A stretch of DNA of 64,000 nucleotides from Eledone cirrhosa (lineage: Eukaryota): NCBI GenBank assembly GCA_964016885.1, contig OZ024741.1, forward strand, positions 294,376,001-294,440,000, given 5' to 3'. The notes under the pieces were generated by a model. It was given only the letters and a program-made list of their open reading frames with translations, was not told the origin of the DNA and searched no databases. Position 1 is the stretch's first letter; the number at the start of each line of letters is the position of its first letter. This document shows positions 1 through 64,000 of the stretch, piece after piece. A program made the position numbers and the translations under genes.

Positions 1-190
1 GGTAGATTGGCAGTATTGGTAGAGGGTCTAACGCCATGCTTTGCAGCATAGAGTTACGGGCCTTTACGATCTGAGTTCAAATCCCGCCGTGGTTAACTTT
101 GCCTTTCATCCTTACGGGGTAGATAAAATAAAGTACCAGTAATACACTGGGATAATTGCTGGCATTGTGCCAAAAGTAGAAACAATTATT
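1..190 (+). mobile_element. tRNA-derived SINE, family A (5' end cut by the window edge)
   Basis: A-box-like TGGCAGTATTGGTAGA, B-box GAGTTCAAATCCC, central TTTGCCTTTCATCCTTACGGGGT(C/A)GATAAAATAAAGTACCAG and (ATT)n tail. More than 15 near-identical copies in the window. Confidence 0.9.
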
Positions 191-688
191 TTATATATAC
201 TATTATATTTTCATGGTAAAGGCTTTACCTCACATGATATCGAATCTATGAGATTTTGAAAGTATTTATTTTGAGAACAATGACTTAACATCAGTTTGAG
301 CGACCAGTTACAGCCAGTTTCAACAGAGAGAGGTAGAGAATTCTGGCCGGTTTTGGCTGGTTTGAACATTAAAAGGTTAAAGGGGAGAAAATTCAGATGA
401 GTTGTTAAATAACAATGAAACCAGTCCCTAGATTGACTTTCAACTAAGATGCCAAAAAGGCCCTCATGGGGCATAATTTCATAAGAATAAAGATATATGA
501 AGATGACTCCATATGTTTATTTAGTCATAAACTGTAGTCTGAAACCTATTTAGTCATAAACTGACATAATGTTTCATATAAATGGATACATATTACTTAT
601 AACGCCTTTAATACAATGTACTTTTTTTGTTTGATTAAAAGATTTCTGTTAAGGATTGTAGTTTAATATTTTGTATAAGCATAGAGTC

Positions 689-762
689 TTTTCTTCTTCT
701 TCTTCTTCTTCTTCTTCTTCTTCTTCTTCTTCTTCTTCTTCTCCCTCCCCCCCTCCTCCTCC
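689..762. repeat. (CTT)n/(CCT)n microsatellite
   Basis: Direct inspection; explains the poly-Arg ORF 635..868. Confidence 0.95.
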
Positions 763-769
763 TTTCATT

Positions 770-1050
770 TAAACCTGAGTGGGTTATGCGGCTTCCAGTG
801 GATCCTGTCAGAAGCAACCGTCTCCAATTGATCCAGTTAGATCTCCAAGCAAGACCAGCCGAACTCATGGATGTTATTCAACCATCTTGAGTCGCCTGTC
901 AGTTGGTTTTGCCCATAAAATCTATCCAGCAGTTCTTTCCTGAGACATTCTAACCAATTCGAAGAAGTAATCACTCTACCTGGAGTGTCTCTCTGATCTC
1001 CAAGCTATGCACTCTATTGAGTAATGTTACTCCAAAGACCCTTATCAAAA
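770..1050 (-). mobile_element. Degenerate 3' fragment of an Expander/Rex3-like RTE LINE
   Basis: Homologous to 8190-8620 (+) and 61175-61510 (-). Minus-strand translation gives RTE C-terminal-like motifs. Confidence 0.65.
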
Positions 1051-1117
1051 TATGCAACATTTGTGCATCCATTCCATACCTTTCAAGACAGGTCACAGGC
1101 CCATTTCCAGTACTCAC

Positions 1118-1188
1118 AGCATCAGAGACTTCAATATATTTTTCAAACAGGCCCCTCTACCTAAGGTCTCAACATATCCTTTGTAACC
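1118..1188 (-). CDS. Weak candidate exon of a minus-strand host gene (GYKGYVETLGRGACLKNILKSLM)
   Basis: Acceptor tttatacttcatgcag, donor GTGAGT, one open frame. No recognisable homology. Confidence 0.2.
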
Positions 1189-2286
1189 CTGCATGAAGTA
1201 TAAATGTTTATATTGCAGTTTGTGGTGGTACTTTTCTCAAATCAGGGAAAAACTATGCTTTTTTAGGGCAGCTTTACTTGCCTAATCATAGCTATATCAC
1301 TGGGTTGTGAGAGTTTTCTTGGGAGCTAACAGTTTCAACCATTGCTCTATCTCCCATAGTAGTTTACCACCCTTCATCTGGCTGAAGTTGCTAATAACGC
1401 AACTAACCATCATAAATGGTGGCCATATCTCTATCCATCACCTGCACCCGATTCTCTAGCAGAATAGCTTTGCCAAGAACAAGAGTAACATTTTAAATGT
1501 AGTGGAATGAATACCTTTGATGACTGGTTTGCTTGGGCATGACTGAATGGGGCCAAACACCTATAAAAACAACAGGCTAGACAATTATTGACCCTTTTGA
1601 TACTGACACTGACCTTGGTTCTATGATACAAAACTTTCATTTAAAAGTGTTTATATTTATTTAAAAACCTTTCATGATCATTTTCTAGAAAAACCTTTGT
1701 ATTCCAAATACCAGCTTTATAACTAGGAAGTTTGTTAATTTACTAAATTTATCCAAATTCTTGATATCTTCAAATTGTTTTGAAAATGAAAGGCAGTGTC
1801 TTCCATTAGAAATATATTAATAAAAGGGTTAAAAACAATTCATACTAAATCCTCCTACAAATTGTCTAGAATACTTAATATGACAAACAAAGCTAGTATA
1901 AATGGAGGTTACTGCATGATAGATAGATGGAAGATTGGAGTCTGGCTGGCTTTCTTTGTAAGCAGTGTGTCAGTAATGGGCGAGATTCTGTGTCTGTGTA
2001 TTGTTGCTAGAAAATTCTGTTAGCTAGTTTTATGTGTAAGAGATAGACAGAAGAGACAGTGAACTATTATTATCAGTCAATGATCTACTATTGAAGACAA
2101 TTAAGAGGTTCTAAGAACAGAAATATCTGTGCATAGACCTATTTTCTCAGATATAGATACACATATATTTATGCTTATGTCTGTGTGTGCACATGTGTAT
2201 GCCCATGTATTTCATATATATATATATATATTCATATATAGCTTTATATATATATGTGTGTGTGTATATATATATATGCATGTATG

Positions 2287-2329
<43 letters not shown>

Positions 2330-3839
2330 ACAATGTATTATATATATATGTTTATGTGCATCATCTATTATAATCATTATCATTTTTATGTCTACCTTTC
2401 CATGCTGGCATATGTCAAATGGGACATTTTGTGACAGTATTTTACACTCAGATGTCTTGCTTAATGCCAACCCTTAAATTATGTATTCGTTGATATAACT
2501 ATTGCTGCTGAGAGTCTGGACATTGAAACAAATTTTGTTTTTGCAGATACACATATATGATATATATTCAAGGTCAACTTTGCCTTTCATCCTTTTGAGG
2601 TTAATGAAAAGTACCAATCAAGTACTGGGGTCGATTCTTCCTCTGTATCTCTTTCTCATTTCCATTCAATCACTCTCTAACCTTCTTTGGAAGAAATCTG
2701 TTGTACTCATACCTGAAGAGTAGATGGGCTCTACCAGGTTTTAAAAATATCCTTGAAATATAGTATGTCAATATGACACCCTTATGACTCCATCGGGAGT
2801 TGTGAGAAGAAAGAAAAGAAGAATATATATTGCTTGTTATTGTTATTAACATAAACATCAGAACCAGAAAAAATATTATGAAGGTGTTATGTACGGCCCA
2901 CGCTACTATATCGAAATAAAACATTTACATTAATAGAATTATCATAAAATATATTATGGACCAAACATAAAATCAACAATAAAGTACTAAAAGTTACAAA
3001 AACTAAGAAACTTTTGCTAAACACCAACAAAGAGAAAAAACTTAAAATATTTTTATATTAAGAAAAAAAATAGGAGGAGAGAAGTAGGGAGAGTTTTTTT
3101 ATTGCACTGTAGTTAAATCATGATTAATGATTGTTTTTTTCTCTTCTTCTTCTTGCAGGTAAGATCTTCTTGCAGTTAACATTTAAATGAATAAATGTTT
3201 GGTTCTGTCAGAAAAACTTGATTAGATATTCAAGAGAAGGTAACATTTTATTTCATTGCTTGCTATAGGTATAGCTCGAGCAGAACAAAATACAGAGCCA
3301 ACAGAAATAAAATTTCATTTTCCTTTGAAGCTATTGAAAAGATCCCACATCTCATTCATTTACCGACTGGGGTGGGACTTGTAAAATTGGACCGAGGAAA
3401 CAATATTTTCATTGATCTTTCCATTGCTGATACTATCTACCAGTCACAATTCCTAACAGAAAGAGCAATGTGAAATATAGCATCTTTCTCAAGGGTATAA
3501 TGCATCACCTGATCTGCGAACTGAACTCACAACCTCACGATTGTGAATCCAATTATCTGACCACTAAGCCCTGCACCTTCACATATATAAAATAAAATGC
3601 TGACCATCAAATTAGCCAGAAATGAAAGTATAGTAGGCCTTGTTAAAAAGTGAGATGAAGAATCATTTTTGTAAAGTTCTCTGTAAGCACCCCAACTAAT
3701 AAGGACTGAAGATGACATATACCTCTTGTTCATACATAAATACACATGCACACACATACATAGATGTGTATTTATACAGGAGATATAGGTTTACTACTTG
3801 ATATGCGCCTCAGTGTATATATATATATATATATAGTAA

Positions 3840-4034
3840 TAATAATTGTTTCTACTTTTGGCACAAGGCCAGCAATTACCCAGTGTATTACTGGTACTTT
3901 ATTTTATCGACCCCGTAAGGATGAAAGGCAAAGTTAACCTCGGCGGGATTTGAACTCAGAATGGCAAGGGCCGTAACTCTATGCATCAAAGCATGGCGTC
4001 CGACCCTCTACCGATACTGCCAATCCACCGCCCT
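3840..4034 (-). mobile_element. tRNA-derived SINE, family A
   Basis: Full-length reverse-complement copy of family A. Confidence 0.9.
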
Positions 4035-4130
4035 TATATATATAGTAGTAATAATAAATTTGAAGACTAAAATCCAAAGAGGGCTCGATAAGGATACATA
4101 TATATCAAATATATAAGAACCGTAGAGTAA

Positions 4131-4209
4131 ATATTTATTAAAATAACAGATTAAAGTTTAAGCAAAGAATCGCAGCGATTCTTTGCTTAAACTTTAATCT
4201 GTTATTTTA

Positions 4210-4217
<8 letters not shown>
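4131..4217. repeat. Perfect 43-bp inverted repeat (1-nt spacer) with a one-sided tail at ~4044-4130
   Basis: Arms 4131-4173 and 4175-4217 are exact reverse complements; flanked by (TA)n. Confidence 0.92.
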
Positions 4218-4282
<65 letters not shown>

Positions 4283-4283
<1 letters not shown>

Positions 4284-4618
4284 CATCATCATCATTTCAT
4301 CATTTCATTTTACGTCCGCTTTTCCCTGCTTGCAAGGGCCGGACGGGAACTGATTCTGGCTTGATTTGTACAGCTGGATGCCCTTCCTAACACCAACCTC
4401 ATTTACAGTGAGTCGTGGGTGCTTTTTTGGCGTGGCATCTCCATGACCACTTTGCAGTGGAATGATAGGGACATCTCATTTCTACAGCTGAGTAAACTGG
4501 AACAATGTGAAATAAAGTGTCTTGCTCAAGGAAACAACACATCACCCGGTCTGAGAATTGAATTCACAACCTTTCGATTGCAAGGCCAATGCTCTAACCA
4601 CTAAGCCATGTGCCTCCA
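4283..4618 (-). mobile_element. tRNA-derived CORE-like SINE (family B) with RTE-derived 3' tail
   Basis: Head TGGCTTAGTGGTTAGAGC...GAATTCAATTCTC, central CCTTGAGCAAGACACTTT. Tail CTTGCAAGCAGGGAAAAGCGGACGTAAAATGA is shared with the LINE end at 36849-36899. Confidence 0.8.
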
Positions 4619-4718
4619 TATATATATATATATGTATGTATGTGTGTGTGTGTGTGTGTATGCAAAATTATGTATGTATGTATGTTCATTTGGTTTTATT
4701 ATTTTATATATTTTCCGA

Positions 4719-4910
4719 TGGCGGTGGATTGGCAGTATCAGTAGAGGGTCGGACGCCATGCTTTGACGCATAGAGTTACGGCCCTTGCCATTCTGAGTTC
4801 AAATCCCGCCGAGGTTAACTTTGCCTTTCATCCTTACGGGGTCGATAAAATAAAGTACCAGCAATGCACTGGGTAATTGCTGGCCTTGTGCCAAAAGTAG
4901 AAACAATTAT
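4719..4910 (+). mobile_element. tRNA-derived SINE, family A
   Basis: Full-length copy. Confidence 0.9.
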
Positions 4911-5287
4911 TTTATATATTTTCACCAATAGAGAGAGAGTGTGCCTGTTTCTAACATACATACAAGACTCTTTCGTTGGAATTTAAACAACATCGACTAG
5001 GTAAATATGTATGTCTGTAGGTGTTTGTGTATGTATGTGTGTGTGTCTTTGTGCAGGTATGGATCTTATTGTATGAGTGAATCTGCAAGGTTTGAGTTAT
5101 ATGTGTACATGTGCATATGTTTCTATATATATACATGTGTTTATGTAGTTATTACATGCGAAATTTCTGAAAAGTTTTAGATAATTTTGCAGTTCCATTA
5201 ATGGACTGTAAAAGCAACTTCCTAACTAACTGCTTTTTCTGGTTCTATTTGTTTATGTACATACGTACATACATACATATATATATA

Positions 5288-6390
5288 TCATCATCATCAT
5301 CAATGTTTAATGTTCATTTTCCATGCTAGCATGGGTTAGACAGGCTGTCCCATTGGGAGACAAGCCAGGTCAGAGGACCATGTTTTGCTCACACACAAAT
5401 GATTTTGTCTTGGTTTCTATGGCTGGATGCCTTTCCTAATACCAAAAACATTTACAGTGTGTACTGGGTGCTTTGTGTCGTGACATCTACATGACCATTT
5501 TACAGTCTAGACTGGGCACTTTTTGTCGTGACACTTACATGACCACTTTACCATTTGGACTGGGCACTTTTTGTCATGTAACCAGCATGGCCACTTTACA
5601 TGGCATGAAGATGACTACTTTATAGTATGGATTGGGGACTTAGGTGGATGAGATGCATGGGGATTGAGGTGTTACGACATCTGTGGGGTGATTTACTACA
5701 TGGGGGGGGGGGGATCTATGGGAGAGAAGGTGGGGCGCACAAGATGTATGCCTCAGCCCCTGCATATAGGAAGACGGGAGTTCCGCATTACTGCATTGTG
5801 CCAGAGATCACAATCCTGTGTCATCACCTCATCACCTCATCCTAGGTCTTCCTAAATCTTCCAACAACTTTGAGCTCTCTGCAACTTTTTTATACAGCTG
5901 TCATCCTTCATATGCAACAACATGTCTATACCAATGCAATCTCCTCGCCATCTCATCCTTCTTATACCCAATTTCTCTCAATTCATTTATGCTTTGCCAT
6001 TCATGAATATTGCTATTACACATCCATCGAAGCATGGAAGCTTCATTTCTTTTCAATCTTCACAGGTTTCTGCACACAGTGTCACATCTCACTACCACGC
6101 ACCATTGCTTTTTGTATAGATGCATCATACAATCTGCTTTTCATTTTCAGGGATAAAACGTTTGTAGTTAGCAGCGGTAGTAACTCCCTGAACTTTCTCC
6201 AACCCATTCTCACTCTGGTTACTGTGCTTTTGGAACACCCTCCTCCACTGCTAATTTGGTTACCCAGGTAGCAAGATCTATCTACTACTTCTACAGAGCC
6301 ATCTGGTCATTTGAAGGAGATTGTATCCCATGAGCTCTTGCTACTTACTGCACCTGTGCATCAGCCACATGTAAAACCTATGTTCTTTTC
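5288..6390 (-). mobile_element. Degenerate 5'-truncated RTE LINE
   Basis: Homologous to 14349-15400: PHD end, YLG/RVRxGWxKF region, 3' UTR and (GAT)n tail. Multiple indels. Confidence 0.85.
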
Positions 6391-6467
6391 AAGCCTACCT
6401 AAGACCCCACTACATCTGTTGTATAGTTTGCATTTGGGACATAGGATGTATATATATACATATATAC

Positions 6468-6498
<31 letters not shown>

Positions 6499-6668
6499 TG
6501 TATGTATGTATGTATGTATCTTTGTATGTATGTGTGTATGTATGTATGTATATACTTTGTATAAGCCTATATAATAACTGATACACATATCAAATTAAGA
6601 TTTGTTTAATAATGTTGTAAATACAGTGGTACCAATGTTTCACCCTTCACTGAGTTTTTTCAAAGTAG

Positions 6669-6749
<81 letters not shown>

Positions 6750-7034
6750 TGAGTATGTTCGTATGCCTGTGTACTTCAAAATTTATTTTGGCATCAGCTT
6801 AAAGAAGTTTTGTTTTATTTTATTTTTCTTTCTTTTATTTTTTGTTAATTTTTTTTTTTTATTGCGGAATAGTGTGGTGTGGTGTGGGCTTTAGGATGGT
6901 GTGCCGTTCAAGGTGGTGATGCTTCACATTTGTTAACAAAATATTTAGTTTACTACACCCAGTATAAACCAAACTGTTTACTTTACTGCAAAATCCTGAC
7001 CAGACAAATCTATCTCTAAGATGTGTACAAAAAA

Positions 7035-7202
7035 ATCAGCAATTACCCAGTACATTACTGGTACTTTATTTTATCGACCCCGTAAGGATGAAAGGCAAAG
7101 TTAACCTCGGCAGGATTTGAACTCAGAATGGAAAGGGCCGTAACTCTATGCATCAAAGCATGGCGTCCGACCCTCTACCGATACTGGCAATCCACCGCCC
7201 TC
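7035..7202 (-). mobile_element. tRNA-derived SINE, family A
   Basis: Reverse-complement copy. Confidence 0.9.
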
Positions 7203-7218
7203 TAATAATAATAATAAT

Positions 7219-7548
7219 AATGCTTTCTTTATTAACCACAAGGGTTGACACAAAGTATAACATTAAGGACAACACTGGCCAATACAAATGGGCATTTCTG
7301 CGTGTAAAAAAAAACAAGAACAGAGTGTGACAAAAGGAAACAATGAAAAATTCCCAACAGGGGGGGCGGGGAGACCTCCGAGGGTTGCTCGTGGAGAAAG
7401 CCCACAAGAAAAGCCATGGTTACCCTGACCGCTAGGGCAAATGCCCTCTTCCAGTTTTCCTCCTACAATGCTACAGGCACACGCTCAGGGTAGGCCCATT
7501 CACACGGGCCATTCTTGCCTCTCTCACCCACCTTTCAACAAACTGGCT
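7219..7548 (-). mobile_element. 3' end of a Tx1/L1-like LINE
   Basis: Minus strand encodes SQFVERWVREARMARVNGPTLSVCL*, then a 3' UTR ending GTGGTTAATAAAGAAA. Homologous to 34522-34898 (+). Confidence 0.6.
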
Positions 7549-8189
7549 AATAACAGTAATATACAAAGAAATCTTTATTTTTTGTGTTGTTTTTATTTTT
7601 ATCAGGATATTGTTTATAAGTAGTAACCAATCTTCTCTAAATATAAAATACTGTTTCTTATTTTATCTGTTGTAAAGGTTGAAAGATTGTTTCATGAACT
7701 ATTTTTTACATATAAAATTTTACCCTAATACCTGGTGCAACCCATTGGCTTTGGACATGCTGAGGCACTGCCATTACTGTTCACAGTTGCAAGATTGGGT
7801 TTCAAGTAGTGAATTATGCTATTTTTCATGACTGTTGTAGTTTATTTGAATCATTCATCATCATCATCATCTTGTCCGCTTTACCATGCTTGCTAACACT
7901 TAAAATGTCATACTGAACTTTAATACATGCTGGTTGTTTCTAATTACACTATGGAATTTTCATGGTGTCAGCTAGTAAATAATAATAATAATAACAAAAA
8001 TATTGTAAGGCTACCTTAGATTCAGCATGCCAACCTTAACCTGTGAGGTCGTTGACATTGGGAGAGGGGCAACTACCTGAGGAAGCCATGCCAAATATTG
8101 AGTGGATGAAGAAGATGAGGTCACTCTGACCTGTCTCATCTTGGGCTGTGATAGTCTGTCCAAAACTTGCCAATATAAAAGAAGGATGA

Positions 8190-8620
8190 TATTTGTATGC
8201 AGGCTTAAGTGTAATGACCAAAAGAATATGATCATGAATACAAGTGGCTGAAATGGGGTTCCTCCAAAGGGTCTTTGGAGTAACGTTTTACTCGATAGTG
8301 TGTGTAAATGGAAGATTGGAGAGTTGCTTCAGGTAGAGCTGCTACTTCTCTTAATTGAAAGAGCACAGCTCTGATATTATGGACATGTGTTTAAAATGTC
8401 TTAGAAAAGAATTGCTGGACAGATTTTATGGGCAAAACCAACTGGCGGAGACCCAGGTGTAGACTACAAGCACGATGATTGGATAACATACATGAGATTG
8501 GTTGGTCTCACTTGGGGTTACACTTGGATCAATTAGAGATGGTTGCTTCTGAGAGGAACTGCTGGAGGGTGTGTTTCAAGAAATAGCCCCTATGACCATC
8601 GCAGGAATAAATGGGTGGAT
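8190..8620 (+). mobile_element. Degenerate Expander/Rex3-like RTE 3' fragment
   Basis: Frameshifted translation IQVAEMGFLQRVFGVT...LLIERAQL*YYGHVFKM...ILWAKPTG, typical of the RTE C-terminus. Confidence 0.7.
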
Positions 8621-9207
8621 AAGAAGGAAAAGGGTTAAGGTATACATATTCTAAACTGGATATTTATTTCGGTCGACTCAAGCCTTGTGAGTGAAATTGG
8701 GTTGATGGAAACTGTGTCAACCCTTCAAATGGATTTTACATATGATGAAGGGTAAGACAAAGAATCCAGCATTGTCACATAGTTTTACCCCTCATCCCTT
8801 CCACCCCTATTCCTATGACCATTATATCTCTCCAATTCCACTACTACCCACTCATACTTCTTAAAGTTGACCTCTATTTTTCAAGTCAATAGCAAACAAA
8901 TATCTCAACCACTTCCACATTAATTCCTAAGTTTAATGTTCATTCAACGGAACAACTGAATGACAATCTTCAAAATTGATAGACAATTCATTGTCATCCA
9001 TGGATACAAGTAAATATAACATTACTGAAAGTTCAATGTTTCCAGCTGGCTGGTGTATAACATTTATGAAAAGAATGGGTTAGTACTACGTTAGTAACCC
9101 AGTATTGATGAGTGACTCATGAAACTATCATGCAGATGTTAGAAATGTATTTTGAATAAACTTTATTGAAATCAATTTGTAAATATTTGTTTCATTATAA
9201 CACACAT

Positions 9208-9400
9208 GGGTGGTGGATTGGCAGTATCGGTAGAGGGTCGGACGCCATGCTTTGCAACAAAGAGTTACGGCCCTTTATGGTCTGAGTTCAAATCCCGCCG
9301 AGGTTAACTTTGCCTTTCATGCTTACAGGGTCGATAAAATAAAGTACCAGTAATACACTGGGTAATTGCTGGCCTTGTGCAAAAAGTAGAAGCAATTATA
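9208..9400 (+). mobile_element. tRNA-derived SINE, family A
   Basis: Full-length copy. Confidence 0.9.
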
Positions 9401-10039
9401 ACACACTTTCATTAATTCATATATTCATGCCTTCCATATGTGCAAAACAAATAAGTATATGATGTTCCCTATTTGCCAGCTGCAATAGGCTGTATTTATA
9501 ACCATTCAACTACATGTGGTGAGCATATAATTCCATGCCATTTGCTCTTAAATCCTAATTGAGTCATTGGTACAGTTTGTCTTGGGTATTTAAACTTGGC
9601 AGATCCGAACACAGCTGATTTCTTCCAGTAAAACAAAGTTAAAGAGCTAGGGAAAGGAAATAAGAAAGGGATATAGAAAATGAATTAAATAATACTTTAT
9701 TTATTAACCTTAACGGATGAAAAGCAAAGTTGAGCTCAGTCGAATTTGAAATGCTGAGAGTCAGAGCAAATACTGCAAAGCATTCTATCCAATGTTCTAA
9801 TGACTCTGCCAATTAACTGGCTTTGTTCTAAGGATAGATCATAGAAACTCAGTGTTATGGCATCTATGGTTCTGAGATTTTTCTTGACAGTATTGGCAAT
9901 AATCAGGATTATTATTTAAATGTGAATACATACAGTATTCATGAAAAGCACCATGCACCTTAGGTACATGTCAATGCCTGATGCTCAAATATTATATCTA
10001 TAATCCCAAAGGAAGCGTGAATTATCTACAGGTAGTTGT

Positions 10040-10400
10040 AAAGGTGTGTGGCTTAATGGTTAGAGCAGCATTGATCTCTCAATCATAAGGTTGTGAATTC
10101 AAATCCTAGACTGGGCAGTGTGTTTTGTTCTTGAGTAAGACATTTTATTTCAGTTGCTCCAGTTTACTCAGCTATAGAAATGAATTATGATGTCACTGGT
10201 GCTATGCTGTATAAGCCATTGCCTTTCCCTCAGGCAAAATCAGGGATATGGAGAGGGGAGACCAGCATGCATGGGCAACTGCTGCTCTTCCACAAACACA
10301 CCTTGCCAAAGCTTGTTCCTCAGAGGGGAAATTTCCAGGTGCAAAATCATGGTCATTTGCAACTGAAGGTGGCCTTCCTGCATTTAAGGCATTAAATTGT
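10040..10400 (+). mobile_element. CORE-like tRNA SINE (family B variant)
   Basis: TGGCTTAATGGTTAGAGC head, GAATTCAAATCC B-box, TTCTTGAGTAAGACATTT core. Confidence 0.65.
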
Positions 10401-10712
10401 TGGCTAGAGTCATTAGAACGTTGGCTAGAGTGCTTTGTGGCATTTGTTTCAACTTTCTGCTCTCTGAGTTCAAATCCTGCCAAGATCAACTTTGCCTTTC
10501 ATCCATTCAAGGGCAATAATAAAGTAGCAGTCAAATACTGATGTCGCTTCTTCCTCTATATCTCTTTCTCATTTCCATTCTCTCACTCCCTATCATTCTC
10601 TGGAAGAAATCTTCTGTACTAAGACATGTAGAAGGATTGGCCACATCTGGCTTAAAATGCCCAAGAAATGCTGTATGTCATGATACTGCCCCTACGACTC
10701 CATCAGGAGTTA
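10400..10712 (+). mobile_element. Family-A-related SINE with an alternative ~170-bp 3' module
   Basis: Family A core followed by TTCTTCCTCTATATCTCTTTCTC...CCCCTACGACTCC. The same module occurs at 2570-2800 and 43155-43470. Confidence 0.65.
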
Positions 10713-11407
10713 CAGGACTTACCATACTATACTGCAATTTACATACAAATATACACAATATGTTAAATGATCATTAAATTTCATAAGTATACCCACATCA
10801 GAAATTATATTGAGCAATGTCTGACTCAATACATAAAGTTGACATTGGTAGCACTGAAATACTGTTTATAATTATAATCTATAATTATAATCTATAATTA
10901 TAATCTAGACAAACATTTGTATTAGGATTAGATACTATCTATATACAATACAATTTATGTTCTATGAAATTACATATTCAAAACATATGATGAATTTAAT
11001 GTAAAATATTTTATTTTTATTTTTTCATTTTCTGAAAATTTAAAATACTATGTTTCAATGTATTAAGAATTTGATTTTTTAAAAGATTAATTAAAAGTAT
11101 ATGGTTTAATTTAAAAAAAAGAACATTTGTTTACCAGATCCTAAATATCTGATGTTGAAAATGTATAAAAATAGAAAGAACTTTCTCTTTCTTTATTTGT
11201 TATGTATGCATGGAAGATAGACGTTAAACTATGATGATAATAAAAATGTTAGAGAGATTTTTTTTAGTCCATGCTTAAACACTTTGTTTTTTTCTGACAT
11301 GTCTATGAAACCAATCACAAATTACTATAGTAATTATATCATCATCATAATCATTTATGTTCACTTTACATGGGTTGTTACTTTTATTACCTCCATTTGA
11401 AGTATAG

Positions 11408-11680
11408 TGGAAGCATGTGGCCTAGTGGTAAGTGCGTTGGACTTTTTATCATAATGTCATAGATTCGATTCCTGGGTTGGGTTGTATGTTGTGTTCTTGA
11501 GCAAAACACTTCATTTCACGTTGCTCCAGTATACTCTGCTGAAAATCAGTACCCACAATAGCTGGGAGTTTAATCCTGTGATGGACTGACATCCTGTCTT
11601 GTACTCTCAGCCACTTCACACCATAAAACTGGGATAAGCACTGGTTCTGATGAACTTTATGGCTTGCGTAAGACTTAGAT
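11408..11680 (+). mobile_element. CORE-like tRNA SINE (family B variant)
   Basis: TGGCCTAGTGGTAAG head, GATTCGATTCC B-box, TTCTTGAGCAAAACACTT core. Related copies at ~3420-3580, 27420-27680 and 47990-48165 (all -). Confidence 0.65.
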
Positions 11681-11924
11681 TTGAAATATACTCTGTTCAG
11701 TATGAAACTGAAGACCATGGAAAAGCAATAACATTTATATTATATAATATATACTTATATACATGCATATACACATATATACGCATATACATGCATGTAC
11801 ACACACACACACACACATGTACATATATATATATATATATATACACATACATATATATACATATACATACATATATATATATATACACATACTTACATAT
11901 ATATATATTTATATATATATACAC

Positions 11925-11957
<33 letters not shown>

Positions 11958-11969
11958 CATACATACACA

Positions 11970-12030
<61 letters not shown>

Positions 12031-13142
12031 CGTAGTTATCAATATAACATAAACAATAATGTATTTTTCATGGCATGTTTCCCAGCTCTTAATTAAAGAC
12101 AACCACTGAGTTGTAAGAAGTTAACAACAGACGTTTTAAGAACATTTCTTTTACTTTGACCGGCATTGGAAGATTTGCCTTTGAAAATGTTATTTCATAT
12201 TTAATCTATTTATTTATCTAATTATCTATTTATTTATTCATATATTAAATTTCTCTTTAGTTGTTTGGTGCCAGACAGGTTATATTTGTGAGTGGGATCA
12301 ACAGGTAAATGAAAAATATAAAAGAATTATGTAGTTTTTTTGTTTGTGTGAAAGAAACCCACCTACATTCAGAGAGTTTGATCCACCATAAAATAACATC
12401 ACATATTGATCCTGGTTTAAATCAATATTTTAGTATAACAGCTGGTAGATTATATCTTAATCATTGAACCAATCATCATTATCATCATTATTTTACATTT
12501 ACTTTCCATATTTTTCTTCTGGACTAGGTGGACCATTGTGGTCTGAGTCAGTTTGTATTCTGAGTTATACTACTCTCTTACACTGCTACATCTACTACTA
12601 CATCTCCATTGTTATGTTCCATTTTTGGCATGGCTTTTCTGATTAGATCTTTGACTCTAATTCCAATCACTTTACTAAAGAGACCCCCCCCCCCTCTCTC
12701 TCTCTCTCTCACACACACACATTGTCACAATTTGATTGCCAACCACTTTACAGAGTGTTTTAGGTGCACTTATCATGTCCTGGGGAAGCTGCCCTTTTCC
12801 TTGCAAAATTAAAGAGACCTCTTCACCTTAGGTAATCTTGGATCTTTCATGAAAGTGTGATTTGAAAAGGAGTGATGGTCAATTGGTTGAAAGGGCTGTT
12901 AACTCCTGTATTATTTGTTCTGACTACCTGTATTCTGATTTCAATGGTAACATTTGCCATTCATCTTTTCAGAGTTGATGAAAGAAGAAGGCATGTGTAT
13001 ATATATGTATGTATGTTTGTATGTATGTGTGTATGTATGTGTGTGTGTGTGTGTGTAGATAGGTAGGTAGGTAGGCAGGTATATATGTATGTATATATGT
13101 ATGTATGTAAGTGTGTGTGTGTGTATGTTTTGTATATATGCA

Positions 13143-13173
<31 letters not shown>

Positions 13174-14253
13174 ATATGTATGTGTATGTGTGTGTATAAG
13201 TAACTGTGTAACTGAATCCTTAGCTAAATCCCACAGAGATTAGCTTTGCTTTTCACTCTTACGGGGTCAATAAAATAAAGTACTAGTAATGCACTAGGGT
13301 CGATTTAATCAACTTTTCCCTCCCCAAAAATGTGTTGGTCTTTTGCCTAAATCTGAAACCGTTGTTTCATCAATATTCTTGTTATTGCTCTCTCTCTCTC
13401 CCTTCTCTCTCCCCCTCTCTCATATTATTGATTTCTCTCAATATAAAATATAGCATTGTCATTACCCAGAGTTTCTTCTTGAATGATTATTGGATTACTT
13501 GATAATGATGACGATGATGATGATGGTGATGACTTGTGAAAGTGTCACTATTATTGAGATGTTCTTTCCTGTATTCACACAATATATCCATTTATTTTTA
13601 TAACATTTTTCTTTGAAAACTTGTTTCCAACACCAATACTTTGCAGGTCATTTCTTGGTTATGAAAATGATCCATCTTACATACTCAAGTGTATAAACTT
13701 TGCATATCACTACCCTTATCACATCCATTTCCATTTCTATAGTGGCTAATGAATTATTGAACCATAATTATCATCGAAGCATATTTATATATTTTTTTAA
13801 TTTGCACCCTTCCAACTAATTATTACGTGTCATTGACGTAAAGGCTGGTGCAGTTGTTGCATTCTCAAACGTTGTAATCCACTAGCAATGTCAGTCTAAA
13901 CTATGTGTTTGGATCATCATCATCATCATCATCATTTGTACATTTCACTTTCATGTTGGTATGGGTTAGATGAGTCTTTCTTTGAGGAATTGTTTTATGA
14001 CCAGATGTTGGCATCAGTGAGGACTGATGCCAACTTTTATTCTACTACCTCTTATTGAACAACTAAGCTACATAACATATTGTTTGTGCAGGCCATAAAC
14101 AAATTTCATTGGCTGCCCGAGTTGTGTCAATATGAAGACAAATGTGGATGGGTTATTAGTCAACAAGTTGATATTTTCATATACCAATATTTTCATTATA
14201 TATATATAAATGAGTAATAGTTTAACCAGTTTCTTACTGAATCCATCTAGGTT

Positions 14254-14325
<72 letters not shown>

Positions 14326-14348
14326 CATATATATATACATATATATAT

Positions 14349-17020
14349 CATCATCATCATCATCACCGTTTTACGTCCGTTCTTCCACGCTAGCATGGGT
14401 TAGACGGGTTGTCCTGTTGTGGGCAGTGTCTGGTCGGCTGACCATGCCTTGCTCATACAGGAACTGATCTGGCTTGATTTCTACAGCTGGATGCCCTTCC
14501 TAACACCAACCTCATTTACAGTGAGTGCTGGGTGCTTTTTTGTGGCGCCTACACGTCCACTTTACAGTGTAGGCTGGGTGCTTTTTTGCCGTGGCACCTC
14601 CACGACCACCTTGCGGTGGAGGGAGTGGGGGCATATTGTTTATATGCTTCAGCATGTACCCATGGGAGGTCGGGTACCCTGTATTACTGCGTGACGCCAG
14701 AAGTCACGGTCGTGTGTCATTGACTTTGAGAGGTGTAGTTGGGTAAGGTCAGCTTTTATCACCTCATCCCAAGTCATCTTGGGTCTCCCCACTCCGCAGT
14801 TTCCATCAACTTCTAGTGCTCTGCACCTTTTTATGCAGCTGTCATCCTTCATACGGATCACATGTCCATACCAGCGTAACCGCCTCTCCTGCACGCAGCA
14901 TTTGATTCCTCTTATGCTCAGTCTCTCTCTCAATTCCTTTATGCTTTGTCGTTCACGTATATTACTGTTACACATCCATCGGAGCATGCAGGCTTCGTTT
15001 CTCTCTAATCTACGTAAGTCTTCCACCTTCAGCGCCCAGGTCTCACTACCATGCAACATCGCTGTTTGGATACACGCATCATACAGTCTGCCTTTCATTC
15101 TGAGGGAGAAGCCTTTTGCAGCTAGCAGTGGTAGTAGTTCCCTAAACTTCTTCCATCCCGTTCTTACCCTAGTTATTGTACTTTCTGAGCACCCACCTCT
15201 GTTGCTAATTCGGTCACCTAGGTAGCAGAAGCTGTCTACTGTTTCTACAGGGCCCTCCCAGAGATTGGTGGTACTTGTTTCCTGTGGCTGTTTGCTTGCT
15301 GTTTCAGCACAGCTGCTGCATGTGAATCCTACATTCTTAATTAAGCTTCCTGAGATCCCGCTACATCTCTTGTGTACCCATTGTTTGCATTTGGGGCAGA
15401 GAATGGAGTTCCTACCTACACCTTTCCTACATACTGAGCAAGGCCATTTCCCTGAGGGGATCTGGGTTCTGTTTTCTCGTCTACTTACAAGGACCTTAGT
15501 CTTTGTCAGGTTGACTTTGAGGCCCTTTCTCTCTAGTCCCTGCTTCCAGGTTTGGAATTTATTCTCTAGTTCTACCATAGATTCAGCTATGAGTGCGAGG
15601 TCATCAGCATACAGGAGTTCCCATGGGCACCCGGTCTTAAACTCCTCCGTTATTGCCTGCAGGACTATGATGAACAGGAGAGGGCTAAGAACAGAGCCAT
15701 GGTGGACCCCAACCTGTACGCTAAATTCCTCGCTATACTCATTGCTAATCTTAACTTTGCTGACTGCTCCCCTATACATGGCTTGTACCGCTTTCACAAG
15801 CCATTCATCTACTCCTAGTTTTCTAAGAGCCCACCAGATTACTGCACGTGGAACTCTGTCAAAGGCTTTCTCAAGGTCGACAAATGCCAAGTAGAGTGGC
15901 TTACTTTTAGCTAGGTACTTTTCCTGTAATTGCCTCACAAGGAAGAGGGCATCAGTGGTGCTTTTCCCTGGTACAAACCCAAATTGCATCTCGTCTATAT
16001 TTACCCGGTCCCTAATCAGCTGTGCTATAACTCTTTCTGTTACTTTCATGACCTGGTCCATCAACTTTATACCTCTATAGTTTCCTCTATCTAGTGCATC
16101 GCCTTTACCTTTGTAGCAGTTGACAATGATGCTACTGCACCAATCTTTTGGTATGGCCCCTTCTAATATTACCTGGTTAACGATACGTGTGGTTATAGTG
16201 TGACCTACAGACCCAGATGCCTTCAGCATCTCGGCAGCTATACCCGATGGACCGGTTGCCTTCCCTATCTTCATATCTCTGATTGCCTTACTTACTACGC
16301 TGCCGCTGACTTGTACTGCTGGTCCCTCTATAGGGTCTACGTGGGGTAGGGTCTCTTCTTCCCATGCATTCTCCTCATTTAGTAATCTATCATAATGACT
16401 CTTCCATGCATCTTTCTTCTCAGCACTTGTGAGGGCAAGCTCACCTTTATCATTCCGGATACAATTCTCTCCAATGACATCACAACTATCTCTGACACAC
16501 TGCCTCGCAATCTTGAATATCTCCTGTTTCTGGTCCTCACGTTGTAAAACATGCTTGAATTTTCTATCCTCTGCTTCCCTCCTAGCTAAGTATACTTGTC
16601 GCCTAGCTTCCCTCTTGGTCTCTATGTAATGTACCCTGCTCCCCCCATTCTTCCATTCTTTCCATGCCTGTCTCTTGGCCTTGACTGCTTCATCTACCTT
16701 ATTGTTCCACCACCAAGTCACTTTCCTCCTGCTTGAGGTCTTACTCCAGCCACAAACCTCATCCGTCGCCTCTAGTAAGTTATTTTTTAGGAACTCCCAG
16801 TTCTCTTCTACGTTAAATGTCTCTATCTGTTCTTCTTTACTGTCGTAGGCGTTGAGTAAAATATCTTTAAGTCTGTTACTGGTTGAGGGGACTTTCAGCT
16901 TCCAGATCTTTCTTCTCCAGGTTGGCCTCTGTTTCCGGGTTCGTCTAGTTCTGACCGTGAGGTCGCTGACAACTAAGCTATGTTGGGATGTACATTCCTC
17001 ACTAGGGAAGGCTTTTGTGT
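14349..17020 (-). mobile_element. Young 5'-truncated RTE-clade LINE inserted in (TA)n
   Basis: Uninterrupted ORF with RT motifs ([38 protein letters not shown]), 3' UTR and (GAT)n tail; TA repeats on both sides. Confidence 0.95.
14649..17020 (-). CDS. RTE ORF (end of endonuclease region, RT, internal PHD finger), ~790 aa. The ORF-track N-terminus MYIYIY is microsatellite read-through.
   Basis: ORF track 14649..17072. C-x2-C-x10-C-x2-C-x4-H-x2-C-x14-C-x2-C at ~15305-15452. Confidence 0.9.
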
Positions 17021-17946
17021 TTATACATATATATATATATACATCTATATATACATATATATATATATACATATATATATATACATCTATATATACATAT
17101 ATACATATATATACATATACACGATTACATTATTATTAGTAATTTCTGTGCTTCACCAAATTCAGAACTCGATGTTTCACATTTTTATCCATGGAAAAAA
17201 GGGAAAAAGAAAGGGAAATCCATTTAATTTTGTCTTTTTTGTCTGTATCCATGGAGATATAGTTAACATTAAATTGTTGAATGTATTAGTACAGAGTGGT
17301 AAAAACTCTTTGGAGAGCTGGACTGCAGAAGGTCTTCAGAGAAGAAACCCCACTCAAGCAAGTCTTTCAACCCTTAACAGAGTATTGTCATGATAGCAAC
17401 AATACATGAATATTCAGTTCATTTATTTCATTATTCCATTCTAGGATCAATTCAAATAGGTACACTTTACTCAACAATATTATATAAATAAATTAGTTTA
17501 GTTGAAAAGAAGGTAATAGCCCTGAAATATCATGTTGATATATACTGGCTAAAACCTTACTTTGTTTTATTTTATTTGTCATTCTTTGCCCTTCATACAT
17601 TTCTACTGCATTGTAGCAGCTTTCTGAAACTTATCAGTCATTGATCAAATATTATGTAAGTTCTATAGTTGCTCACATAACATTACATAAATATATTCTG
17701 AAGCACATTAAAGTCCTGCTTATTGTACTATTATTTTTCTATCTTATACTATTATTTCTGGTTTGGGACCATATATCAATGAAACAAAAACTTTGTTTGG
17801 ATGCATTATCATTGTATTATTTCCTGTTTTAAGATTTGCTCTAGTTTTGAAAATTCATCAGTATATATATATATATATATATATACTCTTTTACTCTTTT
17901 ACCTGTTTCAGCCATCCGGCTGAGGCCATGCTGGGGCACCGATATA

Positions 17947-18140
17947 TATAAAGAAAAAAAGATGAAATCGAAAATGCAACTGGAGTCTTATTTTTTAAAA
18001 AATATATATATTTTTATATATATATATATTTTAAAAATAAGACCCCAGTTGCATTTTCGATTTCATCTTTTTTTCTTTATACTTTCACTCGTGTAGGACA
18101 CCTCGGTTATTTTTCATTTTGTAAAAAAAAACTCACTTTC

Positions 18141-18142
<2 letters not shown>
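17947..18142. repeat. Inverted repeat (~60-bp arms, TA-rich centre) plus ~60-bp one-sided tail
   Basis: TATAAAGAAAAAAAGATGAAATCGAAAATGCAACTGG...CCAGTTGCATTTTCGATTTCATCTTTTTTTCTTTATA, lying in (TA)n. Confidence 0.85.
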
Positions 18143-18206
<64 letters not shown>

Positions 18207-18215
18207 ATATATATG

Positions 18216-18277
<62 letters not shown>

Positions 18278-18444
18278 TAGTACTTGAGATAAAGTCCCTT
18301 ATTGTACAGCCAACCATGTTACTCTTCATTCTTTCACTATATATATATATGTATGTATGTATGTATCTATGTATATATGTATATATGTATGTGTATGTAT
18401 ATATATGTATGTATATATATGTATATATATGTATATATATGTAT

Positions 18445-18820
18445 CACCATCATCATCATTTTGCGTCCACTTTTCCCTGCTTGCAAGGGTTGGATGGGTC
18501 CTATTCAGCACAGTAGCTCTCCACTTGTCACGGTCCTTCGTCTTCTCCTCCATGAGTCTCAGCAATCTGAGGTCTTTCTCTACTACGTCTTCCTTCTACT
18601 GGGATTTCTTGGCACTTCTTTACCCACCGGTCATCCTCCATGCACATCACATGTCCATGCCATCTCAGTCTTCTCTCCTGCACACCACAACTTATCCCTC
18701 TTATACCCAGTTTCTTTCTCAACTCATCTATGCTTGGTCATTCACTCACATTGAAATTACACATCCAATGGAGCATGCTTGCTTCATTTCTCTCCTGCCA
18801 TCGCATATCCTCTGCAGGGT
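18445..18820 (-). mobile_element. RTE LINE 3' fragment (subfamily of 35995-36899)
   Basis: Encodes ERRLRWHGHVMCMEDDRWVKKCQEIPVEGRRS; GCAAGCAGGGAAAAG tail. Confidence 0.88.
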
Positions 18821-19084
18821 CTAGCTTCAAGATTGCTAGGTCCAATCTTTATAGACCTCTAACAAAAAACTGTGCCAAGGACAATTTAGCTCCTATTTCT
18901 TCCAAATTGTATTAAATTTAAAAAATTCCATCGCAACTTTCATTTGATATATCTAAATACATTCATATGTATGTGTGAATGTTTATGTGGGCAAGTGTGT
19001 GGCAGTTTGTGGGGTGCATGTGGGTGTGGAGACTGATATTTCTCCATGTTTTGTCATTTATTATTAATGATTGATGGAATGATA

Positions 19085-19263
19085 ATTAAGACATCATTAT
19101 AATGATGATATTCATCCTTATTAACATCATCTTCATTATCATCACCACTATCTTTATCATTACCAGCATCATCATCAGCATCATCATCACCCTCATTACC
19201 ATCATCATCACCATCATCACAACCATCATCACCACTATCATCATCACCATCACCACCACAATC

Positions 19264-19300
<37 letters not shown>

Positions 19301-19345
19301 CTGCTATCATCATCTTCATTATCATCATGATAATCAAAACCATCA
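19085..19345. repeat. (CAT/CAC)n low-complexity tract
   Basis: Direct inspection; explains the poly-Asp/Met/Ile ORFs. Confidence 0.9.
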
Positions 19346-19499
19346 CTCAGTTTGTGGAACACATATATAAACAGATGTCACTAGAAACCAATGATAAACA
19401 GATATCTCATATAATGATGGGTATCATTTGACAAGGTGAAGCAATCATCATCATCTATATATATTTGTGTATGGGCAGTACATTTTTTTGTCATTTAAA

Positions 19500-20500
19500 C
19501 AACAATAATAATTGTTTCTACTTTGTGCACAAGACCTATAATTTGGTGGGAAGGCGAAAGTCAATTGAATCTACCTCAATGCATTGCTGGTACTTTATTT
19601 TTGACGCTGTAAGGATGAAAGGCAAAGCTAATAATTGTTTCTACTTTTGGCACATGGACAGCAATTTTAAGAGAAGTGTTACTCTTACTGTATTTCATCG
19701 ACCCCATAAGATAAAAGGCAGAGTTGACCTTGGTGCAATTTTAAACCAGATTGTAGAAGGGCATAACGAAATACTGCAATGCATTTTATCCAATGTACTG
19801 ATGATTCTGTCAACCCACTGTCCCTACCTTATAATAATAATGGTTTCTGATTTAGGTACAAGGCCAATAATTTGAGGAGAGAATAAAATCAATTAAATTG
19901 ACTCCAGTGCATTACAGGTGCTTTATTTTATCAACCCCATAAGGATGAAAGGCCAACAATTTTGGAAGCAAAACTGATAAAATCAATCCCAGTGTGTTAC
20001 TGGTAATTGTTTTTATTGGCCCTATAAGGATGAAAGGCAAAGCAAACATTAGCAGGATTTTAACTCAGAATGTAAAGAACATAACTATATGTCGTAAAAC
20101 ATGTCCCACTTTACAAATACTGTGAACCCACTGCTCTACTGCCCCCAACGATAATAATAATGGTTTCTAATTTAGGCACAAGGTCGACAAATTGGGTGGA
20201 GAGGAGAAAGTCAACTAAATCAATCCCAAAATTTGACTGGTACTTTATTCTATTGATCCCAGAATGATGACAGGCAATATTAGTCTTGAGAGAATGTTAA
20301 CTCAGAATGTACCAGCAGAAACAGTACCAAGTATTTTGCACAGAATTCTAACAAATTTGTTAATAAGCACAAAGCAAGAAACCTTTTTGTGTTGGACAAG
20401 GGATTGAACAGTTAATTAAATTAACCCCAGTACATTACTGCTAGTTATGGACTCCATGAAGATGAAAGGCCAAGTTCACCTTGTTGGAATTTGAAATCCT
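19500..20500 (-). mobile_element. Cluster of old, nested family-A-related SINE fragments
   Basis: Repeated degenerate CTGGTACTTTATTTTATCGACCCC...GGATGAAAGGCAAAG modules. Confidence 0.7.
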
Positions 20501-20773
20501 CATCATCAATCAAACTTTAGAACACTTGCGTTAACCATTTTACCTTAATGTTTGAGAATTTCCTAAAACCATTGAATCCATGAAAAACTGAAAAATAAAA
20601 CAAAATATAATTAAATTTAAAAATATAGATAAAAAAAACACGTAAAAAGTCATAAAAAACAAGGAACAGGAAAGCCAAGCCTTAGATGGGAAGTTTGAAA
20701 CTTTATCCGAAATGGAATTTTTTTCTGTAATATGTAAGTAATTAACTCGAGAATATAGTCATTACACACACAG

Positions 20774-20812
<39 letters not shown>

Positions 20813-20951
20813 GTGTGTGCATGTATGTATGCATGCATGTATATGTGTGTACGTATATATGTATGTTTATATGTGTGTAGACATGTATATGTGTATGTGT
20901 ATTAAATATATATCAGCATCAGCATCATTTAACGTCCATTAAAAGGTGATG

Positions 20952-21073
<122 letters not shown>

Positions 21074-21100
21074 CCACACACACATATATCTATATATATA

Positions 21101-21186
<86 letters not shown>

Positions 21187-21649
21187 ACATATTATGTGCA
21201 CACAAATAGAATAAGATAAATAAATAAATATATGTAAACAAACATTTCTATTACAAAATTAAGTTTGGCAAATATATAGCTATTGGAATATCCATTAAAC
21301 CCAGGGTGTATATACAAATGTTTTGTTACTTGCATTCTTATTTTAGTTTATTTATATTACTTATTTAGTTTTGTTTATTTATTTCATTATTATTATTATT
21401 GCTATTATTATTATTATTATTATTATTATTATCATCATCATCATATATTTATTTATTTTCTTGTATTTGGTTTGTTGGGACTTGTGTGAGAAGAATTACT
21501 AATTATTTTAATGTTCTTTTTTCTCATGTCATGTCTTTGATTAAAAAGTTTTGGTAAGTGGTTCCTCATTGAAATTGGTGTGGTTTTGTCTGTGTTCAGT
21601 TAATTATATATATATATATATATATGTTTATGTATGTATATATGTAACA

Positions 21650-21854
21650 GATAGGGTGTGGTATATAACCAGGTAGACCATAACCCACCAGAGTACTCGA
21701 TACACTGTAGTAGAGTGGGTAATATGAAAAGATTCAGGACCCCGACAGCAGAGCTCCAGCCGTTTTGACAGCTAGATCTGAACTGGCACTTCAGTTCAGA
21801 TCTACTGTCAAAATGGCTGGAGCTCAGCCATCGGAGTCCTGAATCTTTTCATAT
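21650..21854. repeat. Hairpin (~64-bp arms, 6-nt loop) with ~70-bp one-sided tail
   Basis: Arms 21722-21785 and 21792-21854 (ATATGAAAAGATTCAGGAC...GTCCTGAATCTTTTCATAT), within TA tracts. Confidence 0.85.
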
Positions 21855-21866
21855 ATATATATATAT

Positions 21867-21868
<2 letters not shown>

Positions 21869-21901
<33 letters not shown>

Positions 21902-24900
21902 TGTTTAACGTCCATATTCCACGCTTGCATGGGTTTGGACGGGAGTTTTCCCACTTGAGGCAAGAGTGGTTGTCTTGCTCGCATAGGACTGTCTGGCGGG
22001 TTTTCTATGGCTGGATGCCCTTCATAACACCAACCACATTTACAGTGTGGAACTGGGAGGTTTTTACCGTGTTACCTACATGGCCACATTACAGCGTGGA
22101 CTGTGTGTTTTTTTTGTCGTGACACCTACACGACCTCATTTGTTTCGGGCTGGATGTTGTGGTACCAACATAACTTTACATCGAAAGGGGTGGTGTGGAT
22201 GGGGTGGGGGTAGTAGGACGGGGTGTATTTTGTTAGAGGTGCCTACTGACTGTAGTAGGTTTCACTTTGTACTTAGGTAAGGCGGGTCTTCTCTATTATT
22301 GTGTAGCGCCAAAGATCTCGGTCTAGTGACATTGTCTTGGAGAGGTGTAAGTGTGTGAGGTCGGAATTTATCAAGTCGTCCCAGGCTTTTCTGAGTCTGC
22401 CTACTCCGTGGCTACCGTCTATCTTTATTGCCCTGCACTTTTTATACAGCTGTCGTCTTTCATGCGCATCACGTGACCATACTAACGTAGTCTTCTCTCG
22501 AGTAAACAACATCTGATCCCTCTTATTTCTAATTTTTCCCTTAGTTCGCTTGTGCTTTGCCGTTCACGTATATTACTATTACACATCCAGCGGAGCATGC
22601 AAGCTTCGTTCCTCTCCAGTCTGCGTATATCGTCTGCACACAATGCCCAGGTGTCACTGCCATGTAACATTGCTGTTCGTATGCAGGCATCATACAGCCT
22701 GCCTTTCATTTTTAGGGAGAACCCTTTAGCGGCTAATAGTGGTATAAGCTCTCTGAACTTTTTCCATCCAGTTCTGACTCTAGCTACTGTACTTTCAGAG
22801 CACCCTCCCCCACTGCTGATTTTGTCACCCAGGTAACGGAAGCTGTCCACTATTTCTATAGAACCATCTGTGCAATGGAATGAGCTAGTATTCTGCGGGC
22901 AATTGCTGCTACTTATTGCACCAGAGTACTGGCCACATATAAAATCTATGTTCTTAGTTAGCTTACCTGTGATCCCACTACATCTTTTATGTACCCATAC
23001 TTTGCATTTGGGACATAAAATGGAGTTTCTACCTACTCCTTTCCTACACACTAAGCATGGCCATTTCCCGGATGGGACCGGTGCCCTATTTTCCTTCCTA
23101 CAAACTAGAACTTTAGTCTTTGACAGGTTAATTTTAAGGCCTTTTGATTCTAGGCCATGCTTCCATGTTTGGAATTTCTTCTCTAGTTCGGCCATTGATT
23201 CAGCTATGAGCGTTAGATCATCTGCGTATAGGAGTTCCCATGGGCAGCTGGTCTTGAACTCCACTGTTATAGCCTGAAGGGCAATAATAAATAGTAGGGG
23301 GCTAAGAACGGAGCCCTGATGAACACCAACTTTTACGCTAAACTCTTCACTATATTCGTTGTTAATCCTAACCTTGCTGACTGTTTCTTTATACATGGCT
23401 TGTATAGCTCTCACAAGCCATTCATCAACACCTAGTTTTCTAAGAGCCCACCAGATAATGGAAGGGGGGACTCTGTCGAAGGCTTTCTCCAAGTCGACAA
23501 AAGCTAAGTATAGGGGTTTACTTTTAGCTAGGTACTTCTCCTGTAGTTGTCGTACAATGAAAGAGCGTCTGTGGTACTTTTACCTGACACAAACACGAAC
23601 TGCATTTCATCTAGATCAATTCTCTCTCTGATTAGTTGCACTATTAGTTTTTCTGTGACCTTCATGACCTGGTCGATTAATTTAATGCCTCTATAGTTAC
23701 TCCTATCTAGGGCATCTCCTTTACCCTTGTAACAGTTAATGATGATGCTGCTACGCCAGTCCTTCGGAACAACCCCATTCTGTATGACTTGGTTTACTAT
23801 CCAGGTGACCATGGTGTGTCCCACCGTTCCAGAAGCTTTCAGCATTTCAGCAACTATTTCCGAAGGCCCAGCCGCCTTGCCCGTCTTCATATCTTTGATT
23901 GCCTTACTTATTATACTACCTTCAACTAACACTGCTGGTCCCTCTATTGGGTCGATGTGGGGGAGACTGTCTTTCTCCCATTTATTCTCCTCATTTAGTA
24001 GCCTTTCATAGTGACACTTCCAAGCTACCTTCTTATCAGCGTCAGTGATGGCAAGTACACCATCACCATTAAGGACACACTTCTCCCCGCCAATATCACG
24101 GTTTTCCTTGACACATTGCCTAGCAATCCTGAACACCTCACGTTTTTGGTCCTCGCGTTGTAGAACATGCTTGAACCTTCTTTCCTCTGCTTCCCTTCTT
24201 GCAAAGTACACTTGTCTCCTAGCTTCCCTCCTAGCCACTTGATAGTCTTCTCTACTTCCCCCATCCCGCCATACTTTCCAAGCCTGCTTTTTGGCCTTAA
24301 TTGACTCTTCCAGCTTACTGTTCCACCACCATGTTACTCTCCTCCTGCCTATAGGCCTGCTCAAGCCACAGACTTCGTCTGCCGCCATCAGCAGGTTTGC
24401 TTTCAGGAATTCCCACTGTTCCTCTATATTGTACGACTCTAAATGCTCTTCCTTACTGTCGAAAGCATCAAGTAATATGCTTTTAAATTTATTTCTGGCT
24501 GTGGGGTCCTTTAGCTTCCATATTTTTCTCCTGAGGATAGTCCTCTTCTGCTGTCGAGTACGTCTCGTCCTGACTATGAGGTCGCTAATTATCAGTCTAT
24601 GTTGGGAGGTGCATTCTTCATGGGGGAGGGATTTAGTGTTTACAACAGACACTCTGTCACGTCTTCTGGTAAGGATATAATCTACCTGGCTGGTATGTTC
24701 CCCTGATCTGTAGGTGATCAAGTGATTGTCTCATTTTTTGAAGTTAGTGTTACAGATAGTTAGGTTATTTGCGTCACAGAATTCCAGGATTCTGGAGCCT
24801 TCCTCATTTCTAGTACCAAACCCATAGCCTTCGTGGATTCCATCATAGCCGTCACAATGTTGTCCAACGTGACCATTTAGGTCACCAGCAATAATTATAT

Positions 24901-25428
24901 AGTTACTGTTGGTTATTTGGGAGGTAGTGAGCATCAGTGTCTCATAGAATCTGTCTTTTATAGCGCCAGGCAGTCCGGATTGGGGTGCGTACGCAGATAT
25001 TACTGTCACAGTAGTTCTATTTAGAACAAGTCTTATTTTAATTATTCTCTCATTCACTCTATTTACGTCTATTATCTTATCCACCCATTTTTCTGCTAAC
25101 ATGATTCCTACCCCACCCAGCCCATTGTCATTCCCCACCCAGAAAAGCTTATAGCATCGTTTTTTACCCACAATGAATCTAGCAGACCCGCCCCCCACCT
25201 GGTCTCTTGGATACAGCAAACATCAACCTCCTTACATTCAAGCATATCTACAACCTCGTTAGAGCGGCCTTTTAAGGTGCCTACATTCATGGTACCAACT
25301 CTGAAGTTTTGGATTGCGTTTGGTGGGTGGGGCGCAGGGAGGGGTGAGGGGGATTGGGTTGGGGTTATGTTGGCCATCCGCGGCCGAAACAAAGAGGAGG
25401 AGTCCTTGCCCTTTCATCCAGCATGTAT
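21869..25428 (-). mobile_element. Near-full-length RTE LINE (APE endonuclease + RT + PHD), frameshifted
   Basis: APE motifs [41 protein letters not shown]; RT motifs EKAFDRV, GVHQGSVLSP, LYADDL; (GAT)n tail; (TA)n flanks. Confidence 0.95.
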
Positions 25429-25432
25429 GTAA

Positions 25433-25503
<71 letters not shown>

Positions 25504-26664
25504 AACATATATATATAAACATATATATATATATATATATATATACTTACATACATACATACACACACTCTTAATAAGTGACTCACTGTTGTCATGGTAT
25601 AACACCAATGGCAAAGTATCAAGATTTTGACATTGAAACTCTCGTATTCATATCAAATAACAATCTGGTATTTGTGTAGAAGGCTCATGTGTGATGTGTC
25701 TAGCCAGAGCTAGACTCAGTTAGACTAGTCTGGGCTGGGATGAACTATTGCAGGATGATTATCAAATCAGGGTTCAATCCTGCTGTGCAGCTCTGTTGGC
25801 AAGTGAATTCTACCACAGTCTGGTGCTAACCCAATCATTGTGGGTAAAATTGGGTAGGGGGAAACTGTGGGAGCCCATTGAATTGGCTGTATGTGTTCTT
25901 AGGAAGCAGGCTTAATGTTTTGACCATTTGAAACCACCACTTTGCCCTTTAGAACATTTAGTGGTGTCTACACTGCTGTTAGCATGAGACTAGTTAAACA
26001 AGTTGGTCCACAGGGCTAATGAAACATACGTACCTTGTATGGTGCCATTGTATTAACTGGCCTTAATAACTATATATATGTATATAAGGATTGCTTGTAA
26101 ATGCATTTTAATTTGCTAATTTGATCATTTAATATGATATTCAATAAGAGTCATACTTTAAAAAAAATTAAAGTAGCCATTAACCTAAATTAAAAAAAAA
26201 ATACCAGCATGAAGTCCTGAAAAGTAGTGTAATCCACTGCTTGTAGCTCAGTCAAATGACCCTGATGTAATGCATTAAAATTTCAATATGTCAATAGATA
26301 AAACTTTGATTTTATAAATCAAGGGGTTTGTTAGTTTCAACTCTTAATATTCTGTTATGATTTAGCAGAAAATATTTAAAAATAGAGTTGTTGATTTAAA
26401 TGTTTATAGTATTTTTTATTTCTGAAAAGATTGTTTTGAATAATCGCATTGTTAGAATAAAAACAGATTTTTAATGTGATGCAGTTTTGTACTTTTCAGT
26501 AATGTCATGCTAGTGTGGTTTTATGTGGAACAGGATGCTAAGAGTTAAAGAAACAAAACTTTATTTATCAATTCCTGATATGAAAATATCCCATATATTT
26601 AGTTACTGTTGTTGTTGTTCTTGTTGTTATATAGCCCCAATTTAGCCAAGATCCAGCCTTGACC

Positions 26665-26846
26665 ATTGTCAGTATTGGTAGAGGGTCAGAGGCCATGCTT
26701 TGCAGCATATAGTTACGTCCCTTTACTGAGTTCAAATCCCGCCGAGGTTAACTTTGCCTTTCATCCATACTGGGTCGATAAAATAAAGTACCAGTAATGC
26801 ACTGGGGTAATTGCTAGTTCTGTGCCAAAAGTAGAAACAATTATTT
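26665..26846 (+). mobile_element. tRNA-derived SINE, family A
   Basis: Slightly truncated copy. Confidence 0.85.
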
Positions 26847-29261
26847 TGTCCAGGTAAATTTAACACTGCATTAGCCAATGTTTTTGTTGTTGTGCATACA
26901 CTAAAATGCTTAGGGTTGCACAAAACATAAACTGACATCAGCGTTTTTGCAAATGAAAGTTTATACGGAAACTTGCCCAACATAACAACTACTATTGCTT
27001 AAAAACAGTTATGATTTGCATTGCTGAAGAAGTAAGCAGTAGTCAATGACATACTCAAACATTCATCAGTTAACTCTCAAATAATACAAACTTCAGCAGG
27101 GATCAGTTGCCAGGAGCAAAGGAAAATTGTGAATTGTTGTTGTTGTACAGTTCCAAGTTAGCCTAGATTAAGTAGTCATGATCATTCCATCTTTTTTTGT
27201 ATATCAGGAACTAAATTATCCAAATGTCCTTTCTTTCTTAACATGGTAGGGTGTAACTTGAAGGTGATTTAGTTATCATTTCTAGCATGTTGTGCAACCA
27301 TATAGAGGTTCTATATTAGTTCTTAGAATGATATGGTGTGATTTGCCTTTTTTGGCAGTTTGAATGACTCTGTAAAGGCTCTCTTCTTTGTCTTAAATCT
27401 AAGTCTAAAGTCTATCCCGAGCCTGGAGGATGATCAGGTCAGTGCTTATCTCATTGCATTAAGCAGTTGAGACTACAAGACTTCCACATGGACAAGATGC
27501 CAGTCTATCACAGGGTTAAATCCCCAGTTATTGCTGTTACTCATTTTCAGCTAGTTTTACTGGAACATTGTGAAATGAAATGTTTTGCTCAAGATCTCAA
27601 CACACAAACTGATCCAAGAATTGAACCTACGACATTATGATTGTAAGTTCAAAACCCTTACTACTAGGCAATGCATCTCCACATACAAACATAGACACAC
27701 ACGTATATTTATAAATATATAAAAATATATGGTTACTGATGCTGTAGTGGAATTTGGTATAGATATGATGTAGCAGACTGTTGGTGACATTTTTATCACA
27801 AGACAGTGACTGAGAATGTTTATAACTATAGTGCTTCTCAACATATTAATCCTTTAGTACTTTATCTTCATCTTTATCTCACACATCCCATGCTTATTGG
27901 CAGTTTTTAACAGCTGATTCCCATAGTTTTAAAACAACTAAAAAAATCGAAAGATTATCATAAAGAATGTTTTGATCAACTGTTTTATTATTTTATTACC
28001 CAAGCTTTCTTCAAATAAATCAATATTTCATATATATATATATTATATATATATTCCGTCCAAACCCATGCTAGCGTAGAAGATGGACGTTAAACGATGA
28101 TGATGATATATATATATATAGAGAGAGAGAGATGTAAAAAATCCTGGCCGTGGTACCAAGCAGTTTCAGCACTGCAGATGCTATACATATATATAATAAA
28201 TACACACATACATATAAATAATAAATACACACACACACATATATATATATATACAAATATAATTTCAGCGAGATGAAAAAATGAACAAGCTAAAGAGGTT
28301 AACAAATAATTATCTGGACCATCCCAGAAAGTGGTGGTAAAATCCAAGGGAGATTTCTGTGATTCCTAAATCAAGTATACTGTCTGCTTTCGTTGTAAGC
28401 TTTTGGTATAAAGATCGAACAAGGTAGCCACTTTGTCAACAGGCATTCTGTTCTCAACCGTCTACCGGGTTCAAATAAAGCAGCAGTGAAATTACTACCT
28501 CACGTGGTTATTCAGCAAGGGAGGTAACCCTGGTTTTGGCGGGTGTATTCAAAATGTGTAAAGGAATTGCAAGAATTTGCAAAAAACTGCACAAATCGAA
28601 GTAAGCTCTCAACCAGGTTGTTTTTAAATAAACTTAAGCAATTAATCAGTCAATAGAATTGTCTAATTGAATTAACTAATTAATTGCTAGGCCCAGGAGA
28701 TTAATACAAATATAATTTCAGCGAGATCGTATTTCGGCAGTGGCCAAAACAAAATGAAACGCAATCTTCGAGATCTGCCGGCAAACGCTCAATGTATTAG
28801 GAAGAAACCAGAGCAATTAAGATGCGTTATAAAGGCCAGACAAATTGAAAATGGTGGTTGTGAAGTCACAAGCAACGGCAGCTGAAAAAACGAACAAACT
28901 AAACAGGTTAACAAATGAAGAACACTGTCATCTGTTCTGACTTGTCACACAATGGGACAACTCGTCTACCCCATAGTAACATGAAAAAATGAACGTTAAA
29001 CAGTGATAATGATATATATATATATATATATATATTCATATAACAAAGGGAAAATTTTGGAAGATGAAATGTGTAAAGTTATGCCAGCAATTTCCAAGCT
29101 CAATGTGGTTAATATGTTGCAGTGATAATTGGATGTTTTTCTCCTCATACATTTTTGTATTTTATCAAGTCTCTGAAGAAACATGAGTGGTGTTAAATTA
29201 AGTGTTAAGATAAACTGATCGATTTAATACACATATTATAGGATATATATATATATATACA

Positions 29262-29782
29262 TGTGATGCGTATGAAGGATGACAGCTGCATAAAAAGGTG
29301 CAGAGCACTAGAAGTCAATGGAAGCTGCGGAGTGGGGAGACACAAAAAGACTTGGGATGAGGTGATAAAAGCTGACCTTACACAATTACACCTCTCAAGA
29401 GCGATGACACATGACCGTGACCTCTGGTGTCACACAGTAATACAGAAGACCCGACTTCCCACGGGTACAAGCCAAAGCTGAAGCATATAAAGAATATGCT
29501 CCCACCCCCTCCCACTGCAAAGTGGTCGTGGAGGTGCCACAGCAAATAAGCACCCAGGCCACACTGTAAAGTGGACGTGTAGGCGCTATGGAAAAAAAGC
29601 ACCCAGCACTCACTGTAAATGAGGTTGGTGTTAGGAAGGGCATCCAGCTATAGAAATCAAGCCAGAATCAGTTCCTGCATGAGCAAGACATGGTCAGCCG
29701 ACTGGACACTGCTCACAACAGGACAATTCATCTAACCCATGTTAGCGTGGAAGAACGGACGTAAAACGGTGATGATGATGAT
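29262..29782 (+). mobile_element. RTE LINE 3' fragment (subfamily of 14349-17020)
   Basis: [17 protein letters not shown]... plus 3' UTR and (GAT)n tail. Confidence 0.92.
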
Positions 29783-29785
29783 ATA

Positions 29786-30485
29786 TCATCATCATCATAA
29801 TCATCGTTTAACGTCTAACTTCCACGTTAGCATGGATTAGATGGGAATTGTCCCAATTGAGGCAAGAATGGCCGGCTGACCGTGTCTCGCTTGTATAGGA
29901 CTATCTGGCAGGTTTTCTACGACTGGATGCCCTTCCTAACACCAACCACATTTACAGTGTGGACTGGGAGCTTTTTACCGTGTTACCTATACAGCCACAT
30001 TACAGCGTGGACTGTGCGTTTTTTTGTTGTGACACCTACACAACCTCATTAGTTTGGACTGGATGTTGTAGTACCAACATAACTTTACAGAGAAAGGGTG
30101 GTGTTGGTGGGAGGGGGAGGATGGAGTAGGGATAGTGGGTTGGGGTGTATATTTGGTTAAGAGGTGCCTACTGACTGTATGTTTTGCTTTATACATAGGC
30201 AAGGCATGTCTTCTGTATTACTGTGTGACGCCAAAGATCTCGGTCCAGTGACATTGTCTTAGAGAGGTGCAAGTGTGTAAGGTCGGAATTTATCAAATCA
30301 TCCCAGGTTTTTCTGGGTCTACTAACTTTCATAACTTCCATCAATTTTGATCGCCCTGCACTTTTTTATACAGCTGTTGTCTTTCATGTGCATCACGTGA
30401 CCATACCAACGTAGTCTTCTCTCAAGTAAACAGCATCTGATCCCTCTTATTCCTAATTTCTCACTTAGTTCATTTATGTTTTGCC
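29786..30485 (-). mobile_element. RTE LINE 3' fragment (subfamily of 21869-25428), tail-to-tail with the previous copy
   Basis: Homology to 21900-22560; tails meet at GATGATATATCATCAT. Confidence 0.9.
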
Positions 30486-30612
30486 ATATGTATATATATA
30501 TATAAGTGGAGAAGGAATATCCAAGTTACTAGGATATATATTGGAAAACCCCAATACTACCATATATATATATATATATATAGTGGAAAACGTTCTATAC
30601 CGATCACGATAT

Positions 30613-30965
30613 ATAAAGGAAAATAATTTTAAAAAGTGGCTTTGAAAAACACCCTTGGTATATATATATATATAAAGGATTTTATAACATGTACAACAAT
30701 TGATGTTAGCAAAACTTTAAGTTTTAACGAAAAAAACTATTTAACCTCATAACAAATGTTTTGAGAATCCAAAACTGAGAAAGCAGGGTTTTCTAGCATC
30801 AATTTTTAACATCAATTTTTGTACATGTTATAAAGATCATTTATATATATATACCAGATGCGTTTGTCAAGCCCATTTTTTTATCATTTTCCTTATGTGG
30901 CTTAAGTTACATTCTTGCCATTTTTCTTATTTCACATATGTAAGACTAATAATTCTCCTTTTTTC
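30613..30965. repeat. Degenerate inverted repeat (~95-bp arms) plus tail, in (TA)n
   Basis: TTTATAACATGTACAACAATTGATGTTA vs TAACATCAATTTTTGTACATGTTATAAA, with matching outer arms. Confidence 0.65.
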
Positions 30966-31415
30966 TATATATATATAAAATAAAGAAAAACAAAGGTTAA
31001 CAACTTAATTCGATTCTTTAATTTCTATATACATTTCAATATGGTACATGCATATGTAAACACTTAGTTAATTGGAAAGAGTTAATCAGCAATTATTTAC
31101 ATATATATATATATATACACACAGATCTGGGGAGGAGGGTAGTGGAACTCCAACAGCACAAAAAAAAAGGAGCTTTAAAAAAGCAGATGAATCCCTCAGA
31201 GTTAATGGCTATCCCCCCCTAACTATTGGTTAAATAGCCTCAAAGAGGGGTTCCTCTAACAGGAGTAACAAGGTATTAGATTGGATATACAGATAAATAG
31301 ATAGATAGACATATACATGCATATATATGTATATATATCATATAGACATATACATGCATATATATATATATATATATATACATATATATGTATATGCATA
31401 TATGTATATATATTA

Positions 31416-31449
<34 letters not shown>

Positions 31450-31493
31450 CATGTATATATATATATAGATATATTTATATGTATATATATATA

Positions 31494-31758
31494 TCATCAT
31501 CATCATCATTTTACGTCTGCTTTTCCCTGCTTGCAAGGGTGGGACGGGAACTGATTCTGGCTTGATTTCTACAGCTGGATGCCCTTCCTAACACCAACCT
31601 CATTTACAGTGAGTGCTGGGTGCTTTTTTGCCGTGGCACCTCCATGACCACTTTGCAGTGGAATGATATGGACCCCAGTCCCTATCATCTCATTTCTACA
31701 GCTGAGTAAACTAGAGCAATGTGAAATAAAGTGTCTTGCTCAAGGAAACAACACATCA
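31494..31758 (-). mobile_element. 5'-truncated family B SINE with RTE tail
   Basis: Near-identical to 4283-4545. Confidence 0.85.
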
Positions 31759-32444
31759 TATATGTACGTATATGTATATAACTGAGTAGTACACAAGTGC
31801 ATGTGTGTGATTACATTGGTTGCATCTGTGTAGGTTCAGCTTTTCTTTTTCTCTTTTTGTTAGTACTTGAATTACTTCATTTTTATAAGGGTTAATAATA
31901 ATGTTAAGCTGTTATTATATTGAAGATATTTTGACTTTGGTATTCCACCCTTATCAATTTCTTCTTTATGCCATTTCTCAGCTCAATATTCTGTTCTGGA
32001 TTCATCAATTCTTCTTAGTTTTGATTTTTGATGTAATCTTCTTAAAATATAAATTCAATAAAGCAATACTGTTAATCATTTTCTTCCTGTTTTCTATTTG
32101 CTTTTGTTTGTATTTTTGGTCATTATTATTTATTTATTTAATTTCTTTTTGTTGAATATTGTTTTTGCTATAAAGTAAAAAAAAAATTATTTTGTTTCCT
32201 GCAAAAAATTTTTTTTTCTTATAAATTAAAATATTTTTCTGAAGAATCTTAAATTCCTTTTAAAACATATTTTTTTCATAGTAAAGAAAAAAGAAAATAT
32301 GTGTATGTATGTGTGTATATATATATTAACATTTTTTATACATACACATATAAAATCAGACAAATATAAACACATATTTAGTCGACATATACACAGTGTA
32401 CTGTTATACACATGGACACAGAAACTTTGATAAACTCCACACTG

Positions 32445-32523
32445 ATTATCATCATCATCATTGTCATCATCATTGTCATCATCATCACCATCATCTTCAT
32501 CATCCTCATCATCATCATCATTT

Positions 32524-32560
<37 letters not shown>

Positions 32561-32728
32561 GGCCCTTTATGTTCTGAGTTCAAATCCCACCGAGGTTAAC
32601 TTTGCCTTTCATCCTTATGGGGTCGATAAAATAAAGTACCAGTAATACCCTGAGATAATTGCTGGCCTTGTGCCAAAAGTAGAAACAATTATTATCATCA
32701 TTGGTGTGGTTATTATTATTAATATCAT

Positions 32729-32760
<32 letters not shown>

Positions 32761-32832
32761 ACAGCAGTACTAGTTGGGGTAGTGGTGGTGGTGGTGGTAG
32801 TAGTAGTAGTAGTAGTGACAGCAGTACTAGTT

Positions 32833-32887
<55 letters not shown>

Positions 32888-33490
32888 CAGTAGTATCTCT
32901 AAGACTGGAATGCTGTAGATATATTATGCCAATGCTGTTCTAGAACATTATCTAAGCTGCTTTAACATGATTTAGTCAGAATGGTAAAGATGGTTAAGAT
33001 GGCAGAGTCTCATCAATATTGTATGATCTCTACAGTAATTCTAGAATAATTTAGTAGGAAAGTGTTAGTATGTGTTTGTGGTGGTGGTGTTATTGTTGTT
33101 GCTGGTGGTAACAGTGGCTATTCTGATGGCATTGTTGTTGTTTGTGGTGGTGGTGGTGGTGGTGGTTGTGGTGGCATTTTTGTTGCTGTTGTTGTTGTTG
33201 GCTCTGGTGGTTCTGGTGATTATTATAAAATCTGGTATGGTGATGATGATGGTGATGATAATGATGATAGTGATGGAGAAGATAATGGTGATGATGATGG
33301 TGATGGAAATGATGGTGGTGATTATAGTGATGATGGTAATGATAGAAATGATTGTGATGATGATGATGGTGGTGATTATAGTGATGATGGTGATGATGAT
33401 GGTGATAGTGATGGTGTTGATAGTAATGATTGTGATGATGATGAAGATAATGAAGCAGATGATAATGATATTAATGATAAGAAAGTTGGT
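32445..33490. repeat. Compound trinucleotide low-complexity region (CAT/TAT/AGT/GGT/GAT) containing a SINE A fragment at 32560-32692
   Basis: Direct inspection. Confidence 0.9.
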
Positions 33491-33777
33491 GGTTAGATGA
33501 CAGTGATTTAGGTCATGGATGCTATAGTGGTTTGAAAGTGGAGTAAGGAGAAATGGCAAGAGGTAAAAATCTGTTCAAGTAGAAAATTATTGATGAAAAT
33601 TTAGATCAATACAGTTAAAAATATAATGGAATTTTGATTTTTTATTGATATTTATTGGTATTTATCTAATAAATACACACATATATATATATGTATATAT
33701 ATATAAATATATATATATATGTGTGTGTATATATATATATAAATATATGTATATATGTGTGTATGTATGTATATGTA

Positions 33778-33814
<37 letters not shown>

Positions 33815-33890
33815 ATGTATTTATATATATGTATATATGTGTGTATGTATATATACATATATATATGTGTGTATGTATATTATATATATG

Positions 33891-33952
<62 letters not shown>

Positions 33953-34521
33953 TATACACACACACATTGTAGTTGAAATAAAATAATTTTTGTCAAAAAA
34001 ATCAAAAAATCTTATTTAATTAAACAATATCATTATAATTTATTATCTTTGTTTTATATCACCATCATTCTTATTATTGTTGTAGTAATATTTATTGTTT
34101 TTGTTTATTTTTGCTTTTATCGTGCTGGATGTAAACAACATTTTCTTTTAGATTTTATTCTTGTGCTTTCTTCAATGTCTGGTGCTATTGTGGCCAAGAT
34201 ACAAAATCATCTGAGTTCAAATCCCGCCGAGGTTAACTTTGCCTTTCATCCTTACGGGGGTCAATAAAATAAAGTACCAGTAATGTACTGGATAATTGCT
34301 GGCCTTGTGCCAAAAGTAGAAACAATTATTATTTTTATGTGGCAGAATCATTAAAGTATCGGACAAAATACTTTGTGGCATCTCTTCTGGTTCTTTATGT
34401 TACGAGGTAACTTCCAGACTCTATAAAAGAAAGTACCAGTCAAGTACTGGGGTTAGGTTTAATCACTTTTCCCCCTCCCTCTAAATTGCTGGCCTTGTAC
34501 CTAAATTCAAAACGATTATTA

Positions 34522-34898
34522 TCACTGAAAAGAACAGTGAGGGTGGAGAGGGAAGTGTTGCCTTCCAGCCAGTTTGTTAACAGGTGGGTAAGAGTGGTGT
34601 GCATGGCCTGAATCAATGAGTCTGCTCTGAGTATGAGCCTGGGAGAAGGTGCATGTCTCAGCAGTCAGGGTGACCAAGGCTTTTTGTGGGCTTTCTCCAT
34701 GTGTGACCCTTGAAAGACCCACCCCACCCACCCCTATTGGTGAATTTATTCTGTTTGATGTTTTTCATGTTTTTCTTTATTTCCTTGTTTTTGTTAAACA
34801 CTTTTTACACACCAAAACCCACACTACACCTTCCTGTACCATCCTATGCCATCCTTAATGCTTTCTTAATGTGAGCCCTGTGTGGCTAATAAAGAAAC
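34522..34898 (+). mobile_element. 3' end of a Tx1/L1-like LINE
   Basis: LKRTVRVEREVLPSSQFVNRWVRV..., ends GTGGCTAATAAAGAAA. Homologous to 7219-7548. Confidence 0.6.
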
Positions 34899-35193
34899 TA
34901 TTGTTATTATTATAATGATTATTATTATTTTTATTATTATTATTATAATTATCATCATCATTGGGGAACTAGGCACGTAAATGGCCAATCATATTGATGT
35001 TAAGGTATTGTTCTCAAAATAAATAATACCAAAATCTCATAGATTCGATATTATGTGAGATAATTATGTGAGATAAAGTCTTTACTATGAAAATACAATA
35101 GAAAAATATAAAGGGTTAGTTATAAGTTGTTTTTTTTTCATTTCTGCCATTGCCTGTCTTCTCAGTTTTTCTATTTCTTTTTTAATTTCTCAT

Positions 35194-35235
35194 TCTATTT
35201 CCTGATGAAGGACTGGCTTCTGAAACATTTAGACT
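35194..35235 (+). ncRNA. Degenerate minimal hammerhead-like motif in a PLE-terminus-like repeat (~35140-35345)
   Basis: CCTGATGAAGG...CTGAAAC. The downstream ~120 bp is homologous to the sequence following the motif at 53171-53205. Confidence 0.45.
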
Positions 35236-35360
35236 CTCTTCTTACTATATGAGACATAAAACTAATAATATATTTCTACCTTGTACTGTGTTGTTTGCTT
35301 TATTTCTGTTAGCCTTTTGCAACATCACTATCATCCTCATTTTGCATATATATATATATA

Positions 35361-35574
35361 TAGTGGTAGAACACTGGAAGGTAATATCCGTAGTGGTAGA
35401 ACACTCAGTCCATGGGACGAGTTAGGTAGAAGTGGTAACACAACAGTTAGTTCACCATACTGAGAACAATTGTTTCACCTTAGCGGATCCTCAGCTCCAT
35501 TACGAGCTGAGGATCCACTAAGGTGAAACAATTGTTCTCGGTATGGTGAACTAACTGTTGCGTAACCACTTCTA
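35361..35574. mobile_element. Non-coding PLE pseudo-LTR hairpin: two inverted hammerheads (71-bp arms) plus 66-bp tail
   Basis: Arms 35427-35497 and 35504-35574 are nearly identical to the PLE 3' end at 57414-57484. Each arm reads GAG-CTGAGGA-TCC..GGT-GAAACAATTGTT-CTC. Confidence 0.88.
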
Positions 35575-35994
35575 TATATATATATATATATATATACATA
35601 CACACACATATATATATATATATATCGTTTTGTGTTCTTTTGTTTTTGTTTGTATTTTTATGTTTTTAATGTATTCTGAGTTGAATCAGTTTATTTTATG
35701 TGTTCACTTAGACACTCTAAGAGATCTGAATTCTTTATATCCTTATTAATTATTTACCAAGCATTTTTGTGGAAAAATACCTTGTGTTTAGATGAATTTG
35801 GATGTTCTGTGTCAAACATATGTATGTGTCTACTATCTTCATTTGTATGTGTATGCATACAAATTCTCTTTTGCTCATTCCATTTCTTGCTTTATTATTT
35901 TAAACCATTTATTTTGAATGAGTTATCCTCTAACTCTCTCTCTCTCTCTTTTACTCAATCTTTCTTCATATATATATATATATAAATATATATA

Positions 35995-36899
35995 TAAATC
36001 TAGCTAAGACAAAAGTGTTGATGAGTAGAAAAGAGGACAAAACCCTGATTCCGTCAGGGAAATGGCCATGTTCGATATGCAGAAAAGGAACTGGCATAAA
36101 TTCTATAAAATGCACACAATGTAGGTCCTGGGTACACAAGAGATGTAGCGGGATAGCAGGCAAACTAACAGGTAGGGAGAAATATGTATGCAGTAGATGT
36201 ACAGGGAAATTAGACAGTAGAAGTCGCACTGATAGACACATTTTTCAAATGCGAGAGGGCGCTATAGAAGTGGTGGATAGCTTCCGGTACCTAGGAGATC
36301 AGATTAGCATGGGAGGAGGGTGTTCCGAGGCCATAGTATCTAGAATAAGGACGGGTTGGAAGAAGTTTAGGGAGCTGCTTCCTCTGTTGACGAAGAAGGG
36401 TTTCTCCCTGCGTACGAAAGGCCGGTTGTATGATGCCTGTGTGAGGAGCGCGATGCTGCATGGTAGTGAGACATGGGCAGCTACCGCAGAAGATATGCGA
36501 CGGCTGGAGAGAAATGAGGCAAGCATGCTCCGTTGGATGTGCAGTGTAAATGTGCGTGAACGACCCAGCATAAATGTGTTGAGAGAGAAACTGTGTCTGA
36601 GAGGGATAGAATGTAGTGTACGGGAGAGGAGACTGAGGTGGTATGGACATGTGATGCGCATGGAGGATGACCGATGGGTGAAGAAGTGCCAGGAAATGCC
36701 AGTTGAAGGAAGACGTAGTAGAGGTAGACCACGAAAAACATGGGTGGAGGTGGTGAGAACAGACCTCAGATCATTGAAGCTCACGGTGGAGATGACGAGG
36801 GACCGTGACGAGTGGAGAGATGCTGTGCTGAATAAGACCCGTCCCACCCTTGCAAGCAGGGAAAAGCGGACGTAAAATGATGATGATGATGATGATGAT
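35995..36899 (+). mobile_element. 5'-truncated RTE LINE with PHD finger and intact C-terminal ORF (36015-36875)
   Basis: GKWPCSICRKG...CTQCRSWVHKRC...[22 protein letters not shown]; ORF runs into the (GAT)n tail; TA flanks. Confidence 0.93.
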
Positions 36900-36906
36900 A
36901 TATATA

Positions 36907-37131
36907 TCACTCAGCATTCCTGATGATTTCATACAAATGAAACAGTTCTAGTCCTGTAGAAACCATTTCTAAATTAATTAATTGTAAGGGATCGATAAAA
37001 TAAAGTACCAGTAATGCCCTGGGTAATTGCTGGCCTTGTGCCTAAAGTAGAAACAATTAATTAATTTAGAAATGGTTTCTACAGGACTAGAACTGTTTCA
37101 TTTGTATGAAATCATCAGGAATGCTGAGTGA
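36907..37131. repeat. Perfect 79-bp inverted repeat carrying a hammerhead-like core, with a SINE A 3' fragment at the centre
   Basis: Arms 36907-36985 and 37053-37131; core CCTGATGA-TTTCATACAAAT-GAAAC...GTC. Same family at 49979-50060 and 58057-58110. Confidence 0.85.
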
Positions 37132-40061
37132 CATAGTGAGTGGTTGATAGTTATAGGTTTCTTAGTGTTTAGGTATGGTGGTGGTGGTAGCATCCTATTT
37201 TAAGGAGCAGATATCTAGTAGTGGATTAGAGGGGGTGGGAGTGGAAGAAAGGGGTGAGTTAGGAGATGGGGTAGAAAGAATGGGAAGAAAAGAAGAAAAT
37301 CTAAACCAAGTATTATATATATGGAGCTGATCTCCCAGGCTGTTTACAAAGCACTGAGTAGATCAAGTCCATATAAAGAATGATGTGCTTATGCATGCAG
37401 ATGCTATGAAATCTAAACTATAATAAAGTAACGAGCATGGGACTTAGTACGGTTTATAATTTTTTATCACATTAGTAAAATAAGTTGCATTACTTTGAAT
37501 AAATAATGAATGAATATTACATAATTTATCTACTAAATTTCATGGCTGTTGATTAAATATATTTTGTTTATTTAAAGATTCCCTTTAAAATGTATGAAAT
37601 GTCAACACTTCCGGTTGGCCATCGCTTAAATAAACATATTTTCTGTCACTAATTTTCTCCTAATGCAGTGTATATATAAGATCGTCTTTTTTAATGTATC
37701 ATCGATTACTTTACTGATTAAATAAGACAGTTTAATGCAGTCTTCATTCAATTTCTATATATTATATATTGTAAATTACGATTTTATTTGATGTATATAC
37801 CTGCGTATAATATCAATATACACACTACACATGCTAGCAGAAAACCATTCGAGGGTAGTAGCTTATAAAATAGAAAAAAGAAGTTGCCATTGGCCCATGG
37901 CAACTTCTTTTTCCATCTTTAAGGATCTTCACCCTATTTTATAAATTATTTTATAGCATCTCTTCTCATGCACACAACATTCTTTATATTAGGAATATTG
38001 ACTATCATATAACAACCAAGATGAAGACACTAGTCTGAATATATCCAGTTATAATAATTATTTCTAACATAGGGACAAATTTTGGTGAAGATTAATTTAT
38101 TAAATCAACCACAGTACTTAACTGGTACTTCATTTTATTGACCTCAGAATAATTAACTTTACCTTTTATCTTTCTACTGTGTATGTGGGGAAGGTGAATA
38201 AAATAAGTTACCAGTCAAATACTGGGGTTGATATAATCACCTTCCACCATCTTATGGCCTATGTCAGAAATTGTAGCATAGTATAATAATTGTTTCTAGT
38301 CTAGGTGTAAGGTCAGCAATTTGAAAGGAGAGGGGTAAAAAGCAATGTTTACCCCTATTTTTTACCGATACTTTAAAACCCCAGTAGGATGAAAGGCAAG
38401 TCAACCTTGGGAGGACTTGAACTCAGAAGATAAAGAACTAAAAGAAATACTGCAATGCATTGACTCTGATATTCAAATGAGTCTGCGAATAATCATGCTA
38501 ATTTTTTATCTCAGAAATTCAAACAAAACAACATAAAATTTAAATAACAAGAGTTTTTATTTTTGATGTCCTGTACCACTTTAGTAACAAATTCTCGAAG
38601 AGTACAAAACAGCACTACATCTACTTCACATTAAAAATTCACAAATATCTGTCTACTAGTAAAGTTACTACAAATATTTAAATTAACAAAACAGTTTATA
38701 GATATTTTCTGCTAATATTAATAGTTAATGGGATGCTGCAATGTGATATTTGTTTACTTCAGCCAGAAAGCTTAACAAACAATGAACCAAGTAATCAGTG
38801 AGCTGTATTTTGTCACATAATCTCTGTAGTAACATTTATAACATTAAGGCAATTATATTATGTTTAGAGTGTCAATGTTAGTGTATTATTAAGTGCTGTG
38901 TCATATCAACCATACACTTTGGCATTTCATAACACTAATGGCCTGTCTGTTCAATAATATATTGAAGGTTATGTCATCAAAAAAGGATGAAAGAACCTTT
39001 TTTTAGTTATATGTGTATTGATACTACCCCCACATCCACACACACACACACACACCCACTGAGATAGAAAGGTAAATAATCAATTTAGGTGAAATTTGAA
39101 CACTCATGAATTAATGGATGTAAAACTAAATTTCTGCAACTATTTCCTCCATTACTCTAACATATCTGATGTACTGGATTGGCATTTGTTTCACTGACCC
39201 CAAAAGGATACAAATTAAGTCAACCCTAGTGAGATTTGAACTTAGGAAGTAAAAGGTTGTGATTAAATACTGCCAATTCTACCAATAATAATTTGTTCTA
39301 CTTTTGGCACAAGGCCAGCAATTATCCCAGTGTATTACTGGTACTTTATTTTATCGACCCCGTAAGGACTTATTCTACCAATAATAATTGTTTCTACATT
39401 TTTGGCACAAGGCCAGCCATTACCCAGTACATAATGGTAAATAATGATTGATAATAATTGTTTCAATTTTAGGCCCAAGGCCAGAAATTTGAAGGGGAAG
39501 GGAAAGTTGATTAGATTGACCCCAGTGCATTACTGGAACTTTATTTTATCGACCCTGTAAGGATGAAAGGCAAAGTTAATCTCAGCCGGTTTTGAAATCA
39601 GAACCTAAAGGATTTCTAACATAGGTCTAAAGCCATAAACTTGAATGTAGAAGCTGAGATTATTCAATTAAATCAACCCTAGTACTTGATTGGTATGTTA
39701 TTTTATTAAACTTGGAAGGATAAAAGATAAAGTTGAGCTCGAAGTACTTGAATCAAAATGCTTTGGCTGTCGAAGATCTACTCCCAAAATAGCTATTTTT
39801 CACTTGTTGATAGAAGAATCTAGGAAGCGTAAATTGCTAACTACTCAGTTTAATTGGGTAAGAAAACAGCCTGTCATTTGGCTACCCCCATGGGTAGAAC
39901 AATTAAAATCCTTTACAATAACAATTAAAAAGTCAGAGGAAATGAAATAACAGCATAACAATATTATGCAATGAAACTGTTTTAACAACTGGGTCAGCTA
40001 TACAAACAGGGTATATTCAGACAATGGAGTAGGGCATTGAGCTACTTAGACTGTTTAAAAT

Positions 40062-40231
40062 AATTATTATTTCTACTTATGGCACAAGGCCAGCAATTAC
40101 CCAGTGCATTACTGGTACTTTATTTTATCAACCCTGTAAGGATGAAAGGCAAAGTTAACCTCGGTGGGATTTGAACTCAGAATGCGTCAAAGCATGGTGT
40201 CCAACCCTCTACCGATACTGCCAATCCACCG
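40062..40231 (-). mobile_element. tRNA-derived SINE, family A (internal deletion)
   Basis: Reverse-complement copy; further degenerate copies at 38050-38460 and 39170-39730. Confidence 0.85.
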
Positions 40232-41239
40232 ATAATCCACTGTTCAAAATAATAATGCCAATAAGACCTTCATCTTCAGATTACACCAGAATTTTACAAT
40301 ATTTGTTGCAGAGTGGTGGGGAATTATATTATCCATAGACTCAGCTAAAGAAATGCCATGAGTAAAAGGTTTTCTATTTATTAAACTATTTTTTTTTTTA
40401 AATTGATCTATTTAAAATAACAAATAAATAACAATGAATGCAAATAACAAAGAAAATTATTTATCAGTAAATAATAAACAAATGATAATGCTTTGAATAT
40501 CAGGGCATACAGATATTAAAGGGAACAGAAATGCAGATGAATCAGCAAAGGAGATGAGAACACAAAGAGAAGTAATACTAATAGATTATATTCCAAATCT
40601 CTTGCAAGCCAAATCATTCATCAAATTCATCAAAATCAAAATAATGAAAGGATAGGTAAAATTGGGGGAAGAATTTAAAGATATTCTATCAAATTTCAAT
40701 CCTACATTATCTCATCCAGATCTGTTAGCATTTAAAATGTATCAGGCACTGAATAAAGTCAATAAACATTGACTATGTTGGCTTTGAACAAATGATATAC
40801 CCTTAAACTATATTTTATCAAGAATGGCTCATATAGAATCACTTCTATAGAGAGTACTCAGAAACACTATGGTACTATTTATTCCAATGTAAAAACTATA
40901 TCTGAGAGAGAGGACATCTTTATGCTGGTCTTTAAAAAAATATCAAGATTTTGGGTGCAATATATTTTCAAAAATCTACCCACCACAAACAAGATCTTCC
41001 AGTACATATGGGTGATGAAAAGATTCAGCAAGAGAAAATTTAACTGATTTATAGCTGCTATCTTTGTTTCTCACTTTTTTCTTACGTTTGCTTTTTTATT
41101 GTGTCCTTCTTTTCTTCATTTTCTTTTCTTTCTCTTTCTCTCTCACTCTTGTATTTGCTTCTTAATTGTAACTGGTATTAGATAATCTCTCACTTTACTA
41201 GATGTTTAAATAATTGATTAGTTAAATAAATATGAAATA

Positions 41240-41812
41240 AATGTTCTACCAAGAAACGAATAAACAGAACTACACAGCAGAAAAAACTTATATGGAAGGA
41301 AAGGATCCAGAAAGAAAGTGTTCTCATAAGAGGAGAAAAACAATTTTGGAAGAACTCAGCAAAAGTAAGGATGTGAAAACATGGAAGTAATACAAAGTAA
41401 AGAAAAAGTATAGACTTAAGAAGATAAAAGATGTATCATCAATCAAAGAACAATTTAAACAGAAAATACTAGCCAAAGCCCAACATGTAAGAAGATTTGA
41501 GAAAAAAATCAAATTTCTTTCAACAAAACAATATTTGAAACAGTTGCTAAAAAATGTTAAGAGATAAAAATAGAGCCAATAACAGTTGATAAAACACCAA
41601 CTACAGAGTACATTCAGCAATTGTGGAGAAATATCTGAAGTGGTCAAAAATAGCCACAATGAAAACGTTGAATTGATGCACAATGTACAACAGAAAAAAA
41701 AAAAAATTCAGAAACCAGAATGGGAAAACATAACAATTGAAGAACTTACAAAATCTCTAAAAAAGGCACAGAAATGGAAAACCCCAGGTATTGGCAAAGC
41801 GAGAAATTTCTC
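41240..41812 (+). mobile_element. Degenerate fragment of an R4/Dong-like non-LTR element (pre-RT region)
   Basis: IKEQFKQKILAKAQHVRRFEKK and WENITIEELTKSLKKAQKWKTPGIGKARNF resemble the ITxEE..WKxPG.D..NF region of R4-clade ORFs. Confidence 0.55.
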
Positions 41813-42009
41813 ACAAGATCATTATCACATTTATGTCTATTTTTTCCTGCTTACAGTAAAAAGCATGCATATCTTTCTTTGGGTGAGGTGCTTTTATGGC
41901 ACAACCTATGCAGTGAGACTGAAAGTATTTGCTCATGCACTTCCTCTTTCTTCCCCTGGTCATAAGTAATGACCGAGCTAGAAATTGTATAAAACCTAAA
42001 AAAAAGGAA

Positions 42010-42772
42010 TCATCATCATCATCATCATCATCACCGTTTTACGTCCGTTCTTCCACGCTAGCATGGGTTAGACGGGTTGTCCTGTTGTGTGCAGTGTCTG
42101 GTCGGCTGACCATGCCTTGCTCATACAGGAACTGATCTGGCTTGATTTCTACAGCTGGATGCCCTTCCTAACACCAACCTCATTTACAGTGAGTGCTGGG
42201 TGCTTTTTCGTGGCGCCTGCACGTCCACTTTACAGTGTGGGCTGGGTGCTTTTTTACCGTGGCACCCCCACGACCACCTTGCGGTGGGTGTTGTGGGGGC
42301 ATATTGTTTATATGCTTCAGCATGTACCCATGGGAGGTCGGGTACTCTGTATTACTGCGTGACGCCAGAAGTCACGGTCGTGTGTCATTGTCTTTGAGAG
42401 GTGTAATTGGGTAAGGTCGGCTTTTATCACCTCATCCCAGGTCATCTTGGGTCTCCCCACTCCGCGGTTTCCATCAACTTCTAGTGCTCTGCACCTTTTT
42501 ATGCAGCTGTCATCCTTCATACGCATCACATGTCCATACCAACGCAACCACCTCTCCTGCACACAGCATTTGATTCCTCTTATGCTCAGTCTGTCTCTCA
42601 ATTCATTTATGCTTTGTCGTTCACGTATATTACTGTTACACATCCATCGGAGCATGCAGGCTTCGTTTCTCTCTAATCTACGTAAGTCTTCCACCTTCAG
42701 CGCCCAGGTCTCACTACCATGCAACATCGCTGTTCGGATACACGCATCATACAGTCTGCCTTTCATTCTGAG
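42010..42772 (-). mobile_element. RTE LINE 3' fragment, near-identical to 14349-15110
   Basis: ORF 42317..42766 plus shared 3' UTR and tail. Confidence 0.95.
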
Positions 42773-42804
42773 GAATAATGTTTATAATAAAAATAATTGT
42801 TTCT

Positions 42805-42967
42805 ACACAAAATTACCCAGTACATTACTGGTACTTTATTTTATCGACCCCGTAAGGATGAAAGGCAAAGTTAACCTCGGCAGGATTTGAACACAGAATG
42901 GCAAGGGCTGTAACTCTATGCGTCAAAGCATGGTGTCCGACCCTCTACCGATACTGCCAATCCATCG
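42805..42967 (-). mobile_element. tRNA-derived SINE, family A
   Basis: Reverse-complement copy. Confidence 0.88.
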
Positions 42968-44543
42968 TATAATGGTTTCTGATTTAGGCACAAGGCCAAC
43001 AATTTTGGGGTGGGGAAAGTCAATTAAATCGACCACAGTATGTTACTGGTACTTTATTTTATCGATCCCAAAAGGATGAAAGTCAAAGCTAACCTCAGGG
43101 GATTTGAATAATAATAATAATAATGATTTCGTTATTTATTTAATATTAATAAGATGGTGAATTGGCAGAGTCGTTAGGACGTTGGATAGAATGCTTTGTG
43201 GTATTCCTTCTGGTTCACTGTTCTCTGAGTTCAAATCCCACTGGGGTCAACTTTGCCTTTCATCCTTTTGAGCTTGACAAAAAAAGTACCAGTCTAGAAC
43301 TGTGGTCAATTCTTCCTCTATATCTCTTTCTCACTGTTATTCTCTCATTTTCTATCCTTCCCCGGAAGAAGTCTACTGTATTCAGACCTGCAGAGGATAT
43401 GGGATTTTAAAAAAAGATGCACTAGAAATGCATTATGTCAATACAGTGCCCCTACGACTCCCTCAAGATAGTAAAAAAAAAAAGTAAAATGATGATGATG
43501 ATAATAATAAAGATATTAATCATAGTAATAATAATAATCATGTTGTTGTTGATAACAGCATGCTGAGCAACTGAGTTGTCGTAATGTGTTAAGTAAATAT
43601 GTGGTTTTATGTAGGCACTCCATGATAGCTGTATAGTGTTTGCTGATGATTTGAATGTGAGAAAAAAAACAAATAAAAAGAAAAAAAACAGCACACAAAA
43701 CATGGTGCAGAAAAAGATAGTAGTAAAATACATGTAAATAATAAAATTAATATAAATAGTGATTTAGTAATTTTGACATTTGGTAATGCTTATGCTAGGA
43801 ATTGTCAATTTCAATTGACATCAGTGCAAGAGTTGCAGCAGAGTTTCATGGTTCTGTTATATGTATATATGTATATATATATAAAAGGTATACAGAAATA
43901 ACAAAACAAACGCCACATATATATATATAATGATGAGGACAGATATACATACCCTTCAGTTAGTCAAAGACGTGATAACCCCTTTAGTGCTGGTGTCATG
44001 ATAAAATGCAGTTGGAGTTGTATTATAGCGCAGAGAAAACCCTTAGTCTGTCTGGAAAGTCAGTTGCCCCACTTGATTAATGACTCAGTTTGTGAAGACC
44101 TGTCCAACCCTTGCTTGCTGGGAAAAGGAAAGTTAAATGATTATATATATACTGGTTGTGTTTAGGAAGCATATAAGGTTGTGAATATTCAGACAATAAA
44201 CTTGAATAAAGAAACAGAGATGGGAAGTTGAGTGGAAAAGAGAAAATGAAAAGTTAAAAGAAAAAAACAGAGATATTGTTACTTTGGAAATATTTATTGG
44301 TCCCTATAATTTGGATGTACCATCCATTGTCAAGAGGATCCGAAGGAAACTTCAGACAATGTCAGAGAGTGCTTTTCTGTGGCGCTGAATGGCTCATGGT
44401 CACATCCCCACTCAACCTCACCTCTTGTTTCTTCACCCGAGTTTGTTGCCTGAATATTTACAACCCCACCTACATTGTAACAGCTTCTTAAACACAACTG
44501 ATTTTCATATTCCACATGCTTCAGGCAAACACTACAACACTTT

Positions 44544-44585
<42 letters not shown>

Positions 44586-44587
<2 letters not shown>

Positions 44588-45600
44588 CGTTTTCCCTTAA
44601 ATCAAAGACTAGTGTAGGTTAAAAGATTTAGATTTATTAGATAGACATTTTCCACCACATAATAAATATGGTGAAATTTTCAATCATAATATCGTCTACA
44701 TATTCTATTCATGTGGACCATCTAGGAGGTCAAAGATTACCTCAAAAAATATACTTGATGATAATCCAAGCTGCTCTTGTAGGATTAAAGGTAAACTGCC
44801 CTCTCCAACAGAATTGTAATATCGAATCTGTTGTATATGAGGCAGAGATTACATACTACACGGTATGGTACAAGATCGTTTTGAACAGTGTTTTTACACA
44901 TATCTTCAGGAATCCTGGTGAAAAAGGTATGGCAATTAAAGGAGAAAGTAGTCCCACTTAAGATCTCTTGGATGGTAATTGAAAGATCCAGACCATACAC
45001 TAATGGGACCAAGAAATGTTATCTCTCTCTGAGTGAGACGTTTTGTATATTACAAGGTTTGTCATCTCCGAACAATATTTACTTGAACTCAAAGAGTGAA
45101 ATTGTTAGGGAAAGTCTCCATCTCAAAACCCAACTGCTTGCTAAGTGGATATATTCAACAAATTCAACTGATTTTCGACCACCTTAATTTAATTTATATA
45201 CTTCTATTATATCTTTCCTTTCTCTACTACTCCACTTGATACCTTAATAAATATTACCATCTCTATATTATATTCCTCCACAATACTTCTGCTATAGTAT
45301 ACAAACACATTGCTAATCTCAAAATTCAAATTTAGATCTTGGAGTTATTTCCCTTTGTTATATTATGTTTTCTTTCATAAACATGCGTTCTTAGCAAAGT
45401 TTACTTTTAACGCTATCTTATGAACCTGTATTAGCACCTGAAGAAAGGTCACTTTTTATGCCTCTTGTGTTCTTCAGGTATGGTCAAATTTGGGCCTTGA
45501 AACCTTGGGTAGTGCCTTTGTTCCGTGTATGAACATAAATAAATATAATATTGCTGCTCTCTTCTGGATTGAGCAATGTTTTCCTTTTTCCTTTTCACAT
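44586..45600 (+). mobile_element. 5'-truncated, degenerate Penelope-like element (RT thumb end, Cys linker, GIY-YIG, pseudo-LTR)
   Basis: PFSLKSKTSVG..LLDRHFPPHNKY; CSCR..CPLQQNCNIESVVYEAEI; VWQLKEK..ISWMVIERSRPYTNGTKKCYL..LNSKSEI. Colinear with 56600-57229; starts at (TA)n. Confidence 0.85.
45434..45515 (+). ncRNA. Type I hammerhead ribozyme with a 42-nt loop II
   Basis: Stem I GCAC/GTGC; core CTGAAGA (45438-45444); stem II AAGGTC/GGCCTT; GAAA (45499-45502); stem III ACC-TTG-GGT; cleavage triplet GUA (after 45511). Confidence 0.75.
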
Positions 45601-46582
45601 ATATGGATATTGCTACATACACCCACACACATATATATTATGTAATATACTATTTCTGTCTTCCACCAATTTTTATTTAGACTTTAGAGAAAGAATTACC
45701 AAAATAATGCTAAAGTAAACAAGAAAAACAAAATGACAAATGATATTTTAACCTGACATAATAAATATCTTTTCAGTGTTTTTATTTTCAGTAAATGAAA
45801 ACTGCATGGTTTTTCATCCAAAGTCCTCTCCGGTGAAAACTGTTAAGTTTTTAGTCAATCTCTAATAATTTGGCACAAAGCCATCAACTACAAATTAAGT
45901 CATGTCACTTAAATAAATGATTTCTTCTGAACATGTTCACATATAGATGCTGTTATTTTGTCAAATATTTATATAATGATATGCATAGACCTCTATATAT
46001 GTTCATGTAAGACCACCAGAGAGATTGATTTTGTTTTTGAATCATGCTGTTTATCACTTTCGTCACCATATCTCTAATAAAAATCATTGCCTGTAATTTT
46101 CAAACCATTTTGAAAATAATCAAGTATTTGGAAGGATTTTAGTAATATAACTCTCCTTATTAAAGTGGTATTTGAAACATAAAGAGTCTTACATATAACT
46201 ATGATGGGAGGTTTTTAGATCAATATAAACATTTTAACATAAATAGCTTTGTATTGGAAAACTAGGGTCAGTTTCAGGTAGTTTGGTATCAAAAGTGTTG
46301 ATGCAGTTCAGTCTTTTACAGACATTCAGACGAGATTTCAAATTTGAAGATACCTCTCCCCCCTCCCCACCAATCAATCAAGACCTTGTAAATTGTCATG
46401 GATGCTGCTCTCTCTCCACTTACTAGCACAATAAGATCTAAACAAAAAAACACTTGAACAGAACAATGATTGGATGGGAGCAGTGATATTAGTAAGGTTG
46501 GGTCATGCAGCCACCCCCTCTACCATTGGGTATTCTCCAATAAGAAACCACACAAAATCCTTAATAATGTTTTGTGTCTCAC

Positions 46583-46717
46583 CATCTCTAATTTGTAACC
46601 TGATGCTATCTCTTCTTCCCCCTTCTCCTGTGATACCACTGGATGGTGTTACTGTTGGTGGCGGTGTTATTATTTGACTAGATTCAGTTCTTTGGTCAGC
46701 TACCTCTATACTATACA
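46583..46717 (-). CDS. Candidate 135-nt symmetric (phase 1-1) coding exon of an unidentified host gene: xYSIEVADQRTESSQIITPPPTVTPSSGITGEGGRRDSIRLQIRD
   Basis: Acceptor ctgacttattgtAG, donor G|GTGAGA, length divisible by 3, open frame, non-repetitive sequence. Confidence 0.55.
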
Positions 46718-46865
46718 CTACAATAAGTCAGGACAAATGGTGACAGGGCTGGGGAACTTCTAAATAAAAAAACCAATAGCTGCCACAAATACAACAATAA
46801 CAACAATGGCATAAGCAGCTGCAGCTGCAGCAGCAATATTTACTTCCAGAGTTTGATTTAAATAT

Positions 46866-46879
46866 ATCTCCATAGAAAC
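46866..46879 (-). promoter_or_regulatory. RFX X-box-like motif GTTTCTATGGAGAT
   Basis: Resembles the RFX palindromic consensus GTTNCCATGGNAAC; lies in unique sequence. Confidence 0.3.
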
Positions 46880-47123
46880 AACTCTTGAAAGCTTTGATGC
46901 CTCAGCCCATCCCCATCACCACCACTACCACCAAATTCTCATTATATAATCATTGTCCCCTCATTAGTAATTAATTTGGTAAGAAATAAGTCAGCAGACA
47001 TTATTCAGTGAAATAAAATTCTAAGTAATTCACTTTCCTGTATTTCATTGATAAATTGCAGCAATTAATTGAATATATGTGCGGTAGGAATAGAACACAC
47101 TGTTCCACTTGATATATTTACAT

Positions 47124-47137
47124 GTTTCCATAGTAAC
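47124..47137. promoter_or_regulatory. RFX X-box motif GTTTCCATAGTAAC
   Basis: Close match to the X-box consensus, within a repeat-free block at 46950-47250. Confidence 0.4.
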
Positions 47138-47339
47138 ATTTCTCACTGCTATTACTATTAACGCTGACAATTTCATCGAAATATTGCTTGCATCACTGAA
47201 ACATTGACAAAGAGGAATTATTCACGTTAAAACTGCTGCTAATATGATTGCCGCAGAGTTTTTTCTTTTTCTTTGTTTGTTGTTTGTTTTGTTTTTTTAC
47301 CAATCTTGTAGATGTGTACATTCTAGTTTGTATCTCCAT

Positions 47340-47757
47340 GTCAGTCTGTCTCTGCCCCCATTTGTTTGTTTATCTGTCTGTCTGTCTCCATATCTGTCTG
47401 TCTGTCTATCTGTCTGTGTCCATATCTCTGTATGTCTATCCATCTGTCTATCTGTCTGTCTGTCTGTTCATATATGTCTGTCTGTCTCTATATCTGTCTA
47501 TCTGTCTCTATATTTGTCTATCTCCATATCACTATATCTGTCTATCTGTCTCTATATCTGTCTGTCTGTCTCTATATCTGTCTATCTGTCTCTATATTTG
47601 TCTATCTCCATATCACTATATCTGTCTATCTGTCTCTATATCTGTCTGTCTGTCTCTATATCTGTCTATCTGTCTCTATATCTGTCTATCTGTCTCCATA
47701 TCTGTATTTCCAACCATATATGCCCGTCTGTTTGTCTGTCTCCATATCTGTCTGTCG
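47340..47757. repeat. (CTGT/CTAT)n compound microsatellite with higher-order repeats
   Basis: Direct inspection; explains ORFs 47244..47928. Confidence 0.9.
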
Positions 47758-48439
47758 GTGTCGACAGGGTATCTAGTCATAGAAACCATCCCACAATATG
47801 TAATATATGAACAAGGCATAGTTGTCCAACCCATCTTGCCTCAGACTGTAACAATCTATTCAACTTATATCAACAAGTGGACATATGATAATAGTGGTGG
47901 TTGTAGTGATGATGATGCTTCTGTCTGACACTCAAGCAAATCCACCAATTTGTAACCATTATGTCTCAAGTCTAATGTCTGTCATGATCCTGGAGGCTCA
48001 TCAAGTCAGTGCTAATCCAGGTTTTGTGGCGTTAAGTAACTGAAAGTGCAAGACTCCCTCCTGGACAGGACACCAATCCATTGCAGTATTAAACCCCCAG
48101 CTATTGCTGCTGGTAGTCATTTTCAACTGAGTATACTGAAGCAATGTGAAATGAAGTGTTTGTACCTTATGCACACATAGATAACTATTATAATATTATA
48201 TTCATTTATTATTCATACATCCTTCCCAGTCACAAACATTGCATCTAGGCTGCTATAATACTGTCTGGTAAACATATGCACCACCATCAACCCATCCCAA
48301 TTCACCCAATGCTTTCTATCAGCTAGCTCTGTTCCTGATTGCATAAATGATGTGGTAACACTTCCATTTATTACAATATGTATGACCAGAACAGAGGTAT
48401 TATACACAAATATATTTAAGGTTCAAAATAACTACTACT

Positions 48440-49835
48440 TCATGTCAGAGAAACACTTTGGAACTTCTGGAGCTCTCACAGCCTCATCCGGCCCTCGCAG
48501 TTTGGATTTATCCCTAACTCCAGCTGCTGTGATCAGCTTATCGAGTTCCTTGAAGACATTACTCGGATCACTGGCAGCGGCTCATGGGTGGATGTTGTTT
48601 ATCTTGACTTCGCTAAGGCTTTTAATTCTGTGCCACACAAAAGACTTATGGCAAAACTCTCTGCAATGGGTGTGAAGGATGATCTTTTTAACTGGTTGAA
48701 ATCCTTCATTCTCAGCTGAAAAGAGGTAGTCACGGTTCTAGGACAGCATTCTTCACCATATGAGATGTCATCTGGTGTACCACAGGGATCCGTTCTTGGT
48801 CCCCTTTTGTTTGTGGAATATATTAATGACATAGATGCCAACTTACAGAATGCCACGGTACTGAAATATGCAGATGACATCAAGCTGTACCTTGAAATCA
48901 AAAGGGCTGATCCTGAAATCTACAACTCTTTCCTACAATCAGACCTGGACACAATGCAGCAATGGATCACAGACTGACAACTGAAGCTGGCTGTAGACAA
49001 GTGTACCACCATGCATTTTTGGAGGAAAAATCCAGCGTCCACATACTCCCTCCACAACACTGATATCAAGAAGTCCTCTTGTGAACGTGACCTGGGCATT
49101 ACTGTCAGCAGCGATTTGTGTTGGACAAAGCACATATCTAAAATTGTCAAGAAGACCGAGGGTGTCTTGGCATCACTCAGCAAGACCTTTATTAGCTGTT
49201 CTCCAGCCATCTATTTAAAGCTGTATACAGCTATGGTACGACCACACTTGGAATTCGCATCATCAGTCCAGAACCCCTATCTTGCTGAGAACATTGACCT
49301 CCTGGAAACTGTTCAGAGACGTGCAACCAAGTGCATACCCTCCATCAGACACCTACCATACTCTGAACACCTTGCTTCCCTGGGCATGGATTCATTGAAG
49401 CTCTGACGTCTGGCAATGGACTTGGTAAACACCCAAAAAGTTATTAACCATCTCGCCAACAACAACCCTGAGCACTTTTTGATCTCCATGTGTCTAACAC
49501 ACGTGGACATGCCTACAAAATCAGAAAACAGCACAGCTCTCATGACTTTCGGAAACATTTTTTCACACTCAGAGTTGCTGAAGCATGGAACAAACTGCCT
49601 GCGTCAGTTGTTAACTGCCCGAGACACTACATCCTTTAAGACACTCATGCTTCCCAAAATTCTCCAAAACTACACCTGATGTACTCCTTCCATACACATG
49701 CACACATTTGTATATCATGACTCAAGCACTGTTCATTTTCCTGACGTTTGTACATTACTCTATGTAATATACATACACTTTTTGATGAGTTGTTGTGCAC
49801 CTGAGCACATATTTTCCTTATTATCATTATTATTA
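48440..49835 (+). mobile_element. Degenerate 5'-truncated CR1-clade LINE
   Basis: VDVVYLDFAKAFNSVPH, SGVPQGSVLGPLLF..YIND, YADDIKL, ERDLGI, LYTAMVRPHLEF, LETVQRRATK; internal stops. Confidence 0.9.
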
Positions 49836-49960
49836 TATGCACACACACATATCTATATGTATGTGCGTGTCTGTATGTATATACATACATATATATAGAG
49901 AGAGAGATATATACATATATATATATATATTATATATATAGAGATAGATATATATATATA

Positions 49961-50860
49961 CATAACAAATTTAATATAGAAATGGCTTCTACAGGACTAG
50001 AACTGTTTCATTCAAAGTTTCTTTTGAATGAGACAGTTCTAGTCCTCTAGAAGTCATTTCATCATCATCATCATCACTTTACGTCCGCATTTCCCTGCTT
50101 GCAAAGGTAGGACAGGTCCTCTTCAGCACACCATCTCTCCATTCATCACGGTCCCTCATCATCTCTTCTGAGAGCTTCAGCGATCTGTGATCAGTTCTCA
50201 CAACTTCCACCCATTTTTTGTGGTCTTCCTCTACTGAGTTTTCGTTCCACCGGGATTTCCTGGCACTTCTTCACCCAGCAGTCATTGTCCATGCACATCA
50301 CATGGCCATACTAAAGCAGTCTCCTCTCCCACACACTACACTTTATCCCTCTTATACACAGTTTCACTCTCAACCCGTCTATGCTTGGTCGTTCATGCAC
50401 ATTGACATTGCACATCCATCGGAGCATAGTTGCTTCATTTCTCTCCAGCTGTCGCATATCCTCTGCAGTTGCTACACTTGCAGCATCACGCATCTGACAC
50501 AGCTATCATATAACCGACCTTTCGTCCGTAGGGAGAAACTGTTCATTGTCAACGGAGGAAGCAGCTCTCTAAACTTCTTCAATCCTGTCCTTATTCTAGA
50601 TACTATGGCCTCGAAGAATCCTCCTCCCTTGCTAATCCGACCACCTAGATATCAGACGTTATCAACCACTTCTACAGTTCCTACCTGCATTTGAAAAATG
50701 TGCCTATCGCTGCCACTTCTATCAATTTTTCCTGAACATCTACTACAGATTAAGTGTTCCCTTCCTGTTAGTTTGCCTGCTATCCCACTACACCTCTTGT
50801 GTAACATTTCTATATTAAATTTGTTGTATACACTCTACTAATTTATTGAGTACCTTACTT
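49961..50860. mobile_element. Hairpin-plus-tail insert (hammerhead-like family) interrupted by an RTE fragment
   Basis: Arms 49979-50016 and 50023-50060. The right arm resumes at 50805 after the RTE, with CATTTC duplicated (50055-50060 and 50805-50810). Confidence 0.75.
50061..50803 (-). mobile_element. RTE LINE 3' fragment (subfamily of 35995-36899)
   Basis: ATAEDMRQLERNEATMLRWMC..., (GAT)n tail, 6-bp target site duplication. Confidence 0.9.
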
Positions 50861-51307
50861 ACTGTCTGACACTCAAGCAAATCCATCAATTTGTAACCAT
50901 TATGTCTCAACTCTAATGTCTGTCATGAGCCTGGAGGCTCATCAGGCCAGTGCTAATCCAGGTTTTGTGGCGTTAAGTAACTGAAAGTGCAAGACTCCCT
51001 CCTGGACAGGACACCAATCCATTGCTGTGGTCAGCTCTCACAACCTCCACCCATTTTTTGTGGTCTTCCTCTACTGAGTTTTCATTCCACCGGGATTTCC
51101 TGGCACTTCTTCACCCAGCAGTCATTGTCCATGCACATCGCTGAAGCTCTCAGAAGTGATGACGAGGGACCGTGATGAATGGAGAGATGGTGTGCGGAAG
51201 AGGACCTGTCCTACCCTTGCAAGCAGGGAAATGCGGACATAAAGTGATGATGATGATGATGAAATGTCTTCTAGAGGACTAGAACTGTCTCATTCAAACC
51301 CAGGCCT

Positions 51308-51376
<69 letters not shown>

Positions 51377-51715
51377 ACTAGAAATTGATTAACATATATA
51401 TAAACATGAATAATCACAGGAGACAATTTTTACAAGCGTGTAACCACGCATAGCTAGGTAGGTAACAAATAAATAAAGTTGACTAGAACTTCAAAAATAG
51501 ATACCTTTTAATATGATTAATCTTCCCTGTATATATTCCATTAAAGAAATATATTTCACCAATTAATCAGATGGTAAGTCACGGAAAGTGGATATTTTTG
51601 GATTATCAACAAGGAAGAAAAATGTCCAGCAATCCATGCTTACACAGCGAGTTCAAATCTTCAACTGGCCGCTACCGCGTGTTGTGTTTGCATCTTAATT
51701 TTGGATATATATATA

Positions 51716-52155
51716 TGTCACTGGACCGAGACCTTTGGCGGTACTCAGTAATAGAGAAGACCCGCCTTACCTAAATACAAAGTAAAACCTACTACAGTCA
51801 GTAGGCATCTCTAACAAAATACACCCCCCACCCCACCCCATCCACACCGCCCATTTCAATGTAAAGTTATGTTGGTCCCACAACATCCAGGCCGAAACAA
51901 ATGAGATCGTGTAGGTGTCACGACAAAAAAACACACAGTCCATGCTGTAATGTGGCCGTGTAGGCAACACGGTAAAAACCTCCCAGCCCCACACTGTAAA
52001 TGTGGTTGGTGTTAGGAAGGGCATCCAACTGTAGAAAACCCGCCAGACAGTCCTATGCGAGCAAGACAATCACTCTTGCCTCAAGTGGGAAAACCCCCGT
52101 CCAAACCATGCAAGCGTGGAACACGGACGTTAAACGTTGATGATGATGATGATGA
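51716..52155 (+). mobile_element. RTE LINE 3' end (subfamily of 21869-25428)
   Basis: MSLDRDLWRYSVIEKTRLT* plus 3' UTR, highly similar to 21900-22330. Confidence 0.92.
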
Positions 52156-52383
52156 TATATATATCATTAAGAAAATACATAGGACATATACTGGAAACAG
52201 AAAACTCAGAAGGTTCTTGCACATGAACAATTTCCACTCATTGGCAGTTTTCTGGAGATCATTATAGTTTCAGATGCTTCCAAAGTCAGAACTATTCACT
52301 ACCTGTGCATCAATAGCATCTAAAGGAAGGTAGCTATTCGATGCACGTCTAGCTGTATATATGAATATGTGTGTATATCTATA

Positions 52384-52430
<47 letters not shown>

Positions 52431-53170
52431 ACAGAAGGAGAGAGGTGGGAAGGGTACTGCTATTTCAGATAGAACTAGGCACCTCTATGGTATCTAAAAT
52501 TCATTTCCAGACTCTTCAATGTTGAAATTTTGCCAGAAAAAGTTTCATGTAACTTCAACTGTCTTCCATGTTTAAGCCTTGTTTACATCTTATAATTTCA
52601 TTTTTACTTCTAATTCATTAATTCTACTATTGTATAATTGATTACAAATAAATCCAACTCTATGTATGCTTGATGCACGCCTATTTGAGACCCTTGATGT
52701 TGCATTAAAAATTAATTTCGATCATATGCAAATGGCATTGATACATACATATAAACATGACTAAGACATTTAATTCTCTGTTATTGCTATAAATAGGTGT
52801 CATGTAAGCAACTAGGATATTGTATGAATATTGGATAAGGGACAAGAACTTTGTTAGTTTAAAATAGTGAGTTAAAATGTTTTGCCAGCACACAACATGA
52901 AAAGAAAATATATGAATTGTACTATGTGTACATGAGTGTATATGACAAGGGAGTCACTGCACTTTTAAAGAGAAGAAGAGAAAAAAGTAGTCATACTGAA
53001 TAACAAGTCTACAGCCATCATATGAATGTATGTGTATGTATATATATATATATATATATACACACACATACACATACTCAAAACTGTGTTTTATCTCAAA
53101 GATCTTTTTTCTGTTCCTTCCTGTTCTCTCTCTTTATCTTTCTATTTCATCTTTCATTTCTCTTTTTATC

Positions 53171-53205
53171 TTTTGATGAAAGGCTTGTGTCTGAAACGTT
53201 AAAAC
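53171..53205 (+). ncRNA. Minimal hammerhead-like motif (palindromic stem III AACGTT) in a PLE-terminus-like repeat
   Basis: TTT-TGATGA-AAGGC.TTGT.GTCT-GAAACGTT-AAAA; C3 replaced by T. Confidence 0.45.
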
Positions 53206-53407
53206 TCATTTTCTACTATATCAAGAGTAATACTTACATATTTCTTCGTTGTACCATGTCATTTGCTTTGTTATTTCTGTTTACTTTTTGCATATTTATC
53301 TATTGATTTATATATATATATATATGTGTGTGCTTGTGTATGTGTGTGTGTATTAAGAGAGTTAAAATTAGTTACACAACAAATTAACAAAGCATACATA
53401 AGGACAT

Positions 53408-53490
53408 GTGTTTCACCTGAAGAATTCTTCAATATGAGTTGAAGAATAGTTCGGGTGAAACACTAATACTCTCCCATTTTTTCACTACTA
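53408..53490. repeat. Short hairpin with a hammerhead-like right arm plus tail
   Basis: GTGTTTCACCTGAA...TTCGGGTGAAACAC; right arm GAG-TTGAAGA...GAAAC...CTC. Confidence 0.55.
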
Positions 53491-53665
53491 TATTTATTTT
53501 TATATATACATACATATATATCTATCTATATATATATATACATACATACATTATATATATATATATATGCCGAGGTTGACTTTGCCTTTCATCCTTACAG
53601 GGTCGATAAAATAAAGTACCAGTAATGCACTGGGTAATTGCTGGCCTTGTGCCTAAAGTAGAAAC

Positions 53666-53695
<30 letters not shown>

Positions 53696-53700
<5 letters not shown>

Positions 53701-54162
53701 GCAGGGCAATGAAAATTGATGGAAGCTACGGAGTGGGTAGACAAAGAAAAACCTGGGACGAGGTGATAAAAACTGACCTTGCTCACTTACACCTCTCTAA
53801 GACAATGACAGTGGATCGAGATCTTTGGTGCCATGCTGTTGTACAGAAGACCCGACTGCCATTGCATACAAACCGACTGTTAGTAGGCACCTTTTATGTA
53901 CACCCCACACACCCTACCCCATCCTCCCTTTCCCATTCCGCCCAATGTGTCGATGACACAACAATCCACACTGTAAAGTGGCCATGTAGGAGACACGGTA
54001 AATGCGGTTGGTGTTAGGAAGGGCATCCAGCTTTAAAAAATCTGTGAGAGACACTTCCGTACAAGTGAGACACGGTCTCCCAACCATTCCCGCATCAAAT
54101 GGAACAAAACCGTCTAACCCATGCTAGCATGGAAGATAGACGTTAAGTGATGATGATGATGA
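53696..54162 (+). mobile_element. RTE LINE 3' fragment, preceded by a SINE A fragment (53568-53670)
   Basis: KCRAMKIDGSYGVGRQRKTWDEVIK..., (GAT)n tail. Confidence 0.9.
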
Positions 54163-54869
54163 TATACGTATCGAGTGCTCACTCGGGTGAACCTACAATA
54201 AATGCATGTTACATTCCCTAGATATATATATGTGTATGTGTGTGTGTGTTGGGCTTCCAATCAGTTTCTGTTCTGAAACTTTTTTATCTATAGGTTTAGG
54301 ATAGATTCAAACTAAGAAAGTATGTAGTTACAAAGTAAACTTCTTATAAATCACATATCTATGCCTGCCTCTAGCACTTATACTTTGAGAGCAAACACCA
54401 ATTACAGAACAAGTGGTAATAGATATAATGAGCTGTTCATTTACACGCATGGTGATTTGTATACAAATTAAGACATAATTATCTTCACTCTGAGTAAAAA
54501 AATAAGTTTTTGTTTGTTGTACTTTTAAACAATAATCCCATTTGCCTCATATATTTTCAATTAACTTTGCCAATATAATTAACTTTGAACAAGAAGACTG
54601 CAATACAATGCAATGCGAGTTGTGTAGCTCTGTGTCAAAGATTCTGTTAAAAGTTGTGAGCAGTTGGATGTTTGAATTTTTGCCTGGGGTTTGACAACAA
54701 CATAGTATGACTATTATCCCTGAGATTAGTGGTTAGAGAGAAAATTATGATATTTCATTTAAAAATCTTTATGGTGGTGTAATAAATTGTAACCATGGAA
54801 CAAACTATCGTATACCTTTGGATATTTCTGCCTCACTCTCCCCCCCCCCCCTCTCTATATATATATAAA

Positions 54870-55103
54870 AGTAGAACACTGGTGAGTTATATTCGTAGTA
54901 GTAGAGCACTCAGTCCATGGGACGAGATTTGTAGAAATAGTTCCACAACAGTTAGCTCACCATACCGAGAACAAATGTTGCACCTTATTCGGATCCTCAG
55001 CTCGGTTTTTCCTTTTCCATACAACTTCATTTAGACAGAGCTAAGGATCCAAATAAGATGAAACATTTATTCTTGGTATGGTGAACTAACTGTTGTGGAA
55101 CTA

Positions 55104-55108
<5 letters not shown>
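54870..55108. mobile_element. Older PLE pseudo-LTR hairpin (two inverted, partly decayed hammerheads) plus tail
   Basis: Same tail (AGTAGAACACTGG...CAGTCCATGGGACGAG) and architecture as 35361-35574. Confidence 0.82.
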
Positions 55109-55136
<28 letters not shown>

Positions 55137-55140
<4 letters not shown>

Positions 55141-57229
55141 ATTTATACGAACTGAATTACTCCCTGTAGAACATTCAAACTCCCTCCAACCATGTTTACC
55201 AAAAGCTCCCCCTACAAAAAGCGGAAGATGTCGTCAGATGCTTAAGATGGCGAGACCTAGCTTTCGACGGCAAAATTACAGGCACAAACAACACCTTCAA
55301 CCTGAAATCGAGAGCCTACCCTCCTAAGGTAACCGAACTTGCTCCTTTCGAGACGGACCTTCTTGACTTAGTCGTTAACATTTCCTTTCGCAAACACACT
55401 AACACCTTTCAAACGAAACTCAGAAACGATATTAAGAAATGTAGGTCTTCTAATAACACCTTCGTCCTTTCCGACAAAACTAATAATATTTACGAAGTCG
55501 ACAACACCACTTTCCGCCACCTGGCCCATAACGCTATTACTTCTAAATATAAGAAAGCTAACCCTATGGCCTACCACGACATTAACACAGAAGCCAAGGA
55601 ACTCGCCACCGACCTTAAGGTAGATAAGAAGCTACAATCTCTAGCTAAGCGGGAGGAATTCCTCACCCTGAAAGATCACAGGGTAGACTTTACTTCTAAC
55701 CCCACATGTAGACTAATAAACCCAGCACGCACAGATATGGGACTAGTCAGTAAGGCCATACTTAGAAACATAGTTAAGACCATTAGGACCAAGTCCAACC
55801 TGCCCCAGTGGGAGAACAGCGACTCCGTAATTAAGTGGTTTAACTCCTTAAAATCCAAAAAAGCGAAGTTCACACAGTTTGACATTGTCGATTTTTACCC
55901 GTCGATCTCAGAGACCCTGTTAAACAAAGCGCTGGACTTCACTACCACTTATACCATCGTCGATGGTTTAGACAGGGAAATCATCGTTCACTGCCGGAAA
56001 ACCCTCCTCTTCAACGACGGAGTAGCCTGGGCAAAGAAGTCTACATCTTCAGACCTGTTCGACGTCTCCATGGGATCGTTTGACAGTGCTGACGTATGCG
56101 ACTTGGTTGGCCTTTTTATCTTAGACATATTACGTGTTAGATTTCCGGACTTCCACACGGGAATATACCGTGACGATGGACTGACTTTATCGAGCCATAA
56201 AAGTGGTCACGACCTCGACCGGTTTAAAAAAGACTTAGCTTCTACCTTCAATGAGTTAGGCCTTAGGATAACAGTAGCCACCAACCTCTCTAGCATAGAT
56301 TTCTCAGACATTAATTTAGACCTTCGCACACACACCCACAGACCCTTCCATAAGCTAAACGAGAAACTTAATTACATTCACAAGGACTCATGCCACCCTC
56401 CCACTGTTTTTAGAAACTTCGTTAAGAATATCAGTACTAGAATCTCAAACCTTTCCTCTAATAAGGCTATCTTTGACAAGGCGGCACCCTACTATAACAC
56501 AGCGTTGGCTAACAGCGGCTTCTCACAACCTATCACCTACTCTCCCACTAGCAACACCACCATTAAGAAAAGTAAGCGCATCAATAGACAAACTATCTGG
56601 TTCTCTCCTCCCTTCTCACTCAACGTTAAAACCAATGTAGGAAAAAAATGTCTAGCCCTCTTATATAGACACTTCCCCATAGGTCATAAATACCGCTCCA
56701 TCTTTAACCGACACAAAGTTAAACTAGGATATTCCTGCGCTAAGAACATGAAGGCCCACATCACCAGCAGCCCTAGGAGCACCACCCACCAGGGTGCTCT
56801 TGCCGTAAGCCTGAAGCTTGCCCCCTTCAACAACAATGCAACACACCAGCTGTGGTCACTTCCAACCGACCAAACGAACCACAGGAGGTCAAACCCTATG
56901 TGGGCATGGCGGAGGGCCGATTCAAGGAGCGTTTCCTGAACCACCAGTCTACCTTCAGATACCCGGACAGACGTTCATCCACGAAACTCACGAGCCACGT
57001 ATGGTCCCTCAAGGACTCAAGTATAGGGTACTCCATTCAATGGAAAGCCATCACTAAGTCCAAGCCATACGCAAGGGGAAATCCGACGTCGGGCTTATGT
57101 ATTGACGAACGAATAACTATCCTAAAGAGATTACGCAATAGTGATTGCCTAAACACGAGAAGTGAATTTTTCACACGTTGTCCACACGTCACCAAACATC
57201 TATTGCATAACTACAAGGCTCCGGACTGA
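55137..57229 (+). pseudogene. Disabled PLE RT-GIY-YIG ORF
   Basis: ATG at 55137 is in frame with ORF 55566..; TAG at 55167-55169 (YSL*NI); frameshifts or deletion at ~56760-56860 in the linker and GIY motif. Confidence 0.85.
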
Positions 57230-57400
57230 TTCTTTGTAATTTTATTTTTAATTTTTTTATTTTATTTTCAACCAAAAAACTTTCCGGACTTTCGCAGTTA
57301 TCTCCCTTACACCTCCCGCACGCAGTCTAGTATTGCCTGTGTGAAGTGACCGAGTTTCTGCGCATGCGCGTTCGTACGGTTGTCCTTCCTGTTCCTATAA

Positions 57401-57456
57401 CCATACACATCCCGAGCTGAAGATCCGCGAAGGTGAAACAATTGTTCTCGGTATGG
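57401..57456 (+). ncRNA. Type I hammerhead ribozyme with palindromic stem III
   Basis: Stem I CCGAG/CTCGG (extended by CCATA/TATGG); CTGAAGA (57417-57423); stem II T-CC-GCGAA-GG-T; GAAA (57435-57438); stem III ACAATTGT; predicted cleavage GUU after 57446. Confidence 0.8.
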
Positions 57457-57479
57457 TGAACTAACTGTTGTGTAACCAC

Positions 57480-57520
<41 letters not shown>

Positions 57521-57759
57521 ATATATATATATATATATATAATAAACATATATATATATATTAGATATATATATATATATATATATTGTTATACTTGGGG
57601 AGGATCATATTTGTGTAATATTGCCAGAATTAATAACAGAACACACTCACTGTTTGGTTGGTTTTCGCTTTTCGCTTCTGTGTCTTTTATATACAAATAT
57701 AACAATATTTGTTTCGACACACGATTTCATATTAAAAACCTCTCAAAACTAATTCATCG

Positions 57760-57948
57760 CCGTTGTGGATTGGCAGTATCGGTAGAGGGTTGGACGCCAT
57801 GCTTTCCAGCATAGTTACGTCCCTTTACGATCTGAGTTCAAATCCCGCCGAGGTTGACTTTGCCTTTCATCCTTACGGGGTCGATAAAATAAAGTACCAG
57901 TAATGTACTGGGTAATTGCTGGCCTTGTGCCTAAAGTAGAAACAGTTA
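57760..57948 (+). mobile_element. tRNA-derived SINE, family A
   Basis: Full-length copy. Confidence 0.9.
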
Positions 57949-58539
57949 TATATATATATATTATATAGTGAGAGTCTCAGTGTAAATCGGGAGGTGACCA
58001 CTGTTAAAAAGCATATTCAGTATGTTAGTAGATTATAGGGATATTCATTTTATTATAGAAATGACTTCTACAGGACTAGAACTGTTTCATTCATAAGAAA
58101 TCATCAGGAAAGTCTCTCCTACCTGGAGATCCCAAAACTGTTGGTTTCCACCATGACAATTTTTTAATGAAGGGCTGGAAGAAAGCTTATAACCACATCC
58201 CTCTCTCTTAACAGAAAAGTATGAAAAATGTTTTGAATGTTTGTTTTTGTGAGGTAAAATTAGATTTTCTCTTTATTTGAAAGAATATGAAGAAAATAGT
58301 GCAAATGAGAGGTGTCAATTACCTCAGAATGAGAAAAAAAAAAAGAATAGATTTTTATAGATTCTATAAATATAATGACTGTCTTCATCCGATGAAGAAA
58401 TATAGAACAATCACCAATGTCTAGTGTTTAGTAAAATCTTTAGAATTTTGCACTTCACTGAATCTTCAAAACATTGGAGATGTTTGTCATGGTTTCCTCA
58501 TTTTTGAAGATTTAAATCATCATTGGGTTGTTTGCAGTT

Positions 58540-59450
58540 AGTCTAGCATTGTAACCATGGTTACAACCATTATGATTATATTTTTATTAGTTATGTTATA
58601 TGAGTAGAGGTGTAGTATTGCTGTATCCACAGACAAACATTATCATAATTTCACTGTTTTATGAGTAGAAGTGTAAACATCACTGTAACCACTGCAACAG
58701 CTATTATTAGATGATATATGAGTGGGGCATGACATTATTGTAACCACTGCCACATATATTATTATATTATTAGCTGCTATGTAAACAGAGATGTAGCAAA
58801 TTTGTAACCACTGTCACAGTAATTATTATTATTAACTGTCATGTGAAGGCGGTGGATTGGCAGTATCGGTAGAGGGTCGGAGGCCATGCTTTACAGCATA
58901 GAGTTACGACCCATTATGGTCTGAGTTCAAATCCTGCCGAGGTTGCCTTTCATCCTTACGGGGGTCGATAAAATAAAGTACGAGTCACGCACTGGGGTCG
59001 ATTTAATCAACTTCCCCTTCTCCCCCAAATTGCTGGCCCTGTGCCTATATAAGAAACCATTATTAACTGTCATGTAAATAGGGACCTGACAGCATTGTAA
59101 CCACTGTCACAGTAATTATGGCGAGTTCAAATCCCACTGAGGTTACCTTTCACCCTTACGGGGCCTATAAAATAGAGCACCAATAACACACTGGGTAATT
59201 GCTGGACTTGTGCCAAAAGTAGTAACAATTATTATTAGCTGTTATAAATAGGGATGTAACAACATTGTAACCGCTGTCACAGAAAATAATTATTATTAAC
59301 TGTTATGTAAATAGGGATGTGACAGTATTGTAACCACTGTCACAGAAATTATTATTATTATTTCTAGCTGTTATGTAAATAGGGATGTGACAACGTTGTA
59401 ACCACTGTCACATATTACTATCTGTTATGTAACCACTGCTATAGAAATTA
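58540..59450. repeat. Minisatellite, ~60-bp unit (CATTGTAACCACTGTCACAG.AATTATTATTAGCTGTTATGTAAATAGGGATGT)
   Basis: About 10 diverging units, interrupted by SINEs at 58846-59062 and 59122-59232. Confidence 0.85.
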
Positions 59451-60070
59451 CTAGCAGATTTAGCCCACGTTGCTCGGGGTTTGAAATTATGCTAAGAATA
59501 TACAGCTAGGAAGTAAAAGAAGAACATTATTTGTCCCCAACCTGTCAAAATAAGCAGAAGTCTTCAATAATTAATGCAAACGAATATTTAGTGCAATCTT
59601 TATACACATAAGACTATGCTGATAATGAAGGAAAACACTGAACAGGATGTAGTTATACAAATGATTAAAGACAATACATGTTGCAAATCTGTAAAAAAAA
59701 AAGGTAGTTTTGCTAAAGTACAAAAAGTTTTAATGAAAGCAGAGTTGTATACAAACGATAATATTATTGATTTATCTTCAAATGAATGTGATGTTTATAT
59801 TTCTGAAAAGTTGGTTATCTCCCTTTTTATAAGGATTGTCAATAAAGTTGGTTATCTCCCTTACATCAATTTTGCTACCGATAATTTTGATATCGATTTT
59901 TTATTCCTCAACGTGGGTCGATTTGAAAAATGTTTGTGATGTGACAATCTTAGCGACCTGTGCAACGTGCACAGAAAATTTGGTCAAATTCAGTTGGTAA
60001 TTGTAAAAGCCTTAAGTATGCAAAGTTGTACACAGACACACACACATCCTCGCTTTTATATATATAAAGA
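59451..60070 (-). mobile_element. Non-autonomous Helitron
   Basis: Minus strand starts TCTTTATATATATAAAAG and ends with hairpin CCCGAGCAACGTGGG then CTGCTAG. Inserted between A and T with no target site duplication. Confidence 0.8.
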
Positions 60071-60084
60071 TTATCGTTAGTTGT

Positions 60085-60672
60085 GTAACTTTGCCTTTCA
60101 TCCTTACGGGGTCAATAAAATAAAGTACCAGTAATGCACTAGATAATTGCTGGCCTTGTGCCAAAAGTAGAAACAATTATTATTATTATTATTATTATTA
60201 ATCAAGGGCGGTGGATTGGTAGAGAGGGGGACGCCATGCTTTGCAGCATAGAGTTACGGCCTTTTATGGTCTGTGTTCAAATCCCGCCGAGGTTAACTTT
60301 GCCTTTCATCCTTACGGGGTCGATAAAATAAAGTACTGGGGTCAATTTCATCGACTTTTCCCTCCCCCCAAAATTGTTGGCCTTGTGCCTATAAAAGAAA
60401 CCATTATTAATCAAGGGCGGTGGATTGGCAGTATCGGTAGAGGGGGGGGGGGCCATGCTTTGCAGCATAGAGTTACGGTCTTTTATGGTCTGAGTTCAAA
60501 TCCCGCCGAGGTTAACTTTGCCTTTCATCCTTACGGGGTCGATAAAATAAAGTACCAGTAATGCACTGGATTAATTGCTGGCCTTGTGCCAAAAGTAGAA
60601 ACAATTATTATTATTAATCAACTTCCCCCTTACCTTCAAATTGCTAGCCTTGTGCCAAAAGTAGAAATTATT
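60085..60672 (+). mobile_element. Head-to-tail stack of 3-4 family A SINEs
   Basis: Copies at ~60085-60180, 60206-60405 and 60416-60607; ATTATTAATCAA repeated at the junctions. Confidence 0.9.
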
Positions 60673-60713
60673 ATTGTCATTATTATTTGAAACATCCTTT
60701 GAATTCTGCTTAC

Positions 60714-60746
60714 TTCACATATCGTGCCATGTGTCAACCTGAGTCC
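60714..60746 (-). CDS. Weak candidate 33-nt exon (GLRLTHGTICE, phase 0-0)
   Basis: Acceptor ttttgcctcAG, donor GTAAGC, one open frame. Confidence 0.2.
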
Positions 60747-61174
60747 CTGAGGCAAAATTTGGTAATACACACATTTTACAATCAATACTTATACAAATAA
60801 TGTCATAAAGGCATAAACAACAGTAAATGTCTTTGCAAGGTATTCAAATTGATAATGCCTTTCTTAGGACATGGACAGTGCCAGTCTGCACTATTTTCTG
60901 TATCTCTTGCAGAGATTATTTTCCAGATATCTGGTCCAAATATTTTTCAGTTCATTTTTTATCATTCCAAGTGCACCAACTATCACTGGTATTTGTTAAT
61001 TAGTCCTCCCTCAGGATTAATCTTAATTCATGGTTTAGTCAAGTAGACCACATCCAATGGTCTTAGGAGTTTAAAGTATAAAGGTGTTGATGATATTGTA
61101 TCTCTATAATCAGTCTTCTAGTGTTGGTCAGAGTCTTTAGTTCCCAAGCCTCCTTCTTCTTTGCCTTTTTATTC

Positions 61175-61510
61175 CTGAGTGGGTCGTGGGGGCAGAGGCC
61201 TCAAACACTCCTTCCAGTGGGTCCTGTCAAAAGCAACTATTTCCAACTAACCCAGCTAGGTCTCCAAGCGAGACCAGCCAAGCTTATGGCTGTTATCCAA
61301 CCATCTTGTTCGGGGTCTACCCCTGGATCTCCTGCCAATTGGTTTTGCTCATAAAATTTCTCCAGCAATTCTTTCCTGAGATATTCTAATCAGATACCCA
61401 TAGTACCGGAGTTGTGATCTCTCAATTCAGAGAAGTAGCAGCTCTACCGGGAGCAACTCTCTGATCTATGTGCTACGCACTCTATTCAGTAACTTTAGTC
61501 CAACCACTTA
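61175..61510 (-). mobile_element. Degenerate Expander/Rex3-like RTE 3' fragment
   Basis: Homologous to 770-1050 and 8190-8620. Confidence 0.65.
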
Positions 61511-62434
61511 AATGTTATTTCCATGAGGTGGTCATTCAACTGAACAAACATCTGAATGTTTATCATTAAAATTGACTAAGGAATTTTACCTTAAATTCCT
61601 GAGTACTGTTCTAAACAACAACTCTTTCAAATAAAAGATAGACATGAGCCAATGAAGAAACCTCTATATTGTCACTAGACCTGCAAGAAATAGCAGTCAA
61701 ATATCTCTGAAGTCATGACTTATAATATCAAAAAAGAACTGGTACACTGAATGATGTAGTCCTAGATACAATCTTCCTAAAAACAAGGAAAGTCTGTCAT
61801 AGCTAGAAAGCTTTTTATCATATGTTTGGCCAACCAGCGTTAGCCTGGTTGAAACAACAACAAAAGAAAAAAAGCACAGTGGATAATGCAGTCCTAGATA
61901 CACGATGTATGAAAAAGAAACAAAAAACAAATGACACGTTCCTCAACTGAATAAATTTGAACATAAGTCTGCTTGAAGGAGAAGGCCCTGAATATATAAT
62001 AGCTTATTCTGATAATACTAGTACCAAAATCCTATCATCCTACCCATGGGGAAATTGAACTCACTTCTACTAAATACCATGGAAACTGGAGTGAAGTAGA
62101 AGCCATATTGATTTTTTAGATTTATGAAAAGGTTAACTTATATGTCTGTATGTTTGTTAGTCATAATTTCAGTTTATCTATTTATTAATCTTTTTTATGA
62201 TCTTCTCAGTATAACTGGCAGTCTATCTGTCTGTCTAGCTGTCTTTATATATAAATATCCTTCTCTGCCACTGTCTATCTCTGTCTTTCAGTCTTTCTCT
62301 CTATCGATGAAATTATCAATCAACCTTACCCACCACCCTTTATATACATGTGTGTGTGTGTGTATATTTAAGTATATATAGATATAAAACACCTACACAT
62401 ATTCATATATATGTATACATATATGTAATGATAT

Positions 62435-63100
62435 ATTTGGTTTAGTGAGAGAGGGGGATTGTGAGAGAGAGTGAGGCATGTAGAGAGATATAGAGAGGAG
62501 AGCAGGAGAGAATTTGGTGGTCTAGTGAGAGTAGTGGAATTGTGAGAGAGAGTGATGTATATAGTGGGATATAGAGAGCGGGAGGGAATTTGTTGATTTA
62601 GTGAGAGGGTATAGTCAGAGTGAGAATCAGTGAGGTATGCAGTCGACTACAGAGAGGGGAAGAGAATTTGGTGGTCAAGGGAGAGAGTGGGAATTGTGAG
62701 AGAGAGTGAGGTATGCAGTGGAATATGGAGAGGGGAAGTGAATTTGATGGTCAAGTGAGAGAGGAGGAATTATGTGAGGGAAATTGAGTGAGGTATGTAA
62801 TGGAATATAGAGAGGGTGAGAGAATTTGGTGGTCTAGTGAGAAAGGGGAATTGTGAGAGAGAGTCTGGTATGTAGTGGAATATAAAGAGCGGGAGAGAGT
62901 TTGGTGGAGGTTTTTTGTGTGAGAGAGTGAATTCTGAGAATGTTTGGGAGTGAGATATGTAGTGGTATATAGGGAAGGGGAGAGATTTGTGGTTTAGTGA
63001 AAGAGTGACGTATGTAGTTGGATATAGAAAGAGGGAGAGAGTTGGACCCGTCCCACCTTTGCAAGCAGGGAAAAGTGGCCATAAAATGATGATGATGATG
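62435..63100 (+). repeat. Purine-rich ~76-bp tandem repeat (~8 units) ending in an RTE 3' tail
   Basis: Unit TTTGGTGGTCTAGTGAGAG...GAATTGTGAGAGAGAGTGAGGTATGTAGTGGAATATAGAGAG; terminus GACCCGTCCCACCTTTGCAAGCAGGGAAAAG..(GAT)n. Confidence 0.8.
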
Positions 63101-63182
63101 ACACACACATAACAAATACACACACACTTAAAAAGCTTTCTTATTTAGCAGGAAATATTCGCTACTTTCTCACAAGCATTAT

Positions 63183-63368
63183 CGGATTGGCAGTATCGGT
63201 AGAGGGTTGGATGCCATGCTTTGACGCATAGAGTTACGGCCCTTGCCATTCTGAATTCAAATCCAGCCAAGGTTAACTTTGCCTTTCATCCTTACGGGGT
63301 CGATAAAATAAAGTACCAGTAATACACTGGGTATTTGCTGGCCTTGTGCCAAAAGTAGAAACAATTAT
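63183..63368 (+). mobile_element. tRNA-derived SINE, family A
   Basis: Near full-length copy. Confidence 0.9.
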
Positions 63369-63649
63369 CTTTCTTTCTATCTTTCTCTCTCTATTTATAA
63401 AGGTACCCGGCAAAACCCTGTATCTCGGGAACCCATGCTCCGATTTACTCGAAACTTGTTTTATTCCATTTATATTCCCATTTCAGGGGTAACCTCCTCC
63501 TTTCAAAGTATTTTTCTATTATGCGCAGTTTTGGCTCACAATGACAGAATATAAATATTTATACATATGTGAGATATATGACTCTCCTTCAAATATATTG
63601 ATATCTATCTATCAATATGTATTTGTGTGTGTGCACGTAATTGCGTGTT

Positions 63650-63704
<55 letters not shown>

Positions 63705-64000
63705 AAAAGAATGAAACGAAATTTCCATTCTCACTCTTAGTACGGCTGATACTTAAATGTAAGTATGTATGTATGTATACGTACATACATATATGTATAC
63801 AGACGTACAGTAATATGTATATATATACATACATGCACACATATATATATGTACGTATTTACCGAACATTTATTATTATGTTCGTTTTTTTTGTAAACAA
63901 ACAGCCCGAATTACGCCGTACAGTGTTCAGGCAACCATCGTCGCCTTTTTGTTCAACACTGACATAATTCTACAAATTTCATACGTGTGCATATAACGGC

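What the first reader, a model, noticed from the sequence alone, without database searches (positions are those of the whole stretch)
35361..35574. Protein-free double-hammerhead hairpin derived from the end of a Penelope-like element in the same window
Seen: a 214-bp insert in (TA)n made of a 66-bp tail plus two 71-bp inverted arms. Each arm carries a hammerhead core (GAG-CUGAGGA-UCC..GGU-GAAACAAUUGUU-CUC) almost identical to the PLE 3' end at 57414-57484. A more diverged copy with the same tail is at 54870-55108. Established: PLE pseudo-LTRs carry minimal type I hammerheads with palindromic stem III that act as dimers, and PLEs make inverted, tailed insertions. Inference: this is either the minimal product of PLE integration or a non-autonomous, retrozyme-like family mobilised by the PLE enzyme. 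A transcript from either strand would contain one sense hammerhead and its antisense, so it could self-cleave or fold into 71-bp dsRNA (an ADAR/Dicer substrate).
Basis: partly seen in the sequence, partly recalled or inferred. Interest (0 to 1): 0.75.

Follow-up and report, generated by a model that had tools for sequence, protein, structure and literature searches.

The report
Two-armed Penelope retrotransposon insertion stub
This hairpin is a very short, head-to-head pair of end pieces of a common Penelope-type jumping gene, one of many such stubs in this genome, likely made afresh at each insertion when the element's RNA is copied into both sides of a DNA break, so it is not a self-spreading ribozyme element.

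Summary
In detail: a 66-bp tail and two 71-bp inverted arms sit in (TA)n, each arm 67/71 identical to the 3' end of a Hydra-clade Penelope-like element (PLE). The retrozyme reading fails. The tail is the PLE's own next 66 bases. In 177 tail-anchored insertions the tailed arm runs from 0 to 2,348 bp; 99 arm pairs repeat only four length combinations. This copy's junction occurs four times in 3 Gb, once with the tail on the other arm, so junctions recur independently. The inverted, tailed architecture and opposite-strand hammerhead pairs are published. Less ordinary: arm ends are 15-20 times denser 60-89 nt from the start site in two subfamilies, with a one-base mode at 76 nt often followed by a non-template G. 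This fits two internally primed cDNAs running off a predicted capped RNA start; support is moderate, and this copy overshoots by 1-3 nt. The hammerhead is Hydra-type and conserved, but the hairpin transcript is predicted to bury it. The 54870-55108 copy is a separate, older insertion. The scan found the same class, and the cap idea, on other DNA of this genome.

The parts
35346..35360 (.). (TA)n target, left side
35361..35426 (-). 66-bp PLE tail: the natural continuation of the element between start site A and start site B; ends at site B against (TA)n
   Evidence: 10 of 30 body-anchored copies end at site B, 18 at site A; L191 shows tail then 147-bp 5' UTR then ATG
35427..35497 (-). tailed arm, 71 bp, inverted PLE 3' end; Hydra-type hammerhead at 35497-35462, predicted cut after 35465
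35496..35503 (+). junction: 2-bp microhomology (35496-35497) plus 6 bp of natural upstream PLE sequence belonging to the right arm
   Evidence: same junction at 4 places genome-wide
35504..35574 (+). untailed arm; hammerhead at 35504-35539, predicted cut after 35536; ends at start site A against (TA)n
35575..35598 (.). (TA)n target, right side
54870..55108 (.). separate, older (gamma subfamily) tailed inverted stub; left arm about 72 bp, right arm about 104 bp; both hammerhead cores carry mutations
55137..57484 (+). 5'-truncated dead copy of the Hydra-clade PLE (beta subfamily): starts at the ATG, premature stop at codon 11, frameshift between RT and GIY-YIG parts, ends at site A in (TA)n
57414..57449 (+). 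hammerhead of the beta PLE 3' end

Best explanation
The 214 bp are a very short inverted, tailed insertion of a Hydra-clade Penelope-like retrotransposon, likely built anew at this site from two cDNAs primed on the two sides of a cut (TA)n repeat. Shown: the tail and both arms are PLE sequence; insertions end at two fixed sites 66 nt apart; arm lengths vary from copy to copy; both arms of one insertion carry the same source haplotype. Inferred: the PLE endonuclease cuts (TA)n, one reverse transcriptase starts internally at site A and one at site B (giving the one-sided tail), both copy through the uncut hammerhead, and the two cDNA ends are joined head to head by microhomology, sometimes with small templated inserts. 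Inferred with less support: the stubs are this short because the enzymes often start at the 5' copy of sites A and B, about 76 and 142 nt from a capped RNA start in the pseudo-LTR, and run off its end. The hammerheads are passengers here; they matter, if at all, in the source elements.
For: Tail continuity: (9 of 190 tail hits continue into 5' UTR and ORF). Two ends: 18 site A, 10 site B, 2 other of 30. Continuum: tailed arm 0-2,348 bp in 177 insertions; 102 have an inverted partner; 32 have two arms of 69-130 bp. 17 of 29 site-A-anchored copies have a tailed inverted partner (my count). Junctions: of 99 pairs only 4 length pairs occur twice. This junction: 4 copies, tail on one arm in 3 and on the other in 1; another junction: 8 copies, 4 versus 3 (1 unclear), on different tail haplotypes. 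The longer arm is the tailed one in 36 pairs and the untailed one in 39, against simple fold-back of one tailed cDNA. Shared minor alleles between arms: 19 of 176 (4.2 expected) and 27 of 134 (4.0 expected). End rate 19.8 per kb at 60-89 nt against 1.0-1.3 at 120-599 nt, in both subfamilies; arm lengths correlate (rho 0.65); local palindrome density does not explain the peak. Mode at 76 nt: 14 of 115 alpha arm ends, next base G in 9 of 14 where the template has C, against 28 of 105 elsewhere (p 0.011). Genome-wide 322 non-template bases at this point against 84 at a control point 3 nt away. In vitro, a Poseidon PLE cuts and extends both strands, starts at two internal sites that define the tail, and does not need hammerhead cleavage (PMC11167929).
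Against: This copy's right arm passes the proposed cap site by 1-3 nt, and many arms end at 77-110 nt. The genome-wide G:A ratio at the mode (42:23, hand count of the first 100 of 322) is not significantly above the control (22:19; p 0.31). 14 of 25 ends with G (p 0.016 against one third) includes 5 loci from the earlier sample. In beta the mode is broad (76-78), and 2 of its 4 ends at 76 are mis-parsed palindromic junctions. Of 9 full-length-type copies, 7 have a 5' pseudo-LTR longer than 76 nt, so other templates extend upstream. Correlated, similar arms also follow from later central deletion or gene conversion in palindromes. Target duplications cannot be read in (TA)n. The parse was automated and missed a few short or damaged arms (e.g. 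L093, L101).
Confidence: 0.72

Rival explanations
1. Same twin-primed integration, but the template is a short protein-free RNA (hammerhead plus tail, about 142 nt) transcribed from solo stubs and mobilised in trans, i.e. a SINE-like non-autonomous PLE derivative whose genomic products are the hairpins.
For: Solo units that begin exactly at the 76-nt point, carry the tail and are flanked by (TA)n exist (L346, L370, L371). Short arms are the commonest class. Non-autonomous PLE derivatives are known (PMC8557442 passages; bioRxiv 10.64898/2026.07.22.740005).
Against: Short arms carry the same subfamily haplotypes as long ORF-bearing arms; some short arms jump straight into ORF sequence (17 of 177 with extra PLE segments); no stub-specific lineage was seen. 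Solo units are equally explained as single run-off cDNAs.
Confidence: 0.12
2. The stub is what is left of a longer inverted PLE insertion after central deletion of an unstable palindrome, or of a single cDNA that folded back on itself.
For: Arm lengths match within 5 nt in 33 of 99 pairs (9.8 expected). Several junctions sit on internal palindromes such as stem III. Long tailed arms often lack a partner.
Against: It does not predict a one-base mode with non-template G, nor solo arms joined to (TA)n at the same base. Palindrome density is no higher at 60-89 nt. Here the loop belongs to the untailed arm, which a fold-back of a tailed cDNA cannot give.
Confidence: 0.11
3. The whole hairpin is a self-propagating, retrozyme-like family copied as a unit by the PLE enzyme.
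For: A few junctions recur at unrelated loci (4 and 8 copies). The best 40 genomic matches look alike, but they were selected for that.
Against: Near-unique junctions; recurring junctions occur with the tail on either arm and with different tail haplotypes; no head-to-tail tandem of the unit in the 190 tail-anchored loci beyond one locus with three spaced stubs; one sense hammerhead per strand, predicted to be buried.
Confidence: 0.05

Closest known systems
Hydra clade of C-terminal EN+ Penelope-like elements (Craig et al. 2021, PMC8557442), e.g. Hydra-1_Ajap, Hydra-1_Obim, Penelope-13_HM
   Same: Under 3 kb, single RT + C-terminal GIY-YIG ORF, DKT, RW motif, CxCX5C linker, (TA)n targets, 3' hammerhead with U at both ends of stem II and U at the cut site; inverted 5'-truncated copy plus one-sided tail. 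Penelope-13_HM is listed with an inverted copy and hammerheads on both strands.
   Different: A different family from Hydra-1_Obim (other hammerhead and protein sequence). Tail is 66 bp, not 30-40. The paper passages read give no arm-length distribution or run-off site.
Opposite-strand dual minimal hammerheads of Schistosoma Cercyon PLEs (Cervera and De la Pena 2014, PMC4209133)
   Same: Pairs of hammerheads about 100-700 bp apart on opposite strands were noted there, and most motifs were assigned to truncated PLEs; palindromic stem III, predicted dimer action.
   Different: Their motif has G10.1-C11.1 and a long stem II; here stem II is U.U plus two C-G pairs, and the two cores are under 20 bp apart.
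Poseidon PLE of Anolis in vitro (Frangieh et al. 2024, PMC11167929)
   Same: AT-rich target, both strands cut and extended, two internal RT starts that define the tail, uncut RNA used as template.
   Different: Other clade; starts lie inside the ORF there and in the pseudo-LTR/5' UTR here; joining of the two cDNAs and run-off at a cap were not shown in the parts read.
Metazoan non-LTR retrozymes (Cervera and De la Pena 2020, PMC7229834; bioRxiv 10.64898/2026.07.22.740005)
   Same: Protein-free, type I hammerhead, PLE-related; axolotl HHR_Amex2 has the same U.U base of stem II and a 2-bp stem III with tetraloop, and self-cleaves weakly.
   Different: Retrozymes are head-to-tail tandem units with same-strand hammerheads giving circular RNA; this is head-to-head, one hammerhead per strand, with no fixed unit.

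Membership tests
Hydra-clade PLE (source element) | Single ORF with RT and C-terminal GIY-YIG, element under 3 kb | tested here: met
   unit about 2.56 kb (2,348 + 66 + 147); a homologue scores GIY-YIG at E 4e-4; the window copy itself has no Pfam hit and is broken
Hydra-clade PLE (source element) | DKT motif, RWK-type motif, CxCX5C linker, CxxC and CxH around the EN end | tested here: met
   DKT, RWR (RWK/RWR in homologues), CSCRKPEAC, CPH; first Cys of CxxC absent in this dead copy; features as listed in PMC8557442 section 11
Hydra-clade PLE (source element) | Insertion into (TA)n | tested here: met
   (1,470 exact site-A/TATA junctions)
Hydra-clade PLE (source element) | Placement inside the Hydra clade on an RT tree | not tested
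   no tree was built; assignment rests on motifs and 38-54% identity to 120 unnamed homologues
Canonical PLE insertion structure | Inverted 5'-truncated copy with one-sided tail; variable truncation | tested here: met
Type I hammerhead ribozyme | Core CUGANGA, GAAA, NUH, stems I and III | tested here: met
   subfamily differences within the motif fall only at N7, loop 2 and loop 3 (215 arms)
Type I hammerhead ribozyme | G10.1-C11.1 pair closing stem II | tested here: not met
   U.U instead; common in listed Hydra motifs and present in the weakly active HHR_Amex2; no Rfam match
Type I hammerhead ribozyme | Self-cleavage as monomer or dimer | not testable with these tools
   needs assay; a two-strand fold of the PLE motif gains about 9 kcal/mol over two monomers, prediction only
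Non-LTR retrozyme | Head-to-tail tandem units with same-strand hammerheads | tested here: not met
Non-LTR retrozyme | Fixed unit propagated as a whole | tested here: not met
Non-LTR retrozyme | Circular RNA in vivo | not testable with these tools
   no RNA data could be laid

The most novel reading that the evidence does not exclude
These stubs are a genome-wide record of how PLEs build their inverted, tailed ends: a dimeric enzyme primes both sides of a (TA)n break at two internal sites of one RNA, both cDNAs run off a capped start just 5' of the hammerhead (a strong-stop-like product, often with a cap-templated G), and the ends are joined by microhomology. This gives a base-exact, testable prediction for the PLE transcription start and for the unexplained inverted-plus-tail structure.
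Probability: 0.5. Interest if true: 0.58.

Novelty: new member of a known kind. Interest (0 to 1): 0.3.

Why it matters
As an object it is ordinary repeat debris of a known class. Its value is as data: how PLEs form tandem and inverted ends is named as an open problem in PMC8557442, and the length and junction statistics of these stubs point to twin internal priming and a run-off site that can be tested by 5' end mapping and in vitro. It also warns that hammerhead counts and hairpin or MITE calls in such genomes are inflated by PLE stubs: roughly 18% (32 of 177) of tail-anchored insertions look like double-hammerhead hairpins.

Tried and rejected
Rfam scans of the window and of the PLE end gave no hammerhead hit; the microRNA matches are below threshold and reflect any long hairpin. 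Pfam gave nothing for the window PLE proteins. Sequencing-run search: no RNA holder listed, so no reads were laid; this says nothing on expression. The idea that 54870-55108 is the 5' pseudo-LTR of the PLE at 55137 was rejected: other subfamily, (TA)n between them, no tail-UTR link. A pile-up at the predicted ribozyme cut (38 nt) was looked for: 2 of 193 arm ends at 38 and 8 at 38-41, no clear peak. Palindrome density as the cause of the 60-89 peak was rejected. An apparent gap in alpha arm lengths (155-471 nt) was not seen in beta, so it was dropped. A second copy of the bulged tail hairpin after site B (lead from e1-8837782) was not evident by eye in 9 5' UTRs; no model search was run. The top-hit set was not used for counts because it is selected for likeness. 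Dropped before counts: 4 duplicated loci and 9 internal pseudo-LTRs of 190. Literature searches found no paper on PLE arm-length peaks or cap run-off; the library lacks most subscription papers, and the preprint's supplements were closed.

Full report
Observation. The insert is as described: tail 35361-35426, inverted arm 35427-35497, 6-bp spacer, arm 35504-35574, (TA)n on both sides. The arms differ at 4 of 71 positions, and each is 67/71 identical to 57414-57484. The RNA fold is a long hairpin of -135.3 kcal/mol, beyond all 200 shuffles. Each strand carries one sense hammerhead core. Rfam does not detect it.

Source element. 55137-57484 is a 5'-truncated, dead PLE: it starts at the ATG, has a stop at codon 11 and a frameshift before the GIY-YIG part. 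Its protein has DKT, an RW motif, a CxCX5C linker and a terminal CxH, the features given for the Hydra clade in PMC8557442 section 11. No tree was built. It is not Hydra-1_Obim, whose listed hammerhead and protein differ. Locus L191 shows the natural order: hammerhead, site A, 66-bp tail, site B, 147-bp 5' UTR, ATG. So the tail is PLE sequence. Of 30 copies found by ORF and 3' UTR sequence, 18 end at site A, 10 at site B and 2 elsewhere.

Family size. An exact 33-mer of the alpha tail end has 1,387 matches (742 forward, 645 reverse; control 0); the forward excess probably comes from one 30-bp tandem array of the tail's inner repeat on contig C4. The beta version has 810, and the site-A/TATA junction 1,470. 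The finding belongs to alpha, the window PLE to beta, and 54870-55108 to an older gamma subfamily whose best other copy is 88% identical; it is a separate insertion that shares the TA tract.

Test of the self-propagating reading. I took the first 100 alpha and first 90 beta tail matches on C1, chosen by the tail alone, and dropped 4 duplicates and 9 internal pseudo-LTRs. In the 177 left, the tailed arm runs from 0 to 2,348 bp; 102 have an inverted untailed partner; 32 have two arms of 69-130 bp like this finding. Among 99 simple pairs only 4 length combinations occur twice. The exact junction of this copy occurs 4 times in the genome, with the tail on one arm in 3 and on the other in 1. A second recurring junction occurs 8 times, 4 versus 3 with 1 unclear, on alpha, beta and gamma-like tails. 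One parent hairpin cannot give both tail sides, so these junctions arise independently. The automated parse missed a few short or damaged arms.

Mechanism. PMC11167929 (parts 1-2 of 4 read) shows in vitro that a PLE cuts and extends both strands of AT-rich DNA, starts at two internal sites that define the tail, and uses uncut RNA. The data here fit that. Both arms of one insertion share minor alleles (19 of 176 against 4.2 expected; 27 of 134 against 4.0), their lengths correlate (rho 0.65; 33 of 99 within 5 nt against 9.8), and either arm can be the longer (36 versus 39). Junctions show short microhomology or locally templated inserts; that this is polymerase theta-like joining is recalled, not tested. 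In this copy the loop belongs to the untailed arm, with a 2-bp microhomology, which a fold-back of one tailed cDNA cannot produce. Twin priming and end joining are inferred; later deletion or conversion could also give correlated, similar arms.

Why so short. Arm ends are far denser 60-89 nt from site A (19.8 per kb; 23.0 alpha, 16.6 beta) than at 120-599 nt (1.0-1.3), and short palindromes are no denser there. I had considered an RNA 5' end; the cap test came from scan note e1-10353012. In alpha, 14 of 115 arm ends fall at exactly 76 nt, and the next base is G in 9 of 14 where the template has C, against 28 of 105 elsewhere (p 0.011). Genome-wide, 322 copies have a non-template base there against 84 at a control point. 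Against: the G:A ratio (42:23 in the first 100, hand count) is not significantly above the control (22:19; p 0.31); 14 of 25 ends with G includes 5 loci seen before; beta has a broad mode; 7 of 9 internal pseudo-LTRs are longer than 76 nt; and this copy's right arm passes the point by 1-3 nt. Cap run-off is therefore likely for a part of the stubs, not shown.

Ribozyme. Across 215 arms of three subfamilies, subfamily differences inside the motif fall only at N7, loop 2 and loop 3, as expected if source elements keep a hammerhead. Stem II opens with U.U rather than G-C; many Hydra motifs in the PMC8557442 supplement do so too, and the axolotl HHR_Amex2 with that feature cleaves weakly as monomer and better as dimer (PMC7229834 section 15). 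Forcing the hammerhead fold in the full hairpin costs about 67 kcal/mol, against about 4 in the PLE 3' end. The hairpin transcript, if made, is predicted to be dsRNA and not a self-cleaving RNA. Activity and expression were not tested.

Prior art. Inverted truncated copies with a one-sided tail are the standard PLE structure (PMC8557442 passages), Penelope-13_HM is listed with hammerheads on both strands, and PMC4209133 (parts 1-2 of 4) notes dual hammerheads 100-700 bp apart on opposite strands. Retrozymes are head-to-tail tandems (PMC7229834 passages; bioRxiv 10.64898/2026.07.22.740005 part 1 of 5 and passages), which this is not. Four searches found no paper on the arm-length peak or cap run-off. 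The scan has reported this class several times on other DNA of this genome; those notes are unchecked and are not counted as support.

Verdict. Real, ordinary in kind: a stub of a new Hydra-type PLE family. The retrozyme reading is rejected. Moderate interest remains in the stub statistics as a test of PLE integration.

Noticed in passing
G000:C4:80498891-80505900: About 7 kb tandem array with a 30-bp period made from the inner direct repeat of the PLE tail, next to a whole tail: a minisatellite born from a PLE end.
   Followed up: no
window 35361-35375 and 35391-35405: The tail holds a 15-bp direct repeat at 30-bp spacing; a bulged hairpin begins about 5 nt after site A, with loop-only variation between alpha and beta.
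   Followed up: partly
L100, L102, L117, L140, L146: Short tailed arms (28-97 bp) that jump in the same orientation to far upstream PLE sequence, as from template switching or deletion.
   Followed up: partly
L173: Three tailed stubs within 1.5 kb, two with the same arm lengths; probably local duplication plus re-insertion into TA tracts.
   Followed up: no
window 14649-17129 (-), 22482-24730 (-), 35934-36875 (+): LINE-like reverse transcriptase ORFs followed by a C-terminal PHD finger, several copies in the window; clade not determined.
   Followed up: no
window 79-151, 4801-4873, 57840-57912 and about 14 more (family D15): Abundant SINE-like dispersed repeat of about 190 bp in both orientations.
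   Followed up: no
L380: A stub whose tailed arm has an alpha-type hammerhead but gamma-like bases near site A and in the tail: an intermediate subfamily or a recombinant.
   Followed up: no
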